Shown: in pieces, positions 1-64,000 of the stretch
Numbering within the stretch: the stretch's first letter is position 1
Layout of the letters: every line of letters starts with the position of its first letter
Assembly (NCBI GenBank): GCA_002269645.1
Contig: NIVC01000061.1
Location: 1,054,001 to 1,118,000 of the forward strand
Direction of reading: 5' to 3'
DNA: 64,000 bases
DNA from: Macrostomum lignano
Taxonomy: Eukaryota
Translations under genes and position numbers: made by a program
Notes under the pieces: model-generated
Database searches by the model: none
Told to the model about the DNA's origin: nothing
Seen by the model: only the letters and a program-made list of their open reading frames with translations

Positions 1-3000
1 TGGACTAATATCAAAAAACTTTTTAGCACTTAAATGCAACATTTTAATCTTAAATTATAGTCTTCTGCCATAGCTTTATCTATGGCTACAGGATCCTATG
101 GCAAATATGGTAAAATAGGCGCCTATGGCAGCTATGGATACGCCTATGGTAGCTAGCTGCTCTTATGGCTACAACTACAGAAATGTAGTAGTTGCTATCA
201 CATACATGCGCAACCCACCTGATTTACACTGGCCATGCGACTTACTTTTAGACCAAAAATGTGACTTACCTATAAAAGAAACCCTAACACAATTTTGGGT
301 AAACACCAGGAGTAACTATGACTGTCTTATAAGGGCTAAATGCCTCGTCATCTAATTAGTACTACGTTTGTATTCTTTAGGCTGGCCATTTTTGCGACTT
401 ACCCCTGGTCCACCACAATTTACGGTGGCCAGATTGGCCAGGTCGGCCAGCAGTTGCGCATGTATGTGCTATCATATTCTGTAGATTCCCATAGCTGTAG
501 TTCTTAATTTAAAAAATTGAAAAAAATATTATAAAGAAATAGAGTAAAACAAAGATACTTTAGTAAACTTTATTATCAACTTAGAAACTTAAAGAAAATA
601 CCTAATAAAGTACAATAAAACACTAGCAAACTCTAATTTTCATTAATGTGAAAAAGTTCTGCATTAGTACTTTCAGTAGCAATTAAGTATTGTTGCTTTG
701 TAAAAAGATAAAATATAATCTTACAAAGGCAATCACGTGTTTCTTTTATTTTTAACTTAATTTGCAGTTGTTTAAGCACAAGGTTATTTTCTTGATTCAA
801 AATAGTTTATTTTTTAGACTTTATATTAAAACTATGGCTACAGCTATAGGAACTACAGGAATATGGTCCCTATGGCTATGGAATATGGAGAATTGAAATA
901 AGCCATAGTTTTGCTTACGGCTATAGTACATGGATCCTCTTTATGGCAGAACACTATTAAATTTTTTTTATTGTCTACATTATTTTAATTTTCTTAAAAT
1001 TTAATAATGTTTATTATTAAAAACATCTATGATATTAGAAAAAGTACATTTATTGCTAATAAAAAATTGAGTATTTTTGGCGCAAGGTAAATCTGCTTTT
1101 TGGCACACAGCACATATATCTTTTTTATCTAAAAATATTCTAGTACATAGTTGACATGATCTTGCCTATGGTGCATAGCCAGTATAAATCAAGGGCATTG
1201 CCCCATGTATAGTGCCTAAGGCTAATATTGCCTAAGACTGCCTAAGACTAAAGGTAAAAAAATAAGCCCTTTTTAATAAATTATTTATGCCTACTACTAG
1301 AATAGTTCAATGACAATAGGCATAACTTTATCAAACAGAATCAAAAAATAAAAAGGACTAGATATATGTTATAATTATAACATGTCCTTGACCTTAAATT
1401 AACTAAGTTGAGAAGCATATATGCACTGCTAAACTGAATACAATATCTTAAGATAATACATTTTAGGCCTAATGCTAGGTTTTTTAGCTAAATGGGTACC
1501 ATGGAATCTCAAAATTTTATTTGGCACCTTGAATTTGGACCCATTGGCCATAGTGCTAAAGAAGTGAATATATATTTTTATAGGCCCTAATAGAATCTTT
1601 TATTTTTGTGCCTTTTATATATTTTTAAATTATATTCTCAAATTAGACCTTAGTCATAGACTTTAGACAATTTTGCATTTTAGGCCTAATTCTAGCAAAA
1701 AAGAAAAAACCTACCTTAGATCTAGACTAGGTTTTTTTATGCAATAATATTCCAATAGATAGCAATGCTATATATGCTTGGGCACAACCTAGGGATTCAT
1801 CTGGCCATTCTATTGGTAACACACACACACACACACACACATGTAGGTTGCTATTAGATAGAATAGTAGTCACATAACTGCTCTCAGCCAATAGCGACTT
1901 ACATGTCTATGTTGCCAATAGAAATAGCCAAGTGATTCCCAATGTTGTGCATATATGATGCTATAGGCCCTATAATATCTTGACTTTCCAAATCCAATTC
2001 ATCCAAATATATACTAAATTCTAAAATCAGACCTTGGAAGTTAGATGCAATTTTTCATCTTAGTGCCAGCAAAAAAACCCAGGATAGAATAAAGATAAGA
2101 TCATTGAAGTATAGTATGTATATAGAATATAGCTGTGTAGGGTAGGGATTGTCTCATTTTAACCTTTGTTAATAAAAAAAGTTGAATGAATAACAAGTCT
2201 AACAACCATTTTAAGACTTAAAAACTTTATAATTTAATTTTTTTTAATGAGCATTAATGGTTAGGCCTAACCTAAAATATTGATGAATGCCACTTAGCAC
2301 CCTGATTTCTGATTTAGCACCCTTTTTGGTACTAAATGGCGCCAAGATTTTGAGAAAAAACCAAGTCAGGACTCAGGAGGCTCTAAATGAATAGGAATGT
2401 TACACATTACTGTGCCTAGGGCTACAAGCTAGGACTTCACTACAGCTAGCTAGTACTACAAAGTCGTCGAGTTGATACATGAAAAATAACTGTGACTAGG
2501 CCTATAGGCTACAGCCTACAGACTATAGTGTAGCTTAGTAGCTACAGTACAGTGTAGCTGGTAAGCTGGAGCTATTCCTAAACTTTTTAATATTAAACGT
2601 TGAACGCATAGACACATTTTTGTTTTCTGAATAAAGCTTTTAAGTCGACTCCACATTTGTCTATCGGTTGATTCGTTAGCATACTCGTAATTTAATTTGA
2701 AGCGAAAAAAATACTGACGAGCCCGTATAAGAATATATTTTTGTTTTCGTTTTCGTGCCGCGATAACAGCTGTCTGACGCAGCATAACTTTTCGAGAGTA
2801 GTCAGTTCTAAAAATCAGTAACTTTATACGGAGATAAGAAAGAAGAATTAACAACTTTGAAAACATTAGCAGCATTTATTAAAAGCAATAACTTTTGTGT
2901 AATCCAAACCCGGAAGACTTGTATTAATCATCCCCCCACCCCCTAAAGCCAAGTTTGAAGTACTTGTATAAGATAAACTCAAATGTATATTTGCTGTTCG

Positions 3001-3809
3001 ATTACCTACTTATTTATAGATTTAAACGTTAAGTCTAAATCTCGACAACGAACTGATGACGGTTCAGGCCCTTAAGACGAACGTATGTAGAATGTTAATG
3101 TCGTTACTTTCGAAACTATTCGTATTTTAAAGAATCAACACTTTAATTCAAAACAAGTGATTTGGACTACTTCATATAATAAATATATTGCACATTTATT
3201 ATATGTACAAGCCACAGAAAGTACACTGCAAAACAATGAGGTACGACAAGTATAAAAATTTATACAACAATAAAGACCACTCAATAAAACATATGGAGCT
3301 TCGAAAACACGTACGAGTAAATAACAAAAAACCATAAGTTAAATCAAACCAAAGCTTAATATACACGTTCGGGTCAAACGCACGTCAGTGTAAAATGTAC
3401 AAGTGCGAATTGTATTTTGTAACATATAGGTAAGTCCACGCGTGTCCTTAAATTAATTTACTTTAATTAAAATAAAACAGTTGCTTAGTGAAAAATTGGC
3501 CATCTGAGCCTACTTAGTCAGAAAATCAGAGTTATATGTAACTATCCGATATGTAGTGCAAATATTTTTTGTACTACGAAAGTACAATCAGGGACGACTT
3601 AATTAGGACAAAAACTCCAGTTTCTTAGAAAATTTCTGAAAGCTAATTTTACACGAAAAAACACTTCGACATCGAATGCTCAAACTTTAGAATAGCATCT
3701 GTTTTACTGGCTCTGCACTTGATCGGTAGTGTAAATTTACGCGTGAAACCAGCCCTCGAAGATTTTTTTAAGAAGTTTGCAGTCCTTGATGAGTAAAAAC
3801 AAATAAATC

Positions 3810-6800
3810 TCACACGGGCGCAGTTAGTGGAGTAGACAGCGCCAGCATAATTGCCTGATAATCGTCCATAATCTCCGCCTCGGTGAGCTGGTAGACAATC
3901 ACGGGGCCGCTGGTGGTGACGGGCCGGGGCAGCTGCTCGGAAGACGCAGTGGGCGAGGCCAGCGACTCGTTGCACTGAGAATCGGCGGCGGCAGATGCCG
4001 GATGCGACAGGGACTGCGGATGTTGCGATTGGCGAACCTTACCGCCGGCTGCAAGGCAAAATGAAATTACATACATGCATACAGCTAGAGGTACGGACGG
4101 GATCAACATTATTGGTGGGATCTAATCGTCGGGCATGTACACTCGCTGTGCCTTGGGGGTTGGCCCTCATGGTTGTAAACCTCCTAGCCAATATTTTGTG
4201 CAACAAGCCACAAACGAATGTGGGGCCGCGCACGGAATCGAACCAGGGGTCATTGGGCGAGAGTCAGCCGCGTTTATCGCTGGGCTTCTCTGATTTTAAC
4301 AGCATTATTTAGAATCTAATTTAGAATCTAAAGTAATTCTAAAAAGCACAGACAATTACCGTGGTTTAACTGCCCGGACTGGTGACGCGAGCCAGCAGCC
4401 AGATGGTTGCTAATCTGCTGATTAATCTGTGCTCGAAGCCGCTCTTCAAGCAGTTTCCGATCCCATTCGAGTTGGGTCTCGGCCCACTGCAGCTCGCACT
4501 CCAGATAGTGCCTGCGAGTGTTTAACCAGCATTTAGCAGTTTGTCTTTGAGAATCGCCCTAAACTGGCACAGAGAATCGCCCTAAACTGGCAAATGGAAT
4601 CGCCCCAAACTGGCACATAGAATCGCCCTAAACTGGCACATAGAAGCATAGAGAATCGCCCTAAACTGGCACATAGAAGCATAGAGAATCGCCCTAAATT
4701 GGCAGAGAATCGCCCTAAAATGGCAAATGGAATCGCCTCAAACTGGCACAGAGAATCGCCCTAAACTGGCACAGAGAATCGCCCTAAACTGGCAGAGAAT
4801 CGCCCAAAACTGGCACATAGTTCAATCGCCCTAAACTGGCAAATGGAATCGCCCCAAACTGGCACAGAGAATCGCCCTAAACTGGCACAGAGAATCGCCC
4901 TAAACTGGCACAGAGAATCGCCCTAAACTGGCAGAGAATCGCCCAAAACTGGCACATCGTTCAATCGCCCTAAACTGGCAAATGGAATCGCCCCAAACTG
5001 GCACAGAGAATCGCCCTAAACTGGCATAGAGAATCACTGGCACATAGAATCCCTCTAAACTGGCATAGAGAATCTCCCTAAACTGGCACAGAGAATCGCC
5101 CTAAACTGGCACAGAGAATCGCCCTAAACTGGCAGAGAATCGCCCAAAACTGGCACATAGTTCAATCGCCCTAAACTGGCAAATGGAATCGCCCCAAACT
5201 GGCACAGAGAATCGCCCTAAACTGGCACAGAGAATCGCCCTAAACTGGCACATAGAATCCCTCTAAACTGGCATAGAGAATCTCCCTAAACTGGCACAGA
5301 GAATCGCCCTAAACTGGCATAGAGAATCGCCCTAAACTGGCACAGAGAATCGCCCTAAACTGGCATAGAGAATCGCCCTAAACTGGCACAGAGAATCGCC
5401 CTAAACTGGCACATAGAAGCATAGAGAATCGCCCTAAATTGGCAGAGAATCGCCCTAAAATGGCACAGAGAATCGCCCTAAAATGGCAAATGGAATCGCC
5501 TCAAACTGGCAGAGAATCGCCCAAAACTGGCACATAGTTCAATCGCCCTAAACTGGCAAATGGAATCGCCCCAAACTGGCACAGAGAATCGCCCTAAACT
5601 GGCACAGAGAATCGCCCTAAACTGGCACATAGAATCCCTCTAAACTGGCATAGAGAATCTCCCTAAACTGGCACAGAGAATCGCCCTAAACTGGCATAGA
5701 GAATCGCCCTAAACTGGCACAGAGAATCGCCCTAAACTGGCATAGAGAATCGCCCTAAACTGGCACAGAGAATCGCCCTAAACTGGCACATAGAAGCATA
5801 GAGAATCGCCCTAAATTGGCAGAGAATCGCCCTAAAATGGCACAGAGAATCGCCCTAAAATGGCAAATGGAATCGCCCCAAACTGGCAGAGAATCGCCCT
5901 AAACTGGCACATAGAATCACCCTAAACTGGCACATAGAATCGCCCTAAACTGGCATAGAGAATCACTGGCACATAGAATCCCCCTAAACTGGCACAGAGA
6001 ATCGCCCTAAACTGGCACATAGAATCCCTCTAAACTGGCATAGAGAATCTCCCTAAACTGGCATAGAGAATCGCCCTAAACTGGCACAGAGAATCGCCCT
6101 AAACTGGCACAGAGAATCGCCCTAAACTGGCATAGAGAATCGCCCTAAACTGGCACAGAGAATCGCCCTAAACTGGCACAGAGAATCGCCCTAAAATGGC
6201 ACAGAGAATCGCCCTAAAATGGCAAATGGAATCGCCCCAAACTGGCAGAGAATCGCCCTAAACTGGCACAGAGAATCGCCCAAAACTGGCATAGAGAATC
6301 ACTGGCAAATAGAATCTCCCTAAACTGGCATAGAGAATCTCCCTAAACTGGCACATAGAATCGCCCTAAACTGGCAGAGAATCGCCCTAAACTGGCATAG
6401 AGAATCGCCCAAAACTGGCACATAGAATCGCCCTAAACTGGCATAAAGAATCGTCCTAAACTGGCATAGAGAATCGCTCCAAACTGGCACAGAGAATCGC
6501 CCTAAACTGGCATAGAGAATCGCCCTAAACTGGCATAGAGAATCGCCCTAAACTGGCACATAAATTCGCCCTAAACTCGCACATAGAATCGCCCTAAATT
6601 GGCATAAGAGAATCGCCCTAAACTGGCATAAGAGAATAACCCTAAATTGGCACATGGAATCGCCCCAAACTGGCAGAAAATCACCCTAAACTGGCACATG
6701 GAATCGCCCCAAACTGGCACATCAGCACAGGCCATCAGAATAGCCCAGAGCCCCAAGCAAAACTCACTTTGCCGATCGAGTCCTCAACTGTCTTGTCAGT

Positions 6801-7153
6801 TTAGCCACCTGCAGGCGAATGCGACAGTTCTCAGTGAGCTGCGCCAGCGGCTCCAGGTACTCTGGCGCCCGGCCATCAAGCACCTCTTGCTCTTTGGCGC
6901 GCAGAAATGCTAATCTGTCATCGAATAGGTGCGACTTTAGCCGCGAGAATTCCGCCTCAAGATGAGCGATTTCGTCTACATAGTCTATGCGACACTTGTC
7001 GTAATCCGACTCTTCGATGGACACCTGCTGCTGCTGCTGCTGAGACTGATCGAATGATGAAGCATCGGATGCTGCGGTGGCAACACTGGGGGGCCCGTTG
7101 GCAACCAGATTAGGCGGTGGAGACTGCGGAGGCAGTGAAGGCGGCTCCGACAT
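3810..7153 (-). CDS. BRMS1: BRMS1/BRMS1L-like Sin3-HDAC subunit (Sds3 family), 3 exons, 258 aa
   Basis: join(7153..6768, 4511..4360, 4048..3810), GT-AG introns phase 2 and 1, 777 nt. Motifs RAPEYLEPLAQL, KHYLECELQWAETQLE and C-terminal SGPVIVYQLTEAEIMDDYQAI match the BRMS1 family (RAPEYTEPL, KYECELQGA, SGPYIVYML). Confidence 0.9.
4130..4292 (-). mobile_element. tRNA-derived SINE-like copy S1 in BRMS1 intron 2
   Basis: Minus strand: A-box-like AAGCCCAGCGATAA, B box GGTTCGATTCC, followed by GAGGGCCAACCCCCAA..CACAG..AGTGTACATG, shared with the copy at 16.4-16.7 kb and more loosely the copy at 34.3-34.5 kb. Confidence 0.6.
4549..6720. repeat. 22-23 bp minisatellite (GAGAATCGCCCTAAACTGGCACA)n filling BRMS1 intron 1
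   Basis: Direct reading of tandem units with small variants. Confidence 0.97.
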
Positions 7154-7216
7154 CTTCTATGAATTGTTTATTCAGGGCATGAAGCAAGGTTGGGGCGATG
7201 CTATGTGTTGCTATGT

Positions 7217-8851
7217 TGTTAAGGGAGATTCTTTGGGCTGGTTAAGGGAGATTCTATGGGCTGGTTAAGGGAGATTCTTTGGGCTATTAAGGGAGATTCT
7301 ATGAACTGGTTAAGGGAGATTCCATGGGCTGGTTGAGGGAGATTCTATGAGCTGGTTAAGGGAGATTCTATGGGCTGGTTAAGGGAGATTCTATGAGCTG
7401 GTTAAGGGAGATTCTATGGGCTGGTTAAGGGAGATTCTATGAGCTGGTTAAGGGAGATTCTATGGGCTGGTTAAGGGAGATTCTATGGGCTGGTTAAGGG
7501 AGATTCTATGAGCTGGTTAAGGGAGATTCTATGAGCTGGTTAAGGGAGATTCTATGAGCTGGTTAAGGGAGATTCTATGGGCTGGTTAAGGGAGATTCTA
7601 TGGGCTGGTTAAGGGAGATTCTATGGGCTGGTTAAGGGAGATTCTATGGGCTGGTTAAGGGAGATTCTATGAGCTGGTTAAGGGAGATTCTATGGGCTAT
7701 TAAGGGAGATTCTATGAGCTGGTTAAGGGAGATTCTTTGGGCTGGTTAAGGGAGATTCTTTGGGCTGGTTAAGGGAGATTCTTTGGGCTGGTTAAGGGAG
7801 ATTCTATGGACTGGTTAAGGGAGATTCTATGAGCTGGTTAAGGGAGATTCTATGAGCTGGTTAAGGGAGATTCTATGAGCTGGTTAAGGGAGATTCTTTG
7901 GGCTGGTTAAGGGAGATTCTATTGGCTGGTTAAGGGAGATTCTATGGGCTGGTTAAGGGAGATTCTATGGGCTGGTTAAGGGAGATTCTATGAGCTGGTT
8001 AAGAGAGATTCTTTGGGCTGGTTAAGGGAGATTCTATGGGCTGGTTAAGGGAGATTCTATGGGCTGGTTAAGGGAGATTCTATGAGCTTGTTAAGGGAGA
8101 TTCTATGAGCTGGTTAAGAGAGATTCTTTGGGCTGGTTAAGGGAGATTCTATGGGCTGGTTAAGGGAGATTCTATGGGCTGGTTAAGGGAGATTCTATGG
8201 GCTGGTTAAGGGAGATTCTATGAGCTGGTTAAGGGAGATTCTTTGGGCTGGTTAAGGGAGATTCTATGAGCTGGTTAAGGGAGATTCTATGAGCTGATTA
8301 AGGGAGATTCTATGGGCTGGTTGAGGGAGATTCTATGAGCTGGTTAAGGGAGATTCTATGGGCTGGTTAAGGGAGATTCTATGAGCTGGTTAAGGGAGAT
8401 TCTATGAGCTGGTTAAGGGTGATTCTATGAGCTGGTTAAGGGAGATTCTATGGGCTGGTTAAGGGAGATTCTATGAGCTGGTTAAGGGAGATTCTATGGG
8501 CTGGTTAAGGGAGATTCTATGAGCTGGTTAAGGGAGATTCTATGGGCTGGTTGAGGGAGATTCTATGAGCTGGTTAAGGGAGATTCTATGGGCTGGTTAA
8601 GGGAGATTCTATGAGCTGGTTAAGGGAGATTCTATGGGCTGGTTAAGGGAGATTCTATGAGCTGGTTAAGGGAGATTCTATGAGCTGGTTAAGGGAGATT
8701 CTATGAGCTGGTTAAGGGTGATTCTATGAGCTGGTTAAGGGAGATTCTATGGGCTGGTTAAGGGAGATTCTATGAGCTGGTTAAGGGAGATTCTATGGGC
8801 TGGTTAAGGGAGATTCTATGAGCTGGTTAAGGGAGATTCTATGGGCTGGTT
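7217..8851. repeat. 23 bp minisatellite (GGTTAAGGGAGATTCTATG[G/A]GCT)n
   Basis: Homogeneous tandem units; reverse complement resembles the 4549-6720 unit. Confidence 0.97.
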
Positions 8852-9462
8852 AACAGCTGATTATCACAGGTGTCAAAGAATAACAAGACAAAGCGCCGAC
8901 CGCCATATCACTAACATACAAAATGTGACGCAGACAAAGTGATTCGGTCAGTATTATATTATATTAAAATGCTATTGAATGATTTCACGCAGTTTCAAGT
9001 CTTACAGAAACGAGCTTCAAAATACTACAGCAAAATAGATTTCAGCAATTAAAGGAAAAACGCATACTACTTTAAGTAGAAACAAAAAATGTTGCAACGA
9101 CTTTTGTTACTGAGAGAAACAGAAACTTAGAAAAATATTGAAGCTATTTAAGAATATTAGACTAGAGCATCCAAATTCGCATTTTTGGAGCCTAATAATT
9201 ATTGGACCTGTGAGATTACTGGGGTAATAAGCGAAATACAAAACTGTAATACACACAAAATAGAAAAGTAGCAATTAATTAATAAAACTAGCGCATGCAA
9301 TATTTACTTCTAATGGGTGCTGCTAGTGCAGTCAATGGTGGAATAGCTGTGCAACATTATCTACAGTGATAGTTTGCAATAGGCAAGTAACCAATACAAG
9401 CACTATTAACCAAGTAAGTAATTTGTTTTTAACATTGACAATGCTGAGTTCATTCCAGCTGC

Positions 9463-10657
9463 TCAGAGGAAGGATTGACTCCATTCGGTCAAAGCTTTGA
9501 AGCAGTCTCCAGCCTGCTTGGCGTTGGCGCCGGACTGGTCCTTCAGCCAGTCTGTGAACATCTCCTCGTCTTTCTTCACGACCAGAAACTGGCCAAGGAC
9601 AACGTAGGCCTGCGTTGGCAGTTGGGGAGATGAGGACTACTGAATGCGAGATGCTGGTTTGCAATGTTGAGATACTCCTTCCCCCATGATGATTACATTG
9701 GGCTGCTACCTTCCCTATTATGATTACAGTGGGCTGCTACCTTCCCTATTATGATTACAGTGGGCTGCTACCTTCCCTATTATGATTACAGTGGGCTGCT
9801 ACCTTCCCTATTATGATTACAGTGGGCTGCTACCTTCCCTATTATGATTACAGTGGGCTGCTACCTTCCCTATTATGATTACAGTGGGCTGCTACCTTCC
9901 CTATTATGATTACAGTGGGCTGCTACCTTCCCTATTATGATTACAGTGGGCTGCTACCTTCCCTATTATGATTACAGTGGGCTGCTACCTTCCCTATTAT
10001 GATTACAGTGGGCTGCTACCTTCCCTATTATGATTACAGTGGGCTGCTACCTTCCCTATTATGATTACAGTGGGCTGCTACCTTCCCTATTATGATTACA
10101 GTGGGCTGCTACCTTCCCTATTATGATTACAGTGGGCTGCTACCTTCCCTATTATGATTACATTGGGCTGCTACCTTCCCTATTATGATTACAGTGGGCT
10201 GCTACCTTCCCCCATGATGATTAAAGTGGGCTGCTATCTTCCCCCAAGATGATTACAGTGGGCTGCTACCTTCCCTCATGATGATTACAGTGGGCTGCTA
10301 CCCACCAAATGAGGCTTACAGTGGGTTGCTACCCTCCAAATGAGGCTTACAGTGGGCTGCTACCCTCCAAATGAGGCTTACAGTGGGTTGCTACCCTCCA
10401 AATGAGGCTTACAGTGGGCTGCTACCCTCCAAATGAGGCTTACAGTGGGTTGCTACCCTCCAAATGAGGCTTACAGTGGGTTGCTACCCCAGCCTAGCCA
10501 GCCTTAGCGTCCTTGATGATGCCCACAGCCTTACCTTATCACAGCCATGATCCACCAGCCTCTGGCCAAGTTTTTCGCCAATGCCAGGCAACTCTGTGAC
10601 AGGCTTGTCACCCATCGGCTCGGCAACAAAGTTTTTATGCTTCTGAGATGTCGACAT
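9463..10657 (-). CDS. BANF1: Barrier-to-autointegration factor, 2 exons, 89 aa (absent from ORF track in correct frame)
   Basis: join(10657..10535, 9609..9463): [93 protein letters not shown] phase 0, length typical of BAF. Confidence 0.97.
9680..10490. repeat. 31 bp minisatellite in BAF intron, two sub-arrays
   Basis: (GGGCTGCTACCTTCCCTATTATGATTACAGT)n switching at about 10290 to (GGGTTGCTACCCTCCAAATGAGGCTTACAGT)n. Confidence 0.95.
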
Positions 10658-11128
10658 GGCTGACTAATTGAAGTGGCTTGCACTAGACTGAAAAATTTAC
10701 AAACTGCATTAATGTGTGAGGAACTACAAACATCAGACATAATGTGTGAACTATCTGACACACTACCGTATGTGCAACCTGATTTTTACCTGGCTAGTGC
10801 AACATAGCTCTGCTTCACATGCAATTAAAATTTATTCTCTCTCTGACCTAAAATATTTCAATTTATTTCTTTTTGATCACTAAATGCAAGTTTCTCCTTT
10901 TTTCTACTTTCTGCATATTTTTCTTTTGTTTTTATCAAAAGCAAAGTTTGATAACAAATGTGCTAGACTTTGCCCCTCTGAAACTATTCTAGAGTCAGTT
11001 GAGAATAGGCTACAGGACTCCAAACTTCTTGGAGAAGTGACACCTTGAGCTTTTTCAATGTGATTGTGTGGCTTGTCAGAAAGCATTTTGCATTCTCATT
11101 GGAAAAGTTATGCACCTGCAGAGGCATA

Positions 11129-11553
11129 AAAGGTGAGCAAGGTGCACAAAAGAGGCACCTTAGTGGCCTATTTCGTGTGTGTTTTGGAAATGCACCTGAG
11201 TGCACCTTTTATGCTTAAATGTCACCAATATTTTTGAAAAGAGGCATAAAAGGTGTAAAATCGGTGAAGTGGTCAGGCAGTAGGTGAATTCACAATTTTG
11301 ATTGGTTGCGGCCATAAGGGGCAGTAAAGGTGCATAAGAGGCACTAGAGGTGCACAAAAGGTGAACAGGCTTACAAGTGAGGCACGGCAGGTGTAGGAAA
11401 GGTGCTGAAGGGGCACAGAAAGTGCACGAAAGGTGATTTAGAGGTGCATAAGGTGTACATGTGCAGCATAAATATGTATACAGATGCATTTCCAAAACAC
11501 ACTCAAAATAGACCCTTAAAGTGCCGCCTCTTTTGTGCACCTCGCTTACTTTT
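11129..11553. mobile_element. Degenerate foldback/MITE-like element
   Basis: About 65 bp imperfect inverted repeats (11129-11194 vs 11485-11553) containing GGTGCACAAAAGAGGC and GTGTGTTTTGGAAATGCA; no TSD found. Confidence 0.45.
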
Positions 11554-14149
11554 CATGATTATGCATGAATTAACGCATTAATAATTTGTAACAAAAAATT
11601 AACTGAGAGTTACATACTTGTACATTGCATGCACAGATTGGACAAAGAAGTTTTATTTACACCTATACTAATCACTGCTATCCCCTTCCTGATCCTGACA
11701 AACCACAAAACCAAACATTTCCTGTACTGATAAGTTTTAATGACTTTTAAATACTTAGGAAAAGTCCCAAAAAGTGATGAAAAGGTTTGAATTAGTAAGG
11801 AAAATTTTTGAATAGTAAGAAAAGGTAGCAAAGAACTTTGCCAGTTGAAACTTTAATGCCCCTTGCATTGCCTCTATGCCTAAAGTGCCAACTGTGCACC
11901 TTTTATTCACCTTTCGTGCCTACGGTGCACACTATACACTTTTTATGCAACTCCACCACAGCACACCTTTTTTCACTTTTCACTCCACCAATGCCTCTGA
12001 TTCCTACTTTGTTCACCCTTTGTGCCTTAATGCACACTGTGCACCTTTTAAGCACCTAAATCCCCTACAACACCTGAGCCCCTACTGCCTAGTTCGTGCC
12101 TTAAATTTACCTTCTGACCTTGCAGAGGCACGCAGGTGAACAAAATGTGCACAGGTGGTACAAAATAGGCATAAGAAAGGCAAAAGTAAGGCAGAAGGTG
12201 CAAAACTCTTCACTTTTAAAAACTCAAAATCCAATGGGATTGTGTGGCAAGTCTTAAATCAAAAAGACAAGCAAGCTTTTCATTTAGACAAACATAAGCA
12301 AGGCAATATATAGTGTATATCTATAAAGCCTATGCTTTAAAATGACCCAAAGATTTCAATTCTGCACCTTTTCTATTGCCAAATAGTCTCTAGTCTCTAA
12401 GTAAGTCAGTTAAATAGTTTGCAAAAAGACCCATTGGTTGCCATTATTTTGTTGCTATATTAGTTAAAGTCTATAAAATACTATTGCCACTTAACTTTAT
12501 AAAGCAGACATTAAACATGCAGAATTGCAGATTTAAGTAGGAATTTAACATGTTCACATTTGTTGAATTACTAGGCATAGCACTTGAAAAATACACGGAC
12601 GGGAATATTTATGAAAATGCTATGTTGCACTAGGACTAGTAATATCATTGGACTTGGAGCTTAATAAAGACTATTTTAATGGCTTCCAAGGCTTAGTAGA
12701 TTGCTCTAGCTAATGAGTGATAGCCTTTGATTCTAAGCAGACTACTTTGGTGGCTCCCAAGGCTTAGTAGACTACTAAAATGGCCTTTGAAAATATGGAT
12801 TAAAGCAAATAAAGCAAACAATAAGGTTATAATTTTTTTACTAAATAGAGAATAGAGCCTCAAAATATAGGATATTTAGGTTTTATTTTGCTTTTACTAT
12901 TTTACTTTGAACCATTTATCAATATCTAATTTCCAAACTTCTAATTTTGATTTAAAGCCAAAAACTATTTAAATTTAATAAGCCTAGTCTAATAGAAAAT
13001 TATTTTTATTTCTTGGCCTTATTAATTAAATTAAAGCTGAATAAAAAATTGATAACAACATAGGCCTAGACTAATGGTTAGGCCATGCCAAGAATAACTT
13101 TTATTGTACTATAACTATAAAGTTATGGTTATGCACTGATTTCAAATTAAAAAAATATTAACATTTGACATAGGTTTATATGGCATTAAAATTGGCTCTA
13201 TAGAACATTTATAGAGGTTAGGCATTATTATTATTAGTATCAAATTGAATTAGCTTAAAATTTCTTTTTTTCTTATTTTTTACCTAGGCCTTAATCTACT
13301 TACCTATTCATAGTTGAGTCTAGACATGCTAGGCTACAACTCTAGTAGGTAGGCATCTTTTCTTAATCTTAGGGAAAATGTCAATAGGCCTTAACTTACC
13401 TCTGGCTCTAATCCACACTGTGAAGATAATGTTAGCGAGTCCTGTGAGCTAAGCTATATACAAGGTAGGAAAAATTGAAAAATGTAAAAAAGGTATCAAT
13501 TTAAAAAATGAATAAAATAAAAACTATATACAGTATAAAGAAGCCACAATATAAACTAAAAAGCTGATGAATGCTACTTTTTGGTGAGTGTCTGATTCTT
13601 TAAATCGTGCAAGTAGGAAAAAGTTATACTTAGTCAAACTTTATACATTTTGTACTTAATTTATTAAACGAAGCCGAAAAATAGGAAAAACACGAAAACA
13701 TGCTTCTAGAAAATTGAAAATCATTGCAAAATTGAAGGACTATAACACAAGGTAGTGAACACAATGGAATATAAACATATTTGAATACAAAAAACTAAAG
13801 AAAATTTTCTAAATTTTTTTCATGTACCCTTATAAGAGGCCAACAAAATTTTGTTTTTGAGTTTTTGTCCTTTGAAAAACCATCAATGGAACTTTTGAAT
13901 GATGCTTTCTATTATACTAGCAACATAGTTTCTAATGTTGAAAACTGCTTATTAATATGTATTCCCGCATACTTTGGCTTACTGATATCTAGATTAGGTG
14001 GGTGGGTGAACCATCTATTGGCACTGGCACAAACAAAGAAAGTTTTTTCTAGGCCCTAGTGTAGATATTGAGATAATAGGGCCTACATCATCTATACTGA
14101 ACTGACTATGGGCCATAGTTTGGATTGCGTATTAATGACAATGTATACC

Positions 14150-14290
14150 AGGTTCAGGTTCAATGCCTGGAATGCCAGAGGCAAAAAAAACAAGAGTTGA
14201 GACCTCATTTGTGTGCCGGGTTTGTGTGCCAATACAAAAAAATTGTCATTTGACACAATATATCTGCTGTGTCATGTACACCTGGATATA
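14150..14290 (+). pseudogene. Possible decayed piggyBac-type C-terminal Cys-rich domain
   Basis: With one frameshift reads VQCLECQRQKK/RVETSFVCRVCVP, resembling CxxC..RxETxxxCxxC-VPLC; no DDD core recognised. Confidence 0.3.
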
Positions 14291-15471
14291 TCCTGATGTA
14301 CACAGAAAAATGGTATGTTGTATGCCAGGAAATCCTGGTGTACATGTTACCTTCCAAACTAAAGACTATGGCCTGATCATTGATATGGCCATGGCATATA
14401 AGTAGTCAAAGACCTAATTTAATATATAGGCCCTCACTAGTCTGCTGTTGCAGATCTTCATTCTTTATAAAGCTATTTAAAGGTAGAGCAAATAAACAGT
14501 ATTCATAGGCCTAGGCCCCTCCCTCGTCCCTCGTAGTTAAATACCATTTTACTGATTAAATTATTGACATTCATTCTGTACCAAAAGCATAGCAATGCAC
14601 ACGTGGCAGTTTAGGCCTAAACAGCTTTGGGCTTGCCAAGTTCAGAATTAAACAAAATGCCTAATTGGGATGATGCAATGTGCAATGATCACCATTAATA
14701 ACAACGCGACGACGATTTACTCTAAGATTACGACGTTAAAGGTAGTATAACGCTAGTATATTTTAACAAAGTAGCTTCTAACAAAATTATATTGTACCTA
14801 CCTTTTACGCAGTTAAATGCCTTTTTTAGTTTAAAGTTTTTTATTAGCTGAAATACACACAGAATAAATAAAACTACTGCGCTACACAATGAACGGCTTC
14901 CAGTCTATCCTCCGTAGTTTTTCCAGCGTACAATGTAAAAATGGACAGGGACAACTGAATACTATTCATTTAGATGTATATAGCTAGTATTCAGAATTTT
15001 TCTCTGGTGTGCGCAGTCTACGATGGAACTAAGTATGCATCAGCAACTTGAAGATATATCTATGGTTACCTTTAATTTCTGTCTCTCTCAGAGCTAGTAA
15101 AATTTTTGAATACGAGCGTTGCGTCGTAATTATTATAAGCATTATTTGTATGCATAAGACACACAGACACACAGAGTTTTGATTTTTATATGTAGAGATG
15201 TATAAGTTGTACTGCGTCAAATGTACATAAGATGTGCAGTACATGTTACGTACTGCATGTACTGAAACAGAAAGTTGGCTCACAAAGTCACTCTATTCAT
15301 CATATACATGTACCAAATCCAATATAGTTCGTGACAATCATTGTGTTTATTTTCTATATATCATTAACAAAGCAAGCGGATTCTGTGAATATAAATATAG
15401 CTATTATAAAGCAAAACGTCGAGTCGAATATAATCCATAATCCACGATCCGCTAATGCTCAATTATTTTCA

Positions 15472-17042
15472 TTAATTCTTCTTTTTGTAGTGACGAGTTG
15501 CCGTCACTTCCGGGTGGATTATCGTCTGCAAAGAGAAAAATAGGTTAAATTTACCTTAACACAGCATGTACAATTGTATATACATGTACATGTGCATTGT
15601 TGCACTCACCATAAGCAGTTCTCCGTCGCCAGTGATCTCGCGTACAATTTTCACCTGCGAATTGGCTTTGACGTCGTCAGCGCTGGCCGAATTCAGCGGC
15701 CCCGTGTAAATCACCAGCTTGCCGTCCTCCCATTTGGTCAGCGCCTGAAGCGCGCAGAGAGGCAGATTATCCATTTTGGGAGGATCTGATCATGCTGCTG
15801 GGGTGTCATGCAGGTGGAGGGTCATGCTGCTGGGGTGTCATAGGCTGGAAGGTCATGCTGCTGGGGTGTCATTATAGGCTGGAAGGTCATGCTGCTGGGG
15901 TGTCATAGGCTGGAAGGTCATGCTGCTGGGGTGTCATGCAGGTGGAGGGTCATGCTGCTGGGGTGTCATTAGGCTGGAGGGTTATGCTGCTGGGGTGTCA
16001 TGCAGGTTGAGGGTCAACGACCCGGCCTTGATCATAATAAATCTTGTCCAACTCACATCGTGCAGCTCTTTGGCGCCGCCAGACCACTGCACAATTCCGT
16101 CGACCTTAAAGATGGTCTCATCGTGAAAGCCCAACGAGCTGACTGACAGCTTCAACTCGGAGTCGCTCAGCTTCTCAAGCAACAGGGTTGAAGTCAGTTT
16201 TGGGCCTATTTTCTGCTGCAGCCAGCCCATACCTGCAATATTGGGGCGTGCGACCTTCAGTGTTACTTTGCTAAAAAAATCTCGTAATTCATAGTTTGCA
16301 TTATGTTTGCAACCTGGCGCACTTTAAGCGACATTGTCACACAATTACTGCATTAGTAATTGTGGCATTACTGCCCATTCCGCCGACTCCCCTGAGCAGG
16401 CACACAAGCGCGCGGATACGTACGCAGGCACACACTCACACAGGAGTGTACAGCGGCCCTAACTGTATTTATTTTTAGGCGTGCATGGACACTTTACTGT
16501 GTTTTGGGGGTTGGCCCTCGGCCTCAAGGGCGTTAATTGCACGAGCAGAGCCAAGCCGAGATTCCAATTTAGCCCAAAATTAATGCGACTGCACTTGGAA
16601 TCGAGCCTGGGTCGCTGCCAAATAAAGCGCCGCGCAGGACTACTGGGGCTACGGCCCCAGTGTATTGCTTTCTCTGAGTGTAGTATGTAAAATGTGTTGC
16701 GAGTATGCAGCTTGTATTAATGTATTATGTACAATTTGCGCGCACATGCATCATATAGCATCCAGGATGCAGCTTGTTCTATGTACAACACATGCATGTA
16801 CATGTATCACATAGCATCCAGGATGCAGCTTGTTCTATGTACAACACATGCATGTACATGTATCACATAGCATCCAGGATGCAGCTTGTTCTATGTACAA
16901 CACATGCATGTACATGTATCACATAGCATCCAGGATGCAGCTTGCAGAAACAGGCATCCAACTCACCGAGCTTCTCAAAGAATACGTCCAAATTATCGCT
17001 TTTGTAGCTCTCCCACTTGCCAAACAGGGCGGAGTTTTCCAT
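15472..17042 (-). CDS. Intracellular lipid-binding protein (FABP/CRABP family), 4 exons, 146 aa
   Basis: join(17042..16967, 16232..16057, 15744..15610, 15525..15472), all GT-AG in phase; LFGKWESYKSDNLDVFFEKLGMG, KWEDGKLV, REITGDGELLM, VTATRHYKK; canonical 3-intron iLBP layout; minus-strand AATAAA at 15346-15351. Confidence 0.92.
15788..16010. repeat. About 31 bp minisatellite in iLBP intron 2
   Basis: (CATGCTGCTGGGGTGTCATAGGCTGGAAGGT)n-type units. Confidence 0.9.
16400..16662 (-). mobile_element. tRNA-derived SINE-like copy S2 in iLBP intron 1
   Basis: Head GGGGCCGTAGCCCCAGTAG...GGCTCGATTCC, body GCTCTGCTCGTGCAATTAACGCCCTT, tail CCTGTGTGAGTGTGTG; colinear with 34270-34525. Confidence 0.7.
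16750..16945. repeat. 56 bp tandem repeat, about 3.5 copies
   Basis: ATAGCATCC recurs at 16811, 16867, 16923. Confidence 0.92.
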
Positions 17043-17574
17043 TGCAATTTTTCTCTGGCGATGGGTCGAGCTGCACTGCAACTGCGCAGAACCAGAATGA
17101 ATTGACACCAAAGGCTTCGGTAGGGGGGGGGGGATAGTTCCCTGTTTAAATATCCCCTCTTTTGCGCTTGTTTGGTTGCATTGGTTAGATCCTCAATCAT
17201 TCCTGCAGTGCAAGGAAAAATATCCGTAGGAATGTCCCCAGCCGGGGCCCTGGATACTGTGTGACTGCAGATCGACATTGGAACGCGTTCCCCCAGTTGT
17301 TGGTGCATTCGGAGACTGTATGGCATTGGTGGAAGCAAAAGGTAAATTATACTAGCGCTCGGTGTGCATTCCATTTGAGATAAAAAAGCGTTTGATTATG
17401 TAATGCTAGCAGATAAAAACATAGCTATCCTGTACGAACTGATCAGAAAGATGGAAACCAGCATGCTTCGTGTAAGTTTTAGCATCCCATATTGCCCACA
17501 ACAATTTTGATGTTCACCTTTAAACATTAGGATAAATAAACAGAGATGAGAGACAGCTGGGAGAGATTAGATCA

Positions 17575-17765
17575 GAAAGGAAGAGACAGGAGAGAGAATA
17601 GATCAGAGAGGGAGAGACAGGAGAGAGAATAGATCAGAGAGGGAGAGACAGGAGAGAGAATAGATCAGAGAGGGAGAGACAGGAGAGAGAATAGATCAGA
17701 GAGGGAGAGACAGGAGAGAGAATACATCAGAGAGGGAGAGACAGAAGAGAGAATAGATCAGAGAT
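17575..17765. repeat. 31 bp GA-rich minisatellite
   Basis: (GAGAGGGAGAGACAGGAGAGAGAATAGATCA)n. Confidence 0.9.
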
Positions 17766-18094
17766 GAGAGTGGGTTATTACACCAATACACGGGAGACAT
17801 TACTGCTTGACTCTGCAGCCTCTATCCATCACAGTCAAAGATGCGACGCCGTAGTCAGCTGACCAAGCCTCAGAAGCATATGCATGCATTTTTGCCCTAT
17901 CAAATGCCCTCCAGATGTCCCTGTCGAGCCCGTAAGACAGTGTGTAAGCTGCACTTAAGATTTATAACTCGCAAATGGCGAATGCAATTATGAAATACAG
18001 CTCCTGAAAAATTGGAAGGAAAAGTTCAAAAGTGCATATTGGGCAAGTTTAAATAATCATGCAGTGTTTGCAGTCTGCCCCATGTCTATATAAG

Positions 18095-19812
18095 ACCCAA
18101 TCTATACTGACCCAGATCTTACAGACCCAAATCTATACAGACCCATATCTTACAGATCCAGATCTTACAGACCCAAATCTATAGACTTAAATCTTACAGA
18201 CCCAAATCTATAGACTTAAATCTTACAGACCCAAATCTTACAGACCCAGATCGTACAGACCCAAATCTTACAGACCCAAATCTATACAGACCCAGACCTT
18301 ACAGACCCAAATCTTACAGATCCAAATCTATACAGACCCAGACCTTACAGACCCAAATCTTACAGACCCAAATCTTACAGACCCAGACCTTACAGACCCA
18401 AATCTTACAGACCCAAATCTTACAGACCCAAATCTTACAGACCCAAATCTTACAGACCCAAATCTTACAGACCCAAATCTTACAGACCCAAATCTTACAG
18501 ACCCAAATCTTACAGACCCAAATCTTACAGACCCAAATCTTACAGACCCAAATCTTACAGACCCAAATCTTACAGACCCAAATCTTACAGACCCAAATCT
18601 TACAGACCCAAATCTTACAGACCCAAATCTTACAGACCCAAATCTTACAGACCCAAATCTTACAGACCCAAATCTTACAGACCCAAATCTTACAGACCCA
18701 GACCTTACAGACCCAAATCTTACAGACCCAAATCTTACAGACCCAAATCTTACAGACCCAAATCTTACAGACCCAAATCTTACAGACCCAAATCTTACAG
18801 ACCCAAATCTTACAGACCCAAATCTTACAGACCCATACAGACCCAGACCTTACAGACCCAAATCTTACAGACCCAAATCTTACAGACCCAGATCTTTCAG
18901 ACCCAAATCTTACAGACCCAAATCTTACAGACCCAAATCTTACAGACCCAGATCGTACAGACCCAAATCTTACAGACCCAAATCTATACAGACCCAGACC
19001 TTACAGACCCAAATCTTACAGATCCAAATCTATACAGACCCAGACCTTACAGACCCAAATCTTACAGACCCAAATCTTACAGACCCAGACCTTACAGACC
19101 CAAATCTTACAGACCCAAATCTTACAGACCCAAATCTTACAGACCCAAATCTTACAGACCCAAATCTTACAGACCCAAATCTTACAGACCCAAATCTTAC
19201 AGACCCAGACCTTACAGACCCAAATCTTACAGACCCAAATCTTACAGACCCAAATCTTACAGACCCAGATCTTACAGACCCAAATCTTTCAGACCCAAAT
19301 CTTACAGACCCAAATCTTACAGACCCAAATCTTACAGACCCAAATCTTACAGACCCAGATCTTACAGACCCAGATCTTACAGACCCAAATCTTTCAGACC
19401 CAAATCTTACAGACCCAAATCTTACAGACCCAAATCTTACAGACCCAAATCTTACAGACCCAAATCTTTCAGACCCAAATCTTACAGACCTAAATCTTAC
19501 AGACCCAAATCTTTCAGACCCAAATCTTACAGACCCAAATCTTACAGACCCAAATCTTACAGACCCAAATCTTACAGACCCAGATCTTACAGACCCAGAT
19601 CTTACAGACCCAAATCTTTCAGACCCAAATCTTACAGACCTAAATCTTACAGACCCAAATCTTACAGACCCAAATCTTACAGACCCAAATCTTACAGACC
19701 CAAATCTTTCAGACCCAAATCTTACAGACCCAAATCTTTCAGACCCAAATCTTACAGACCCAAATCTTACAGACCCAGATCTTACAGACCCAAATCTTAC
19801 AGACCCAGATCC
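18095..19812. repeat. 15 bp minisatellite (TACAGACCCAAATCT)n
   Basis: About 1.7 kb of tandem units. Confidence 0.97.
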
Positions 19813-20502
19813 AGCTCGTCTACAGAGCCAAAAAGTCCCAAACGCTAAACCTGACGAACGTCAGGAAAAGCTAAAAGACAAAAAAGTTATTTTCGCAAAA
19901 GCTCTGTGACGTCACTTCATGGCTGAATACCAATACAGTAAGGCAAGTTCAATAATGTCGCCTTATTGGTGGCAAAAAAATTGATTATAGTTGACTGGTT
20001 ACATGTATAAAATAGTAATAGTAAATAGCCATAGTAAAACATAGTCGTTAGTAATATTGGGTAGCTATATACAATATCCGTTAAGCAAACGGATTCAGCC
20101 TGCACGAGCACATTTTTACCGATTTATTGGCGATTTCTTAGAAATTTCTAGTGCAATAACAATCATTGGGTTTTGGAATGAAACAGGTACCTCATTTTGC
20201 TACTTGCAGTAGTGTACATAACCAGCTTGCAAGTTTGTGCGACACAAGTTCAGATTGAGCTCCAATGAAGGCGTTTAAACCTGCTGAGTTGAAATCCTGA
20301 TAAAACATTATTTCTGGTAACATGATGAACCGCTCACAATCTTTAATTGCATTTTCCGGTTACGGGAGCAAAAATTGAAGGCTTATTGGATGGTTTGGAT
20401 GAGCAGGCTTGAGTCATTGTATGCAGTAGTATTGCAGCTTTAATCTATTTTTTATGCTAGTTGTGACAATCTTATCAACGCTTTGATGTCCTCGAAGAAG
20501 TG

Positions 20503-21190
20503 AGAATCTGAGCACGGGGTGACCTTGGAGAAGAGGAATCTGAGCTCGGGTGACCTTGCGGACAGGGAATCTGAGCTCGGGTGACCTTGCGGACAGAGAA
20601 TCTGAGCACGGGGTGACCTTGGGGAAGAGGAATCTGAGCTCGGGTGACCTTGCGGACAGGGAATCTGAGCTCGGGTGACCTTGCGGACAGGGAATCTGAG
20701 CACGGGGTGACCTTGGGGAAGAGGAATCTGAGCTCGGGTGACCTTGCGGACAGGGAATCTGAGCTCGGGTGACCTTGCGGACAGGGAATCTGAGCTCGGG
20801 TGACCTTGGGGAAGAGGAATCTGAGCTCGGGTGACCTTGCGGACAGGGAATCTGAGCTCGGGTGACCTTGGGGAAGAGGGAATCTGAGCATGACTGACAT
20901 TGGGGAAGGGGGAATCTGAGCATGACTGACCTTGGGGAAGGGGGAGTCTGAGCATGACGACTGATTTTGGAGAAGGGAGAATTTGAGCATGACTGATTTT
21001 GGGAAAGGGGTATCTGAGCATGACTGACCTTGGGGAAGGGGTATTTGAGCATGACTGATTTGGGGGAAGGGGTATCTGAGCATGACTGATTTGGGGGGAG
21101 GGGTATCTGAGCATGACTGACCTTGGGGAAGGGGTATCTGAGCATGACTGACCTTGGGGAAGGGGTATCTGAGCATGACTGACCTTGGAG
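20503..21190. repeat. About 31 bp minisatellite, two related sub-arrays, 3' of RASSF gene
   Basis: GAATCTGAGCTCGGGTGACCTTGCGGACAGG then TATCTGAGCATGACTGACCTTGGGGAAGGGG; explains overlapping ORFs 20414-21234. Confidence 0.92.
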
Positions 21191-21307
21191 AGGGAGAATC
21201 CTCGTGACACCTCTTTAGGAAGTAAATCGAGCATGTGTAACCCAGAGGAGATGCTTCAAAAAGATTAAATAATGAAATATAGCCTAAATCGCTGCTCTAC
21301 CCAAGGT

Positions 21308-24300
21308 CTACAGGTGTGACGCGTGCTCTCTCCTCAAAGTGGCAACTGTCGAGCCGTCTCGCCTCTGCCGCAGCGCCTTCTCCATGGCCGCCTTGGCCCA
21401 CCGGAAGCAGGCTTTGGTGGCGGCGATCTCCGCCTCCTCCTCCTGGGTCAGGCTGTCCAGCAGGTGGTGCAGCATGGGGGTGGGCAGGCTGGCCAGCTGC
21501 AGGATGCTGCCCCTGGGAGCGGGGCGGCCGGCCTCGCGGACCAGCAGCTTCCCCGACCGGGACTCGTCTGGGCCTAGCGACAGGCGCACCCGGAGCGGGC
21601 AGTCCAGAGGCGACAGAGTCAACTCCCAGCCGTCGGAGGTCAGCACAGCGATGCAGTAAGCCTCGGGCGGTTGGCGGATCATATACTTGGCGAACAGGTG
21701 CCCGATCACCTGGGCACAGTGCGTTCGGTGGCATATTAGTTTGGGCAGAGTCAATTCGAGGCTTTTTTATTGTCTGCGACTTTGAAACAACTCTATAGGC
21801 GCTTCTATCGTGACTCTAGGGCCGTAGAGCCGCTGCAGAGCTACTGAGTTGCGTCCAAAACGCATCTGCGTCATTTATGAATCGGAATCGCAAATCGAGT
21901 TTGCGCATCTCGTAATTACGCTCGAATAACAACTCTATTTAGTCTACTTGAGTTAGTAGAAGGCTAAAACAACGCTTCTTGAATGAACTTTTCGCAACTC
22001 TTATACGATTTTACAACTCCCGTTGTTGCACTCGAGACTCTAGAGCCGCCTCTCCGTTGCATTTCAGTCGTTTGAGTCGTTAAAAAGTCACAAGAGTCGC
22101 TAGGGTCACTAATGAGTTGCTTGCAATTACTATTTAGCTCGGTTCTTGTCATGGTGACAATTTGAACGGGACAGCACTTCAAGGAGTTGAGAGCGTCATA
22201 GTGTGGTTCTGACACCTGCTCACTACTAATTGAAATCACCTGCTGGGAGTTCATCAGTTGTTTATTTTCATTCATTTCATTTATTTAAATTCGACTTATA
22301 TGCTATCTGTCTGCGTGTGACTTAAAGGTGTAACATATTCCACTTCATTTATTTCTTGTGCCGACTATTTTGAATGACCTTAAAGCTTAATGTCGCGCGA
22401 GCTTAGGTCATATATGAATGCGCAAATCACTCCAGAACCCCGGATAAGCTGCTAGATAATTTATCGCGTTGTTTGAATCGTTCGTTGCCGATTTTCAAGG
22501 GCCATACGAAACGTTCTACGAGATCGTTAGGATAGAAAATTAAGATGACGGTGAAGCCTCACCTGATGCACCCGGTCGCCAATATCCGCCAGCACCTGCA
22601 CACTCTGGCCAGCGTCCGGCAGCACCGAGCTCGGCCCCCTGAATGCGTGCCCGTTCACCGAGCGGCGCCAATTGGCCGGAATTTTCTGACGCCTGCGTCG
22701 GCGACGAAGTCTGACGCCAGCGAAAGCCTGCGGTGCGGAGCGGGTGGACACGGGCGTCAGCAGCCATCTTTCAATATGGTCTCACAGGGGGCGTCAAACT
22801 GGGTGTCAGGAGGCGTCAAACTGGGTGTCAGGAGGCGTCAAACTGGATATAAGGAGGCGTCAAACTGGGTATAAGGAGGCGTCAAACTGGGCGTCAGGAG
22901 GCGTCAAACTGGGTGTCAGGAGGCGTCAAACTGGATATAAGGAGGCGTCAAACTGGGTATAAGGAGGCGTCAAACTGGGTGTCAGGAGGCGTCAAACTGG
23001 GTGTCAGGAGGCGTCAAACTGGGTGTAAGGAGGCGTCAAACTGGGTGTCAGAGGCGTCAAACTGGGTATAAGGAGGCGTCAAACTGGGTGTCAGGAGGCG
23101 TCAAACTGGGTGTCAGGAGGCGTCAAACTGGGTATAAGGAGGCGTCAAACTGGGTGTCAGGAGGCGTCAAACTGGGTATAAGGAGGCGTCAAACTGGGTG
23201 TCAGGGACATCGGGGAATCAGGGAATCAGGGAAATACGCAATTCACTCAACCCGAACCGAACCAGAGACACCTTGCTTTAACTTTGCCTTGGTCACAAGC
23301 TCCTGGACTCCTTCTAGGGACCACTGATTAGTTTCAAAACAACTGACCAACACTGTCAAAGACCATGACGCAAGCTTCAGAGGTTTCTGCTGCTCTGCTT
23401 ATAATACCAGCACTTAATTCTGAAATTAGAACTTCAGATGCAAATATAAAGTTCAGTTTAGAAGGCTAAGCTACAAAGCTAAACACATGTAGATTGCTAT
23501 ACTTATTATTTCTAAAGGAAAGTTTGGGCTGGGTGAGGCCTAGGAACTACATGTATTATAAAGATTAGTTTAAAATGTAATATGTAAGGCACAATGGGCC
23601 TTGCTGAATCTAGTAAGATAAAAAAAGTGAAGAGTGAAGAGTGTAGTGGCTTCTAGTAGTCTTAAAGTAGACTATGTAGGATAGAGTAGACTACTGTAGA
23701 CTTAGAGGATAGAGCAACTTAGACTGAGAGAATGGCAGATTAGACTGAAAGAATGGCAGATTAGACTGGGAGAGTAGCAGATTAGACTGGGAGAGTGGCA
23801 GATTTGACTGGGAGAGATGGCAGATTTGACTGAGAGAGTGGCAGATTAGACTGAGAGAGTGGCAGATTTGACTGAGAGAGTGGCAGATTAGACTGGGAGA
23901 GTGGCAGATTAGAATGAGAGAGAATGGCAGATTAGACTGAGAGAGTGGCAGATTAGACTGGGAGAGTGGCAGATTAGACTGGGAGAGATGGCAGATTTGA
24001 CTGAGAGAGTGGCAGATTAGACTGGGAGAGTGGCAGATTAGACTGGGAGAGTGGCAGATTAGAATGAGAGAGAATGGCAGATTTGACTGAGAGAGTGGCA
24101 GATTAGACTGGGAGAGTGGCAGATTAGACTGAGAGAATGGCAGATTAGACTGGGAGAGTGGCAGATTAGACTGAGAGAATGGCAGATTAGACTGGGAGAG
24201 TGGCAGATTAGACTGGGAGAGTAGCAGATTAGACTGAGAGAGTGGCAGATTTGACTGGGAGAGTGGCAGATTTGACTGGGAGAGTGGCAGATTAGACTGG

Positions 24301-25275
24301 GAGAGTGGCAGATTAGACTGGGAGAGTGGCAGATTAGAATGAGAGAGAATGGCAGATTTGACTGAGAGAGTGGCAGATTAGACTGGGAGAGTGGCAGATT
24401 AGACTGGGAGAGTAGCAGATTAGACTGAGAGAATGGCAGATTAGACTGGGAGAGTGGCAGATTAGACTGGGAGAGTGGCAGATTAGACTGGGAGAGTAGC
24501 AGATTAGAATGAGAGAGAATGGCAGATTTGACTGAGAGAGTGGCAGATTAGACTGGGAGAGTGGCAGATTAGACTGAGAGAATGGCAGATTAGACTGGGA
24601 GAGTGGCAGATTAGACTGGGAGAGTGGCAGATTAGACTGGGAGAGTGGCAGATTAGACTGGGAGAGTAGCAGATTAGACTGAGAGAATGGCAGATTAGAC
24701 TGGGAGAGTGGCAGATTAGACTGGGAGAGTGGCAGATTAGACTGGGAGAGTAGCAGATTAGACTGAGAGAATGGCAGATTAGACTGGGAGAGTGGCAGAT
24801 TAGACTGGGAGAGTGGCAGATTAGACTGGGAGAGTAGCAGATTAGACTGAGAGAATGGCAGATTAGACTGGGAGAGTGGCAGATTAGACTGGGAGAGTGG
24901 CAGATTAGACTGAGGGAGTGGCAGAATACACCATAAAAGTGACAATCCGCTGACCTCCTCGCCATCCTCAGCAACCTGATCCTCCTGCAGCTCCTGGTCG
25001 GGTTTGTCCTCCTCTGTCGCTGCGCCGTCCAACGCTCGATCGCCCAGATCGCCCAGATACGCGTAGTGCCCATTCAGCGGCTTTGAGCCGTCGCTCTCCA
25101 GCAGAGCCAGGCAGCCCCACACGTCCCAGTGCAGCCTCAGCTGGCCGCTGCAGGCCAAGCCGCTTGCAGTTTTGATCAGCTGGACTCGCTCGGAGTCCGA
25201 CCGACATCTGGCATTGAAAGCGGCGACGTGTGCCTCAATGTCGGACTCTTCGGCTTGGCGCAGATGCTGGCTCAT
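21308..25275 (-). CDS. RASSF2/4: RASSF2/4-like (RA + SARAH domain) protein, 3 exons, 295 aa
   Basis: join(25275..24955, 22727..22563, 21709..21308), phase 0 GT-AG; N-terminal SGQLRLHW, WRRSVNGHAF, RA end CPLRVRLSLGPDE, SARAH-like LPTPMLHHLLDSLTQEEEAEI. Confidence 0.85.
22790..23203. repeat. 22 bp minisatellite (AGGAGGCGTCAAACTGGGTGTC)n in RASSF intron 1
   Basis: Direct reading. Confidence 0.95.
23718..24925. repeat. 21 bp minisatellite (GAGAGTGGCAGATTAGACTGG)n in RASSF intron 1
   Basis: Direct reading; starts about 30 nt after the donor. Confidence 0.96.
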
Positions 25276-25624
25276 GGCTGCACAACATTCGAATGCATGC
25301 TTTTAATACGTTCGTTCGAGTCTGCAATGGGTCTGTTGCTTTTTTGCTTTAATGGCGCTTAAAAATGCCTGCCTTTAAATGCTAGTGGCTATATGAGAGC
25401 AACGTTTGACCGCGGCCTCCCCCCACTGCGCTGGCATGTGTACGGCAAGAAATAAGCGCCTGCGGTTCTGTGGCTCCGTCTCTCTCTCTCTCTCTCTGCG
25501 TGCGTGCCGCTCTCTCTCCCGCCTCCAGTCCATGGACTTCTGCAGCTATAGAATACGGAGTGGAAACTCGTGTGGAAAGGTGCGCAGTTCTTTGGTAATT
25601 TTTTGCACATTTTCTAATCAGGCC

Positions 25625-25835
25625 CAGGGACAACTAAAAAACTCGGGACGGGAACAAGCCAAATCATGGTGAAAAAAGTTGGGGACTCGTTTAAGTCTAT
25701 GGGCGCCCAGTTTTTCATGCATTGAAAGTTCATGCTAGTTGGATGGCCATAGGACACTGCGCTTTCAAACGAGCCCCCAACTTTTTTCACCATGATTTGG
25801 CTTGTTTCGCGTCCCGAGTGTTTTAGTTGTCCCTG
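25625..25835. mobile_element. hAT-type MITE, 211 bp
   Basis: About 73 bp TIRs starting CAGGGACAACTAAAA; exact 8-bp TSD ATCAGGCC at 25617-25624 and 25836-25843. Confidence 0.88.
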
Positions 25836-25867
25836 ATCAGGCCTCTATGCGATCGCAGAATGAAGCG

Positions 25868-28800
25868 ATTGCAGTTGCACTTGAAGTTGCAGTTAAAGTT
25901 ACAGTTACAGTTGAAGTTGCAGTTGAAGTTGCAATTGAAGTTGCAATTGCAATTGCAGTTGCAGTTGCAGTTGCAGTTGCAGTTACAGTTGCAGTTACAG
26001 TTGCAGTTGCAGTTGCAGTTGCAGTTACAGTTACAGTTGCAGTTGAAGTTGCAATTGAAGTTGCAGTTACAGTTACAGTTGCAGTTACAGTTGCAGTTGC
26101 AGTTACAGTTGCAGTTACAGTTGCAGTTGCAGTTACAGTTACAGTTGCAGTTGCAGTTGCAGTTGCAGTTGCAGTTACAGTTACAGTTGCAGTTGAAGTT
26201 GCAATTGAAGTTGCAGTTACAGTTACAGTTGCAGTTACAGTTGCAGTTGCAGTTACAGTTGCAGTTACAGTTGCAGTTGCAGTTACAGTTACAGTTGCAG
26301 TTGCAGTTGCAGTTGCAGTTACAGTTACAGTTGCAGTTGAAGTTGCAATTGAAGTTGCAGTTACAGTTACAGTTGCAGTTACAGTTGCAGTTACAGTTGC
26401 AGTTGCAGTTACAGTTACAGTTACAGTTGCACTTGCACTTGAAGTTGCAGTTACAGTTACAGTTGCAGTTGCAGTTGCATTTACAGTTGCAGTTACAGTT
26501 GCAGTTGCAGTTGCAGTTGAAGTTGCAATTGAAGTTGCAGTTACAGTTACAGTTGCAGTTACAGTTGCAGTTACAGTTGCAGTTGCAGTTACAGTTACAG
26601 TTACAGTTGCAGTTGCAGTTGCACTTGAAGTTGCAGTTACAGTTACAGTTGCAGTTGCAGTTGCACTTGAAGTTGCAGTTACAGTTACAGTTGCAGTTGC
26701 AGTTGCAGTTGCACTTGAAGTTACAGTTACAGTTGCAGTTGCAGTTGAAGTTGCAGTTACAGTTACAGTTGCAGTTACAGTTGCAGTTGCAGTTGCAGTT
26801 GCACTTGCACTTGAAGTTGCAGTTACAGTTACAGTTGCAGTTGCAGTTGCAGTTGCACTTGCACTTGAAGTTGCAGTTACAGTTACAGTTGCAGTTGCAG
26901 TTGCAGTTGCACTTGAAGTTGCAGTTACAGTTACAGTTGCAGTTGCAGTTGCAGTTGCACTTGAAGTTACAGTTACAGTTACAGTTGCAGTTGCAGTTGC
27001 AGTTGCACTTGCACTTGAAGTTGCAGTTACAGTTACAGTTGCAGTTGCAGTTGCAGTTGCACTTGAAGTTACAGTTACAGTTACAGTTGCAGTTGCAGTT
27101 GCAGTTACAGTTACAGTTGCAGTTACAGTTGCAGTTGCAGTTGCAGTTGCACTTGCACTTGAAGTTGCAGTTACAGTTACAGTTGCAGTTGCAGTTGCAG
27201 TTGCACTTGAAGTTGCAGTTACAGTTACAGTTGCAGTTGCAGTTGCAGTTGCACTTGAAGTTACAGTTACAGTTACAGTTGCAGTTGCAGTTGCACTTGC
27301 ACTTAAAGTTGCAGTTACAGTTACAGTTGCAGTTGCAGTTGCAGTTGCACTTGAAGTTACAGTTACAGTTACAGTTGCAGTTGCAGTTGCAGTTGCAGTT
27401 GCAGTTACAGTTACAGTTGCAGTTGCAGTTGCAGTTGCACTTGAAGTTACAGTTACAGTTACAGTTGCAGTTGCAGTTGCAGTTACAGTTACAGTTGCAG
27501 TTGCAGTTGAAGTTGCAATTGAAGTTGCAGTTACAGTTGCAGTTGCAGTTACAGTTACAGTTGCAGTTGCAGTTGCAGTTGCACTTGAAGTTGCAGTTAC
27601 AGTTACAGTTGCAGTTGCAGTTGCAGTTGCACTTGAAGTTGCAGTTACAGTTACAGTTACAGTTACAGTTGCAGTTGCAGTTGCAGTTGCACTTGCACTT
27701 GAAGTTGCAGTTGAAATTGCAATTGAAGTTGCAGTTGCAGTTACAGTTACAGTTGCAGTTACAGTTGCATTTACAGTTGCAGTTGCAGTTGCATTTACAG
27801 TTGCAGTTACAGTTGCAGTTGCAGTTGCAGTTGAAGTTGCAATTGAAGTTGCAGTTACAGTTACAGTTGCAGTTACAGTTGCAGTTACAGTTGCAGTTGC
27901 AGTTACAGTTACAGTTACAGTTGCAGTTGCAGTTGCACTTGAAGTTGCAGTTACAGTTACAGTTGCAGTTGCAGTTGCACTTGAAGTTGCAGTTACAGTT
28001 ACAGTTGCAGTTGCAGTTGCAGTTGCACTTGAAGTTACAGTTACAGTTGCAGTTGCAGTTGAAGTTGCAGTTACAGTTACAGTTGCAGTTACAGTTGCAG
28101 TTGCAGTTGCAGTTGCACTTGCACTTGAAGTTGCAGTTACAGTTACAGTTGCAGTTGCAGTTGCAGTTGCACTTGCACTTGAAGTTGCAGTTACAGTTAC
28201 AGTTGCAGTTGCAGTTGCAGTTGCACTTGAAGTTGCAGTTACAGTTACAGTTGCAGTTGCAGTTGCAGTTGCACTTGAAGTTACAGTTACAGTTACAGTT
28301 GCAGTTGCAGTTGCAGTTGCACTTGCACTTGAAGTTGCAGTTACAGTTACAGTTGCAGTTGCAGTTGCAGTTGCACTTGAAGTTACAGTTACAGTTACAG
28401 TTGCAGTTGCAGTTGCAGTTACAGTTACAGTTGCAGTTACAGTTGCAGTTGCAGTTGCAGTTGCAGTTGCACTTGAAGTTGCAGTTACAGTTACAGTTGC
28501 AGTTGCAGTTGCAGTTGCACTTGAAGTTACAGTTACAGTTACAGTTGCAGTTGCAGTTGCAGTTGCACTTGAAGTTACAGTTACAGTTACAGTTGCAGTT
28601 GCAGTTGCAGTTGCACTTGCACTTGAAGTTGCAGTTACAGTTACAGTTGCAGTTGCAGTTGCAGTTGCACTTGAAGTTACAGTTACAGTTACAGTTGCAG
28701 TTGCAGTTGCAGTTGCAGTTGCAGTTACAGTTACAGTTGCAGTTGCAGTTGCAGTTGCAGTTGCAGTTACAGTTACAGTTGCAGTTGCAGTTGAAGTTGC

Positions 28801-29511
28801 AATTGAAGTTGCAGTTACAGTTGCAGTTGCAGTTACAGTTACAGTTGCAGTTGCAGTTGCAGTTGCACTTGAAGTTGCAGTTACAGTTACAGTTGCAGTT
28901 GCAGTTGCAGTTGCACTTGAAGTTACAGTTACAGTTACAGTTGCAGTTGCAGTTACAGTTGCAGTTGCAGTTGCAGTTGCACTTGCACTTGAAGTTGCAG
29001 TTACAGTTACAGTTACAGTTGCAGTTGCAGTTGCACTTGAAGTTGCAGTTACAGTTACAGTTACAGTTGCAGTTACAGTTGCACTTGCACTTGAAGTTGC
29101 AGTTACAGTTACAGTTGCAGTTGCAGTTGCAGTTGCACTTGCACTTGAAGTTGCAGTTACAGTTACAGTTACAGTTACAGTTGCAGTTGCAGTTGCAGTT
29201 GCACTTGCACTTGAAGTTGCAGTTACAGTTACAGTTACAGTTGCAGTTGCAGTTGCACTTGAAGTTGCAGTTACAGTTACAGTTACAGTTACAGTTGCAG
29301 TTGCAGTTGCAGTTGCACTTGCACTTGAAGTTGCAGTTGAAGTTGCAATTGAAGTTGCAGTTGCAGTTACAGTTACAGTTGCAGTTACAGTTGCATTTAC
29401 AGTTGCAGTTACAGTTGCAGTTGCAGTTGAAGTTGCACTTGAAGTTGCAGTTACAGTTACAGTTGCAGTTGCACTTGCAGTTTCACTTGAAGTTACAGTT
29501 ACAGTTAAAGT
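25868..29511. repeat. Hexamer satellite (CAGTTG/CAGTTA with AAGTTG, CAATTG, CACTTG variants), left part
   Basis: Strict 6-nt phase over 3.6 kb; continues at 31551-31708 after the LINE. Confidence 0.98.
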
Positions 29512-31550
29512 GGAATCCCTGGAATCCCGGGGCACGCACGAGCACCTTATCCACTGGATCATGTACATGGTCTCCCATCGTACTGCCACCTCGCACCTCC
29601 TGGGACACTCCCGCTCTGTGGAGGTCCAGAAAGGCGAACCGCAAGGTGGAGTCCTCAGCCCGATCCTCTGGAATTTAGCCATGGACGAGCTGCTCTGCAG
29701 CCCGCATCCGGACCCGGTTCAGATGGTCGGCTATGCGGACGATGTTACCGCCACTGTGGCTGGACCATCACCCGCGGTCCTCAGGGACCTCCTTCAAGCC
29801 TTCATCCACCGTGCCGAGCGCTGGGCACATAGCTGCGGTCTCAGGTTCTCTGAGTCTAAAACCGTGGCTATTATGTTCACCAGTCGCCGAAACTGGAGGA
29901 TCGAACCGCTCTCCCTCTATGGCAAACCCGTTGCCATGGAGAAACAAACCAGATGTCTGGGTGTCACCCTCGACCACAGGTTGAGTTGGACTCCGCACGT
30001 CCAATCCAAAGCCCGCAAAGCCCTCGCGACTCTCGCGCAGATCCGCAGAGCTTTCGGCGCCACCTAGGGCCTCACCCCCCGCCGCCTCTGGTGGATTTAC
30101 ACTGCCATTGTTAGACCGGCCATCTTCGCCGGCTTCATTTGGAACAGTGCTCTAGAGGTGAAAGGGGTTCTTGAGGCTCTAAATAGGGTGCAAGGCCGCG
30201 CTTGTCGAGCTATCATGAGCGCGGCTCCCTCTACGCCCTTCGCTGGGATGAACTCCTTCATGGACATTCCCCCCTCGACCTCTTTGTCAGAAAGGAGGCA
30301 ATGAAGACCACCCGCCGTCTACTTGACGCGGGTGTCCAAATCCAGAAGCAGTTCGCCTTTAGAAAGCGGAACCTATGGCCGCACGGCGACCTCAGCATGC
30401 GAGACCTGGAAGCAGCGGGAGGCCTGCTGACCCTCTCGGACGGAATCCCGTCCACGCTCTGCTCTCCGCTCAAATTCAAAACAGCATTCCACCACGTCAT
30501 GAAGCAAGGGACAACTGGAAATCCCGTGAAATCCACTGCTTCACTGACAAGACCCAAATCAACTCCGCCCCTGGCTACGGCTACTGCATCGTGTCTGGAG
30601 GGAGAACTGTGGCGACCTTCTCCCAGCACACCGGCACCTGCTCCACCGTCTTCCAGAACGAAGTTCTCGCCATCTGCTCCTGTGCCATGGAGCTGTACAA
30701 TCAGCGCGTCTGGGGGAAGGAAATTACCCTCCACTCGGACAGTGAAGCTGCTATTCACGCCCTTGAGCGCACCACCACCTGCTCGCGTACAGTCCTTGAC
30801 TGCATCGGGCAGCTCAACCGCTTAGGCGCCTCCAACAAGGTGTCCCTAAGGTGGATCCCAGGGCACTCGGACCACCCCGGCAATGAGTTGGCCGATCGCC
30901 TGGCCAAGGATGGCCCAACCGGTTCTTTTACTGGTCCTCTGCCCGTGGCCCCCACCCCCACCGCCGTTGTCACCACTCGGATCAACCAGTGGGTGGCTCA
31001 AAGCACAAGGAAATGTGGCCTTACGCCCCAGACTGCCGGGAATCCCGCGCGGCTGTCCCCTGTTCTCCCCCGCCCTCCACAGGGCCCTGCTTGGACTCAA
31101 CCGCAGGGACATCAGGGCGGTGACCATGGCCCTCTCGGGTCATGGCTGTTTTGCCAGGCATCGCTACCTCCAGGGAAAAATCCGCAGTGAGGAATGCCCA
31201 TTCTGCCTCTCCGGTGTCGAGAATGCGGAGCACTTTATCTGTGAATGCCCCGCCTTTACTCAGGACAGGCTCACCCACCTCGGCCCAAACCCGGACCTCT
31301 CCGACGTTTTCAGGCCCGAGAATCTCTGCCAGCTCGTCCGCTACCTAAGGGCTACTGGGCGAGCGGCAGTCCACCTCCTGGACCCTCCGGAGGGGGACCA
31401 CGCTGCGGACATCGGCGCCACCGGAACTCCCTGCGCGACACCGCAGCACTAGCTGCCCGTGGTCGCCAGGGGCTAGCGAAATGGGCGGCAACGCCTCCTC
31501 GCTGTTTCCGGACGCACGGAGCCCCGTGCAGCTAAGTCAAGTAAGTCAAG
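29512..31550 (+). mobile_element. 5'-truncated, decayed LOA-type non-LTR retrotransposon (RT + RNase H + CCHC)
   Basis: RT motifs KGEPQGGVLSPILWN and YADD; in-frame TAG at 30065; RNase H (FTD, FQNE, SDSEAA, WIPGH, GNELADRLAK); C-terminal CPFC-x8-HFICEC; at least 3 frameshifts; tail (TAAGTCAAG)2. Clade assignment from domain order and motifs. Confidence 0.85.
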
Positions 31551-31708
31551 TGCAGTTGCAGTTGCAGTTGCAGTTAGAGTTGCATTAACAGTAGCAGTTA
31601 CAGTTGCAGTTGCAGTTGCAGTTAGAGTTGCATTAACAGTAGCAGTTACAGTTGCAGTTGCAGTTACAGTTACAGTTACAGTTGCAGTTGCAGTTGTAGT
31701 TGCAGTAA
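31551..31708. repeat. Hexamer satellite, right part
   Basis: Same CAGTTG/CAGTTA units resume immediately after the LINE tail. Confidence 0.95.
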
Positions 31709-32159
31709 CTAACTAGTGCATTTTGTTTCTAAATAGCTACTTGCATCACATCTGAGCATACAGTCGGGTATCACTATATGGAGAGAACGACTTTAGTTCA
31801 AAATTTTTATTTCGTATAATGGATTTAAATTTGGTTTGCCAACCAAAATATCCCGATTCAAATTACACTGTTTAAATTTGATTTCTTCCCAATCCGCTAA
31901 ACAATCCTATGTACAGGTAGACAGTCCAGATTCCAGGCTCAGTGATCCTTGCACTGCCTGTGCTCATTGGGCGACCCTTCATTCAACTTGCTTGTCAGTT
32001 GTGGCGACTTTTGTAGCAATTGAAGAGATCTTGTTGCCAGAAATCTCCCTCATTTATCATAAATCAGGAGTTTCAATCAACGCCTTGATTTGATGCGTGA
32101 ACTCACATTGAAGTTCTGAATTTTCATTTCATTGGTGCATATATTTTATATTTGGAGTT

Positions 32160-33345
32160 TGGCGTCATGTCAAACATAAAAGACGCGTCATGTCAAACAT
32201 TAAAGACGCGTCATGTCAAACATAAAAGACGCGTCATGTCAAACATAAAAGACGCGTCATGTCAAACATAAAAGACACGTTATGTAAAACATAAAAGACG
32301 CGTCATGTCAAACATAAAAGATACGTCATGTCAAAAATAAAAGACATGACATGTTAAACATAAAAGACGCGTCATGTAAAACATAAAACACGCGTCATGT
32401 CAAACATAAAAGATACGTCATGTCAAAAATAAAAGACACGAAATGTTAAACATAAAAGACGCGTCATGTCAAACATAAAAGACGCGTCATGTCAAATATA
32501 AAGACACGTCATGTCAAACATAAAAGACGAGTCATGTAAAACATAAAGGACGCGTCATGTCAAACATTAAAGACGCGTCATGTAAAACATAAAAGACGCG
32601 TCATGTCAAACATAAAAGATACGTCATGTCAAAAATAAAAGACACGACATGTTAAACATAAAAGACGCGTCATGTAAAACATAAAAGACGCGTCATGTCA
32701 AACATAAAAGATACGTCATGTCAAAAATAAAAGACACGACATGTTAAACATAAAAGACGCGTCATGTCAAACATAAAAGACGCGTCATGTCAAACATAAA
32801 AGACGAGTCATGTAAAACATAAAGGACGCGTCATGTCAAACATAAAAGATACGTCATGTCAAACATAAAGACACGTCATGTCAAACATAAAAGACGCGTC
32901 ATGTCAAACATAAAAGACGAGTCATGTAAAACATAAAGGACGCGTCATGTCAAACATAAAAGACGCGTCATGTCAAACATAAAAGACACGTCATGTAAAA
33001 CATAAAAGACGCGTCATGTCAAACATAAAAGATACGTCATGTCAAAAATAAAAGACACGACATGTTAAACATAAAAGACGCGTCATGTCAAAAATAAAAG
33101 ACACGACATGTTAAACATAAAAGACACGACATGTTAAACATAAAACACGCGTCATGTCAAACATAAAAGATACGTCATGTAAAACATAAAAGACGCGTCA
33201 TGTCAAACATAAAGGACACGTCATGTAAAACATATATAAGAAGCGTCATGTAATAAATAGACACGTCATGTAAAAATAGACACGTCATGTAAAACTTAAA
33301 ACACACGTCATGTCAAACAAAAGAAGCCCGATGTCAAACAAAAGA
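32160..33345. repeat. 23 bp minisatellite (AAAAGACGCGTCATGTCAAACAT)n
   Basis: Direct reading. Confidence 0.96.
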
Positions 33346-33681
33346 AGCGTCATTTCAAATAAAAGAAGGGTCACGTCAAACATAACTGGCTCGGGGAGGA
33401 TTGCTAAGATGTCAAAAGTTCATACAGGAATTGATGCAAATCTGTGGCTCATGGGGTTGCTCTGTTGCTTTTTGAGCCAAAGCACATTGGGGATGCTTTT
33501 TTGCCCTAATCGTCATGTTCTTCAAGAAATCAACAATGGTGCCTTTACGAGGTCAAAGCCTATGACTATGTACTCGTAGTTTATTAAAAAATAATGTATT
33601 TCATTTTTGCTGTCTTCCCAGCGGAAGGAATGCTGACAGACAGCTAATGATATTACGAATAATATTTGTATGAACTGCAAA

Positions 33682-34645
33682 TTACAAATTTCGGCCCACT
33701 CGCACCAGCAACAGGCAGGCCAGTGTTAGCATGGTGACACGCTGGCTGACTTGCAAACCGGAACTTCTGCCGGATTTGGCTGCCGCGGTCGAGCCGTGAA
33801 TGCAGTAGCCGAAAGGAAACGCGGGGTTGGCGTCGCAGGCGCCCGAGCAGCAGTCCGGGCCGGTGGTGCAGGGGTCGCCGCCCTTTCCACAGGGTCGGCT
33901 GCCCAGGATTCCGGGAGCTGCTGGGAAGGTAGTGGATTGCTGGGCATACTGAGTTGAACACGGGCTGGGAAGAGCAACTCTGAGTCTCGCGCCACGACTC
34001 CTGGTTCGATTCCTACCAGGATTTTGACTTTCTAACGATTTGATGTGCACCCTGTGTGAGCGTGTGCACGAGTGCGTGCCTGAGTACAGTTATTGGCGCT
34101 CTTGAGTGTGCTCAGGAGTCAGCTGAATGAGCAGAATTGCCCCAGCGCTGGCTGTGGGTCGATGCCTCCGAAGGCGTTGCGCCAGGGTGGCTGCAGCCTG
34201 CGTGCAGTTGTTTTTGTATTTTACACAGTTGGAACAGGCGTACATGTATGTATTGATAGAGGCAGGGGCTGTGTGCACGTACGCAGTCACACGCACAGGC
34301 ACACACTCACACAGGAGTGCACAGCGGCCCTGACTTAATTTATCGTTTCGGCATGTACACTTCCCACTTCCTTGAGGGTCGGCCCTCAAAGGGCGTTAAT
34401 TGCACGAGCAGAGCCGAGCAGAGATTCCAATTCAGGCCCAAATTAAGGCGACTACACTTGGAATCGAGCCTGGGCCGCTGGCACATCAGAGCACCGCACT
34501 GGACCTCTGGGCTGCGCCCCCCACCCCCGTAATAATACAAAGTTCATGAAAGTGGTATTATTAAACAAAGTATAACTGACTGACCTGTGTGCAGAGCAAG
34601 AAAGATTACAAGTCTCAGATAGCGACCTGGTGTGTTGGTTGACAT
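33682..34645 (-). CDS. Knottin A: secreted ICK peptide with hydrophobic C-terminal tail, 99 aa
   Basis: join(34645..34585, 33920..33682), phase 1 GT-AG; MSTNTPGRYLRLVIFLALHTAAPGILG-SRPCGKGGDPCTTGPDCCSGACDANPAFPFGYCIHG...VTMLTLACLLLVRVGRNL; minus-strand AATAAA at 33580-33585. Confidence 0.72.
33960..34088 (+). mobile_element. Short tRNA-derived SINE-like copy S4 in knottin A intron
   Basis: CTGAGTCTCGC..GACTCCTGGTTCGATTCC (head like S1) plus tail GTGCACCCTGTGTGAGCGTGTG (like S2/S3). Confidence 0.55.
34270..34525 (-). mobile_element. tRNA-derived SINE-like copy S3 in knottin A intron
   Basis: Colinear with S2; head GGGGGCGCAGCCCAGAGG...GGCTCGATTCC, TG-rich tail. Confidence 0.7.
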
Positions 34646-34874
34646 TTAAAAGAAGATACTCAAAAGCTGCAAAAATTACCTAAGCCTGAAGATACACGCA
34701 AGTTGCCAAGCCTGAGGAGCAACTATAGAAATCTAAACAAGTCAACACTGTCTATGGCCACAGCAGCAAACTGAATCAAAGTCGCATGGGAATTTGTTAA
34801 GGACAAGTAGGAGCATTATTTAAAACGTTGAGCGATATTTGAAAAGCTGACGCTGAGCTGACCGACAAAGCGCG

Positions 34875-36189
34875 ATGTGGCAGATTGGCTTTCTCTTGTT
34901 GGTACTTTTTGCCTCTTTGCTCATGGGTGAGTAAAAAGTGAATTTGTAGTTTCTGACCAAATGGCACCTGTTTCACCTCCGACAGATGTGACCTTATCCA
35001 AACAGATGTGATCTGAGAGATGTAACATCCTAAAGACAGATGTGATCCTCACCAAACAGATGTAACCTATACCGAAAAGATGTGACCTACATGTACACCA
35101 GACAGATGTGACCTCCACCCAGACAGATGTGACCTCCACCCAGACAGATGTGACTCTCACCAGACAGATGTGACCATCACCAGACAAATTTGACCTTCAC
35201 CCAGACAGATGTGACTCTCATCAGACAGATGTGACCTCCACCCAGACAGATGTGACCTCCACCCAGACAGATGTGACTCTCACCAGACAGATGTGACCAT
35301 CACCAGACAAATTTGACCTTCACCCAGACAGATGTGACTCTCATCAGACAGATGTGACCTTCACCAGACAAATTTGACCTCCATCAGACAAATTTGACCT
35401 TCACCAGACAAATTTGACCTCCATCAGACAGATGTGATCCCCAGCAGACAGATGTGATCCCCAGCAGACAGATGTGATCCCCAGCAGACAGATGTGACCT
35501 TCACCAGACAAATTTGACCTCCATCAGACAAATTTGACCTTCACCAGACAAATTTGACCTCCATCAGACAGATGTGATCCCCAGCAGACAGATGTGATCC
35601 CCAGCAGACAGATGTGATCCCCAGCAGACAGATGTGACCTTCACCAGACAAATTTGACCTCCATCAGACAAATTTGACCTTCACCAGACAAATTTGACCT
35701 CCATCAGACAGATGTGATCCCCAGCAGACAGATGTGATCCCCAGCAGACAGATGTGATCCCCAGCAGACAGATGTGATCCCCAGCAGACAGATGTGATCC
35801 CCAGCAGACAGATGTGATCCCCAGCAGACACATGTGATCCCCAGCAGACAGATGTGATCCCCAGCAGACAGATGTGATCCCCAGCAGACAGATGTGATCC
35901 CCAGCAGACACATGTGATCCCCAGCAGACAGATGTGATCCCCAGCAGACAGATGTGATCCCCAGCAGACAGATGTGATCTTTCCCAGACGTAAATTCTGA
36001 CTACCATTATCTTTAAGAGCTCACACAATCGCCGCTCCCCTTCGCGCAGCTCCGAGGGAGGCGGCGGGCTGCAGCCGGCAGTGCAACGGCCTTGGCAACG
36101 TGTGCAGGCGCCGCGCAGACTGCTGCGAGGGCCTCTACTGCATCGGTTTCGACCCCGTTGTTGGTCGATTCGGCCTCTGCACCGATTGA
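34875..36189 (+). CDS. Knottin B: secreted ICK peptide, 63 aa (not in ORF track)
   Basis: join(34875..34926, 36050..36189), phase 1 GT-AG; MWQIGFLLLVLFASLLMAPREAAGCSRQCNGLGNVCRRRADCCEGLYCIGFDPVVGRFGLCTD*. Confidence 0.8.
34978..35990. repeat. 20 bp minisatellite (CAGACAGATGTGATCCCCAG)n in knottin B intron
   Basis: Direct reading. Confidence 0.96.
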
Positions 36190-36399
36190 CTCCGCTGCTG
36201 CGAGAGTCACGTGACACTTTTTATTGTTTTATCACTCGTTTTACTCTTTTTCTCTCAGTACGCTGTTCGATAAACTCGGATCAAAATTGTCTGTGTGGGT
36301 AATGGTGCATTTTCTCTGAAGAGCGAACGGCGCCTCCAGTTTATATTGCTTAGATATATCGAGTCTTTAAATTATTTAATGTTTGGTTATTCAGTTACT

Positions 36400-37761
<1,362 letters not shown>

Positions 37762-38245
37762 AGTCTGCATGCAAACTAAGGAAATCTCCCATTGACCTGT
37801 AGCTCCACACTGCACTGTTTGCACACAAGGCAAATATGCATAATGCTATATCCGACTGAAAAACAGACTCCATTTGTTTCTGAGCAAAATTCACACAAGA
37901 AAAGCTCAGGTTAACCCCAACAACTGAGACTTGCTGGCCAACTTAGATCACGATTGACACACGGAAACTTCCCCTAGTAGAAAGCTACGTAAAAGTCAAT
38001 ACAACAATATGCCTACGATAGAACCGGAAGTCATCCATTTCTTGTAAACGACAATACCCCATGAAGATGATGACAATGACGATGAGGCACAAGAGATGCT
38101 GGCCAACTTCTTCATGCAGCTCGGAGGCATCGCTGACAAAGCGAAGGCAGTTTATAAAAAGACAAAAACCGATCAAATGAGACTTTTAGCACCCCCTGTC
38201 TGCAGAATCCCCATCACCCATTCGATGCTTTCACTGCCAGTCAGA

Positions 38246-39357
38246 ATGAGAATTCTAGAGTCAGTTGCGTTGCTGTTTTGGACTGCCTTCGGCTGTGGCG
38301 CCCTGCTCGCCCTGCCGGCCGTCTCAGCCCAGGCCGTCACGACCTGGAAGCAGCTCCGAGGTGACGTCTCCGAGTACCGGCTGCTCAAATCGATCCGAGC
38401 TCAAGGCGAGACGCACTGCGTCAGCAGCGCTGCGGCGGCCGGGGCTCACGCGGCCTCCTTCGATGCTGCATCGGGCGGCTGCGACCTGCTGGTGTGCGAC
38501 CGAGGTGGCCAGGACGGCTGCAGGAAGTGCCGGCATGAGAGGGAGCTGAGTCTGCCGATGCTGTGGGTGAGTGACCTGAGTCTGCCGATGCTGTGGGTGA
38601 GTGAGCTGAGTCTGCCGGTGCTGTGGGTGAGTGAGCTGAGTCTGCCGATGATGCTGTGGGTGAGTTAGCTGAGTCTGCCGGTGCTGTGGGTGAGTAAGCT
38701 GAGTCTGCTGATGATGCTGTGAGTGAGTGAGTTGAGACTTGGGTCGCTGACTGATGAATCGTCCTGTCTCTCAAACTGCAGATCAAAGAGCCGTCGGAGA
38801 CCTGCTGGACGACGTTCCAGCGCAGAGTCGACGGCTCCGTCAGCTTCGACCGTGGCTGGTCGGAATACGTCAATGGATTCGGTCAGGGCGAGAGTCTCAA
38901 CTACTGGATGGGGCTGGAGCAGCTGCACCAGCTCACCGCCACTGGAGGGTGGAGAGTCCGCTGGGAGTTCAGCGACTGGAACGGCACCTGGTACTGGGCT
39001 GAGAATGCTCCGTTCTCTGTTGGCCCAGCGACTGACAAGTACAGGTGCTCGATGGGACCGTTGGACGCGAGCAGGTCGAGTGTCGGACAGCGAACTTATT
39101 CGGACTGGTCACCGAACAACTGGCAGTTCAGCACGCCGGATTCTGACAATGACAACTGGGCTGCGAACAGCTGCGCCCATGACAGGTCAGCTGGTTGGTG
39201 GTTCGGCCTGTGCACTTTTATCAACCCCAACGGAGTGTACCTGGTGCCACCAGCCGCATTTTCAGGCGGAGGAATGTACTATTATCTGCACGACGCTGGC
39301 CTGGAGCTGACGCTGTTCTACTCTATGAGGAACTTCGAATGCTTGATTCGCCAGTGA
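38246..39357 (+). CDS. Secreted PAN/apple-like + fibrinogen-related (FReD) protein, copy 1, about 298 aa
   Basis: join(38246..38566, 38782..39357), phase 0 GT-AG; signal MRILESVALLFWTAFGCGALLALPAVSA; FReD motifs WTTFQRRVDGSVSF, YWMGLEQLHQLT, FSTPDSDND, CAHDRSAGWWFGLC. Start codon and donor choice uncertain. Confidence 0.85.
38543..38730 (+). repeat. 30/33 bp repeat carrying G|GTGAGT donors at the FReD1 exon1/intron boundary
   Basis: (GAGCTGAGTCTGCCGATGCTGTGGGTGAGT)n. Confidence 0.92.
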
Positions 39358-39375
39358 TTACGGACAGTCAATCGC

Positions 39376-40312
39376 GTGGAGCTGAGACTGCATGGATTGA
39401 GTCACCCGTGGAGCTGAGACTGCATGGATTGAGTCACCCCGTGGAGCTGAGACTGCATGGATTGAGTCACCCGTGGAGCTGAGACTGCATGGATTGAGTC
39501 ACCCCGTGGAGCTGAGACTGCATGGATTGAGTCACCCCGTGGAGCTGAGACTGCATGGATTGAGTCCCCCGTGGAGCTGAGACTGCATGGATTGAGTCAC
39601 CCCGTGGAGCTGAGACTGCATGGGTTGAGTCAACCCGTGGAGCTGAGACTGCATGGATTGAGTCACCCCGTGGAGCTGAGACTGCATGGATTGAGTCACC
39701 CGTGGAGCTGAGACTGCATGGATTGAGTCACCCCGTGGAGCTGAGACTGCATGGATTGAGTCACCCCGTGGAGCTGAGACTGCATGGATTGAGTCAACCC
39801 GTGGAGCTGAGACTGCATGGATTGAGTCCCCCGTGGAGCTGAGACTGCATGGATTGAGTCACCCGTGGAGCTGAGACTGCATGGGTTGAGTCAACCCGTG
39901 GAGCTGAGACTGCATGGATTGAGTCACCCAGTGGAGCTGAGACTGCAATGATTGAGTCCCCCGTGGAGCTGAGACTGCATGGATTGAGTCACCCCGTGGA
40001 GCTGAGACTGCATGGATTGAGTCACCCGTGGAGCTGAGACTGCATGGATTGAGTCACCCCGTGGAGCTGAGACTGCATGGATTGAGTCACCCCGTGGAGC
40101 TGAGACTGCATGGATTGAGTCAACCCGTGGAGCTGAGACTGCATGGATTGAGTCACCCCGTGGAGCTGAGACTGCATGGATTGAGTCAACCCGTGGAGCT
40201 GAGACTGCATGGATTGAGTCACCCCGTGGAGCTGAGACTGCATGGATTGAGTCAACCCGTGGAGCTGAGACTGCATGGATTGAGTCACCCCGTGGAGCTG
40301 AGACTGCATGGA
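39376..40312. repeat. 32-33 bp minisatellite just 3' of the FReD1 stop
   Basis: (GTGGAGCTGAGACTGCATGGATTGAGTCACCC)n, about 29 units. Confidence 0.96.
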
Positions 40313-40879
40313 TTTATGAACTCAACAGACTTAACTTTTTCTTTAGATAGCTTGCTGGCTGTATGCATGTAATATGCCTATTTGGGAGCCCCGATACCTC
40401 ATTATTTATAAAATGACATGATATACTTTGGTTTAGGTTTAGTCAATAATGCGCATATGGGCGCTTCTTGTGAGGAAAATTTTTTTATAAGCTCAGCGGA
40501 TAGCCTCGAAAAAGGGAGCTGAAATTGTCGCCACATAAATTGCGTGATGAACTCGTTTTGTTTCGAATGTTTCTTTGTTGTTATTTAATAGTGTTCCATG
40601 TCTGCAATTATTCAAATTAATGTACGAGTCAAGGGATTGCTTTTAGCTCTTACTCTGCCGGGTTTTTGTTTCACATTATTTATACGGTCGAAAGTCTATC
40701 TTGATGAGCACTTGATGAAGTGCCATCTTTGTAAGTAGCCACCGCCAGTGGCTGCGAACCTTATTCAATTAATTAGTGTCTTCTGTCTCACCTTGATTCA
40801 GAATACTGTGTCACATAAAAATTCAAAATAATCTGGTGTTCCAAAAGTAATTAGCCCCCCCCCCCATAGTAACTTCTAA

Positions 40880-41290
40880 ATGTCAAGGCTTACTGGGGGA
40901 ATTACTGAGACTTCAAGGCTTACTGGGGGAATTTATAAGATTTCAAGGCTTACTGAGGGAATTGCTGAGATGTCAAGGCTTACTGGGGGGATTTCTGAGA
41001 TTTCAAGGCTTAATGGGGTAATTGCTGCGATGTCGAGGCTTACTGGGGAAATTTCTGAGATGTCAAGGCTTACTGGGGTAATTGCTGCGATGTCGAGGCT
41101 TACTGGGGAAATTTCTGAGATGTCAAGGCTTACTGGGCTGGGAGAATTGCGTTGATGCCAAGGCTCGCCTTTGCGTTGCTGCGATGTCAAGGCTTATTGA
41201 GGGAATTGCTGCGATATCAAGGCTTACTGGGGGGATTTCTGCGATGACAAAGCTTACTGGGGAAATTATTGAGATGTCATCAAGGCTTAT
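40880..41290. repeat. 30 bp degenerate minisatellite
   Basis: GAGATGTCAAGGCTTACTGGGGGAATTGCT-type units. Confidence 0.88.
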
Positions 41291-42524
41291 GGCATATTGA
41301 GCTCCTGCTGCGGACCAGAATATGCCCAGGCCAATGACGATATGCACTAAGAGTTTGTGCTTGAAAGGATAAGTACTATTTGCTGAATGAGAAAGGGTTT
41401 TGGGCTGATGAAGGAAACTTTGGCTGGTGAAGGTTTTGATTCATGGCAATTTATTTTTGCCAAGAATGAGGAAAAGTAAGTTTTGATTAATGGATTTTTA
41501 ATAATTAGTAAGGTTATTACTCATAGGCCAAAATAAAAACCATTTGGCGTCATTCTTGCGTCCCCCAACGGGGGGCTTAAATTGCTAGTAGTAACTTCTA
41601 AACTGCGGTATATACATGAATGAAAAATTACACACACACTCATGTATCTGGGCCAAGCAGCTATGTAAAGTTTGGGCTCTCAGTCGAATACTTAAAAGAA
41701 TCTATCAGGTAGAACGTGAAGCCTATATAATTAATGGTAAAAAACCAGAGCCGTGGTTTAAAAGAATTTTACTGGTGTCTAAAGTTAGTAGTTGTCTTTC
41801 TGTTTTTGAGTTGTCTGCCATACTTTCTACAGGTAAAATGAGTGAAATACTGAAATGAGTTGCAATAAAGAGAAGGTCCGGTTTTTCGCTTACACGTCAG
41901 AACAGCAACTTGGTGTGACGAATTTAGATCGATTAGTAATGGACGATATCGATGTAGCGCCCGCTAGGATCGAGTTTATTTTAATCAATTCGCAATTGAT
42001 AATAATCCAGTCAAATATTATGTTGCGATTTCAGGGCCGGTTTTACTGGCTCTGTAATCGGTTTTAGCTGACCGGGCCGGTGCCTCTGCCCGCTGGGTGG
42101 GGGTGGGTGCGGTGTGCGTGGTGTGGGCTGGTGGGGGTTGGGGTCGCGCTGGTCCTTTTATTCGCGTGCTCTGCCCTCAGCGTTGGCATGCTTGGCAAAA
42201 AATTTTTTTTGGCTACCAAAGATATCGATATCTCACTGCCAATATGCTCCGCGCTGACAATCTAACAGCCAAACAACTCAAGAATGAGTGATTCCTGCAC
42301 GCCGATGAGTGTGTCAATGGCAAAATTGACGCACGATTCTGCCATTGACGCACGAGTCGGCGTGTTGGAATCCCATTGTCGATTGACTATTAAGTTGCAT
42401 CATAAATTTGAGTGAGTGCACAGAGAGGGTTCAAGGGGGCGAAGCCCCCTTGCGGGGGTGTGGGGGTAGAGCCCCCAGAGAGGGGTCAAGGGGGCGAAGC
42501 CCCCTTGCGGGGGTGTGGGGGCGG

Positions 42525-45030
42525 AGCCGCGGTGGAACAAGCCAATGACTACGCCCGGTACAAAATCCAAGTGGCTGAGCTTTTCGACCGATTCCCAGTG
42601 CACCGGGTGGTCCGATTCGACCATGACTACCGCCAGCATCGCGCCGCCAACAGTCTCCGCTGGGGAAAAGACTGCTCCCAGATGTTTATCAGGCACCTGC
42701 TCAGCACTAAGAGTGACCAGCAGAACCAGCAGAACCAGACAGCCAGGCGTCCCCAGCCTAAAAATAACCGCATCGTTGGGCCGCGAACATCCTCAGGCCG
42801 TGAGCTCTGTCTGTCTTTCAACAGCACCAACGGATGCTCAAGAACGAACTGCCGCTTTCTGCATGCCTGTCGAGTCTGCGAGGGCAACCACTCCGAGCAG
42901 AATCACGCAAAAAACTGAGAAAGCGCGCCAATTGCGCGCGCACAGCCGATTTTACGCCTTCTGATTTTAACAACCTGACGCAGCCTGCCCCAGCGGCAGG
43001 CCTCCTCAGGCCGTCTACTCAAATCTCTGATCTGACGCGGCCGTCTGGTGATCTCCAAATCGACGCCTGGCGCCTGGAGCTCGCCGGTGACCACGACGCT
43101 GATTTTATTCTTGACGGCATCCCTATGGCTTCCATGGCTTCCCTATTAAGCATGGCTTCCCTATTGCTGATGACCTTGATTTTACGCCCTGTTTTCTGAG
43201 CAACTACAAATCCTCCTACCAAAAGCGCGACCAAGTCCAAGCAGCCCTAGAAGAAGAAATCCGTCTGGGCAGATACATCCCGGTGGCGGACAAGCCCACG
43301 ATGGTCTGCCCGCTTGGCGCGATTCCTAAGGACAGCGCCAGCATCTGGCTGATCCACGACTGCTCCGTTCCTCACGGCCAAAGCCTGAACGACCACTACG
43401 CACAGCAGCGCAAGCTCCGCTTCACTTCTGTCGATGAGGCCGTCAGGTTGATGCAGCCGGGCTGGTTCATGGCGAAGGTTGACATCGCATCCGCCTACCG
43501 TGCTGTGCCCATTTCTCCGCAGTGCTACCAAGCCACCGGGATCCACTGGGACTTCGGTGACGGGCGCTCGGCTTACATAGTGGACACGCGGCTACCATTC
43601 GGCAGTCGTGCCTCTGTCAGCATCTTCCATCGTCTCACTCAAGCGGTTCGGCGTATGATGTGCCGCAAAGGCTTCCTGGCCACCATTGTCTTCATAGATG
43701 ACTTTCTTGTCATGGCGAGGACAGAAGCTGAGTGCAACCGAGCCTACTGCGAGCTGCGTAACCTGCTCACCGAGCTTGGATTCGTCATCAACGAGAGAAA
43801 AGCCGTGCCACCAACAACCAAGCTGCGGTTCCTGAGGATAGACATCGATACCGTGCAAGCGAGCCTCTCTTTCCCAGCTGACAAAGCCAAGAAGGTTCAG
43901 TTCCCGCTTCACACCTGCCTGTCGCAGCAAGACGTGTCGAAGTCTGAGTTGCAGAAGCTGCTAGGGCATCTCAGCCATGCCCATATGTGCACTACCGCTC
44001 AGCACGGTCGAACCTTCCTGCGCCCGCTCATCGATCTCACCAATAGCCTGACGCATCCGTCCGACCGTGTTCAAGTTAACGGTGGAGCTCAGGTCTCAGC
44101 TGGAGTGGTGGACGATCGCGTTGAGCATTCTGCCGCTAAAGTCCGCTTGGCCATCGCGTCGGCCGGCCGCCGCTATCGAGTCTGACGCCTGCATCGCAGG
44201 CGGCGTAGCGGTGCTGCACTTCGACGACAGTGACTCGACCTGGCTTTTTATTAGCTGGCAACTCGACTGCGGTAGCGAGTTCGAAGAGCTCCACATCAAA
44301 CTCAAGGAGTGCGCCGCCCCTCTGGTCGCTATCCTGAAGCATCAAGAGGCCCTCAGCGGCCGCTCCGTTGCGGTGTGCACGGACAGCACCGCTGCCTGCG
44401 GCATCATCAACTCTAGCTCGGCCAAGCATCGCAGCATCGCCGACCTGCAGAGGCTCGTCACTCTGACCTGCATCCAGCGTGACATTATCGTGCGCGCGTA
44501 CCACGTGCCTGGCCGCTTTCAGCTTCTCGCGGACCCGCTATCCAGAGCTAACGACCCTAGCCAGCTTGCTAACTTTCTTTTTCGTTTCTACGGCACCTGC
44601 TACGTGCCTACCCGCTTGCTTGCATCTGCTTGCTTGAGTCCTGCCGCTGCTTCTCACCTTCTTTTTCAGGTCCGCCTCCTGTGGTCTCAGTGCCTAGCCT
44701 CAGCTCGTCCGCCCGCCAACTGCTCGGCCGTGGCTTCGCAAACTCAACCAGCGCCGCCTACGCCACCCAGTGCGCATCCTGGTTGCGGTGGTTCTGCGAT
44801 GCCCATGGAGTTCGGCCACTGTCAGCGCAGCCTGCCGACGTGTGCAACTACCTGGCGGAGCTGGCTGGAAACCGACTGTTCTCCGTCAGCAGCCTGTCCT
44901 GTCACCTCGCAGCCGTGTCCTGGTTCTACAAGGCGAACGGTGTGGTCGACTCTACCAAGCAGCCACTGGTACAGCTTGCGCTGCGCGGAGCCCGACGGCT
45001 CCTTGGTGCTGCCCCAAAGAGGGCAGCACC
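42525..45030 (+). mobile_element. Decayed tyrosine-recombinase retrotransposon (Ngaro/DIRS group)
   Basis: Gag remnant ending in CLSFN..NGC..TNCRFLHACRVC Cys/His cluster; RT (LPFGSRAS, FIDDF); RNase H (ESDAC, TDST, LLADPLSR); YR N-terminal domain (STSAAYA...SLSCHLAAVSWFY). No methyltransferase seen; frameshifts near 43130 and 44090; catalytic YR half missing. Confidence 0.85.
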
Positions 45031-45226
45031 AAGTTTTAAACGAGTTTTAACCAATTTTTTTAACCAACAAAGTTTTATCCAAGTTTTTCTTGTTTTAAAC
45101 GCTAATTTCTTTCCCCTAAGCCGTCATGACCCAGAGGAAGAAGGCAGTTATAGATGTCTAGCCAACGTACATGCAACAATTAGGTTTGTTTTTGTTCTGT
45201 TTCAAGTTGTTTTCGTCTAAAGCTGA

Positions 45227-45330
45227 ATGGCCAAGCGCTACTGCGCTGCTCAGGACTGCTCGTCTAAGACTGGTGACAGAAATGAGGACGGCAGCAAGGT
45301 TAGTTTTTTTACTTTCCTATTAAGTCAAGC
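45227..45330 (+). pseudogene. THAP-domain N-terminal fragment
   Basis: MAKRYCAAQDCSSK...KVSFFTF fits MxxxCxxxxC...SFxxFP; the downstream W and CxxHF motifs were not recovered. Confidence 0.4.
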
Positions 45331-46065
45331 CAGCAACAGCAGTGCGCGAAGGTGTCTCCATGGATGTGTTTTCCAGATTGTGCTGTTACATGGGGTCGAG
45401 GAAAATCACAGATATTTATTGCTGCGTGGAATTGCCCAACAATATGTTCAAATCAAGCTGCATCACACAGTGAGAAGATAAAATCTGCTTCAACCTAAAA
45501 AAATTATGTTTCTTGGTCAGTGACTTCGAATGACCAATGTACCTGCTGTGCCATTTCGAATAGCTTTATAATTTTTTCCTTATTTCCTTACTGTTACATT
45601 GGATGAAAGTTATGAGGAATAGAAGTGTACAAAGCTACAAAAAGTAACTTGACATTTTTTACTTTTCACTTTTTGTCTAACTTGCCCCCCACTTATTCAA
45701 AGTTCGATCGCTTTATGCTTAGTTGTCTTGTTTCTTAACTTTTGAAACAATTTGTTATTTGTTTCAATTACTGCCTCCTTCAATTCCCTCTACATAATCA
45801 GTCAAGTACAAAAAATACAAACTAACTGCCGGTCTATCAAGAGGCAAAATTTGTTTACTTTGTTTATTAAATTCCAGCAGCCAATGAAATTCATGGGGGG
45901 GAATATCCCAATTTTTAGTAGGTTTTGGCCATAGACTCGTTTTCAGATGAGCGATCCTTTCTAATCTTTCATCCATGCTTAAAATGCGTCTGTCTAAGTT
46001 TTAGACCTTTAATTAAGAGTTATAACTTTATCAAAAAATCTGAAGCTTATTAATTTGTCAGGAAA

Positions 46066-46841
46066 ATGCTTCGACAATTCAATGCTCTGGTCATTGCTCT
46101 GGTCATTGCTCTGGTCATTGCTCTGCTCACAGGTGAGAATATATACTCTTGTTTGCTATTGTCTATTGTCCTTCAACCCCTTTAATGATTACATTATTCC
46201 CATGTTTTTAGCCAGATGATCCCTGTGTCACCTGGGATAAACCAGCCATATGATCCCTGTGTCACCTGGGATAAACCAGCCATATGATCCCTGTGTCACC
46301 TGGGATAAACCAGCCATATGATCCCTGTGTCATCTGGGATAAACCAGCCATATGATCCCTGTGTCACCTGGGATAAACCAGCCATATGATCCCTGTGTCA
46401 CCTGGGATAAACCAGCCATATGATCCCTGTGTCACCTGGGATAAACCAGCCATATGATCCCTGTGTCACCTGGGATAAACCAGCCATATGATTCCTGTGT
46501 CACCTGGGATAAACCAGCCATATGATCCCTGTGTCACCTGGGATAAACCAGCCATATGATCCCTGTGTCACCTGGGATAAACCAGCCATATGATCCCTGT
46601 GTCACCTGGGATAAACCAGCCATATGATCCCTGTGTCCCCTGCAGCCAGCCATGCAAGCCTCAAAGGTACAATATAAACAATAAACTGCCACCCTCAGCT
46701 CTGAAATCCCAGGTGGCGGCTCTACCAGACGACTTAGTGAACTGCTTAACCTTCGGTTTCATGTGCAGCTCAAACTCGGACTGCTGCACGAACACCTGTG
46801 CCAGAAGATACAGGTCATTCCAATACGGACAGTGCAAATAG
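46066..46841 (+). CDS. Knottin C: secreted ICK peptide, about 76 aa
   Basis: join(46066..46132, 46646..46666, 46699..46841), phase 1 GT-AG; MLRQFNALVIALVIALVIALLTASHASLKALKSQVAALPDDLVNCLTFGFMCSSNSDCCTNTCARRYRSFQYGQCK*; AATAAA at 46878. Micro-exon optional. Confidence 0.8.
46216..46640. repeat. 34 bp minisatellite in knottin C intron 1
   Basis: (GATCCCTGTGTCACCTGGGATAAACCAGCCATAT)n, nearly invariant. Confidence 0.97.
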
Positions 46842-48149
46842 ACCGAGCTGAAAAGCTTTGCTTTCGTATTCTGTGGCAATAAAATTGAAATCCCCAGCTT
46901 AAATTGATATTTTTTACTACTGCTTACTGATATTGATAAGTAGTATGTTTTTGCGCGCGGCGGAATACTGGTAGAAGTTTAGCCTCAAATGCTTCTTTAC
47001 TCTGGTACAGATAAATTATATAGTACTGTATAAATATATAGCGGCTCCATAGTTTCACCCCTGATCACGTGATCAGGATTCCACGAAGAGTGACGTCACT
47101 TTTGCATGCTCACAGTTAATGTACACGAGTGCTTCTTTAAACATTTTAAGAGCCACTACAGTGTGAGTTTTTACGATCCACACCCTCTGGATCCACCACC
47201 TCTTATATGATATCATTTTAGCATCCTGAATCTTTACCCCGGAGGCCGAATTGAGATTTCGATTCCAGGGATTTAAGCACTTTGTCCATCATGAACTTGG
47301 AGAAATGATCGTGGAGTCTGCAGGCAGACTTCTGCAACATCTGTTGGTCAGAGAGGCTCAGTGGTGTCAAAGGATTTTGGCAGAGACATAGCTTTTTATT
47401 TGATTTTGTATTTTTTACTTGTATGGCGATATTCGCAATTATCTCAATTTACTAGTAGTAATTTAAGCATTTCTAAAAAAATAGGACAAAAAATTACACT
47501 ACGAGTAATTAATTAAATGAGGTTCACAGGCGGTTGCTATGCTTACAAAGAAGGCATTTTGAGTATTCACAAAAAGAGTAGTATACCACGGGACGAGCAA
47601 GAAGGTGCTTAAGTGTCCACCAAGACAGACTTTCGACCGTCAGAATAATGTGAATCATTCACAACAAAACGGGTTCATTACGCAATTTATTATTATAAGA
47701 AGTTTCCTGCAAAAATCTCCCATAAGGGTATTACCAACTAAGCTAACCTACAGTCAAGGACAACTCAAGTAACATATACAGGACGCTACACTCGAAATCG
47801 AAGATAAATGTTTTGAAGGCAACTTTTCGCCGAAAAATACACTACAGAGATCAGGAGGTTTTACTTTTTTCAGCACAAAAATTGTCATTGCCTTTGATAG
47901 GAGGCAGATCCAGTGTTCATCTTTTGATATGTTGTGTCTTTCTTATTGCTCTATCGATATTCATAAAGCTTTTTGTTCAGAAATATTTTTAACGGCAGGT
48001 TTAACTGGAAAAATACACTACGGAGATGGGAAATTTCACGATTTTCAACCCTAAAACAGTGATTGGGTCTCTTAACTAAATAATAAATGAGGTGTTATGA
48101 AGCTCTCGCCTGGACTTATAGCCAACTGTCTAGAAGAAAAGTTACTCAA

Positions 48150-48410
48150 AGTGACTCAATCCATGCAGTCTCAGCTCCACGGGTGACTCAATCCATGCAG
48201 TCTCAGCTCCACGGGGTGACTCAATCCATGCAGTCTCAGCTCCACGGGTGACTCAATCCATGCAGTCTCAGCTCCACGGGGTGACTCAATCCATGCAGTC
48301 CCAGCTCCACGGGTGACTCAATCCATGCAGTCTCAGCTCCACGGGGTGACTCAATCCATGCAGTCTCAGCTCCACGGGGTGACTCAATCCATGCAGTCTC
48401 AGCTCCACGC
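48150..48410. repeat. Inverted copy of the 32-33 bp FReD 3' minisatellite, about 8 units
   Basis: Reverse complement of the 39376-40312 unit. Confidence 0.95.
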
Positions 48411-48430
48411 GATTGACTCTCCCCCCGTCA

Positions 48431-49560
48431 TCACTGGCGAATCAAGCATTCGAAGTTCCTCATCGAGTAGAACAGCGTCAGCTCCAGGCCAGCGTCGTGC
48501 AGATAATAGTACATTCCTCCGCCTGAAAATGCGGCTGGTGGCACCAGGTACACTCCGTTGGGGTTGATAAAAGTGCACAGGCCGAACCACCAACCAGCTG
48601 ACCTGTCATGGGCGCAGTTGTTCGCAGCCCAGTTGTCATTGTCAGAATCGGGTGTGCTGAACTGCCAGTTGTTCGGTGACCAGTCCGAATAAGTTCGCTG
48701 TCCGACACTCGACCTGCTCGCGTCCAACGGTCCCATCGAGCACCTGTACTTGTCAGTCGCTGTGCCAACAGAGAACGGAGCATTCTCAGCCCAGTACCAG
48801 GTGCCGTTCCAGTCGCTGAACTCCCAGCGGACTCTCCACACTCCCGTGGCGGTGAGCTGGTGCAGCTGCTCCAGCCCCATCCAGTAGTTGAGACTCTCGC
48901 CCTGACCGAATCCACTGACGTACTCCGACCAGCCACGGTTGAAGCTGACGGAGCCGTCGACTCTGCGCTGGAACGTCGTCCAGCAGGTTTCCGACGGCTC
49001 TTTCATCTGCAGTTTGAGAGACAGGACGATTCATCAGTCAGCGACCCAAGTCTCAGCTCACTCACCCACAGCATCATCAGCAGACTCAGCTTACTCACTC
49101 ACAGCATCGGCAGACTCAGCTCACTCACCCACAGCACCGGCGGACTCAGCTCACTCACCTACAGCACCGGCAGACTCAGCTCACTCACCCACAGCATCGG
49201 CAGACTCAGCTCACTCACCCACAGCATCATCAGCAGACTCAGCTCACTCACCCACAGCATCGGCAGACTCAGGTCGCTCTCATGCCGGCACTTCCTGCAG
49301 CCGTCCTTGCCGCCCCGGTCGCAGACCAGCAGGTCGCAGCCGCCCGATGCAGCGTCGAAGGAGGCCGCGTGAGCCCCGGCCACCGCAGCGCTGCTGACGC
49401 AGTGCGTCTCGGTTTGAGCTCGGATCGAGTTGAGCAGCCGGTACTCGGAGACGTCGCCTCGGAGCCGCTTCCAGGTCGTGACGGCCTGGGCCGAGACGGC
49501 CGGCAGGGCGAGCAGGACGGAGGCGATGGCGCAGAGATGAAGGCTCAGATTTGAACTCAT
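48431..49560 (-). CDS. Secreted PAN/apple-like + FReD protein, copy 2, about 294 aa
   Basis: join(49560..49252, 49006..48431), phase 0 GT-AG; near-identical to copy 1 from LLALPAVSA onward. Confidence 0.87.
49045..49272 (-). repeat. 30/33 bp donor-bearing repeat in FReD2 intron
   Basis: Mirror of 38543-38730. Confidence 0.92.
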
Positions 49561-50739
49561 TCTGTAGCTCAGGTGCTTCTCTGGGAGCTCTGTGGGAATT
49601 TTTAAACAGCGCAGTTGGAGCAGTTAGAGATATCTTCTTTATTATACAGTTTGAGCCATTTTTCTTTCAAATCATTTCATACGATGAAGCATCCAGGGAA
49701 ACTGCGCTTTCATTCTGAATGAATGACGCAGCCTTTGCATGCCAGTCTCGCTTGGATTGTCAGATAGACTCCAACCACCAGCATATCTGCAAAACAGCAG
49801 TGTTTCTTCTCTCAGAGTAAATATAGCTTTTGCAGCAGAATGCGTCTTATTTGCAACTGATTTCGGCAAACGCACGCAAGCAAATGGGTTTAGAGAATTT
49901 TCTGGGGTTCATAGTCTATAGAAAACGAATTCGTCACTTTTGCGATAGATTTCGGCAAAGCTGACTTGATAACAGACAAAAATTTCATGGCGCAGCCTGG
50001 CAACTATGCGTAAATTTCTCGACTCCATCGGCAGAGATTGATCAATGGAGAGATAGTGCACTTGCAAGCCGTGCTTCAGTCCCATTGTTTAGCGATTTGA
50101 CGATCATTGTTTGCATTTTCATGCAGAAAAATTCATTACTGCGGATCATCAAACAGAAAAGCAATGTAAAGAATCAGCGGTCGCAGCACGTGACAACGAT
50201 TTGTCTATGGCCAAATCCAAATCCTTGACCATAGACAATCGTTGTTGGCCAATCAGCTGGGAATAAGGCTTATTCCTTTTTACTCGTAGGTCCGTTCTTG
50301 TAGTCTATGGCTAGTTTATCTGGCCGGGCCGGGCAATGGAACACGGTAGAACGTTTATTTAAGCAACAGGAAACAGTGTACGGTAAAAGTGCAACCAATA
50401 CCAGAAGGATCCACGTCACCATCGATTAGTGTAGTCGAAAAAATGTCAGTCAAATTCAACGCGAATCTTGTTTGTCTCACCGCTGGTTTTGATGCGTCGC
50501 GCTTTTTTGCCAGATGGCTGCTCAACACACAAAGCGACAGTCGGAGAAGCTGCTTACATCCGGACAGACTTGACAGGCACAGCTGGTCTGGCCGAATTAA
50601 TGATGAAGTCTGTAGTAAACCTTTCTTGCTCCACAGAAACGCCGATGTAACATGGATTCGCCCTGGTCAATAAATGCAGCCCTCAGCCACTCTGGGGACC
50701 AAACAAATGAATCCATGGTGAGTGATACCAAATACGTCA

Positions 50740-50880
50740 ACAGCCGACAGCATCATCTCAGGACATTTCAAGAGACGGGCAGAGTTGAAACGCAGCCAAA
50801 AAGAGGGAACCGGCTGAAGGTGATACAAGAAAACATGCAGAAGGCGTTGTTAAACTGGCTCTCACACAACGGCTACGTCG
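50740..50880 (+). pseudogene. Possible Tc1/IS630-like transposase HTH remnant
   Basis: RTFQETGRVETQPKRGNRLKVI resembles the xxxGxvxxxxRxGRp linker; no DDE motif confirmed. Confidence 0.25.
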
Positions 50881-51017
50881 ACCCGAATGCTTGATTTCCT
50901 GACTGACCGGTTTCCTGACGCAGATACTACTCATAGTATGACAGGTTGTGCGATTTTTGCTAGATAAATTCAGTGCTAAAAAATCTGAAAAACCTCCATC
51001 TCGCTAATGAACAATGA

Positions 51018-51132
51018 AGATCAGTAAAGATCAGTGAACATCAGTGAACATCCGTGAACATCAGTGAACATCCGTGAACATCCGTGAACATCAGTGAACA
51101 TCCGTGAACATCCGTGAACATCAGTGAACATC
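51018..51132. repeat. 10 bp repeat (CAGTGAACAT/CCGTGAACAT)n
   Basis: Direct reading. Confidence 0.9.
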
Positions 51133-51597
51133 TGCTCAGCCGGACTTTAGGTCTTTAAAAAGTGGCTGTCAGAATTTCCATGATGAGGAATCAAAGCCAT
51201 TTTATTAAAGCAAATTCACTGCCGATAGGAAACTCAGCTGCACTAGAAAAAGTAGAAAAGCGAACAGGAAAAAGAACTGGCTAAAAGCACTCAAGCAGAC
51301 TGGGCGAACAGAGGCAAAAGCAAAGCAATTAACAAAATTCGAAAGCAGTTATCAGCAAATCGATTTTGTAATCAGGATATCGTAAGGACTTATTGAACAG
51401 GACTATTGGGTTAATGGCATAATCAGCACTAAACCGGTAATGTATTTGCTAACAAAGAGTAAACAGGCAATTGTCACTTTGATACCAAAGCCACTTGAGA
51501 AAAATTATTATGGCAAGTCGGTTCTTTTTAAATGAACATTTTTTGTTATTTCTAGCCGCTAAATAATCGCCATTTAACTTTTCATTGATGAATCAAC

Positions 51598-52795
51598 TTT
51601 ATTGCAAGATGGCGAACCGTGTTATTGCAAGATGGCGAACCGTGTTATTGCAAGATGGCGCCCCCATGTTACAGCAAGATAGCGCCCCGTGTTACAGCAA
51701 GATGGCGCCCCGTGTTATTGCAAGATGGCGTCCCGTGTTATTGCAAGATAGCGCCCCGTGTTACTGCAAGATAGCGCCCCGTGTTACTGCAAGATAGCGC
51801 CCCGTGTTATTGCAAGATGGCGCCCCGTGTTATTGCAACATGAGGCCCCGTGTTACTGCAAGATGGCGCCCCCATGTTACAGCAAGATGGCGCCCCGTGT
51901 TATTGCAAGATGGCGTCCCGTGTTATTGCAACATGAGGCCCCGTGTTACTGCAAGATGGCGCCCCGTATTATTGCAAGATGGCGCCCCGTGTTATTGCAA
52001 GATGGCGTCCCGTGTTATTGCAACATGAGGCCCCGTGTTACTGCAAGATAGCGCCCTGTGTTATTGCAAGATGGCGCCCCGTGTTATTGCAAGATGGCGC
52101 CCCGTGTTACTGCAAGATAGCGCCCCGTGTTATTGCAAGATGGCGCCCCGTGTTATTGCAAGATGGCGCCCCGTGTTATTGCAAGATGGCGCCCCGTGTT
52201 ATTGCAAGATGGTGCCCCGTGTTACTGTAAGATGGCGCCCCGTGTTATTGCAACATGAGGCCCCGTGTTACTGCAAGATGGCGCCCCGTGTTATTGCAAG
52301 ATGGCGCCCCGTGTTATTGCAAGATGGCGCTCCGTGTTATTGCAAGATGGCGCTCCGTGTTATTGCAAGATGGCGCCCCGTGTTATTGCAAGATGGCGCT
52401 CCGTGTTATTGCAAGATGGCGCCCCGTGTTATTGCAAGATGGCGCCCCGTGTTATTGCAAGATGGTGCCCCGTGTTACTGTAAGATGGCGCCCCGTGTTA
52501 TTGCAACATGAGGCCCCGTGTTACTGCAAGATGGCGCCCCGTGTTATTGCAAGATGGCGCCCCGTGTTATTGCAAGATGGCGCTCCGTGTTATTGCAAGA
52601 TGGCGCCCCGTGTTATTGCAAGATGGCGCTCCGTGTTATTGCAAGATGGCGCCCCGTGTTACTGTAAGATGGCGCCCCGTGTTATTGCAAGATGGCGCCC
52701 CGTGTTATTGCAAGATGGCGCCCCGTGTTATTGCAAGATGGCGCCCCGTGTTATTGCAAGATGGTGCCCCGTGTTACTGCAAGATGGCGCCCCCA
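51598..52795. repeat. 23 bp minisatellite (GCAAGATGGCGCCCCGTGTTATT)n abutting the fascin stop
   Basis: About 50 units; explains the RWRPVLLQ/KMAPRVIA ORFs. Confidence 0.97.
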
Positions 52796-52800
52796 TGGGC

Positions 52801-55800
52801 TCAGTACTCCCACAGGCAGGCTTCCGTGATCTCCGTGGCGTCGGCCCGAACCGTGCCGTTCTGTTCACCACGAACGTAGCAGCCGTTGTGGGCGAGAATG
52901 GCCACCCGTGACCGGCTGTGGAACTGGAAGATGAACTCCTCGGGGGCTGCGCCTTTGAACGAGATGCTGAAGTCACCCTGGATGATCCAGTAGCCCTCGG
53001 GGCCTGTTTGCGGCGAGGGGTTTAGCAGGAGTGCTGCTCAAAACTGAAGGAGTTTCCTACTGAAACATTGTGGTTCTTATCTTGATTTGAATTCCCTTAA
53101 TCCCAGATCTGAGTTCCATTAACTACTCTAATTCCCATTCGTAATTCCCCTAATTCCCATTCGTAATTCCCCTAATTCCCATTCGTAATTCCCCTAATTC
53201 CCATTCGTAATTCCCCTAATTCCCATTCGTAATTCCCCTAATTCCCATTCGTAATTCCCCTAATTCCCATTCGTAATTCCCCTAATTCCCAATCAGAATT
53301 CCCTTAATTCTCAATCTGAATTCCTTAAATTCCCAATCTGAATTCCCCAAATTCCCAACCTGAATTCCCCACGCCGGAAGTCCCGCAACCGGGCGGCTCA
53401 CCCTTGATATGGTAGAAGCCGGAGTTCGCAGCCTCCAGCTGGAAGGCGTCATAGCTGCTCAAGTTGCACTCCAGCCGCCCGTTGCGGACGCCAACGAAGC
53501 CGAAGTCGCAGCGGAAGACGGCGATGGGCCGGTTCAGCAGCACCAGCTGGAAGGTCTCCTCCGCGCGGACCTCCGCGCCAACGGCGTTCACCGCGCCGAG
53601 CTTCTTCGCCGACAGGTAATAACCGTTGGAGCTCTTGATTGCCACGAAGCCTTTGGCCAGGTGCTCCAGCTCGAACTGGGTGGTGGCGTCTCTGCCCGGT
53701 CGGGTGGTTTGACGATGGGGATTTGAAGCTGAGCTGCTTAAATCTGGTTCCCGCTTATCTTGTATTGAATCCCTCATCCTAGCGTCAGGTCTAATCTACT
53801 TTCATTTACCCCAGATATATCTTCAATAAACTATCCCAGATCCAATCTTCTCTAATCTATCTCGGATCTAATCTACTCTCCTCTATCTCAGATCTAATCT
53901 ACTCACATCTATCTCAGATCTAATCTACTCACATCTATCTCAGATCTAATCTACTCACATCTATCTCAGATCTAATCTACTCACATCTATCTCAGATCTA
54001 ATCTACTCTCCTCTATCTCAGATCTAATCTACTCACATCTATCTCAGATCTAATCTACTCTCCTCTATCTCAGATCTAATCTACTCACATCTATCTCAGA
54101 TCTAATCTACTCACATCTATCTCAGATCTAATCTACTCTCCTCTATCTCAGATCTAATCTACTCACATCTATCTCAGATCTAATCTACTCTCCTCTATCT
54201 CAGATCCAATCTTCTCTAATCTATCTCAGATCTAATTTACTCTCCTCTATCTCAGATCTAATCTACTCTGCTCTATCTCAGATCTAATCTTCTGGTCTCT
54301 ATCTCAGATCTAATCTACTCTCCTCTATCTCAGATCTAATCTACTCACATCTATCTCAGATCTAATCTACTCTCCTCTATCTCAGATCTAATCCTATGGT
54401 CTCTATCTCAGATCTAATCTACTCTCCTCTATCTCAGATCTAATCTACTCTCCTCTATCTCAGATCTAATCTATGGCCTCCATCTCAGATCTAATCTACT
54501 CTCCTCTATCTCATATCTTGTCTACTCTCCTCTATTTCAGATCTAATCTACTCTCCTCTATCTCATATCTTGTCTACTCTCCTCTATTTCAGATCTAATC
54601 TACTCTCCTCTATCTCAGATCTAATCTTATGGTCTCTATCTCAGATCTAATCTACTCTCCTCTATCTCAGATCTAATCTACTCTCCTCTATCTCAGATCT
54701 AATCTATGGCCTCCATCTCAGATCTAATCTACTCTCCTCTATCTCATATCTTGTCTACTCTCCTCTATTTCAGATCTAATCTACTCTCCTCTATTTCAGA
54801 ATTAATATACTCTCCTCTATCTCAGATCTAATCTACTCTCCTCTATCTCAGATCTAATCTACTCTCCTCTATCTCAGATCTAATCTACTCTCCTCTATCT
54901 CAGATCTAATCTACTCTCCTCTATCTCAGATCTAATCTATGGCCTCCATCTCAGATCTAATCTACTCTCCTCTATCTCATATCTAGTCTACTCTCCTCCA
55001 TCTCAGATCTAATCTACTCTCCTCTATCTCATATCTAGTCTACTCTCCTCTATTTCAGATCTAATCTACTATCCTCTATTTCAGAATTAATCTACTCTCC
55101 TCTATCTCAGATCTAGTCTACTCACATCTATCTCAGATCAAATCTACACATATCTAATCTCTACTCTCATCCATCTCGTGCTACCCAGCCTCACCCCGCA
55201 TCCCCGGAAGCGTTGACTCCGTTAGCCACGGCGGACAATCGCCAGAATTTGTCGTCCTTGGTTCGAAATCGCCACTTGCCAGTCGAGGACACGAACTCCA
55301 GCTGGTAGGTCTCCGTGGCTTCGATCTCGCTCTGGTTCACGTTCAAGTCCTGACCTATAGGGAAGCATCATCAAATATGGACTTTTTCTGCAATCTGCGA
55401 GTCGATCTACTTGAACCCGAGTCGGACCTGCGACCTCAAATCTATTCCACTCTCATCTATCTCAGATCTATTCCACTCTCATCTATCTCAGATCTATTCC
55501 ACTTTCATCTATCTCAGATCTATTCCACTCTCATCTATCTCAGATCTATTCCACTCTCATCTATCTTAGATCTATTCCACTCTCATCTATCTCAGATCTA
55601 TTCCACTCTCATCTATCTTAGATCTATTCCACTCTCATCTATCTCAGATCTATTCCACTCTCATCTATCTCAGATCTATTCCACTCTCATCTATCTCAGA
55701 TCTATTCCACTCTCATCTATCTTAGATCTATTCCACTCTCATCTATCTCAGATCTATTCCACTCTCATCTATATCAGATCTATTCCACTCTCATCTATAT

Positions 55801-57325
55801 CATATCTATTCCAATCTCGTCTATCACATCTACTCGGTACAACTCATATCAATCCCACATATTTCCCTCTTCGAAATCTTGTTTAAAGGAGAAATAAAAG
55901 ATAAAAAATCGTGTATTTCTACTAGCAGTAGCAAAGTTAGGCAAGGGATTCGCCCTGTATTTCCCAAGCAGAAGTTCAAAAATAGCAAATTCCGTCAGCT
56001 TCTGCGCACTCCCCCGGCTCTGGGAACCATAAATAGGCTTTAGCAAGGGGAACTCCGGGTCCTAATCCTAAATCCTACTCTAGCTAATCTCTCTCCCAGC
56101 CACGCGATGACTCAGCCCAGAAGATCAGCTTGGGTGCAAGTTGAGCTCAGAGTGCTCCCCCTGCTTGACGCTGGCGTAGCGGCCGTTGAAAGCTTTGACT
56201 GCCACCTGCGGGTAGCTGGCCTCCAGGACAAACAGTTCGTCCTTCGTGACGTTCTGGTTTTTTGTTTTGGTGGTGCCGCTGGACCCAGTGTTGGTGAGGT
56301 AGCGGCCGTTTGAGTCCTGCGTTTAAGCAATGGGCAATGGGTTGTGCTGATTGAGTTCATTACTAGGCACAAATTCATGGGTGGGAGAGAGTTCGAGCAG
56401 GGTGCGCTCTGGAAGTCCTTCTATTGAATCACCTAAAAGCTCCATGATTTTAATAGCAATCCGTTTGAAGGTCTAAGAACTTGCTAATCATCCTCAGCCT
56501 AATTTTTATCCCATCCTTACCGCATCTTCACTGTATCCTCGTCTCATCCATATCACATTCTCATCATATCCTCGCCGCATTCTCGTCACATCCTCACCGC
56601 ATCCTGAATACATCCTGATCACATTCTGATCACATCCTGATCACATCCTCACCGCATCCCGATCTCCAGCTCACCTTGAACGCCAGGCCGGGCGCGGCAC
56701 CGCAGTGGAACTCAGGGCTGAGCAGCACCTCCTCGGACATCTCTGCTGAGAGCTCGCCAGTCCGGCTCAGGTAGCTCCCGTCCGATGCCCGAATGGCCAC
56801 TCGGCCGTCGACAGACTGCATCAGCGTGATGAGACTCTCAGCGCCCCAGGGGTTGACCCGGTCGCCGGAGATCTCGCCGTCGCCCAGCCGCAGGTAGCGA
56901 CCCCGATTGAGATTCTTCAGGTGCACCTGCGGGTGCAGCGCCAGCTGGCACTTCCACCAGACTGGCGACCGGGCGAAGCACCGCACCTGGTCCCCCTCGC
57001 CGCTGAAGTACCAGCCGTGCAGGACGCTCCTCAGGGCCAGGCGAGCTCCCCCTTCTGAGGAATACTCGACGGCGAAGCGCTCCTCGGTGTCCACCGACTC
57101 GGCGCAGGCGGTCACGTTGCCGTCCTTGTCAGCGGACAGGTAGCGATTCAGGTGCGAGCGCAGGGCCACGAATGACTCCGTGTGCGCGTCCGGCACCAGA
57201 GTCCAGGTCTGGCGCTTCTTCAACGAGCTGGCGGACACGTTCAGCTTGAAGCCGAATGGCTCGGCCGTCAGGAACTTGCCGGTGGCCGCGCTGCACAGGC
57301 CGACCTTCCAGCCGGAGTCTTCCAT
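52801..57325 (-). CDS. FSCN: Fascin (actin-bundling, beta-trefoil), 5 exons, 486 aa; intron 2 donor non-canonical
   Basis: join(57325..56675, 56316..56160, 55354..55195, 53691..53402, 53003..52801) = 1461 nt in phase; [35 protein letters not shown]-terminal LWEY*. Donor after 56160 reads GGGAGC. Confidence 0.92.
53140..53365. repeat. 22 bp repeat (AATTCCCATTCGTAATTCCCCT)n in fascin intron 4
   Basis: Direct reading. Confidence 0.9.
53850..55170. repeat. 26 bp minisatellite (CTATCTCAGATCTAATCTACTCTCCT)n in fascin intron 3
   Basis: Direct reading. Confidence 0.96.
55437..55830. repeat. 26 bp minisatellite (CTATCTCAGATCTATTCCACTCTCAT)n in fascin intron 2
   Basis: Direct reading; sister of the intron 3 unit. 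Confidence 0.95.
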
Positions 57326-57827
57326 GCTGATCCTGGCAAGTCAGTCAGTGCTTGACCTGCTGGCGGGGGGCTTGGATATAAGCACGGATGAGCAACCAGC
57401 TTTGGGGGGCTGCAGCCGCGTACAGAGCGAGGGCAGAGAGCTGCAACGCGTCCGCTAGGAAGAAATCTCATTCTAGCCTGTCTTCTAGTAGACATTGGGG
57501 CGGTAGACTTGCGGGGGTGGCTGCGGGGTTGGGGCGAGGGGTTTCGCATCCGCTTATCGATTTCCTGGCTGTCCTTTCCTCCTCCCCCACCTCTCCCTCG
57601 CCGCTCGCAGGCTGTACGCACAGGTCATGGACGTCTGGCACGCCCAAATTAAGGGCTTAGAATTTTGGCCGGGCTTCCAGTCCAAGCGGCAATGCGCAGT
57701 AGTCCATGCGGTACGGGATTTGCTAGTTCTGCATAAGTGGAGGTCAGGAAGAAAGGCTGACTTGTCTTTCTGGCAGCCAAAATATTATATTATATCTAAT
57801 TATATCTAAACTCATGTTCAGAGCTGC

Positions 57828-58152
57828 TTCAATTGTGCTTGAATAGGTGTGTCAGGGGTGCTTGAATAGGTGTGTCAGAGGTGCTTGAATAGGTGTGTCA
57901 GAGATGCTTGAATAGGTGTGTCAGAGATGCTTGAATAGGTGTGTCAGGGGTGCTTGAAAATGTGTGTCAGAGATGCTTGAATAGGTGTGTCAGAGGTGCT
58001 TGAATAGGTGTGTCAGAGATGCTTGAATAGGTGTGTCAGAGATGCTTGAATAGGTGTGTCAGGGGTGCTTGAAAATGTGTGTCAGAGATGCTTGAATATG
58101 TGTGTCAGAGGTGCTTGAATAGGTGTGTCAGAGATGCTTGAATAGGTGTGCC
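57828..58152. repeat. 23 bp repeat (TGCTTGAATAGGTGTGTCAGAGA)n
   Basis: Direct reading. Confidence 0.93.
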
Positions 58153-58757
58153 AGTGGTCTTACTGTACTTTTCCTAAATTTAAGAGAAGTTCCTGTCTTC
58201 ATTCGCTAATTCTTTCTCTCACAGAAAAATTCGCACATTTCTACTTGACAGTAGTGTAGTGAAAATTTAGCTATAGAAATCGTATTGATTGGGTTAAAAT
58301 AGTTTATTGGTAAATCGGCCTTGGGTACCAGATAAGTTTGCCGCAATAAATGATGAATAAACACCGATTTAGTCAACTGCGACAGCAGCCCATAAAAGTT
58401 GTTAATCAGACATTAAAATCACAGTATGCATAAATGTAGTATTTACACTGCTATAAGGTTTAACTACACAAAACAAAGAATATTACCGGAAAAGTGCAAC
58501 TCAGCAAAGGTACAAAATAGCAAATCTGAATTAGGATTAATTCAGACTGACAAAATTAGTGTGCGAGCGCCATTCAATGTAAACAATATGCATGTGCATG
58601 TCCGTGTGCCAGTGTGCCAATTTGAAATTGTAGAAACGAGTGTGAAATTTTGTTATAATTCAAAGATGAAATGGCTGGGGGATTGCTTTTCAATTCCTAA
58701 TGGATTGAAGGATGGCGCCAGTTGCAAAGCGTTAATTATGCGGCTGCAGTTAGTCTG

Positions 58758-59180
58758 AGGGGTGTCAGTTGGTAGGTCTACGGGATGTCAGCTAGGTCTA
58801 TTGGATGTCAGTCAGGTCTATGGGATGTCAGGCAGGTCTTTGGGGTGTCAGTTAGGTCTATGGGGTGTCAGTTAGGTCTATGGGGTGTCAATGGGGTGTC
58901 AGTTAGGTCTATGGGGTGTCAATGGGATGTCAGTTAGGTCTGTGGGATGTCAGTCAGGTCTATGGGGTGTCAGTTATGTCTATGGGATGTCAGTCAGGTC
59001 TATGGGGTGTCAGTTAGGTCTATGGGGTGTCAGTTAGGTCTATGGGGTGTCAGTTAGGTCAATGGGGTGTCAGGTAGGGTTGTAGGGTGTCAGTCAGGTT
59101 TATATGACGTCAGCAATGGGGTGTCAGTTAGGTCAATGGGGTGTCCGGTAGGGTTGTAGGGTGTCAGTCAGGTCTATATG
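58758..59180. repeat. About 20 bp repeat (GGGGTGTCAGTTAGGTCTAT)n 3' of alpha-kinase gene
   Basis: Direct reading. Confidence 0.9.
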
Positions 59181-59204
59181 CCGTCAGCTAGTGGTGTCAG
59201 GCGG

Positions 59205-60992
59205 TCAGGCCCTGTGCACAATGGAGGTGGGCTCTGGCAGGGCCTTGCCGAACCAGGCCTGCACAATGAGATAGTAGCGGTCCCTGGACTGGATGTCGAG
59301 CTGGCGGCAGGCGTGGCAGTTGTTGCCGTTGTTGGGGCCGCAGAAGCCGTCAGTCATGCGGTCCCGAGCCATGTTCTTCCTGCCGCAGTAGAATTTGTTA
59401 GTCTCGCTGCTCAGTCTGGAGACCGCGCCTTCCCGATTGACTAAGGCTCGAATTTTGAGCAGGCCGAACTCCTCAAGGTCTCTGCGCATGCAGCCGCAGC
59501 AGTTGCAGCCGTTCCTGGGGCCGCAGGAGCCGTCGCAGCAGTCGCAGGGAGGGCCGTTCAGGCGCCGGCCGCAGTAGTTCTTGCGGGTCAGGTTGAAGCT
59601 CGCCTCTGGCAGGTCCTGGCCGGCTCTGGGGGATGCGATGGGAATGCAATGATTTGGAGATAAATAAGTGATGGAGTGCAGAACGGAGGCTGTGACAGTG
59701 AATAGTGAAAGATTTGACACAGAAAATTAGCAATGGCAGTTGAAGGGAAAGAAAGACAGAGGCAGGGAAGGAGAGGTAGAGAGGGGAGAGAGGGAGTGGG
59801 GGGAGAGGGAGAGGGGAGGGCAGAGAGGGAGAGGGGAGGGCAGAGAGGCAGAGGGGAGGGCAGAGAGGGAGAGGGGAGGGCAGAGAGGCAGAGGGGAGGG
59901 CAGAGAGGGAGAGGGGAGGGCAGAGAGGCAGAGGGGAGGGCAGAGAGGCAGAGGGGAGGGCAGAGAGGGAGAGGCGAGGGCAGAGAGGGAGAGGCGAGGG
60001 CAGAGAGGGAGAGGGGAGGGCAGAGAGGGAGAGGGGAAGGCAGAGAGGGAGAGGGGAGGGCAGAGAGGGAGAGGGGAGGGCAGAGAGGGAGAGGGGAGGG
60101 CAGAGAGGGAGACGGGAGGGCAGAGAGGGAGAGGGGAGGGCAGAGAGGGAGAGGGGAGGGCAGAGAGGGAGAGGGGAGGGCAGAGAGAAGGGGAAGGTAG
60201 GAGAGAGGTGCAGCGAGGAGTAAGGAATGAGAGGCAGAGCGTGACAGAAAAGTGACAGACAAAACTGACTGAAGAGGCGGATGCTGCAGCCAGTTACGCA
60301 ACTCACTTCAAATCCGAGATGGGGAACAGGATGCAGACGCTGGTGCAGCGGTGGCTGCTGAAGAACCGCACGAAGCCGTCTCTGCCCAGATCGGTGTCGC
60401 CGAACTTGCCGCCCTCCCGGCTGTGCACCGCCGGGTCAGTCAGCCAGTATCCTCGCGAAGTCCTGACGCCCTGGATGTCGCAGACGAGATACCTGCCGCC
60501 AGTCTTGTAGTAGGTGTAGTGCGAGAAGCAGGGCACGGTGGCCACCTCGTCGCTCTGGTAGTGGGCATTGTTGTTGAACTTCTCGTACCTGCCCTCGATG
60601 AACTCTTCAACAAGGATTTTGTCGCCACGTCGCGAGTAGCAGCTGCCGGTGGTCAGCACGGTGGCCATCGCTGGCTGCACAAACCGCAGTGGCTTGGAGC
60701 TGACGAACTCCTTGTTGAACAGCTCGGCCAGCTTGCCCGCCTTCCTGCTGGCCTGCATGTCGGCTTCGTAGTCTGCCAGGGCACCGCCGTGGCGACATGC
60801 CGCGATGGCCACCTTGGCGACGCAGCGCTTGCCGTTCAGCGGCCCCCGGCCCCGGTAGACGCCCTGAAATGCCAAGCGGCAGCTGCCGTTGGCGAACGGG
60901 CGCTCCTGAAAGTCGATCAGGTAGGCGGCACCATCGATTGTTGAGTCCAACTCGGCGGTCTGGTGAGCTGCTTGAGCCATGCTGGAACCCAT
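59205..60992 (-). CDS. Alpha-kinase (eEF2K/MHCK/ALPK-type) fused to two Cys-rich repeats, about 368 aa
   Basis: join(60992..60307, 59625..59205), phase 2 GT-AG. Kinase motifs PFANGSCRLAF, CVAK, EEFIEGRYEKFNNN, FSHYTY, LVCDIQG, LTDPAVHS, GDTDLG, HRCxxxC. Exon 2 has 2x YCGR..DGxCGPxNGxNCxxC. Confidence 0.85.
59790..60190. repeat. 18 bp polypurine repeat (GAGGGAGAGGGGAGGGCA)n in alpha-kinase intron
   Basis: Direct reading. Confidence 0.96.
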
Positions 60993-61566
60993 GCTGTGCC
61001 GTCTGTGCCTGATGCTAGTGCAAAATATCAGCACACTCCTCGGGTGGTTAATGAACCGAGAGGAGTGTTATACTAAACGAGAAGTGTGTCGATGTACATT
61101 CAGCATATTTAAGTTCTATTTCACAATTTCCTATACAAAAATAATAACGCTTTGACAAGCTATCAGCCTTCGTGGTCTGTCTCTCTGTGTACGCGAAATG
61201 TACATTGTCTGTTGGGCTGATTGTGCACTGGAGCACAGTGAATTTATTTAATTGTAGCTATGCGTAGCTTTCGTTCGGTATCAACTTGAGTCAGGCCTAT
61301 TTTTAGATTTTTAGGTACGAGTACTGCAGACACTGTATGAAGCGTTACCCCCCAGTGAAGTGTCAAGTTCCCTCACGTGTTTGTTTAGAACTGCTTTGCA
61401 AGATCTTGATACAAGGCAAAAAACTCTAAAACCATTTTTAAAGACTTTAAGACTTCACAAACATTTTAAAGACTTCAGTAAACAGTTGTGATTTTTTATT
61501 TCCGTAATGAAACGCTATGTTATTTTTATTGAGCATTCTGTCTCTGATGCATGCGAGTTTGTGCCT

Positions 61567-62220
61567 CTAGCTCAGTGCAGCATCAGCCGTAGCGCCCGCC
61601 CTGTGCAAGCGTTTCTCATGATTGCGCAGATGCGTCAGCCGTTTGAAAGCCCGGCCGCACTGACGGCACTCGAACGGGCGTTCACCGCTGTGGATTCGCT
61701 CGTGCTCAACCGCGTGCGGCTTGTGAGCAAAGCTGCAGTCGCAGTGGCGGCACTTGTACGGCCGCTCGCCGGAGTGAATCCGACGGTGCACCTGCAGGTG
61801 GCCCTTCTCCAGGAAGCCGCGGCCGCAGATGTCGCATTTGAACGGCCGTTCGTTCGAATGCGACATCGAGTGACGCTTTAGTCCGAACCGAGTTTTGAAG
61901 GCCTTGCGGCAGTCAGTCCGATCGCAGACGAACGGTCTGGCTGCAGAGCTGTGCTCTCGGCTAGCGTGCTGCTTCAGCGCTCGGGTAGAATAGAACGGCT
62001 TCTTGCACTGGGCGCAGGAGATCCCGATGCTCGCCTGATCCCCACTCTGATGACCAAATTTCCCGTCGACCACTCTGCTGCTGCTGTTGTACACCGCAAA
62101 GTCTGCAACGATGAAACCATCTTCATAGTAGTCGCTTGATGGCGAGTGCTGAGAATCGGCGAAGTCTTCTAAACCGTCTTTGTCGCTGTGCTGCATGCTG
62201 CTTTCAGAAATCAAGTTCAT
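61567..62220 (-). CDS. C2H2 zinc-finger protein, 5 fingers, 217 aa
   Basis: Five C-x2/4-C...H-x3/4-H units with SNERPF, SGERPY and SGERPF linkers; acidic N-terminus. Confidence 0.9.
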
Positions 62221-62941
62221 TTGAATTGAAGAATCTAAAGATTTAAACTTCGCATCGCATGTATAAGTAGTGAGTGAATTCGAGGCGACCCAAACGCTTT
62301 AGGCCATAGACTATAAATGTGGGCTGATAGTGAACAAATCTATCGCTATGTTGTCTATGGTCATGCAATACCACGTAAAACTTATTCAGTGTTTTGTTTT
62401 TATCCAAAGTTGAATGCTAATATAGAATAAAGGTAGGTTGGGCCATAGACAACACGCAAATTTCTGACTAAGAAACTCTACACGTAGCTATACTGAGAGA
62501 CGCGTGAACCCTCAGAGACGGACATCCGAACTCGAAATGCATCCCACTCCCACCCCTTGTCCACCCACCAGTGTTTTGCTCTCAGTAAACATTATCCGCT
62601 GCCATGGGGAACACAAAATTAACTGATAGGAATATCGCAAATTTATTTAACCCGTAACGCAACATCCATAGAAAGCAATAACACGGACGCCTCACGTTCC
62701 ATCCTCCTGTCTTCCTTATCACTGCGAGACGGTGTCACGTCCATGTAGAGCTCATTAGCATCAGTGCTACATGCCTGACAAGTGATAGCTGAACACCAAC
62801 TTCTGTTCCTAATTTCAAGGTTTAAAGCTCACTGCAATCTGTGCGAAGTCGCTTTCTTGAATTCTGCTGGCTCTCAGCATTCGACAAAACTCGACTGTAG
62901 CCCTCTTCTACATCTCTGCGTCTTGTGAAGCTGGCCCATAG

Positions 62942-63706
62942 TAGGGGTGTTCGGCTTTCCATTTTTCCGGGTTCAGGGTAAACCCAAAACCTAAAACACT
63001 GACCCCGAACCCGAAACCCGACCCGGATCGAAACCCGACCCGACCCGACCCCGAACTTTCCATGAAAGAAGAACGCTTCATCTCAGGCTTTCCGTGATGA
63101 TCTTTTTTCCAGGAGTGACATCTGAAGAGAGTTACTCGTCCTGAGGTACCTCTAGTAGTCTTCTCGTTCTCATTTGCAGTCCTGGCTCCTTAACTCCTAT
63201 TTCTAGTCATCAGCTAGCAATCTCAAGTCTTCACTTCTCTCCTCCCTATAATTGACTTTTCTGACATCTTTGAAATCAGAAATGTCACGGGACGATGTGC
63301 TTTTGCCATTGGCATCAGCAATTCATGTGTTTAATAAAAATGTATGCAATTGTAAATAAAGGGATTTTTTAATCCACAAGCATAGTCCAGCGGCCAGCCA
63401 GAATCCAAAGATTCATAGATATCCTGCATGGAACCCTACATTTGTAGTTGAAAGCTTAAATTCAAGCATTATTTCGATTTTTCGAAGTTTAAATTTTCGC
63501 CTTTTTATACTTTAAAAAACGTTGAATAACGACATTAGGAGAATTTTATTTTTAAAATAGCTAAAGTTTATTTTTCCTTTGAAGCAGTAACCCCGAAAAC
63601 CCGACCCCCTAAGCCCGACCCGAAAACCCGAACCCAAACACCTAACCCCGAACCTGATACCCGACCGGAACACCCTACCTCGAACCCCGAACCCCGAACA
63701 CCCCTA
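62942..63706. mobile_element. hAT-type non-autonomous element, 765 bp
   Basis: TIR TAGGGGTGTTCGG / CCGAACACCCCTA; exact 8-bp TSD GCCCATAG at 62934-62941 and 63707-63714; many subterminal CCCGA(A) motifs. Confidence 0.9.
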
Positions 63707-64000
63707 GCCCATAGACAAAATTTGAGACACGGATTGAATTCTTTTAATTCCTAACGAACTCAGAAAACTTCTGATTCAGCCTCAGACCCAAACACACACT
63801 TGCTCCATCTGCTATTCGGAAGTGCAGACATGGAGAAATTTTCTATTTATATTGGCTTAGAAAACTAAAAAATTCCAATAAAAAGTGAAGACTGAAGGCT
63901 CCCTCCTGTGATAAATATTCACTTCGACATATCTAAGCCAGGGACAGAGGTCTTGCACAAACAAGTGGAGCCTGTGGTTTGACTCATTGCACTTCACTGG

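What the first reader, a model, noticed from the sequence alone, without database searches (positions are those of the whole stretch)
59205..60992. Alpha-kinase fused to an unassigned tandem Cys-rich domain
Seen: a compact kinase with intact catalytic and Zn motifs splices in phase to two repeats, KNYCGRRLNGPPCDCCDGSCGPRNGCNCCGC and KFYCGRKNMARDRMTDGFCGPNNGNNCHAC (consensus YCGR..DGxCGPxNGxNCxxC). Established: animal alpha-kinases (eEF2K, ALPK1-3, TRPM6/7) have other accessory domains, and ALPK1 is an innate sensor. I cannot place this repeat in a named family. Inference: novel architecture with a likely metal-binding or ligand-sensing C-terminal module.
Basis: partly seen in the sequence, partly recalled or inferred. 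Interest (0 to 1): 0.7.

Follow-up and report, generated by a model that had tools for sequence, protein, structure and literature searches.

The report
Alpha-kinase with captured zinc-repeat module
A flatworm (Macrostomum lignano) gene joins a small, intact alpha-type protein kinase to a cysteine-rich double repeat from a widespread but unnamed zinc-module family that normally ends RING ubiquitin ligases, which makes it a young chimeric signalling gene.

Summary
On the minus strand, exon 1 (60992-60307) encodes a complete alpha-kinase (Pfam PF02816, E=1.5e-42) with the ATP-binding lysine, catalytic aspartates and glutamine, and zinc ligands all present. A GT-AG, phase-2 intron (60306-59626) joins it in frame to exon 2 (59625-59205). 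The 368-aa product is 99% identical to a transcript-derived GenBank model from Macrostomum lignano.

Exon 2 encodes a real tandem repeat: profiles of the two halves match each other at hhalign E=7.5e-15. Twelve cysteines are 87-100% conserved, which fits about three zinc sites. The module belongs to a family of at least 711 clusters found in flatworms, rotifers, a jellyfish, a brittle star, chytrids and protists. It has no Pfam model, no PDB sequence match and no Foldseek match.

The module's usual partner is RING + Sina zinc finger, with the module at the C-terminus. Rarer partners are Ras/Roc, a conventional kinase, PHD, MACPF and astacin. Of 371 fetched proteins, only this M. lignano protein combines it with an alpha-kinase.

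Exon 2 is closest to the last exon of an M. lignano RING-Sina paralogue, which has the same intron phase. The kinase's old stop codon lies inside the splice donor. This points to exon capture.

The most likely function, by inference, is a zinc-stabilised targeting module.

The parts
60307..60992 (-). Exon 1: start codon (MGSS...) through residue 228 plus two bases of codon 229. It holds the whole alpha-kinase.
   Evidence: The same exon, with 4 nucleotide differences, is found in two copies in GCA_002269645.1.
60333..60890 (-). Alpha-kinase catalytic domain (residues 35-220).
   Evidence: Pfam PF02816, E=1.5e-42, covering the full profile. PDB sequence matches to 4kuj, eEF2K, MHCK-A and TRPM7 kinase.
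60813..60815 (-). K60, the ATP-binding lysine (motif CVAKV).
   Evidence: Invariant in alignment A5. Coordinates.
60471..60479 (-). D172-I-Q174, the catalytic Asp and Gln (motif CDIQGV).
   Evidence: Aligns with the VDIQGV motif of eEF2K. Invariant.
60435..60437 (-). D186, the metal-binding Asp (motif LTDP).
   Evidence: Aligns with the YTDP motif of eEF2K. Invariant.
60333..60353 (-). H214-x-C216-x3-C220, three of the kinase's zinc ligands. The fourth, H158, lies at 60519-60521.
   Evidence: Aligns with the SHACNRIC motif of eEF2K. Invariant. The zinc motif is described in PMC2827801.
59626..60306 (-). Phase-2 GT-AG intron of 681 nt. The in-frame TGA at 60303-60305 overlaps the donor GTGAGT, so intron retention would give a 229-aa stand-alone kinase.
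   Evidence: The intron is 819 and 805 nt in the two other copies, with conserved splice sites.
59803..60187 (.). 20-nt minisatellite inside the intron (19.2 copies, 96% matches). It accounts for the intron length variation.
59205..59625 (-). Exon 2: residues 229 (third base) to 368 plus the stop codon. It encodes the Cys-rich module and a 19-aa tail.
   Evidence: It has no in-frame ATG before M46 of the module, so it cannot encode the module on its own.
59466..59603 (-). Module half 1 (ASFNLTRKNYCGRRLNGPPCDCCDGSCGPRNGCNCCGCMRRDLEEF). It has 8 family-conserved Cys plus one extra.
59277..59447 (-). Module half 2 (ALVNREGAVSRLSSETNKFYCGRKNMARDRMTDGFCGPNNGNNCHACRQLDIQSRDR). It has 4 conserved Cys.
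   Evidence: The AF2 model of this unit has pLDDT 89.8.

Best explanation
This is a two-exon Macrostomum lignano gene for a 368-aa chimeric protein.

Shown:
- An N-terminal, catalytically intact alpha-kinase is spliced in frame to a C-terminal module of about 115 aa.
- The module is two copies of a roughly 50-aa unit (beta-hairpin, YCG, DGxCGPxxGxxCxxC running into a helix).
- The module belongs to a large, unnamed eukaryotic family. It is usually the C-terminal domain of RING + Sina-zinc-finger E3 ligases, and it also occurs with Ras/Roc GTPases, a conventional protein kinase, PHD fingers, a MACPF domain and astacin.

Inferred:
- The 12 conserved cysteines (8 + 4) hold about three zinc ions and make a rigid binding surface.
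- The module acts as a targeting or partner-recognition domain, in the position where SIAH-type ligases carry their substrate-binding domain.
- In this gene it brings the kinase to whatever the M. lignano RING-Sina paralogues recognise.
- The gene arose in the Macrostomum lineage. A copy of the terminal, phase-2 exon of a P0003-like RING-Sina gene landed downstream of a single-exon alpha-kinase. A 5' splice site overlapping the kinase's stop codon (AAG TGA GT read as AA|GTGAGT) then joined the two.
- Unspliced RNA would still yield the stand-alone kinase.
For: Kinase:
- Pfam E=1.5e-42 over the full profile.
- eEF2K, MHCK-A and TRPM7 alignments cover the catalytic and zinc motifs.
- K60, H158, D172, Q174, D186, H214, C216 and C220 are invariant.

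Junction:
- GT-AG with compatible phase.
- The deposited model has the same 368 aa and comes from a transcript-based annotation.
- Three gene copies keep both exons and the splice sites while the intron varies between 681, 805 and 819 nt.
- Exon 2 has no start codon of its own.

Module is real:
- 711 clusters.
- Internal repeat at E=7.5e-15.
- 12 Cys conserved at 87-100% across 143 complete copies.
- Confident AF2 models, pLDDT 83.7 and 89.8.

Targeting role:
- In 73 of 101 proteins of 230 aa or more, the module lies within 30 aa of the C-terminus.
- Its partners are catalytic or signalling domains that typically rely on other regions for targeting.

Exon capture:
- Exon 2 is 62% and 54% identical at protein level to the C-termini of P0003 and P0004, against 46% or less for other family members.
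- It is 76% identical at DNA level over 315 nt to the last exon of P0003, and nothing else of that gene is in the window.
- Both genes have a phase-2 intron just upstream of the module.
- dS is 0.59 to P0003, against 1.0-2.5 in the comparisons involving P0004. dN/dS is 0.42 and 0.13.
- The nearest kinase outside M. lignano (P0002, 57% identity) is a complete 270-aa protein without the module.
- Only 1 of 371 fetched proteins has both domains.
Against: - No experimental read across the junction was seen here.
- No zinc, binding partner or substrate is known for any family member, so the targeting role rests on position and domain partners only.
- In this protein, two glycines that are 94-97% conserved in the family, in the first hairpin (ARLG..G), are replaced (N and R). 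The N-terminal NxxG motif is missing, and the first 11 residues of the module model have pLDDT below 50.
- dN/dS against P0003 (0.42) is higher than between the two RING paralogues (0.23), so constraint may be relaxed.
- The databases hold few flatworm transcriptomes, so calling the fusion unique to M. lignano depends on sampling.
Confidence: 0.55

Rival explanations
1. The module is a sensor or autoregulatory domain. It binds a small ligand or a second messenger and switches the kinase on, as the N-terminal domain of ALPK1 does with ADP-heptose. On this view it does not recruit a protein substrate.
For: The module is attached to very different effector domains: RING, Ras/Roc, a conventional kinase, MACPF and astacin. 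That pattern is typical of sensor modules as well as adaptor modules. Its strict conservation of Gly, Asn and Asp positions besides the Cys could reflect a defined pocket.
Against: No similarity to any known ligand-binding fold was found. The kinase is not close to ALPK1 (E=2e-7, against 1e-18 for 4kuj and eEF2K). A small module with about three zinc sites has little room for a buried pocket (inference).
Confidence: 0.2
2. This is a young chimeric gene in which the captured exon is translated but has no selected function. It is a neutral by-product of the segmental duplication and repeat-rich turnover in the M. lignano genome.
For: The fusion is seen only in M. lignano. Conserved glycines of the first hairpin are lost. 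dN/dS against the donor lineage is raised, at 0.42. The stop codon lies inside the donor, so the stand-alone kinase can still be made. The gene sits among minisatellites and retroelement fragments.
Against: All 12 family-conserved cysteines and most other invariant positions are kept. dN/dS is still below 1. The gene copies differ by 1 synonymous change and no replacement in exon 2. The AF2 model is confident.
Confidence: 0.13
3. The fusion is an annotation artefact. On this view the kinase is a single-exon gene ending at TGA 60303-60305, and the downstream ORF is a separate (trans-spliced) gene or a dead exon.
For: The kinase ORF closes exactly at the proposed donor. M. lignano has frequent SL trans-splicing and polycistronic precursors (PMC5730564). 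I saw no cDNA read myself.
Against: Exon 2 has no ATG before the middle of half 1, so a separate gene would lose 8 of the 9 cysteines of half 1 (7 of its 8 conserved ones). The splice sites are consensus and the phase is compatible. The GenBank model comes from transcript assemblies whose gene boundaries were cut at trans-splice and poly(A) evidence. The exon is intact in all three copies.
Confidence: 0.07

Closest known systems
Compact alpha-kinases, eEF2K and Dictyostelium MHCK-A (Pfam PF02816)
   Same: The catalytic domain has the same lysine, D-x-Q, TDP aspartate, Gly-rich stretch and His/Cys zinc site. The best PDB sequence matches are 4kuj (E=2.4e-18), eEF2K (E=6.5e-18) and MHCK-A (E about 1e-14).
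   Different: There is no calmodulin-binding or SEL1-like region (eEF2K), no WD40 or coiled coil (MHCK-A) and no channel (TRPM6/7). Only 34 residues precede the domain. The accessory domain is the Cys-rich module, which was not seen on any other alpha-kinase fetched.
ALPK1 (ADP-heptose sensor kinase)
   Same: It is an alpha-kinase whose function is set by a non-catalytic domain. The general logic of 'recognition module + alpha-kinase' is shared.
   Different: The kinase domains are only distantly similar (E=2e-7). ALPK1's sensor domain is a large N-terminal helical domain, whereas this one is a small C-terminal zinc module. No sequence or fold relation was found.
M. lignano RING + Sina-zinc-finger proteins P0003 and P0004 (BOX15_Mlig003331g1, BOX15_Mlig009760g1), and the wider RING-Sina-module family
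   Same: They carry the same C-terminal module (62% and 54% protein identity). P0003 also has a phase-2 intron directly before the module and 76% DNA identity over 315 nt.
   Different: They are E3-ligase-type proteins (RING, Sina_ZnF PF21361) with no kinase. This gene has no RING or Sina remnant anywhere in the window.
Conventional kinase + module protein P0227 (Pkinase PF00069 at 7-264, module at 300-415)
   Same: It follows the same design, an N-terminal protein kinase with a C-terminal module. This shows that a kinase-module combination arose at least twice.
   Different: Its kinase superfamily is unrelated (eukaryotic protein kinase fold), and its source is an unnamed environmental or assembly contig.
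Small zinc-binding modules of E3 ligases (B-box, ZZ, TRAF/Sina zinc fingers, BIR)
   Same: All are Cys-rich and about 50 aa. In this module the CxxC pair leads into a helix. They sit next to RING domains and presumably bind zinc.
   Different: No Pfam model matches, even at E<=10, in 35 members. The best PDB sequence hits are insignificant (NDK7 0.06, BIR 0.22). Foldseek found nothing at E<1 for the whole module or for one unit.

Membership tests
Alpha-kinase family (PF02816) | Full-length match to the family profile above the curated cut-off | tested here: met
   146.3 bits against a cut-off of 21.3, E=1.5e-42, profile positions 2-185 of 185.
Alpha-kinase family (PF02816) | ATP-binding Lys, catalytic Asp-x-Gln and metal-binding Asp | tested here: met
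   K60, D172, Q174 and D186 are present and invariant among relatives. They align with the eEF2K motifs.
Alpha-kinase family (PF02816) | C-lobe zinc site (His, His, Cys, Cys) | tested here: met
   H158, H214, C216 and C220 are present. The motif is described in PMC2827801.
Alpha-kinase family (PF02816) | Protein kinase activity | not testable with these tools
   This needs an in vitro assay.
eEF2 kinase | Calmodulin-binding segment before the kinase domain and a C-terminal SEL1-like helical repeat domain that binds eEF2 | tested here: not met
   Only 34 residues precede the domain. The C-terminus is the Cys-rich module, and there is no other Pfam hit.
ALPK1-type sensor kinase | Large N-terminal ligand-binding domain and close kinase-domain similarity | tested here: not met
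   There is no N-terminal domain. ALPK1 is the weakest alpha-kinase match in the PDB (E=2e-7 to 4e-7).
TRPM6/7 channel-kinases | TRP channel fused N-terminally to the kinase | tested here: not met
   The protein is 368 aa and has no channel domain.
Unnamed tandem Cys-rich module family (defined here by profiles A1 and A2) | Match to the family profile over both halves | tested here: met
   P0001 residues 231-349 match profile positions 7-123 at E=7.1e-43.
Unnamed tandem Cys-rich module family (defined here by profiles A1 and A2) | The 12 conserved cysteines (8 in half 1, 4 in half 2) | tested here: met
   All 12 are present, at module positions 18, 27, 29, 30, 34, 40, 42, 45, 80, 95, 103 and 106.
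Unnamed tandem Cys-rich module family (defined here by profiles A1 and A2) | N-terminal hairpin motif NxxGxxARLGxxGK of half 1 | tested here: not met
   Here it reads ASFNLTRK. The Asn and both glycines are lost. The motif is also degenerate in the M. lignano paralogues P0003 and P0004.
Unnamed tandem Cys-rich module family (defined here by profiles A1 and A2) | Zinc binding | not testable with these tools
   Zinc binding is inferred from the Cys conservation and the cytosolic partner domains.
SIAH/Sina-type RING E3 ligases | RING finger plus Sina zinc finger | tested here: not met
   The protein has no RING or Sina_ZnF, and the window has no remnant of either.
Any named zinc-finger or Cys-rich domain in Pfam-A or the PDB | Significant sequence or fold match of the module | tested here: not met
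   Pfam gave nothing for 35 members at E<=10. PDB profile search gave a best E of 0.06. Foldseek against the PDB and BFVD gave a best E above 1.

The most novel reading that the evidence does not exclude
The tandem Cys-rich module may be a previously undescribed zinc-binding recognition domain. It would give one shared 'address', a common protein, modification or small ligand, to very different effectors across flatworms, rotifers, cnidarians, echinoderms, chytrids and protists. Those effectors are RING-Sina ubiquitin ligases, Ras/Roc GTPases, two unrelated kinase superfamilies, a MACPF pore-former and a metalloprotease. That would be a modular stress or immune-type signalling set. The M. lignano alpha-kinase would then be a freshly recruited effector that phosphorylates the same target its RING paralogues ubiquitinate.
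Probability: 0.15. Interest if true: 0.75.

Novelty: new variant of a known kind. Interest (0 to 1): 0.5.

Why it matters
Alpha-kinases are defined functionally by their accessory domains: the WD40 of MHCK-A, the SEL1 repeats of eEF2K, the sensor domain of ALPK1 and the channel of TRPM7. This gene adds an accessory domain not reported for the family. It also shows, at near-nucleotide resolution, how such a combination can arise, through a stop codon embedded in a splice donor plus a copied terminal exon of matching phase.

Independently of this gene, the work delimits a sizeable eukaryotic domain family. It has at least 711 clusters at 50% identity, 12 conserved cysteines, confident structure models, and no Pfam model or detectable structural relative. 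The family is a good candidate for curation and for structure determination.

M. lignano has transgenesis and RNAi, so both the kinase and its RING-Sina paralogues can be tested in vivo.

Tried and rejected
- Pfam on the module alone and on 35 family members at E<=10 gave only scattered single hits (ATG14 and some DUFs), which I rejected as noise.
- The PDB profile search gave a best E of 0.06 for NDK7 and 0.22 for BIR (a CCDG look-alike). I rejected both as not significant.
- Foldseek of the whole-module model against the PDB and BFVD, and of the single-unit model against the PDB, gave a best E above 1, TM-scores of 0.36 or less and unrelated targets. No fold assignment was possible.
- I tried to look up the spliced 368-aa protein in read-derived assemblies as cDNA evidence. 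The tool turned it away because the protein is not a contiguous ORF of the window, and I did not try it by another route.
- Literature searches for the locus tag, for alpha-kinases in Macrostomum, for PDB code 4KUJ, and for alpha-kinase/RING/zinc-ribbon comparative-genomics papers found nothing that describes the module or the fusion.
- I searched for RING/Sina remnants, or a second copy of the kinase or module, in the 64-kb window. There were none.
- The alpha-kinase profile search, meant to place the kinase in a named subfamily, returned 211 proteins, and almost none of the 120 listed carry a name, so no subfamily name could be assigned.
- I considered an ALPK1-like innate sensor reading and rejected it as a membership claim.
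- I considered disulfide-rich extracellular repeats and rejected that for this protein, because its partners are cytosolic domains and it has no signal peptide-like N-terminus. The rare astacin and MACPF partners leave the question open for other family members.
Full report
**What is in the sequence**

On the minus strand, an ATG at 60992 opens a 686-nt exon. It ends at 60307 with AA|GTGAGT. After a 681-nt intron (60306-59626) and an acceptor ...CATCCCCCAG|A, a 421-nt exon runs from 59625 to the TGA at 59205-59207. The two bases left over from exon 1 plus the first base of exon 2 make a lysine codon, and the frame continues, giving 368 aa.

The exons are about 63% G+C and the intron is 61%. 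The intron holds a 20-nt CT-rich minisatellite (59803-60187, 19.2 copies).

**The kinase**

Residues 35-220 match Pfam Alpha_kinase over the entire profile (E=1.5e-42, 146 bits against a cut-off of 21). The best solved relatives by sequence are:
- a 'protein kinase, putative' (4kuj, E=2.4e-18)
- eEF2K (E=6.5e-18)
- Dictyostelium MHCK-A (E about 1e-14)
- the TRPM7 kinase (E=2.8e-12)
- ALPK1, much weaker (E=2e-7)

The printed eEF2K alignment lines up FSHYTY, VCDIQGV, LTDPAVH, GDTDLG and SHRCTSVC with the corresponding eEF2K motifs. In an alignment with three relatives, K60, H158, D172, Q174, D186, H214, C216 and C220 are invariant (coordinates). The zinc motif and its requirement for activity are described in the alpha-kinase review PMC2827801. 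The kinase therefore looks catalytically competent.

It is very compact. Only 34 residues precede the domain, and the protein starts MGSSMAQ, which fits the simple N-myristoylation pattern. The closest foreign relative, P0002 (MGNAGGK), fits the pattern too. This is pattern-level inference only.

**Is the splice real?**

A protein search returned P0001, 'hypothetical protein BOX15_Mlig023966g1 [Macrostomum lignano]'. It is 368 aa, 99% identical and covers 100% of the query, so it is the same two-exon model. This also identifies the organism.

P0001 is encoded at two places in assembly GCA_002269645.1. Both copies have exons of exactly the same length, with 5 nucleotide differences from the window (2 replacement, 3 silent). 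Their splice sites are conserved, and their introns are 819 and 805 nt instead of 681, which reflects minisatellite copy number.

The paper describing that assembly states that the GenBank annotation was made from a genome-guided transcriptome. It used StringTie/TACO plus de novo transcripts, with boundaries cut at trans-splice and poly(A) evidence (PMC5730564). This is indirect RNA support.

Exon 2 has no in-frame ATG before the middle of its first repeat. It cannot encode the module as a separate gene.

One detail matters. The kinase reading frame, if not spliced, stops at TGA 60303-60305, which is part of the donor GTGAGT. Intron retention would therefore give a 229-aa stand-alone kinase.

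I could not view reads across the junction.

**The Cys-rich module**

The C-terminal 139 aa have no Pfam match, but they are not an orphan.

The first protein search found the same region at the C-terminus of several proteins:
- two M. lignano RING/Sina-zinc-finger proteins (P0003, P0004)
- chytrid proteins (Cladochytrium, Obelidium)
- a protist protein
- several metagenome proteins

A profile of 11 such regions, run against 1.84 billion representative proteins, found 711 clusters at E<=1e-3, 293 at E<=1e-10 and 59 at E<=1e-30. A second word-indexed search found 138 proteins, including bdelloid rotifers. Cluster look-ups added the brittle star Amphiura filiformis and the jellyfish Rhopilema esculentum. 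All of these are labelled 'uncharacterized'.

The consensus is NxxGxxARLGxTGKYYCGxxLxxxCxCCxGxCGPxNGCNCxxCMxLDxxxRxLPxGxLVNxxGxxxRxxxxxGxFYCGRxVxxxxxxxDGYCGPxxGPxCxACxxLxxQxxxRY.

The two halves are homologous. hhalign of half-1 against half-2 profiles gives probability 98.4%, E=7.5e-15, over 48 columns. Some family members carry 3-6 units.

In 143 complete copies, 12 cysteines are conserved at 87-100%, eight in half 1 and four in half 2. All 12 are present here. Together with the cytosolic partner domains, this makes about three structural zinc sites the most likely reading. That is an inference, because no coordinates were available to check the geometry.

AlphaFold2 gives confident models:
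- Whole module: pLDDT 83.7, pTM 0.77.
- Single unit: pLDDT 89.8.

Each unit is a beta-hairpin, the YCG strand, a long loop, and a helix that begins at the CxxC pair.

Nothing known resembles the module:
- The PDB profile search gave a best E of 0.06.
- Pfam on 35 members at E<=10 gave nothing consistent.
- Foldseek against the PDB and BFVD gave a best E above 1, for the module and for one unit.

**What the module travels with**

Among 89 longer family members, the commonest partners are RING fingers (26 with zf-C3HC4_3, and more with other RING models) and Sina_ZnF (14), with TRAF-type zinc fingers in 3. Individual proteins show these combinations:
- TPR + RING + Sina_ZnF + module (P0153, jellyfish)
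- Ras + RING + module (P0222)
- Roc/Ras + module (P0224)
- a conventional Ser/Thr kinase + module (P0227)
- PHD fingers + module (P0209)
- MACPF_SNTX + DUF7656 + module (P0243)
- astacin + repeated units (P0194)

In 73 of 101 members of 230 aa or more, the module lies within 30 residues of the C-terminus. In the RING-Sina proteins this is where SIAH-type ligases carry their substrate-binding domain (established knowledge of SIAH architecture).

Only the M. lignano protein has both.

**Origin of the fusion**

Several observations bear on how the gene arose:
- The module here is 62% and 54% identical to those of the M. lignano proteins P0003 and P0004, and 46% or less to all others aligned.
- P0003 is a multi-exon gene whose last exon encodes just the module. 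The intron before it is phase 2 (…TCCAG|GTGGGT … CCCCTCAG|A), the same phase as here, and lies seven codons closer to the first YCG.
- DNA similarity between the P0003 locus and the window is confined to the module-coding part (76% over 315 nt, with stretches of 48 identical bases). It stops at the exon edges.
- No RING or Sina remnant exists in the window.
- Synonymous divergence is lowest between this exon and P0003 (dS 0.59; P0003-P0004 1.02; window-P0004 saturated). dN/dS is 0.42 and 0.13.
- The nearest kinase outside M. lignano is P0002. It is 57% identical and comes from two Logan read assemblies of an unidentified organism. It is a complete 270-aa protein with a different, Cys-free tail.

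The simplest history is that a copy of the terminal exon of a P0003-like gene landed downstream of a single-exon alpha-kinase. It was then recruited through a 5' splice site that overlaps the old stop codon. This is inference, consistent with all the observations above.

**How it most likely works**

Shown:
- The alpha-kinase is intact.
- It is fused in frame to a conserved tandem Cys-rich module.
- The module is a mobile C-terminal domain of signalling enzymes.

Inferred:
- The module is a zinc-stabilised recognition domain.
- It directs the kinase to the partner or partners recognised by the RING-Sina paralogues, so the same target could be phosphorylated as well as ubiquitinated.

I put about 0.9 on the structural statements and about 0.5 on the targeting mechanism. 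The rivals are:
- a ligand-sensing or autoregulatory role (0.2)
- a young chimera whose extra domain is not under selection (0.13), supported by the lost hairpin glycines and the higher dN/dS
- an annotation artefact (0.07)

**Comparison with what is known**

By every testable criterion the protein is a member of the alpha-kinase family. It is not eEF2K, ALPK1-3, TRPM6/7 or an MHCK/vWKA type, because it lacks their defining accessory domains (PMC2827801). It is not a SIAH-type ligase.

The module belongs to no family named in Pfam-A (2025 copy) or represented in the PDB. I could not consult InterPro, AlphaFold DB or HHpred, so a distant relation to a known zinc-finger class remains possible.

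**Verdict**

The novelty is moderate.
- The protein is already deposited as a hypothetical protein.
- The fusion appears to be a lineage-specific event.
- The accessory module is an uncurated, fairly large eukaryotic domain family with a distinctive architecture spectrum.
- The gene gives an unusually clear example of exon capture.

Interest is 0.5, and the category is a new variant of a known kind.

Noticed in passing
window 60303-60312 (minus strand): The kinase frame's stop codon TGA is part of the 5' splice site (AAG TGA GT read as AA|GTGAGT). Spliced RNA therefore gives the 368-aa fusion, and unspliced RNA would give a 229-aa stand-alone kinase.
   Followed up: partly
window 59803-60187; L001 and L002 introns: A 20-nt CT-rich minisatellite (19.2 copies, 96% matches) fills most of the intron. 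The intron is 681 nt here but 819 and 805 nt in the two copies in GCA_002269645.1, while the exons differ by only 5 bases.
   Followed up: partly
window 58747-59177 and 57835-58158: Two more minisatellites lie downstream of the gene. One has a 20-nt unit (21.6 copies) and starts about 30 nt after the stop codon, so it is probably in the 3' UTR. The other has a 23-nt unit (14 copies). The intron of the paralogue P0003 (L005) also carries unrelated minisatellites next to its module exon.
   Followed up: no
window 61567-62220 (minus strand): A 217-aa C2H2 zinc-finger ORF lies 575 nt upstream of the kinase start, on the same strand. The same neighbour is found in both other copies (L001, L002 at 1775-2428). 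Given the polycistronic transcription of M. lignano, they might share a transcriptional unit.
   Followed up: no
window 56630-57325 (minus strand): An ORF with a fascin/FRG1-like domain (Pfam Fascin, E=6.6e-21) lies downstream on the same strand. A matching gene is called in L002 at 7045-7452.
   Followed up: no
window 43283-44185 (+), 30375-31190 (+), 25802-30067 (both strands): There are retroelement fragments: reverse transcriptase (E=2e-13) and RNase H (E=1.8e-11). A 4-kb stretch also has ORFs of more than 1,200 codons open on both strands, which suggests repetitive or low-complexity sequence.
   Followed up: no
window 48431-49006 (minus strand): An ORF with a fibrinogen C-terminal globular domain (E=9.5e-34) is probably an exon of a fibrinogen-related protein gene.
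   Followed up: no
window 60972-60992; L003 40-60: This kinase (MGSSMAQ) and its closest foreign relative P0002 (MGNAGGK) both begin Met-Gly and fit the simple N-myristoylation pattern. This hints at membrane association.
   Followed up: no
proteins P0243, P0227, P0222, P0194 (not in the window): The same Cys-rich module is fused elsewhere to a stonustoxin-type MACPF domain, a conventional Ser/Thr kinase, a Ras + RING pair and an astacin protease. The range of effector partners is unusually wide for such a small domain.
   Followed up: partly
window 59307-59351 versus L005 5176-5220: Half 2 of this module and half 1 of the P0003 module still match at DNA level (86.7% over 45 nt). This may reflect strong codon and sequence constraint on the DGxCGPxNGxNC core, or gene conversion between repeat units.
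   Followed up: no
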